The notes beneath the pieces were generated by a model that was given only the letters and a program-made list of their open reading frames with translations, was not told where the DNA came from and did no database searches. This document shows, piece after piece, positions 1 to 17,610 of a stretch of DNA of 17,610 nt. The stretch is from positions 334 through 17,943 of the forward strand of contig SHMW01000089.1 in the NCBI GenBank assembly GCA_008080735.1, read 5' to 3'. This DNA comes from Promethearchaeota archaeon. Lineage in GTDB: Archaea; Asgardarchaeota; Lokiarchaeia; Sigyniarchaeales; SOKP01. Numbering within the stretch: the stretch's first letter is position 1; every line of letters begins with the position of its first letter. A program made the translations under genes and the position numbers.

Positions 1-1192
1 TAGTAAAGTTAATTGTTTGTGTATGATCAATACGAGAATCAAAATAAGATAAATCCCCCGCTGATACATTCCATTCCACATTACTCTCCTTAGTTGGAAT
101 TATAAAAGAGGAAGTAGCTGTTAAGTCTGATTTGGTATAATTTATCTGAATTTTAGTAATATCGCACGACACATCCCACCAGTCGGCAGTCATCTCGAAG
201 CCAAGCGTTCCCGACAAGTCGGACAGAATCCCTTCGGTCGTATTCCAATAGCCCTTGTTGTCAATATCATTGAATTTGACAAATGGGTTGTTATTGATCG
301 TTAAATTTATTTGTTCCGGTCGAGGTGTATTATTGAGTGGTCTTAAGTTGATCTTCATAGAAGGATCCAAATCCAGTAATGACCACGTTGAACTTCCGAA
401 ATTTCTCCAAGTAAGGGAATCATCTAAGGATCCATCATCTTCATGGTGAAATTGAACTGTTGCCCCTGAGGTGGTAGTCTGAGAAATTAAAATGAAATAA
501 GTATTATTAGCAGTATCTGTTGATGGATTTAATGTTTCACCAACGCTTACATTGTATTGTACATCTGTTGATCCATCTAAAACTTTATAGCTGTCATCAA
601 TATCCACAATCCAAGAATCTGGTTTCATTTTTCCTTCTGTATTATCCCATGTGGCATCATATAATTCAATAAAGAGACTTGCGTTCCGTACAGTAGGGTC
701 AACTTCTGAAAGAACAATAGAAAAATTATCTAGTATTCCATCTCCTAAAACTTCAAAAGAAAAAGCATGACCAAGATTTGTCAAATCACTTTGATCTGAT
801 ATTCCTTCTTCAATTATTATCTCATGATTTGGTGCTAGAACATTCTCCACGGTAACGTTCGCAAAGGTCGTGTTGTAGCCGTCAATGGTAGGTGCGGGCT
901 GGGTAAATAATCCGCTCTCGCTGAGATTATTAAAAGATGTAGTTGATGTATTATAAAGTGATTGCTGGAGAGAGACATTGAAATTATTTCCAGAATTGTT
1001 ATAATTATCGAGTTGCGAGCTTCGAAGTTTTGAAAAATACTCATTCCTCCCATCTTCACCTTCATTTCCGCCATAAAATGCCAGTTGCGAGTTCATGAAG
1101 AGTGCGGGAAAGCCCGAAGCGAAAAGTATTCCAATTGTCAGTAGTGTCAGAAATATAAGTCGTGTATTCTTTTTTTTAGTAGATTTTAACAT
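1..1192 (-). CDS. Large secreted/surface glycoprotein, 5' part only (runs off the left edge of the window; absent from the ORF track)
   Basis: Manual translation from ATG at 1192 (alternative ATG 1198) stays open to position 1, about 397 codons. It begins MLKSTKKKNTRLIFLTLLTIGILFASGFPALFM (basic n-region plus hydrophobic h-region). The rest is Asn/Thr/Ser/Asp-rich with about 15 N-x-S/T sequons (NNS, NVS, NTS, NLS, NTT, NVT, NFS, NAS, NNT, NLT, NYT, NFT). Confidence 0.85.
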   Translation of the reverse strand, partial: MLKSTKKKNTRLIFLTLLTIGILFASGFPALFMNSQLAFYGGNEGEDGRNEYFSKLRSSQLDNYNNSGNNFNVSLQQSLYNTSTTSFNNLSESGLFTQPAPTIDGYNTTFANVTVENVLAPNHEIIIEEGISDQSDLTNLGHAFSFEVLGDGILDNFSIVLSEVDPTVRNASLFIELYDATWDNTEGKMKPDSWIVDIDDSYKVLDGSTDVQYNVSVGETLNPSTDTANNTYFILISQTTTSGATVQFHHEDDGSLDDSLTWRNFGSSTWSLLDLDPSMKINLRPLNNTPRPEQINLTINNNPFVKFNDIDNKGYWNTTEGILSDLSGTLGFEMTADWWDVSCDITKIQINYTKSDLTATSSFIIPTKESNVEWNVSAGDLSYFDSRIDHTQTINFT

Positions 1193-1418
1193 AATCATCA
1201 AAAATTTATAAATTTCCTAATAGGATTGTATACAAAAAATAGTGCTTTATCTATTTATAAATATTGTATGTATTATAAATGATAATCCTCCTATTTAAAC
1301 CATCTTTTTAAAAAGGAGTGAGTACTCATAGAACGCACCAACTTAGTGCAGTATTACTTATCACTAATGGATAATTAATGGATAACTCAGAGAAAATAGG
1401 AGATAAAAAAGGGAGCGA

Positions 1419-2117
1419 TTAATCGCTTTCTTGTTCGGATTTGAGAATAATGCGGGCATCAACGCATACAATCCCATCTTCGTAAATAAACACGGGATTC
1501 AGATCCATTTCGTATACTTCTTGATGTTCCATGACAAATTCCGAGATCTTCATTAGGACGTCTACGATCGCGTCAATATTCGCCTTCGGTTTACCGCGAA
1601 ATCCGTCTAGCAGTGGAAAACCCTTGATCTCGTGGATCATTTCCTTCGCATCGTATTCTGTAATAGGAGCAATTCGGAAGCTTACATCTTCCAAGAGTTC
1701 GACTAAAATCCCGCCGATACCAAACATCAGAGCTGGTCCGAATTGTGGATCTGTGGTCATACCGATGATTAGTTCTGCGATTGGCTCTTTTGCCATCCCT
1801 TGTACCGAGATTTGCTTCTCTTCTTTGGAAGGAATTTCCATGAGCTCATCATACGCTTTCTCAACTTCTTCTTTACTGCCAAGATTGAGCTTTACGGCTC
1901 CTGTATCCGATTTATGGACAATGTCTTCTGCCATCAGTTTCATCACCACGGGATATCCGATCCCTTCAGCAGCGTTAATGGTTTCTTCCTTGGATTGTGT
2001 CAATTTCTGTTCTGGAATTGGTATGCCGATGTCTTTCAATAATTCTTTTGACTCATATTCGGTCAATACATTTTGCCCGGCTTCGGCTTTTTGTTTAAGT
2101 ATATCTGAAACGCTCAT
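1419..2117 (-). CDS. acdB: ADP-forming acetate/acyl-CoA ligase beta subunit (ATP-grasp)
   Basis: LTEYESKELL, IGYPVVMK, HKSDTGAVKL, DPQFGPALMFGIGG, LLDGFRGKP and EMDLNPV...VDARI are characteristic of stand-alone ACD beta subunits. Confidence 0.9.
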   Translation of the reverse strand: MSVSDILKQKAEAGQNVLTEYESKELLKDIGIPIPEQKLTQSKEETINAAEGIGYPVVMKLMAEDIVHKSDTGAVKLNLGSKEEVEKAYDELMEIPSKEEKQISVQGMAKEPIAELIIGMTTDPQFGPALMFGIGGILVELLEDVSFRIAPITEYDAKEMIHEIKGFPLLDGFRGKPKANIDAIVDVLMKISEFVMEHQEVYEMDLNPVFIYEDGIVCVDARIILKSEQESD

Positions 2118-2304
2118 AATACTATTTGTATTTAGTTAATAGACTGATAATTTAATTTATCTGAATATGTTATAAAATTATAATTGAAATATAAAATTAT
2201 TTGATGGTTTCGCTCCCCTTATTCTCCGTTAGTTTTTGTATCTTATAGACCGTAAATAGGATAAAGATATAAAAAAGAAATGGAAATGGAAGTTTTCCGT
2301 ATAT

Positions 2305-3321
2305 TTATAAATGAAAAATAGTTCCGCTAATACCAAATGCGTGGGAAGGATGATCTGCCATCTGTCGATTGAATTCAAACCCGGTACAATGCATCCCGCA
2401 TGTAATCTCAGGGTTTAAGTTTTGAATAAAGTCAACGGCTTTTTTCACATCTTCCGGTGATTCCCATTCTTTATGAAATCCCCCGATAATCGCATATACA
2501 TCATCTATACCCGTGATCTTTTGAGCGTGCTTAATCGTATTCACGATCCCCGCATGACCACAGCCAGTAATGATTGCCAGTCCTTTTCCCTTAATATTCA
2601 AATAAATCGAGAGTTCATCCCTAAAAGTATTTTCAAGGAAATCTTTTCGCCCTTCCATGAGATAAAACCCATTTGAAACCTCATTTCTATCGAATAGTTC
2701 AATTTCTCCGCTTATTGCCATTCCATTAAGTAATATTTCTGGGGCGGTTGGCTCGATAAGATTGAAGTTTTTTTCTCCCACATATTTATCAACTAACGCT
2801 TTCTTGAAGGGAGGAAGCTTTAGTTCAAAAAGAAAAGCATCTTGCTTCCGTAGATCACGATAATTTTCTGAAAGCTCTTCGGGGGTATAGAATTTTCTTT
2901 CCTCTTTGGGGATAAGAATCATATTTTGCTCATACGCACTAGGGCTAATCACCACATCAATGCCTTCTCTTAATTTCGGAAATACTTCCATCATCCCACC
3001 ATAATGGTCCACATGTCCGTGGCTGAGCACAAACTTATCTATCTCGTTAAAATCAATACTCATGGCGGCTGCGTTTTCAATAGCACTTCCTCGAGGCCCT
3101 CCGGTATCTAACAATATTTTTTTCGATTCACCATTCTTTCTAATCTCAAATAACATTGCAAGACCGTGTTCACCGAATAATTTGCTCCCGTTGCTCTGGG
3201 GTTGAATAACCTTCCCTCCAAATTTTTCATTGGTAAGAAGGGTTGAAATAACACTATTGGTAGTTAATACCGTAATATCGACACTACCGCTCTCTATTCC
3301 GTCTGAAATATCTATACTCAT
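2305..3321 (-). CDS. Metallo-beta-lactamase-fold hydrolase (MJ0301/dihydropteroate-synthase-like MBL family)
   Basis: GEHGLA, LLDTG, SHGHVDHYGG (HxHxDH), DE, TGCGHAG, GGFH and MHCTG motifs. Confidence 0.85.
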   Translation of the reverse strand: MSIDISDGIESGSVDITVLTTNSVISTLLTNEKFGGKVIQPQSNGSKLFGEHGLAMLFEIRKNGESKKILLDTGGPRGSAIENAAAMSIDFNEIDKFVLSHGHVDHYGGMMEVFPKLREGIDVVISPSAYEQNMILIPKEERKFYTPEELSENYRDLRKQDAFLFELKLPPFKKALVDKYVGEKNFNLIEPTAPEILLNGMAISGEIELFDRNEVSNGFYLMEGRKDFLENTFRDELSIYLNIKGKGLAIITGCGHAGIVNTIKHAQKITGIDDVYAIIGGFHKEWESPEDVKKAVDFIQNLNPEITCGMHCTGFEFNRQMADHPSHAFGISGTIFHL

Positions 3322-3484
3322 TTTGATTTAATCCTACATTTTTAGTTATTAATACAAGTATTGTTATTAATGAATATATATTTGTTATTTTTAAAATACT
3401 ATTGAAGTAGTCTCAAAAGAGTCCAAAATTCAAACAAAAAGACAAGAAATAATAGATATAAGAAAAAAAGGAAAATAAAATAAG

Positions 3485-6322
3485 TTAGCTGGTAAAGGTA
3501 GTCAAGCCTTTCTTTACTCTAATTCGCCATTTACGGATCTCATCAACTAGGAACACGCTAAAACCCGCGATAATCACTGTTAACCAGTACTCCCACCTTA
3601 ATAGCGGGACGACATTGAACGCTATTCCCATTGGTGTATACAGTATTAATAACTGTAATACAAAAGAAAGTCCCGTCGCCCAAAACAAGTTCTTATTTGG
3701 GAATAACCAAAATGGTTTGAAATTAGATGTACATGAATACACAAACAAGAGTTCACATACTACAAGATTCGTAAATATTATCGTCTGTGCTAATGTTGCA
3801 GCATACATATTGGCATCAGTTCCCACGTTGATAAAGTTCATGGTTAAATTTGGATCAATGTTCCCTTGAGCCCATGCTGGAAGCAATACGAACCAGAGTA
3901 ATAAATAAAGTGTAATATCTGTAATTGAGGTATAAATACCCAAGAAAAGGACGGGACCTTTAATTTCCGATATCAATGAAAAACCTTCACGCGGCTCGTC
4001 TTTCATCACATCTGGATCAGTTGGAGTGAACCCAAGCACCATCGCAGGTATCCCATCCGTTGCGATATTTAACCAGAGTATCTGAATAGGTGTTATCGGA
4101 AGGGCTGCAAAGGTGACGAATTTGATTACAATATAAGCAACTAGAATAAGGAATATCTCATCAAAATTGGTGCTTAGCATGTATCGGAAGAAGCCTTTTG
4201 TGGTCTCAAAAATTCCTCGACCCTCTTCAATGGCTGAAACAATGGTAGAGTAATCGTCGTCTAGAAGAATCATATCGGAGGCTTCTTGAGTAACTTCCGT
4301 ACCCTTAATCCCCATCGAAACGCCCACATTCGCTCCTTTAACGGCGGGCGCATCGTTCACACCATCACCTGTCATTGATACGACATTTCCTTCAGCTTTT
4401 AATGCTTTAAGGATTCGCAGTTTATGCTCTGAAGTGACTCTGGCAAATATATCAACATCTCTTATTCTTCTAATTAACTCATCATCCGTCATCTCTTCCA
4501 ATTCCGCGCCAGTGATCGCCTCATCTTTATCTGTCAGTCCGATTTCTTTTCCAATCGCCATTGCTGTGATTTTATGATCTCCCGTGATCATTATAGTTCG
4601 AATTCCGGCATTCCTCGCAACTTGGATTGATTTTTTGACTTCATCTCTCGCAGGATCAATGATACCCGCCAAACCAAGATAGGTAAAATCCTTTTCGATA
4701 TCATCCTCTCTATATCCTTCACTCAATGGTTTATATGCGATGCCTAGTACCCGCAAAGCATTTTCCGCTAATTCATTGTTCTTAGAAAGATAATGGTCTT
4801 TTATTTCATTTATTGGTTTTACTTCACCATTATAGAGCCCTTTTCCTGCTTTTTCGATGAGCACATCGGGAGCTCCTTTAATCATAGAGTATAATTCTCC
4901 ATTCATACGCACGACAACTGACATCATTTTTCTGTCTGAATCGAAGGGTATCTCATCTAGTTTTTCTGCTTTAGGCTCTACATCCATTTTTTTAGCAAGC
5001 ACTTTAAGCGAAATCTCAGTAGGATCTCCAATGACATCAGTTTTATTGGATCCATCATTTCGAGGAGTGACGGTCGAATTATTACAAAGTTGGCAGACTT
5101 GCAGGTATCGTTCAAGATTGTTATTGTCTTGTATATTGAGGGGCTCTCCGGACTCCTTGAGGATCTTTCCATCTAAAGCATAACCTACTCCTTCCACATC
5201 ATATTCTTTGCCTCCAAGATACACCTTTTTAACCGTCATCTCATTCTTAGTCAGGGTTCCAGTCTTATCTGAGCAAATAATATTCACTCTCCCGAGAGTC
5301 TCGACCGCGGTTAATGTTTTTACTAAAGCATTTCGTTCTGCCATTTTCCGCATCCCAATACTCATGACTACTGTAATAACGACCACTAATCCCTCAGGTA
5401 CCGCCGATACTGCGAGACTTATTGCTACTTTAAAGGCATTTATAAGTTGCTCGATCTGATTTGTTTCCCCAGTAGGAAATCCAAACACTAAGATAGATTC
5501 CACCACAAAAACAATAGCACAGATAATTATAATAATGATTCCTATTTTTCTTCCAAAGATATCCACTTCTTCTTGGAATGGACTTTTTTCGTGTGTTTCT
5601 TCTTGAATTTTTTCCGCAATTTTCCCAACCTCCGTTTTCATCCCCGTTCGTACCACGACTGCTTTTCCATTCCCCCGTGTTATGATCGTATTGCTGAAAA
5701 CCATATTTTTTCTATCTGCGAGGATCGTTTTCTTATCGTGAATCTTGAGTTGTTTTTCGACAGGTTGCGATTCTCCCGTTAAAATTGCCTCATCAGCATA
5801 TAATGAATATGCTTTTGTTAATCTAGCATCCGCGGGAATCTTGTCCCCCTCATCAATCTGGATAATATCACCTGGTACAACTTCTGCGATATCAATTCTT
5901 CTAATCTTTCCCTCACGTATCACTTTTGCATAATGAGGTGCCATTTTTTTTAGACTCTCTAACGCCTTTTCTGCCTTAAACTCTTGATAAAATCCTAATA
6001 TTGCATTCACTATAAGGATAATAAAAATTACCAGAGCATCAATAAATTCTGAGGGCGCTTCACCTTGAGATAATTCATAGATCCCGATAATGATTGACAC
6101 CGCGATGGCAAAGAATAGAAGATAGACAAGGAAATCCTTGAATTGGCTGAGAAAAATTTCCCAAGCCGTTACTCTCTTGGTTTCTTTTAATTCATTAAGT
6201 CCGTATTTTTCTAAACGTTTTTTTGCTTCAGTTTCATTAAGCCCGTTTTCGATTGAGGTATCCAACTCATCAGCAACGTTCTCAACTTCTAACGCGTGTG
6301 CGTCTAATTCTTCAGTTTCCAT
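3485..6322 (-). CDS. P-type IIA (SERCA-like) cation/Ca2+-transporting ATPase, paralog 1
   Basis: TGES, PEGL, CSDKTGTLT, KGAP, DPAR, MITGD and TGDGVNDAPA motifs. M5 STNFDE, M6 NIATDG, about 10 hydrophobic segments. Confidence 0.93.
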   Translation of the reverse strand: METEELDAHALEVENVADELDTSIENGLNETEAKKRLEKYGLNELKETKRVTAWEIFLSQFKDFLVYLLFFAIAVSIIIGIYELSQGEAPSEFIDALVIFIILIVNAILGFYQEFKAEKALESLKKMAPHYAKVIREGKIRRIDIAEVVPGDIIQIDEGDKIPADARLTKAYSLYADEAILTGESQPVEKQLKIHDKKTILADRKNMVFSNTIITRGNGKAVVVRTGMKTEVGKIAEKIQEETHEKSPFQEEVDIFGRKIGIIIIIICAIVFVVESILVFGFPTGETNQIEQLINAFKVAISLAVSAVPEGLVVVITVVMSIGMRKMAERNALVKTLTAVETLGRVNIICSDKTGTLTKNEMTVKKVYLGGKEYDVEGVGYALDGKILKESGEPLNIQDNNNLERYLQVCQLCNNSTVTPRNDGSNKTDVIGDPTEISLKVLAKKMDVEPKAEKLDEIPFDSDRKMMSVVVRMNGELYSMIKGAPDVLIEKAGKGLYNGEVKPINEIKDHYLSKNNELAENALRVLGIAYKPLSEGYREDDIEKDFTYLGLAGIIDPARDEVKKSIQVARNAGIRTIMITGDHKITAMAIGKEIGLTDKDEAITGAELEEMTDDELIRRIRDVDIFARVTSEHKLRILKALKAEGNVVSMTGDGVNDAPAVKGANVGVSMGIKGTEVTQEASDMILLDDDYSTIVSAIEEGRGIFETTKGFFRYMLSTNFDEIFLILVAYIVIKFVTFAALPITPIQILWLNIATDGIPAMVLGFTPTDPDVMKDEPREGFSLISEIKGPVLFLGIYTSITDITLYLLLWFVLLPAWAQGNIDPNLTMNFINVGTDANMYAATLAQTIIFTNLVVCELLFVYSCTSNFKPFWLFPNKNLFWATGLSFVLQLLILYTPMGIAFNVVPLLRWEYWLTVIIAGFSVFLVDEIRKWRIRVKKGLTTFTS

Positions 6323-6505
6323 ATCAATATATTTATAATTAATTATTTAGTTAAAAATTCACAAACAAATTATTTCTTTTGAATAATAAAGTTGCTATTT
6401 ATATTTTAGATTTGGGTTTGAGTGTTTATTAAATTTCCAATTATAAAAATTTAAGCGCTACCAAAGAATAAGTACTTTCAGATTTTTTGGACGTTCAAAA
6501 ATAAC

Positions 6506-6523
6506 TAAAAAAAAGAAAAAAAC
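6506..6523 (-). terminator. Oligo-T archaeal-type terminator downstream of ATPase paralog 2
   Basis: A-run on + strand (T-run on the coding strand) directly after the stop at 6529. Similar tracts follow the other minus-strand genes (about 1405-1410, 2271-2280, 3460-3480). Confidence 0.45.
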
Positions 6524-6528
6524 AACTC

Positions 6529-9378
6529 TTAGGTTGTAAATTTGGTCATACCCCTTTTGACTCTGATTCTCCACTTCCGGATCTCGTCTACAATGAATAC
6601 GCTGAATGCTCCTAATAGAAGTGTTACCCAGTATTCCCATCTGTAGAGTGGGACTACTTTAAAGGCAATTCCTAAGGGTGTAAAGAGTATTAGAAACTGT
6701 AATGCCAATGAGAGACCAGTCGCCCAGAACAGATGTTTATTCGGAAATAACCAGAATGGTTTAATATTTGAGGTACAAGAATAGACAAATATTAATTCGC
6801 AAATAACGAGGTTCGTAAATACTATCGTCTGTGCTAAAGATATCGCATATAAGTTTTGAGGGCTTCCATCAATTAAATATGCCATTGTCAGATTGGGATC
6901 AATCCCTGCTGTTGCCCATGCTGGAATTAATACTGACCAGAGCAGTAAATAAAGTGTAATATCTGTAATTGAGGTATAAATACCCAAGAAAAGGACGGGA
7001 CCTTTAATTTCCGATATCAATGAAAATCCTTCACGGGGCTCGTCTTTCATCACGTCTGGATCAGTTGGAGTTAATCCCAAAACCATCGCGGGAATACCAT
7101 CAGTAGCGATATTCAACCACAAAATTTGAATAGGTACAACAGGTAGAGCTAGAAACATTCCCGCAAACAACTTCATAACAATATAGGCAGTAAGAATTAA
7201 GAAAATCTCATCAAAATTCGTACTTAACATATATCTAAAGAAGCCCTTCGTAGTTTCGAATATCCCTCTGCCCTCCTCAATTGCATCTACGATTGTAGAA
7301 TAGTCGTCATCAAGTAATATCATATCGGACGCTTCTCGCGTAACTTCAGTTCCTTTAATACCCATCGCTACACCAACATTTGCACCTTTCACGGCGGGTG
7401 CATCGTTCACACCATCACCGGTCATAGAAACTACTTTACCCTCGCCCTTTAAAGCTTTCAAGATTCTGAGTTTATGTTCGGAAGTGACCCGGGCAAATAC
7501 ATCTACATTTTCTACTCTTCTAAGTAATTCATCATCCGTCATCTCTTCCAATTCCGCCCCTGTGATCGCCTCATCTTTATCAGTTAATCCGATTTCTTTT
7601 GCAATCGCAATCGCAGTAATTTTATGATCCCCAGTAATCATTATTGTTCTAATACCAGCCATCCGAGCTTCTTCAATAGAGTCTTTTACCTCGTCCCTTG
7701 CGGGATCAATGATTCCTGCTAAACCAAGATAGGTAAAATCTTTCTCAATATCTTCTTCGCTATATCCTTCTTGTAATGGTTTAAATGCAATACCTAACAC
7801 TCGAAGCGCATTTTCTGCAAATTCATTATTTTTTGAAAGATATTCTTCCCTAATTGCTTGAATTGATCTGATTTCTCCGTTATATAATCCTTTCGCAGCT
7901 TTTTCGATGAGGACATCGGGTGCTCCTTTAATTAAAGAATATAGTTTTCCTTCCATACGGACAACGACCGACATCATTTTCCTATCAGAATTAAAAGGAA
8001 TTTCATCTACTTTTTCTGCTTTTGAATCTATATCCATCTTTTTGGAAAGCACTTTAAGTGAAATCTCAGTCGGATCACCGATAACATCAGTTTTTTTCGT
8101 TCCGTCATTTCTTGGATTTACAGTAGAGTTATTACAATATTGGCATACCTCTAAATATCGTTTAAGATAACTTTCATCTTGGACATCGATAGATTGACCA
8201 GAATCTTTGACTATTTTACCTTCCAAAGTATACCCCACTCCTTCCACATCATATTCCTTTCCCCCAAGATACACCTTTTTAACCGTCATCTCATTCTTAG
8301 TCAGGGTTCCAGTCTTATCGGAGCAGATTATGTTGACTCTCCCAAGAGTCTCGACCGCGGTTAATGTTTTTACTAAAGCATTTCGTTCTGCCATCCTTCG
8401 CATCCCAATGCTCATAACAACGGTAATAACTACTACCAGACCTTCCGGAACCGCTGATACTGCGAGACTAATTGCTATTTTAAAAGCTTCAATAATTGCC
8501 TCAATTTCATGTTGATCAAATTGAAGTCCCTCGTCGATCAGAATAAGGATAAATTCGACAGCAAATACGATAAAACATATGACGATTATTAATTTCCCTA
8601 GCAATCTTCCAAATTTATCAATTTCCACTTGAAATGGTGTTTTTTCATGAACTTCTTCTTGGATCTTCTCGGCAATTTTACCAACTTCTGTTTTCATCCC
8701 CGTCCTCACGACTATTGCAAGACCATTTCCGCGGGTGATAACTGTATTGCTGTAAACCATATTTTTTCTGTCTGCTAATATAGTTTTTTGGTCGTATAAT
8801 TTCAAATCTTTTTTAACTGGTTGTGATTCTCCAGTAAGAATCGCTTCATCAGCATATAAGGAATACGCATTAATAAGTCTCGCATCTGCAGCGACTTTAT
8901 CTCCTTCATCTAATTTTAATAAATCTCCGGGAATAACATTCTTTACATCAATTTGTTGTACTTTCCCATCTCGTATTACTTTGGCATAATGTGGTGCCAT
9001 TTGTTTAAGACTTTCTAATGCTCTCTCTGCTTTGTATTCTTGATAAAAACCTAATATGGCATTGACGATGAGAATAATGAAAATTACCAAAGCATCTATG
9101 AACTCAGAAGCTTCCTCTCCAGTATAAAGTGAATAAAACCCGATAATAATAGAAATAACGATGGCAAAGAATAAGAGATAGATCAAGAAATCCTTAAATT
9201 GACTTATGAATATTTCCCATGCTGATATTCCCTTAGTTTCTTGTATTTCGTTCGTTCCATATTTTGCAAGCCGTTTTTGTGCTTCCCTTTCAGTTAAACC
9301 GTTCTCTATTGATGTATCAAGCTCATCCGCGACTTTATCAACTTCTATAGAATGTACGTGTAATTCTTCGCTTTTCAT
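6529..9378 (-). CDS. P-type IIA (SERCA-like) cation/Ca2+-transporting ATPase, paralog 2
   Basis: Same motif set. Collinear and highly similar to 3485..6322 (tandem duplicate). Confidence 0.93.
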   Translation of the reverse strand: MKSEELHVHSIEVDKVADELDTSIENGLTEREAQKRLAKYGTNEIQETKGISAWEIFISQFKDFLIYLLFFAIVISIIIGFYSLYTGEEASEFIDALVIFIILIVNAILGFYQEYKAERALESLKQMAPHYAKVIRDGKVQQIDVKNVIPGDLLKLDEGDKVAADARLINAYSLYADEAILTGESQPVKKDLKLYDQKTILADRKNMVYSNTVITRGNGLAIVVRTGMKTEVGKIAEKIQEEVHEKTPFQVEIDKFGRLLGKLIIVICFIVFAVEFILILIDEGLQFDQHEIEAIIEAFKIAISLAVSAVPEGLVVVITVVMSIGMRRMAERNALVKTLTAVETLGRVNIICSDKTGTLTKNEMTVKKVYLGGKEYDVEGVGYTLEGKIVKDSGQSIDVQDESYLKRYLEVCQYCNNSTVNPRNDGTKKTDVIGDPTEISLKVLSKKMDIDSKAEKVDEIPFNSDRKMMSVVVRMEGKLYSLIKGAPDVLIEKAAKGLYNGEIRSIQAIREEYLSKNNEFAENALRVLGIAFKPLQEGYSEEDIEKDFTYLGLAGIIDPARDEVKDSIEEARMAGIRTIMITGDHKITAIAIAKEIGLTDKDEAITGAELEEMTDDELLRRVENVDVFARVTSEHKLRILKALKGEGKVVSMTGDGVNDAPAVKGANVGVAMGIKGTEVTREASDMILLDDDYSTIVDAIEEGRGIFETTKGFFRYMLSTNFDEIFLILTAYIVMKLFAGMFLALPVVPIQILWLNIATDGIPAMVLGLTPTDPDVMKDEPREGFSLISEIKGPVLFLGIYTSITDITLYLLLWSVLIPAWATAGIDPNLTMAYLIDGSPQNLYAISLAQTIVFTNLVICELIFVYSCTSNIKPFWLFPNKHLFWATGLSLALQFLILFTPLGIAFKVVPLYRWEYWVTLLLGAFSVFIVDEIRKWRIRVKRGMTKFTT

Positions 9379-9643
9379 TTTAAATCAAACTGTACTTAAC
9401 ATTTTTGTTTAAATATTTAAAATATATAAGTTAATATTTGAAATTTAATAAATCGATCTAATTCAAAAGCATCCCCAATTTGCTGTTTAAAAATGAGAAT
9501 TAAGATAATTGGGTTTGACTAATAATTGATTCTTATAATACTCATTTCTTATCGGTTCAGATCAGAAATTATACAAAGAAAAGGATTTCGCAATCCGAAA
9601 AAATTTTATCTTTGAAAGCCTATTTTAATTATTGAAAACTAGC

Positions 9644-9657
9644 AAAAAATATATAAA
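9644..9657 (+). promoter_or_regulatory. Candidate archaeal BRE/TATA box for selenoprotein paralog 1
   Basis: AAAAAA followed by TATATAAA (9650-9657), about 25 nt before the homologous start position 9683. The region is AT-rich, so specificity is low. Confidence 0.35.
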
Positions 9658-9682
9658 TTAAAATTATAATGGGTGGTTCTCG

Positions 9683-10051
9683 TTTAAAGTCAAAATCACA
9701 AAAACAGCCTTGAAATATATTTATCGGGAACAAGGTAAAAAGCACAGAAGTAATAACGGTGAAAAACCTTCGATTGCGATCTTCTACCATGAAAGTTCTT
9801 CTTGAACTACCTTCTATTGTGGGAACATGGTAGAAATTGTTGACAAAAAGAAGATTTTAAGAGATTCTGAACCATTTATCCTCTGGGATGATGTCGACGG
9901 AAATCCTCCAATCGAAGTCTTTATAGAAAAAAAGGTTATAGATGAACTCGAACAAAAACGCGAATTACTAATTGATGCGGCGTTGGGAAAAGTTAAAGAT
10001 AAGGATTATGGTATGCTGTTTATTAAAAAGCAAGGAAATGTATATGGATAA
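9683..10051 (+). CDS. Putative HesB-like selenoprotein, paralog 1 (in-frame TGA 9803-9805 = Sec; start uncertain)
   Basis: The frame is open from 9662 to TAA 10049-10051 except for TGA at 9803: FKVKITKTALKYIYREQGKKHRSNNGEKPSIAIFYHESSS-U-TTFYCGNMVEIVDKK...EVFIEK...LLID...IKKQGNVYG. It aligns without gaps to paralog 2 across the TGA and has a SECIS-like hairpin right after the stop. Possible starts: TTG 9710, TTT 9683 (homologous to the paralog's TTG), or ATG 9669 via a -1 shift. Confidence 0.78.
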
Positions 10052-10091
10052 AAATGAACCGATCTTATAAATTCTAGAAGATGGGTGATTT
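10051..10091 (+). promoter_or_regulatory. SECIS-like element (eukaryote/Lokiarchaeota-type) in the 3' UTR of paralog 1
   Basis: ATGA(10054-57), stem ACCGATCTT/AAGATGGGT, apical ATAAATTCTAG, then GA(10087-88)TTT. This gives an AUGA/GA tandem G.A core with apical unpaired As. Confidence 0.8.
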
Positions 10092-10272
10092 GCGGTGCGT
10101 CCGTTATAAAAATCCATATGAATTATGGAATATAATTATAGGAACCTCTATCAATAATTTAGTAAACCACTTTTTATAACAGAATTTTATATTATAATCT
10201 GAATCTTTTATATGGATGGTAATTTTAAGTTAATAAACAAATAACTAAATATAATAAATTAGGGATATTAAA

Positions 10273-10623
10273 TTGAACGTTTCTCTTACGGATGATGCGA
10301 AACGATTAATTAAGGAACAGAGCGAAAAGATTCGTGAACGAGAACCTGTTGATGATATCGTTCTAGCAATTTATCAATATTCCAGCAGGTCTTGATCAGG
10401 GTATTTCTGTACCGATTTGGTTCAATTGGCAGATAAAAAAGATGTTCAAAAACATGGAAGTTTCATAGAGATGAAAGATATATCTAATAATGACGGATTT
10501 GAAGTGTATATTGAAAAGGACACTTTAGATTCATACAAATCATACAAGGATTTGTTAATTGACGGAGAAGAGATGGATCGCTTTGGTCAAAAAGTTGCTC
10601 GATTAACCTTAATTAAAAAATAA
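10273..10623 (+). CDS. Putative HesB-like selenoprotein, paralog 2 (116 aa; TTG start; TGA 10393-10395 = Sec41)
   Basis: TTG 10273 with AGGGA 7 nt upstream. MNVSLTDDAKRLIKEQSEKIREREPVDDIVLAIYQYSSRS-U-SGYFCTDLVQLADKK...FEVYIEK...LLIDG...LIKK*. HesB/IscA-like N-terminal V-x-L-T-x-x-A-x3-I pattern and EVYIE strand, plus a downstream SECIS-like hairpin. Confidence 0.85.
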
Positions 10624-10635
10624 ATCAACACTTTC

Positions 10636-10681
10636 AAAAATACGACCTAATCTTATAAATTATAGAAGATTAGTGATTTTT
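10636..10681 (+). promoter_or_regulatory. SECIS-like element in the 3' UTR of paralog 2
   Basis: AAAAAT, ACGA(10642-45), C, perfect 8-bp stem CTAATCTT/AAGATTAG, apical ATAAATTATAG, T, GA(10675-76), TTTTT. 10642-10679 matches 10054-10091 at 31/38 nt. Confidence 0.8.
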
Positions 10682-10699
10682 CGGGTTGCGCCCGTTTTT
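10682..10699 (+). terminator. Small GC hairpin plus T-run after SECIS 2 (terminator or 3'-end structure)
   Basis: CGGG-TTGCG-CCCG followed by TTTTT. A homologous CGG-TGCGT-CCG follows SECIS 1 at 10093-10103. Confidence 0.4.
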
Positions 10700-10775
10700 A
10701 AAATGTGGTTCTTTCACATTTCTTCTTTTGTTTTTTGTATAAATTCCGAAATGATAAAAAAATTCCATGGATTAA

Positions 10776-12695
10776 TTATTTTTGCTTATTTCGTATATAG
10801 GGGAGTTTCCCACCCGCTACTAGAATTTCTATAGACCGATCATCAAGAGAGTGAACTGCTATTAATTCGGACTTTTTTGTGCGATTTAGTATTTTAGCTT
10901 CACCAGTGTTAAAAGAGGATAAATCAATCTCCAAAGAATCATTTTGTTCAATTTTCTCATAATCGCTCTGATTTTTAAAAGTCAAGGGGACAATCCCAAA
11001 ATTCACTAAGTTGTCTAGATGAATTCGCGCAAATGATTTTGCTATAACCGCTTTGATTCCCAAATATTTAGGTGCGATTGCTGCATGTTCTCTACTTGAG
11101 CCTTGTCCATAGTTCTCGCCCCCCACAATAAATCCTCCATTCTTTTTCCGAGCCCGTTCAGAAAATCTGGGATCAACAGCATTAAATACATATTCGCTAA
11201 TAGCGGGGATATTGCTTCTCAAGGGGAGGATTTTGGCCCCCGCGGGCATTATATGATCGGTGGTAATATTATCCCCAACTTTTAGCAGTACAGTGCCCAC
11301 TAATGTCTCTTCTAACGGGGGAAAGGAAGGCAATGATTTGATATTAGGGCCTCTTATTATGGAAATATCGTGCTCCTCCTGTAAAGGCGGAACGATTAGA
11401 TTATCATTAATGATAAAGGTATCTGGTATATTAATTTCAACCTTTCCCTCACATTTTTGAGGATCGGTGATTTCTCCATGAATAGCAGAAACTGCAGCAG
11501 TTTCAGGACTGACTAGATAAATTTTTGCACTTTGCGTTCCCGAGCGACCCAAGAAATTCCGGTTAAAAGTTCGAATTGTGATCGCATCTGTCGGAGGGGC
11601 TTGCCCCATCCCTATACATGGTCCGCACGTGTTTTCTAAAATCCTTGCACCCGCCTCCACGAGATAATCCATCTCACCCGATTTTATCAGATGGTCTACT
11701 ACTTGGCGTGAACCTGGCGAGATTGTTAGATCGATTGATTCATCGATCGTATTTCCTTTAAGAATCTGCGAAACCATTTTAAGATCTCTTAGGCTTGAGT
11801 TTGTACAACTGCCGATACACACTTGATCTATTTTTATTCCCGCTACCTCACTTACAAATTTTACATTACCGGGACTGTGAGGTAAGGCTATGAGAGGGAC
11901 CAGCTCATCCAAATTAATCTTGATTATTTGATCATATTCCGCATCTGAGTCGGATTTGAGTTCTCTCCAGACCTCTGCTCTTCCTTGAGCTTCTAAAAAC
12001 TTTTTTGTAACTTCATCCGAAGGAAATATGGATGTAGTTGCCCCCGTTTCTGTTCCCATATTTGTTATAGTACCTCTTTCTGGAACGGATAATGTTTTCA
12101 CTCCAGGACCGCTGTATTCTAATATCTTATTTACAGCTCCTTTTACATCAATCCTACGTAAGATTTTGAGAATAATATCTTTTGCTGAAACAAAACTTCT
12201 CAATTTCCCAATCAACTCTACTTTAACTATCTTAGGTGTCTTTAAGTAAAATGGCTCTCCCGCCATCGCAGCAGCAACATCTAGCCCTCCCGCACCGATA
12301 GCGATCATCCCTATACCTCCACTTGTTGGTGTATGGCTGTCGCTTCCCAGAAGTGTTTTCCCTGGAGCAGAAAAGCGTTCTAAATGTATCTGGTGACATA
12401 TGCCATTTCCTGGTCGTGAAAAATATAATCCATATTTAGCCGCTATGCTCTTCAAATACCTATGATCGTCCGCATTTCTAAAATCTGTTTGTAAAGTATT
12501 ATGATCCACATAGCTAACCGAAAGATCAGTTTTAACTCGTGACACACCCATCTCCTCAAATTGAAGATAGGCCATCGTCCCAGTTGCGTCTTGTGTGAGG
12601 GTTTGATCTATTTTTATCCCAATTATTCCTTCGCGGTCAAAATTCCCATCAACAAGGTGTTCTTGCAGTATTTTTTCTGTGACTGTCTTTCCCAT
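10776..12695 (-). CDS. Aconitate hydratase (single-chain, about 640-aa aconitase-family [4Fe-4S] hydratase)
   Basis: QDATG, DHN, GICHQ, GSDSHT, the three cluster Cys in IGSCTN and CGPCIG, TFNRNF, and a fused C-terminal swivel domain with ITTDHI and GQGSSREHA. Confidence 0.9.
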   Translation of the reverse strand: MGKTVTEKILQEHLVDGNFDREGIIGIKIDQTLTQDATGTMAYLQFEEMGVSRVKTDLSVSYVDHNTLQTDFRNADDHRYLKSIAAKYGLYFSRPGNGICHQIHLERFSAPGKTLLGSDSHTPTSGGIGMIAIGAGGLDVAAAMAGEPFYLKTPKIVKVELIGKLRSFVSAKDIILKILRRIDVKGAVNKILEYSGPGVKTLSVPERGTITNMGTETGATTSIFPSDEVTKKFLEAQGRAEVWRELKSDSDAEYDQIIKINLDELVPLIALPHSPGNVKFVSEVAGIKIDQVCIGSCTNSSLRDLKMVSQILKGNTIDESIDLTISPGSRQVVDHLIKSGEMDYLVEAGARILENTCGPCIGMGQAPPTDAITIRTFNRNFLGRSGTQSAKIYLVSPETAAVSAIHGEITDPQKCEGKVEINIPDTFIINDNLIVPPLQEEHDISIIRGPNIKSLPSFPPLEETLVGTVLLKVGDNITTDHIMPAGAKILPLRSNIPAISEYVFNAVDPRFSERARKKNGGFIVGGENYGQGSSREHAAIAPKYLGIKAVIAKSFARIHLDNLVNFGIVPLTFKNQSDYEKIEQNDSLEIDLSSFNTGEAKILNRTKKSELIAVHSLDDRSIEILVAGGKLPYIRNKQK

Positions 12696-12919
12696 TGTAA
12701 TTCATCTAAAGATTTCTGTGAGTATTCAAATAAATCAGTAATCTAACTATTTTTTGTAAATATGAGCCAAGATTTTCAATAATTCAAATAGAAACTCGGC
12801 AAATAATTTAGTACAGCAAAAAATAAAAAATTTATAAGTATATGGTTTTTTATAAGAGTTAATCACATTTATCTAATAAAACTAAATCTACTAAAAATTT
12901 AATAACAGTGAACTAAAAT

Positions 12920-13405
12920 ATGAGAGCAGCGCGCGTATTTCGATGGATAGTGCGTATCTTTGTTCTGTTTCTTACCGTCTCAATGACTGTTCTGTCCGTT
13001 TTAGGAGGGCTTTCTGCTGTACAAATCTTAAATGATCCTAATAATGTACAAATTCCATCTGGATCTTTAGATTTTAACCTAACATCAACAGAACCATATA
13101 TTAACGTTCCATTTAGGATTACTAATGCTGGTTATTATGATCTAACTAATTTAACAATCAGTTTTAAAATAGAAATGGATAACGCAACAGAAGTCTCTCA
13201 AACGATCTATGATGATACAGAGAGTTTTGGTGATATATTACATGGGGAGACTTTAGATGGTAATTATAATGCCACAAACTTTATTACTACAGATTTTTAT
13301 TTTGATCCAACTTTTCTTGCTAATATCACGGTTTCCGCGTCTTATTCCTTAGATCTAATCTCCTTTGAAGTAAGATTAATTAATTTAAATGTAACTGAGC
13401 TTTGA
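12920..13405 (+). CDS. Membrane-anchored hypothetical protein with extracellular beta-rich (LEA2/Ig-like) domain
   Basis: N-terminal basic plus hydrophobic segment, then INVPFRITNAGYYDLTNLTISF and several sequons (NLT, NAT, NIT, NVT). Confidence 0.7.
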   Translation: MRAARVFRWIVRIFVLFLTVSMTVLSVLGGLSAVQILNDPNNVQIPSGSLDFNLTSTEPYINVPFRITNAGYYDLTNLTISFKIEMDNATEVSQTIYDDTESFGDILHGETLDGNYNATNFITTDFYFDPTFLANITVSASYSLDLISFEVRLINLNVTEL

Positions 13406-13410
13406 GGTGA
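13404..13410 (+). promoter_or_regulatory. Shine-Dalgarno GAGGTGA overlapping the upstream TGA stop
   Basis: TGAGGTGAtaatATG. Archaeal-type SD 4 nt before ATG 13415, consistent with an operon. Confidence 0.6.
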
Positions 13411-13414
13411 TAAT

Positions 13415-13897
13415 ATGGGAGCAAGAAAAAATATACTGAAAGGATTTTTGTTTATGTTGGGTTATGCGGGATTTACGATTATCGTACCATATCTTACCTT
13501 TTCATATATTAGGGATTTAACTATTGCTGGTATCGATTTAGGCCTAACTCAAGAGGGTTATAGAACAATCATCTTTTGGGTGGTCGCGTTTGGATTATTA
13601 ATAAGCGGTTTTGCCTTTTTTACTTATTCCTCACCGAAACAGTCGATCAGAAAAGGAGTTTTTGCGCTAATTCAAATTATCGTAAATTGTATGTATTTAT
13701 GGAGTTACAAATTTTCTGGGGCCACCACCGTTAATTTTGAGATAATTGCATATAACGGATTTGTTTCTATAAATCTTCAACAACTAATACTGGTCTACAT
13801 GGGGATCTATTTCTTAACTATCGCAATCAAAATCTATGATCTCGTCGATTTCACTATCAATAGAGATAAAATCAGAAAAATGAGGAGGGAAGATTAA
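13415..13897 (+). CDS. Hypothetical membrane protein, about 4 TM helices
   Basis: Four hydrophobic segments, SD site and basic C-terminus. Confidence 0.75.
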   Translation: MGARKNILKGFLFMLGYAGFTIIVPYLTFSYIRDLTIAGIDLGLTQEGYRTIIFWVVAFGLLISGFAFFTYSSPKQSIRKGVFALIQIIVNCMYLWSYKFSGATTVNFEIIAYNGFVSINLQQLILVYMGIYFLTIAIKIYDLVDFTINRDKIRKMRRED

Positions 13898-14266
13898 ATG
13901 TTATTACAAGCATTGGATTTTCTTCAGGTATTAGCTGATATTTTTGGTACGATCATTCTCTATTTGGGTCCGATTGTTAGCCCAATCGGAGAATTCATGG
14001 TATTATGGATTAATTATGTATTAGCTTTCTTCCCCACTGGAGATTGGACTATATATATCGTAATTTTTGTAATTCTAATCATCATTGCAATTGTTGTCAA
14101 TAGTTATTGGCCCGGAGATAAACCTTTAAAATCAGAGAAAGAAAAAAAGGGAAAAGATTTATCAGTGGATGAAAAAGAGCCCGAAATTGGTACAAGCGAA
14201 GATTTCGACATGGAAGATGATCTCGATTTTGAGTTGGACGAAGATCTATTACCAGAAGACGACTAA
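13898..14266 (+). CDS. Hypothetical membrane protein with acidic C-terminal tail
   Basis: Abuts the previous stop (TAA-ATG). Hydrophobic N-half, then a Lys/Glu linker and EDFDMEDDLDFELDEDLLPEDD. Confidence 0.72.
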   Translation: MLLQALDFLQVLADIFGTIILYLGPIVSPIGEFMVLWINYVLAFFPTGDWTIYIVIFVILIIIAIVVNSYWPGDKPLKSEKEKKGKDLSVDEKEPEIGTSEDFDMEDDLDFELDEDLLPEDD

Positions 14267-14318
14267 GAAAAAAAACAAAGAAAAATAAGAGAATTATTCA
14301 AAAATTTTCATTAACTTT

Positions 14319-14948
14319 TTATTTTTTCATCGTTTTAAGCAGATTTGCTATACGCTTACCTAAATTGTGTGCTACTATTCCCCCGAGCTCATCAGTTTCA
14401 TCCTTCCCTAAGAATTCTTTCCTGCCATACTTTTGGAGCGAGGTTATAGGTATATTTTGTTCTAAAACGGGATTTCCGAGCGCGCCGACCACTATCATAC
14501 CTTGGATAAGGCCAAAATTAATTATATCACTTATCACTCCTCCCGCTGCATCATTTCGAGTTCCAATCGCCACTAAAGGAGCACAAATCATATTTTTTAG
14601 TTGGTAGTTATTCATTTTCCAAGGTCGAGAACGGTCAATAATCACTTTGAGTTGAGTTGAAACACTTCCAAAATAACTGGGAGAGGCAATTAATAGGGCA
14701 TCAGAATCCAGTAAGGAATCTTCCAGCTGTGGCATATCATCATTCTCGGACAACGGACACTCATAAGGGTCTCGTAAACATTGATCGCACCCATTACAAG
14801 GGGTAATATTAAAATCTGCAGCGTAAATCTTGTTGATTTCAACATCATCCAGTTCGGATTTTACTCCTTCAATGGCTTTTTCAATTAGGAAATTGCAGCT
14901 TCTCTTTTTTCGAGGACTTCCTACAATAAAGGTTATTTTCGCTGTCAT
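14319..14948 (-). CDS. Iron-sulfur flavoprotein (Isf)/multimeric flavodoxin family protein
   Basis: GSPR, C-x2-C-x2-C-x6-C (CNGCDQCLRDPYEC), DDM, ASPSYFGSVS...K...DR. Start moved from TTG 14972 to ATG 14948 (MTAKITFIVGSPR). Confidence 0.88.
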   Translation of the reverse strand: MTAKITFIVGSPRKKRSCNFLIEKAIEGVKSELDDVEINKIYAADFNITPCNGCDQCLRDPYECPLSENDDMPQLEDSLLDSDALLIASPSYFGSVSTQLKVIIDRSRPWKMNNYQLKNMICAPLVAIGTRNDAAGGVISDIINFGLIQGMIVVGALGNPVLEQNIPITSLQKYGRKEFLGKDETDELGGIVAHNLGKRIANLLKTMKK

Positions 14949-15014
14949 ATTAGTGAAGAATTTAAGAAACAATTAAATTTTTCCCAATAAATTATAGTAA
15001 AAATACTATTAAAA

Positions 15015-15938
15015 TTACAATCCTCGATATCCTTCGGGTCGTAAAGTCTCTCGATGCGTGAGTCCATACTCAATCACGTCCAATATCTTCTTCTTATCCT
15101 GCTCAAGAACTCCTTTTATGGGAAGATAATTTGAAGCGTGGTTTGATCTAAATACGCAATGTGCGTTTTTATTCTGAAAATTAATATGCTCAATAAAAGT
15201 CTTTAGTTCCTTTAAAATTTGATCTGATGGCATCTCTTTAAATTCTCCTTGTTGTTTTTGTTTGAAGATTTCCGTTCCAGGAGGTACCATCAGGCTCAGA
15301 AATGCAATATACCAAGTCCGGTCGTCGTCTGGACAGATTTTATTTACCAAATCAGCAGACTCAATTGCGTGCTTGCGTGATAATTCTGGATGATTTGCAC
15401 CCCCTAACCCATTAATAAGCGTTGCTGAGAGAGTAATGTCTGCTTCAAATAGTTTTTTAGAAGCTTTAATATGATCTTCCTTTACCGCGTGTTTATGAAC
15501 TTGTTGTAGAAGTTTGTTATATCCTGATTCAAATCCGATATAGGCTATTTTTAATCCCGCTTCAGAGAGGGCCCTTAATTGTTCATCGGTCTTTTTAATA
15601 ATATCTTTTGAATGGGCATAGACCCCACATCGTTCTAAATTTGGAAATAAATCATTCGCATATTTAGTGACTTCAATTAACTTTTCAGCCGGTGTTACCA
15701 TCGCGTTTCCGTCTAGGAAAAATATCCTACTCACGCTGGGTCCGTACTGTGTCCTTGCAGCGTCAAGATCTTGTTTAACTTTTTTAATATCTCGTACCTT
15801 GAATTCCTTTCTTAAATTCGACATACAAAAATCGCATTTGAATGTACAACCTTCCGTAAGCTGGATTAATAATGAATGTGCTTCTGAAGGCGGGCGAAAT
15901 ACAGGACGACAGTAATAGATACTACCGTTATCAGACAT
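15015..15938 (-). CDS. Radical SAM protein of unknown substrate
   Basis: CxxxCxxC (CTFKCDFC) preceded by FRPPSEAHSLLIQLTEG, plus FFLDGNA, YIGFESG and FRSNHASNYL family motifs. Confidence 0.9.
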   Translation of the reverse strand: MSDNGSIYYCRPVFRPPSEAHSLLIQLTEGCTFKCDFCMSNLRKEFKVRDIKKVKQDLDAARTQYGPSVSRIFFLDGNAMVTPAEKLIEVTKYANDLFPNLERCGVYAHSKDIIKKTDEQLRALSEAGLKIAYIGFESGYNKLLQQVHKHAVKEDHIKASKKLFEADITLSATLINGLGGANHPELSRKHAIESADLVNKICPDDDRTWYIAFLSLMVPPGTEIFKQKQQGEFKEMPSDQILKELKTFIEHINFQNKNAHCVFRSNHASNYLPIKGVLEQDKKKILDVIEYGLTHRETLRPEGYRGL

Positions 15939-15944
15939 GTTAAA

Positions 15945-16634
15945 TTACTCTTCGTTAAATTCTTCTAAATCTATTTCTCCTTCCATATATAATTCTTCCT
16001 TTTCTTCATTCGCCTCTTCGGGTCTATCGTCACAATATGGCAGATGTCTACTTAATCGAATGTATTCTTTACCGCAATAGGGGCAGGGAATGGTATCCTT
16101 TTCTTCTTCCTTTTCTTTTTTCTTTTTTGATTTCCGAGTTCTTGTCGGAATGTAATCATCTAAATCTACATCTTCAGGGGCAAATTCACATTCAGCAACG
16201 TGAGTGGCAAGATTGTCAAACATTTCACCACAAAATGGACATTCTACTGCAAAATCTTCTGTCTCATCAATAGTTTTTCCAGTCTTTCTCTTTTCAAATC
16301 TTTCCGGAATCTCTTCTTCTTCCTCGAATTCATCTACAGAAAGATCTATCTCTTCTTCCTCTTCCATTGTCGCTACTTCTAATTTCTCAGCTTCTTGCTC
16401 TTTTATCAGCTTTTCTGCTTTAGTTTTACTCTCTTGATAAATTTCTGATATTTTATCATTGGATTGAGAATAGAGATCACATACTTGACATACATAAGCT
16501 TTTGTTCCTAATACTAAATCTCTTTCTTTACAATGTGCTAAGGGTTGTAAACTACTTGATACATTACCTACGGGTTCAAGATGTTTGCATGCATTTTTCC
16601 TTGAATATTTTAGCTTTTGTTTTCTACGGGGCAT
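15945..16634 (-). CDS. Acidic protein with two C2HC zinc fingers and an N-terminal Cys/His cluster
   Basis: CPFC-x9-H-x3-C and CPYC-x9-H-x3-C, N-terminal CKH...HC-x12-CQVC, Glu-rich linkers. Start moved to ATG 16634 (MPRRKQK), because the longer ORF-track extension looks like intergenic sequence. Confidence 0.8.
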   Translation of the reverse strand: MPRRKQKLKYSRKNACKHLEPVGNVSSSLQPLAHCKERDLVLGTKAYVCQVCDLYSQSNDKISEIYQESKTKAEKLIKEQEAEKLEVATMEEEEEIDLSVDEFEEEEEIPERFEKRKTGKTIDETEDFAVECPFCGEMFDNLATHVAECEFAPEDVDLDDYIPTRTRKSKKKKEKEEEKDTIPCPYCGKEYIRLSRHLPYCDDRPEEANEEKEELYMEGEIDLEEFNEE

Positions 16635-16834
16635 ATATGATATCACCAAAAAATAGTGATTATGAAAATGAAAGATAAAATAATAATTTTTGTGATAAAC
16701 GCAAGAAGTTTGGCACATTACAAACAAAACATTGGAATAATAAGGTAATAATTTAGATTAATTTTCATTCCATTATTTTTGTGCTTTTTCTAGTTCTAAT
16801 TCAAGTTTAAATAGGTTCAGTTTAATATTTATCT

Positions 16835-17398
16835 ATGAATTTTAAAAAATCAAAATCAAAAAAACGTATAAATCCATTTTGGAAAAGGCCCTTCATAAGA
16901 AAAAAAGTTAAATCGGAAAAAATTCAAGCAAAAATAGATGAACTTAAGAGAAAAATGAAGGAGAATGCTGATAATATCGGAAATGTTCTTCTTATTGGAA
17001 CCCCATCTGAACAGAAGAAAATTCTTAAAAAGTTAGGTTCACAACTTCATTTATCTATTTATCAAATAGATCTAGCTTATGTTATTAATAAATATAAAGA
17101 TGAGGCAGAAATCGCTCTGGAGAATCTCCTTTCTAAGGCGGAACATAAAGATTGGGTTTTATTTTTCGATGAGGCAGATTCATTATTTGGAGAGAGAACA
17201 GATGTATCTGATGCGCATGATAGATATGAGAATGTAGAAACTAATGCTTTAGTTCAGAGAATAGAAGAATTTGATGGGTTAGCGCTACTTGCATCTAATA
17301 AAAAAAAGAAACTCTCAGAAAAAGTGTTGAAAAAATTGAACATCAAAACAGTGATGGAAACTTCCGAGAAATCTAATGAGGATACTAACGAGAAATAA
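16835..17398 (+). CDS. Stand-alone degenerate AAA+ ATPase domain protein
   Basis: Walker B region VLFFDEADSLFGERTDVSDAHDRY...LVQRIEEFDGLALLASN and IYQIDLAYVINKY are recognisable. The Walker A position reads LLIGTPSEQKKI (no GKT/S). Confidence 0.75.
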   Translation: MNFKKSKSKKRINPFWKRPFIRKKVKSEKIQAKIDELKRKMKENADNIGNVLLIGTPSEQKKILKKLGSQLHLSIYQIDLAYVINKYKDEAEIALENLLSKAEHKDWVLFFDEADSLFGERTDVSDAHDRYENVETNALVQRIEEFDGLALLASNKKKKLSEKVLKKLNIKTVMETSEKSNEDTNEK

Positions 17399-17400
17399 GC

Positions 17401-17434
17401 CTTTTTAGAGTTAAACTATTTTTTTAGTTTTTTT
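17401..17434 (+). terminator. Oligo-T terminator tracts after the AAA gene
   Basis: CTTTTT...TTTTTTT...TTTTTTT directly after TAA 17396-17398. Confidence 0.45.
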
Positions 17435-17523
17435 AAAATAACTAAAATTTGGAGTATTATAATCATTTTAGGTTTAAATTAAATATATTATATTGAATAT
17501 AAAATAAAAAAGAAAAAAGAAAG

Positions 17524-17610
17524 TTAAAATGGTTTAAAATCTGAGATAAACGGCTCATACGGGGCGGCAAATATCGGCAAGAAAAAGCACCCCAAGTTAT
17601 ATTCGTTCAG
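17524..17610 (-). CDS. Probable 3' end of a gene entering from the right edge
   Basis: Minus frame open from 17610 to TAA at 17526-17524 (LNEYNLGCFFLPIFAAPYEPFISDFKPF*). GC is higher than in the intergenic region and a long T-tract follows on that strand. Confidence 0.5.
   Translation of the reverse strand: MNEYNLGCFFLPIFAAPYEPFISDFKPF

Follow-up and report, generated by a model that had tools for sequence, protein, structure and literature searches.

The SECIS elements of the Asgard archaea are the presumed ancestor of the eukaryotic SECIS. The lokiSECIS is defined by an AUGA motif before the stem, a 9-bp stem, an 11-nt apical loop having mostly A in its first five positions, a GA (or AA) dinucleotide after the stem and a location close to the stop codon, with the last base of the loop being an ultraconserved G that is usually preceded by A (PMC4989117). 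The same element is named the type-I eSECIS-like element by Huang et al. 2024, in whose model only the GA on the 5' side is demanded (PMC11227280). According to Mariotti 2016 (PMC4989117), Lokiarchaeota lack a known SBP2. The Asgard selenoproteins named in the accessible parts of the published accounts are SelD, FrhA/VhuU, HdrA, FrhD/VhuD, Prx-like, AhpF-N-like and DsbA-like proteins (PMC4989117; PMC11227280).

Here, we consider a window of 17,610 nt (the whole stretch of DNA that was analysed, to which all coordinates refer unless a contig is named) from the 4.15-Mb genome of a Promethearchaeota archaeon, where two paralogous genes on the forward strand each have an in-frame TGA and are each followed by a hairpin element. 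Gene 1 (9680..10051), for a putative small IscA-fold selenoprotein, has its Sec codon TGA at 9803-9805 and its stop codon TAA at 10049-10051. Gene 2 (10273..10623), for the putative paralogous selenoprotein, starts with TTG at 10273 and has its Sec codon TGA at 10393-10395 and its stop codon TAA at 10621-10623. The two proteins share 32% identity (E 3e-15) with the in-frame TGA codons being aligned, and they represent two subfamilies, one with the motif S-U-T-x3-C-G-N plus a C-terminal YG (gene 1) and the other with the motif R-S-U-S-G-x-F-C (gene 2). It is noted that the earliest canonical in-frame start of gene 1 is TTG at 9710, yet the similarity to homologues extends up to 9683. Translation probably initiates at codon 9680, located after a GGTGG Shine-Dalgarno-like motif; this codon is TCG in the present genome and TTG in its sister genome.

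The core of the first element (SECIS 1, 10054..10088, forward strand) is composed of AUGA at 10054-10057, the 5' strand of the stem at 10058-10066, the 11-nt apical loop AUAAAUUCUAG at 10067-10077, the 3' strand of the stem at 10078-10086 and GA at 10087-10088. The core of the second (SECIS 2, 10642..10676, forward strand) has ACGA at 10642-10645, the stem strands at 10646-10654 and 10666-10674, the 11-nt apical loop AUAAAUUAUAG at 10655-10665 and GA at 10675-10676. A previous reading of this DNA from its sequence alone had proposed that each gene carries its own compact eukaryote-like SECIS in the 3' UTR, with the two segments 10054-10091 and 10642-10679 being identical at 31 of 38 positions, and re-reading and alignment give the same identity. 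The exchanges that it reported between copy 1 and copy 2 are also borne out, namely that pair 3 of the stem changes from C-G to U-A, which is compensatory, and pair 4 changes from G.G to A-U. In addition, pair 1 changes from A-U in copy 1 to a C.U mismatch in copy 2, which had gone unmentioned there. Each stem has standard pairs at 8 of its 9 positions, with the non-canonical one being G.G in copy 1 and the core-adjacent C.U in copy 2. Only these two copies were found when the 21-nt stem-loop was searched for genome-wide with up to 3 mismatches, and the SECIS element is thus not a dispersed repeat.

Both copies share with the lokiSECIS the 9-bp stem, the 11-nt A-rich loop ending in AG, the GA and the location just after the stop codon. 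Copy 1 has the AUGA as well, whereas the ACGA of copy 2 fails the strict definition of 2016 and keeps the 5'-side GA of the 2024 model. With the eukaryotic SECIS (RF00031, SECIS_1) the elements have in common the AUGA/GA quartet, helix II, the unpaired apical adenosines, the location in the 3' UTR and the reach of ~250 nt, while differing in that helix II is shorter here and that, between the core and helix I, the 3' strand has room for an additional, predicted helix. The methanococcal (euryarchaeal) SECIS is likewise archaeal, is located in the 3' UTR and serves an upstream UGA, but it has a GAA_A bulge and a G+C-rich upper stem, both of which are absent here, where the core is AUGA/GA. Even with E values up to 10, no SECIS family of Rfam matched the window. 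The best match of the SECIS_1 model in the genome was located elsewhere and scored 18.8 bits, as compared with the cut-off of 35 bits; according to the 2016 authors, the Rfam SECIS models also miss the Loki elements (PMC4989117).

We consider, with a probability of roughly 0.9, that both elements are functional lokiSECIS (type-I eSECIS-like) for the insertion of selenocysteine (Sec) at UGA 9803 and UGA 10393. The basis computed here comprises the geometry, the covariation, the exclusive tie to UGA-containing genes, the purifying selection after the UGA and the Sec machinery of the genome; the K-turn fold, the binding partner and the Sec insertion itself are what we infer from it. Based on this reading, each element would be transcribed together with its own gene and would then fold in the 3' UTR, with sheared G.A/A.G pairs in the core (AUGA or ACGA with GA), the 9-bp helix II and the 11-nt A-rich loop ending in AG. 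The folded element would recruit the archaeal Sec-specific elongation machinery, and the upstream in-frame UGA (9803; 10393) would be decoded as Sec rather than as stop, giving as products two ~115-residue proteins of the predicted IscA/HesB fold with the motif S-U-x4-C.

The pairing of the stem can be followed through the relatives. In an unfitted MAFFT alignment of 72 distinct elements, double changes are present at all 9 stem pairs, so that the covariation that had been noticed between the two copies holds family-wide. In these 72 elements, 90% of the stem cells are paired, as compared with 40-57% when the partners are slid, and the observed covariation score was attained in none of 500 shuffles. 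Moreover, RNAalifold predicts the same 9 stem pairs on its own.

The distances between the elements and the codons of the genes are as had been given before, with the UGA-to-core distance being 251 nt for gene 1 and 249 nt for gene 2 and the stop-to-core distance being 2 and 18 nt, respectively. The near-constancy of the former, by contrast, does not stand as a constraint, with the UGA-to-core distance across the family having the range of 216-291 nt (median 257, SD 12) and tracking the ORF length, and with the distances of the other selenoprotein genes in this genome being quite different. The near-equality of 251 and 249 nt arises because the lengths of the paralogous ORFs are homologous and the SECIS is set right after the stop codon. 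The stop-to-core distance across the family is -4 to 42 nt.

The exclusive tie of the element to the UGA-containing forms comes from the family in related genomes. In the databases, gene 1 has homologues annotated as shortened proteins whose first residue is past the TGA. They derive from 'Candidatus Lokiarchaeota archaeon' and from metagenomes, and the contigs that they come from retain the in-frame TGA and the SECIS element. When 400 genomes of the phylum were searched in six frames, the family was present in 61 of them (53 of 134 within the same family-level group), with exactly one in-frame TGA in nearly every family match. From 71 fetched loci, 84 family genes were collected, 80 of which have the in-frame TGA in the motif S-U-x4-C. 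The dN/dS values obtained after the UGA are 0.06-0.14. Among the 77 Sec forms that have downstream DNA, 73 have a high-scoring element at -4 to 42 nt past the stop codon. The elements of the remaining 4 have scores of 11.5-13, below the cut-off: one of them (L029) has a 10-nt loop and was mis-registered by the fixed-geometry scorer, another (L060) has a SECIS-like sequence farther downstream than the position scored, and the other two (L045 and L046) are AA-tailed. None of the 4 Cys forms has the element (scores of 9.5-12, as compared with 14-19.5 for the 73 Sec forms), and 3 of these 4 are placed between two Sec forms of the same tandem array, so that the Cys forms inside tandem arrays are a natural negative control for the presence of the SECIS. 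In the 73 elements, the loop has 11 nt in 64 and ends in AG in 53, every loop contains three or more A among its first five bases, and GA is present 3' of the stem in 72.

These data bear on another interpretation of the hairpins, that they are transcription terminators or stability elements of the mRNA 3' end, with the TGA codons being true stops between short ORFs. That the elements are located at gene ends, that the mini-hairpin following copy 2 (see below) precedes a run of U5 resembling an archaeal terminator, and that the RNAfold z-scores of the isolated hairpins are modest (-2.0 and -1.5) would be consistent with it. However, for a terminator it would not be expected that the Cys-form paralogs have no element behind them even in the same tandem arrays. 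It has no need for the AUGA...GA flanks and the conserved length and termini of the loop either. Moreover, the protein homology and the purifying selection extend across the TGA, and the same geometry is present behind VhuD and Prx-like selenoprotein genes, as described below. We thus regard the terminator interpretation as very improbable, and the reading as lokiSECIS, with one element of the eukaryote-like Loki type in the 3' UTR of each gene, is supported by the geometry, the covariation, the elements behind other TGA-containing genes and the absence behind Cys forms.

The elements behind other genes were found by a scan of the 4.15-Mb genome with a pattern derived from the 2016 description: ATGA, 9 bp of which no more than one may be mismatched, an 11-nt loop having three or more A among its first five bases and a final G, and then GA or AA. 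The pattern has 9 matches in the genome, as compared with a mean of 1.0 over ten second-order Markov simulations. This excess and the covariation of the stem show that the resemblance to the lokiSECIS is not accidental. All 7 GA-tailed matches are located 0-30 nt after ORFs with an in-frame TGA, their hosts being two VhuD/MvhD genes (PF02662, E 2e-44 and 9e-37), one Prx-like gene (AhpC-TSA), two genes for microproteins, a gene on contig C7 and gene 1. The AA-tailed matches on contigs C37 and C83 are within ordinary coding sequence and were rejected as chance matches. A relaxed pattern adds a second Prx-like gene, with a 12-nt loop, and copy 2 with its ACGA. The expectation of the sequence-only reading that elements of the same geometry would be located behind vhuD and other UGA-containing genes thus agrees with what is found behind the two VhuD genes, the Prx-like genes and other ORFs with TGA, and its warning that the ACGA variant could be missed by pattern searches is also justified, copy 2 having been recovered only after relaxing the strict pattern.

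The same reading had expected further hits downstream of selenoprotein genes from a covariance-model scan of the genome. With a covariance model built from the family (R1), by which 150 of 5663 first-look candidates were scored, both copies were recovered (71 and 65 bits) and no further selenoprotein loci were; three weak matches (on C51, on C9 and at C102:9214) are located inside ORFs or in A/T-rich spacers and were rejected as chance matches. This model is too family-specific, and the tie to the other selenoprotein genes rests on the pattern scan, because with R1 only the two copies were found.

Several components of the Sec machinery are encoded in the genome. SepSecS is present (389 bits), a PSTK-like gene scores 179 bits, which is under the NCBIfam curated cut-off, and SelD is present with one in-frame TGA. 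For tRNA-Sec, there was no direct match in this genome by Rfam and ARAGORN, with the tRNA-Sec of congeners scoring 50-62 bits; by BLAST with the sequence of a congener, it was located at about C15:60227-60370 on the minus strand, 1 kb from SepSecS, with the anticodon UCA, a 9-bp acceptor stem and two introns interrupting the gene.

With this machinery can be weighed the alternative that TGA is reassigned genome-wide (e.g. to Trp, following code 4 or 25), with the hairpins being incidental. In its favour it might be argued that several database homologues show W in the Sec column, which is what would be seen if TGA had been read as Trp when their contigs were translated. If TGA were so reassigned, however, it would not be the terminal stop in several members of the family, as it is, the Sec-specific pathway including tRNA-Sec(UCA) would not be expected, true Cys forms would not align at the Sec position, and the TGA-containing ORFs of the scan would not be confined to genes with an element behind them. 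This alternative is therefore extremely unlikely.

We now turn to the core of copy 2. The ACGA at 10642-10645 is real, as had been claimed, and is present also in the closest relative (L006); within the family, no other carriers are seen than the gene 2 copies of these two genomes, and the next orthologs (L008 and L011) have AUGA. The 5' core in the 73 family elements is AUGA in 65, AUGU in 3, ACGA in 2, GUGA in 2 and AUAA in 1, with the three AUGU being from related genomes and with GUGA, AUGU and AUAA all being in intact genes.

It could be supposed that copy 2 is a decaying and non-functional SECIS, with gene 2 being a pseudogene or being served by the element of gene 1 or by some other signal. 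Among the published Loki elements, the U of AUGA is described as invariant (PMC4989117), ACGA occurs in only 2 of the 73 family elements, and the core-adjacent pair of copy 2 is mismatched too (C.U), all of which would be in line with decay. By contrast, over 75 codons after the UGA the two ACGA genomes differ with dN of 0.070 and dS of 1.11, giving the ratio of 0.06 and hence strong purifying selection in both, and over the 58 nt of the element and mini-hairpin they have 2 differences, as compared with 58% of the synonymous sites having changed. If ACGA arose once in the common ancestor of the two, the selection on the full-length protein and on the element has continued with C in the core, which argues that the variant works. 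Decay is also not what the other core deviations (two GUGA, three AUGU and one AUAA, all belonging to intact genes) would lead one to expect, and in the model of Huang et al. 2024 the 5'-side GA is sufficient (PMC11227280). As judged from these comparisons, the ACGA core appears to be functional, and a decayed copy 2 is unlikely.

The elements extend beyond the cores. The limits that had been assigned to them (10054-10091 and 10642-10679) are too narrow, with the mini-hairpin and, in copy 1, helix I belonging to the element, and the statement that the lower helix is minimal is wrong, with a mini-hairpin and a longer-range helix I flanking the core. Mini-hairpin 1 (GCGG-UGCGU-CCGU, 10092..10104) is located 3 nt past the GA, and mini-hairpin 2 (CGGG-UUGCG-CCCG, 10682..10694) is located 5 nt past the GA and is followed by U5, both on the forward strand. 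A small G+C mini-hairpin of this kind is seen in every element of the family; it is located 2-5 nt past the GA, typically has the form (A/G)CGG-N5-6-CCG(U), and is 92% paired with some double changes. Under a strict rule that asks for four Watson-Crick pairs, at least 2 G-C and a start no more than 6 nt away, 50 of 70 distinct family flanks have it, as do 7 of the 9 SECIS elements of this genome, compared with 5% of random windows; the remaining 2 of the 9 have a G.U-containing mini-hairpin.

Helix I of copy 1 has 9 bp on the forward strand, formed by UAUAUGGAU (10041..10049) and AUCCAUAUG (10112..10120), with the 5' strand covering the terminal Tyr-Gly codons and reaching one base into the stop codon. 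Throughout the gene 1 subfamily, these terminal codons (UAU/UAC-GGN) form pairs with the stretch past the mini-hairpin, and across 53 sequences helix I is 72% paired. One of its pairs alternates between U-A (21 sequences) and C-G (13 sequences), and since the exchange on the 5' side gives a synonymous Tyr codon, it is best explained by the RNA pairing. The flank duplexes have a mean energy of -6.5 kcal/mol when cognate, as compared with -4.4 kcal/mol when non-cognate or shuffled, and when the genome's other SECIS elements were folded under constraint, a helix I around the core stem and a small hairpin was seen in most cases. RNAalifold on the MAFFT alignment recovered neither helix I nor the mini-hairpin. 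For copy 2, a possible weak A/U-rich helix I (10629..10707, forward strand) would be formed by 10629-10640 with 10695-10707; being composed only of an A-run and a U-run, it is not secure, because a downstream hairpin at 10702-10722 competes.

Taken from these pairings, the full element would be a three-way junction, with helix I enclosing the core stem and the G+C mini-hairpin, which is less sure for copy 2. In the texts of Mariotti 2016 and Huang 2024, so far as they are accessible, the mini-hairpin and the enclosing helix I are not described, and a lower stem with YGG_CYR pairs is mentioned for the type-I element by Huang et al. 2024 (PMC11227280). A k-junction is defined by a C helix, a bulged 5' strand, G.A/A.G pairs, an NC helix and a third helix on the non-bulged strand (PMC10573300). 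The likeness of the present element to it (PMC4005666; PMC10573300) is in topology alone, with a tandem G.A core in both, helix I corresponding to the C helix, helix II to the NC helix and the third helix following after a short connector; it is an analogy at the level of secondary structure, and helix I of copy 2 is weak and uncertain. By this analogy we put forward, tentatively and as possible but rather doubtful, that the Loki type-I SECIS may be, rather than a simple stem-loop, a three-way junction of k-junction topology. In it, helix I would be formed in part by the terminal codons of the ORF, the G.A core would run on into helix II, and the non-bulged strand would carry an obligatory small G+C mini-hairpin at 2-5 nt past the GA.

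The host proteins have no counterpart among the sequence families searched: zero families of Pfam and NCBIfam (including PF01521 and TIGR01911) match them at E up to 10, and the sequence-profile search of the PDB with the host family gave noise only, with no IscA match. An AlphaFold model of the gene 2 product, for which 16 homologues were used as input, has the pLDDT of 91.5, and its best PDB matches by Foldseek are IscA/SufA and related Fe-S biosynthesis proteins (1r94, 2d2a, 1x0g and others) with the probability of 1.00 and TM of 0.54/0.62. The predicted likeness of the host family to the A-type Fe-S carriers IscA/SufA is at the level of the fold only. The HesB-like selenoprotein (TIGR01911) differs in having the motif UxGP, as compared with S-U-x4-C in the host family. 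This IscA-fold host family is not among the Asgard selenoproteins listed in the accessible parts of Mariotti 2016 (PMC4989117) and Huang 2024 (PMC11227280).

An important point to bear in mind is that this kind of element has been published since 2016, and the core result is a confirmation rather than a discovery. What appears to be new, on the grounds of sequence comparison, is the host family, the ACGA core that appears functional and the putative extended three-helix architecture. With the present data, about 73 natural Asgard SECIS elements from one gene family become available together with matched Cys-form negative controls, and the data set includes core variants in genes that are still under purifying selection. 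Pattern searches that demand AUGA overlook real elements. If the k-junction reading is true, recognition by the archaeal SECIS-binding factor would involve the third helix as well, which would have been lost en route to the eukaryotic SECIS, and the limits of what the core tolerates would be given by the natural variants of intact genes (ACGA, AUGU, GUGA and AUAA). The mini-hairpin and the helix I that overlaps the coding sequence may bear on the recognising protein and on the origin of the eukaryotic form, and the Asgard selenoproteome would gain a family with the predicted IscA fold, present in 61 of the 400 genomes searched.

The tRNA-Sec gene of this genome (G000), with anticodon UCA, is located outside the window, on the minus strand of contig C15 (about 60227-60370), with the SepSecS gene (C15:58185-59342) present about 1 kb from it. 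The tRNA has a 9-bp acceptor stem and its CCA is encoded in the gene, which is split by two introns, one of about 22 nt 3' of the anticodon and the other of about 28 nt inside the T-loop. Because the two introns break the gene, it is detected by neither Rfam RF01852 nor ARAGORN. Moreover, further lokiSECIS elements occur in G000 behind a CxxC...CxxU microprotein gene (C10, 53955-55417, minus strand), behind a small membrane ORF with G-E-P-S-G-U-A-C (C102:10379) and behind a gene in which two TGA codons stand side by side (C7, 60524, minus strand).

In three other genomes (G170, G175 and G176), the family forms three-paralog tandem arrays (loci L013, L022 and L036) in the order Sec form, Cys form, Sec form, with the SECIS present behind the Sec forms only and with the Cys form having the motif Q-A-C-A-G-S-Y, where the second Cys is missing. 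Elsewhere (L031, L032, L052 and L069), the SECIS core is AUGU, in three related genomes, or AUAA, in one genome. These substitutions would disrupt a sheared G.A pair, and the family genes upstream are intact apart from the core.

Upstream of the conserved N-terminus of gene 1 in the window (9659-9713), no canonical in-frame start is found. In nearly all gene 1 orthologs a Shine-Dalgarno-like GGTGG/GGTGAT lies 5-8 nt upstream of the codon preceding TTT-AAA, with this codon being TTG or ATG in most and CTG/ATT/ATA in some; in the window it is TCG (9680-9682), whereas in the sister genome it is TTG. Here, an SD motif directing initiation at a near-cognate codon seems a simpler explanation than a −1 frameshift.

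Downstream of SECIS 2, the space separating gene 2 from the aconitase gene that converges on it (10776-12695, minus strand) contains a hairpin of the form ATGTG-N-CACAT with a T-rich stretch on its 3' side (10702-10722). This hairpin is conserved in the closest relative (L006) and in one of the next orthologs (L008), and looks like a terminator.

Finally, in protein alignment A2, W occupies the Sec column in 8 of the 14 database homologues, probably arising from TGA being taken as Trp by the gene callers on those contigs, and therefore public protein sets would contain mistranslated members of the gene 1/gene 2 family.
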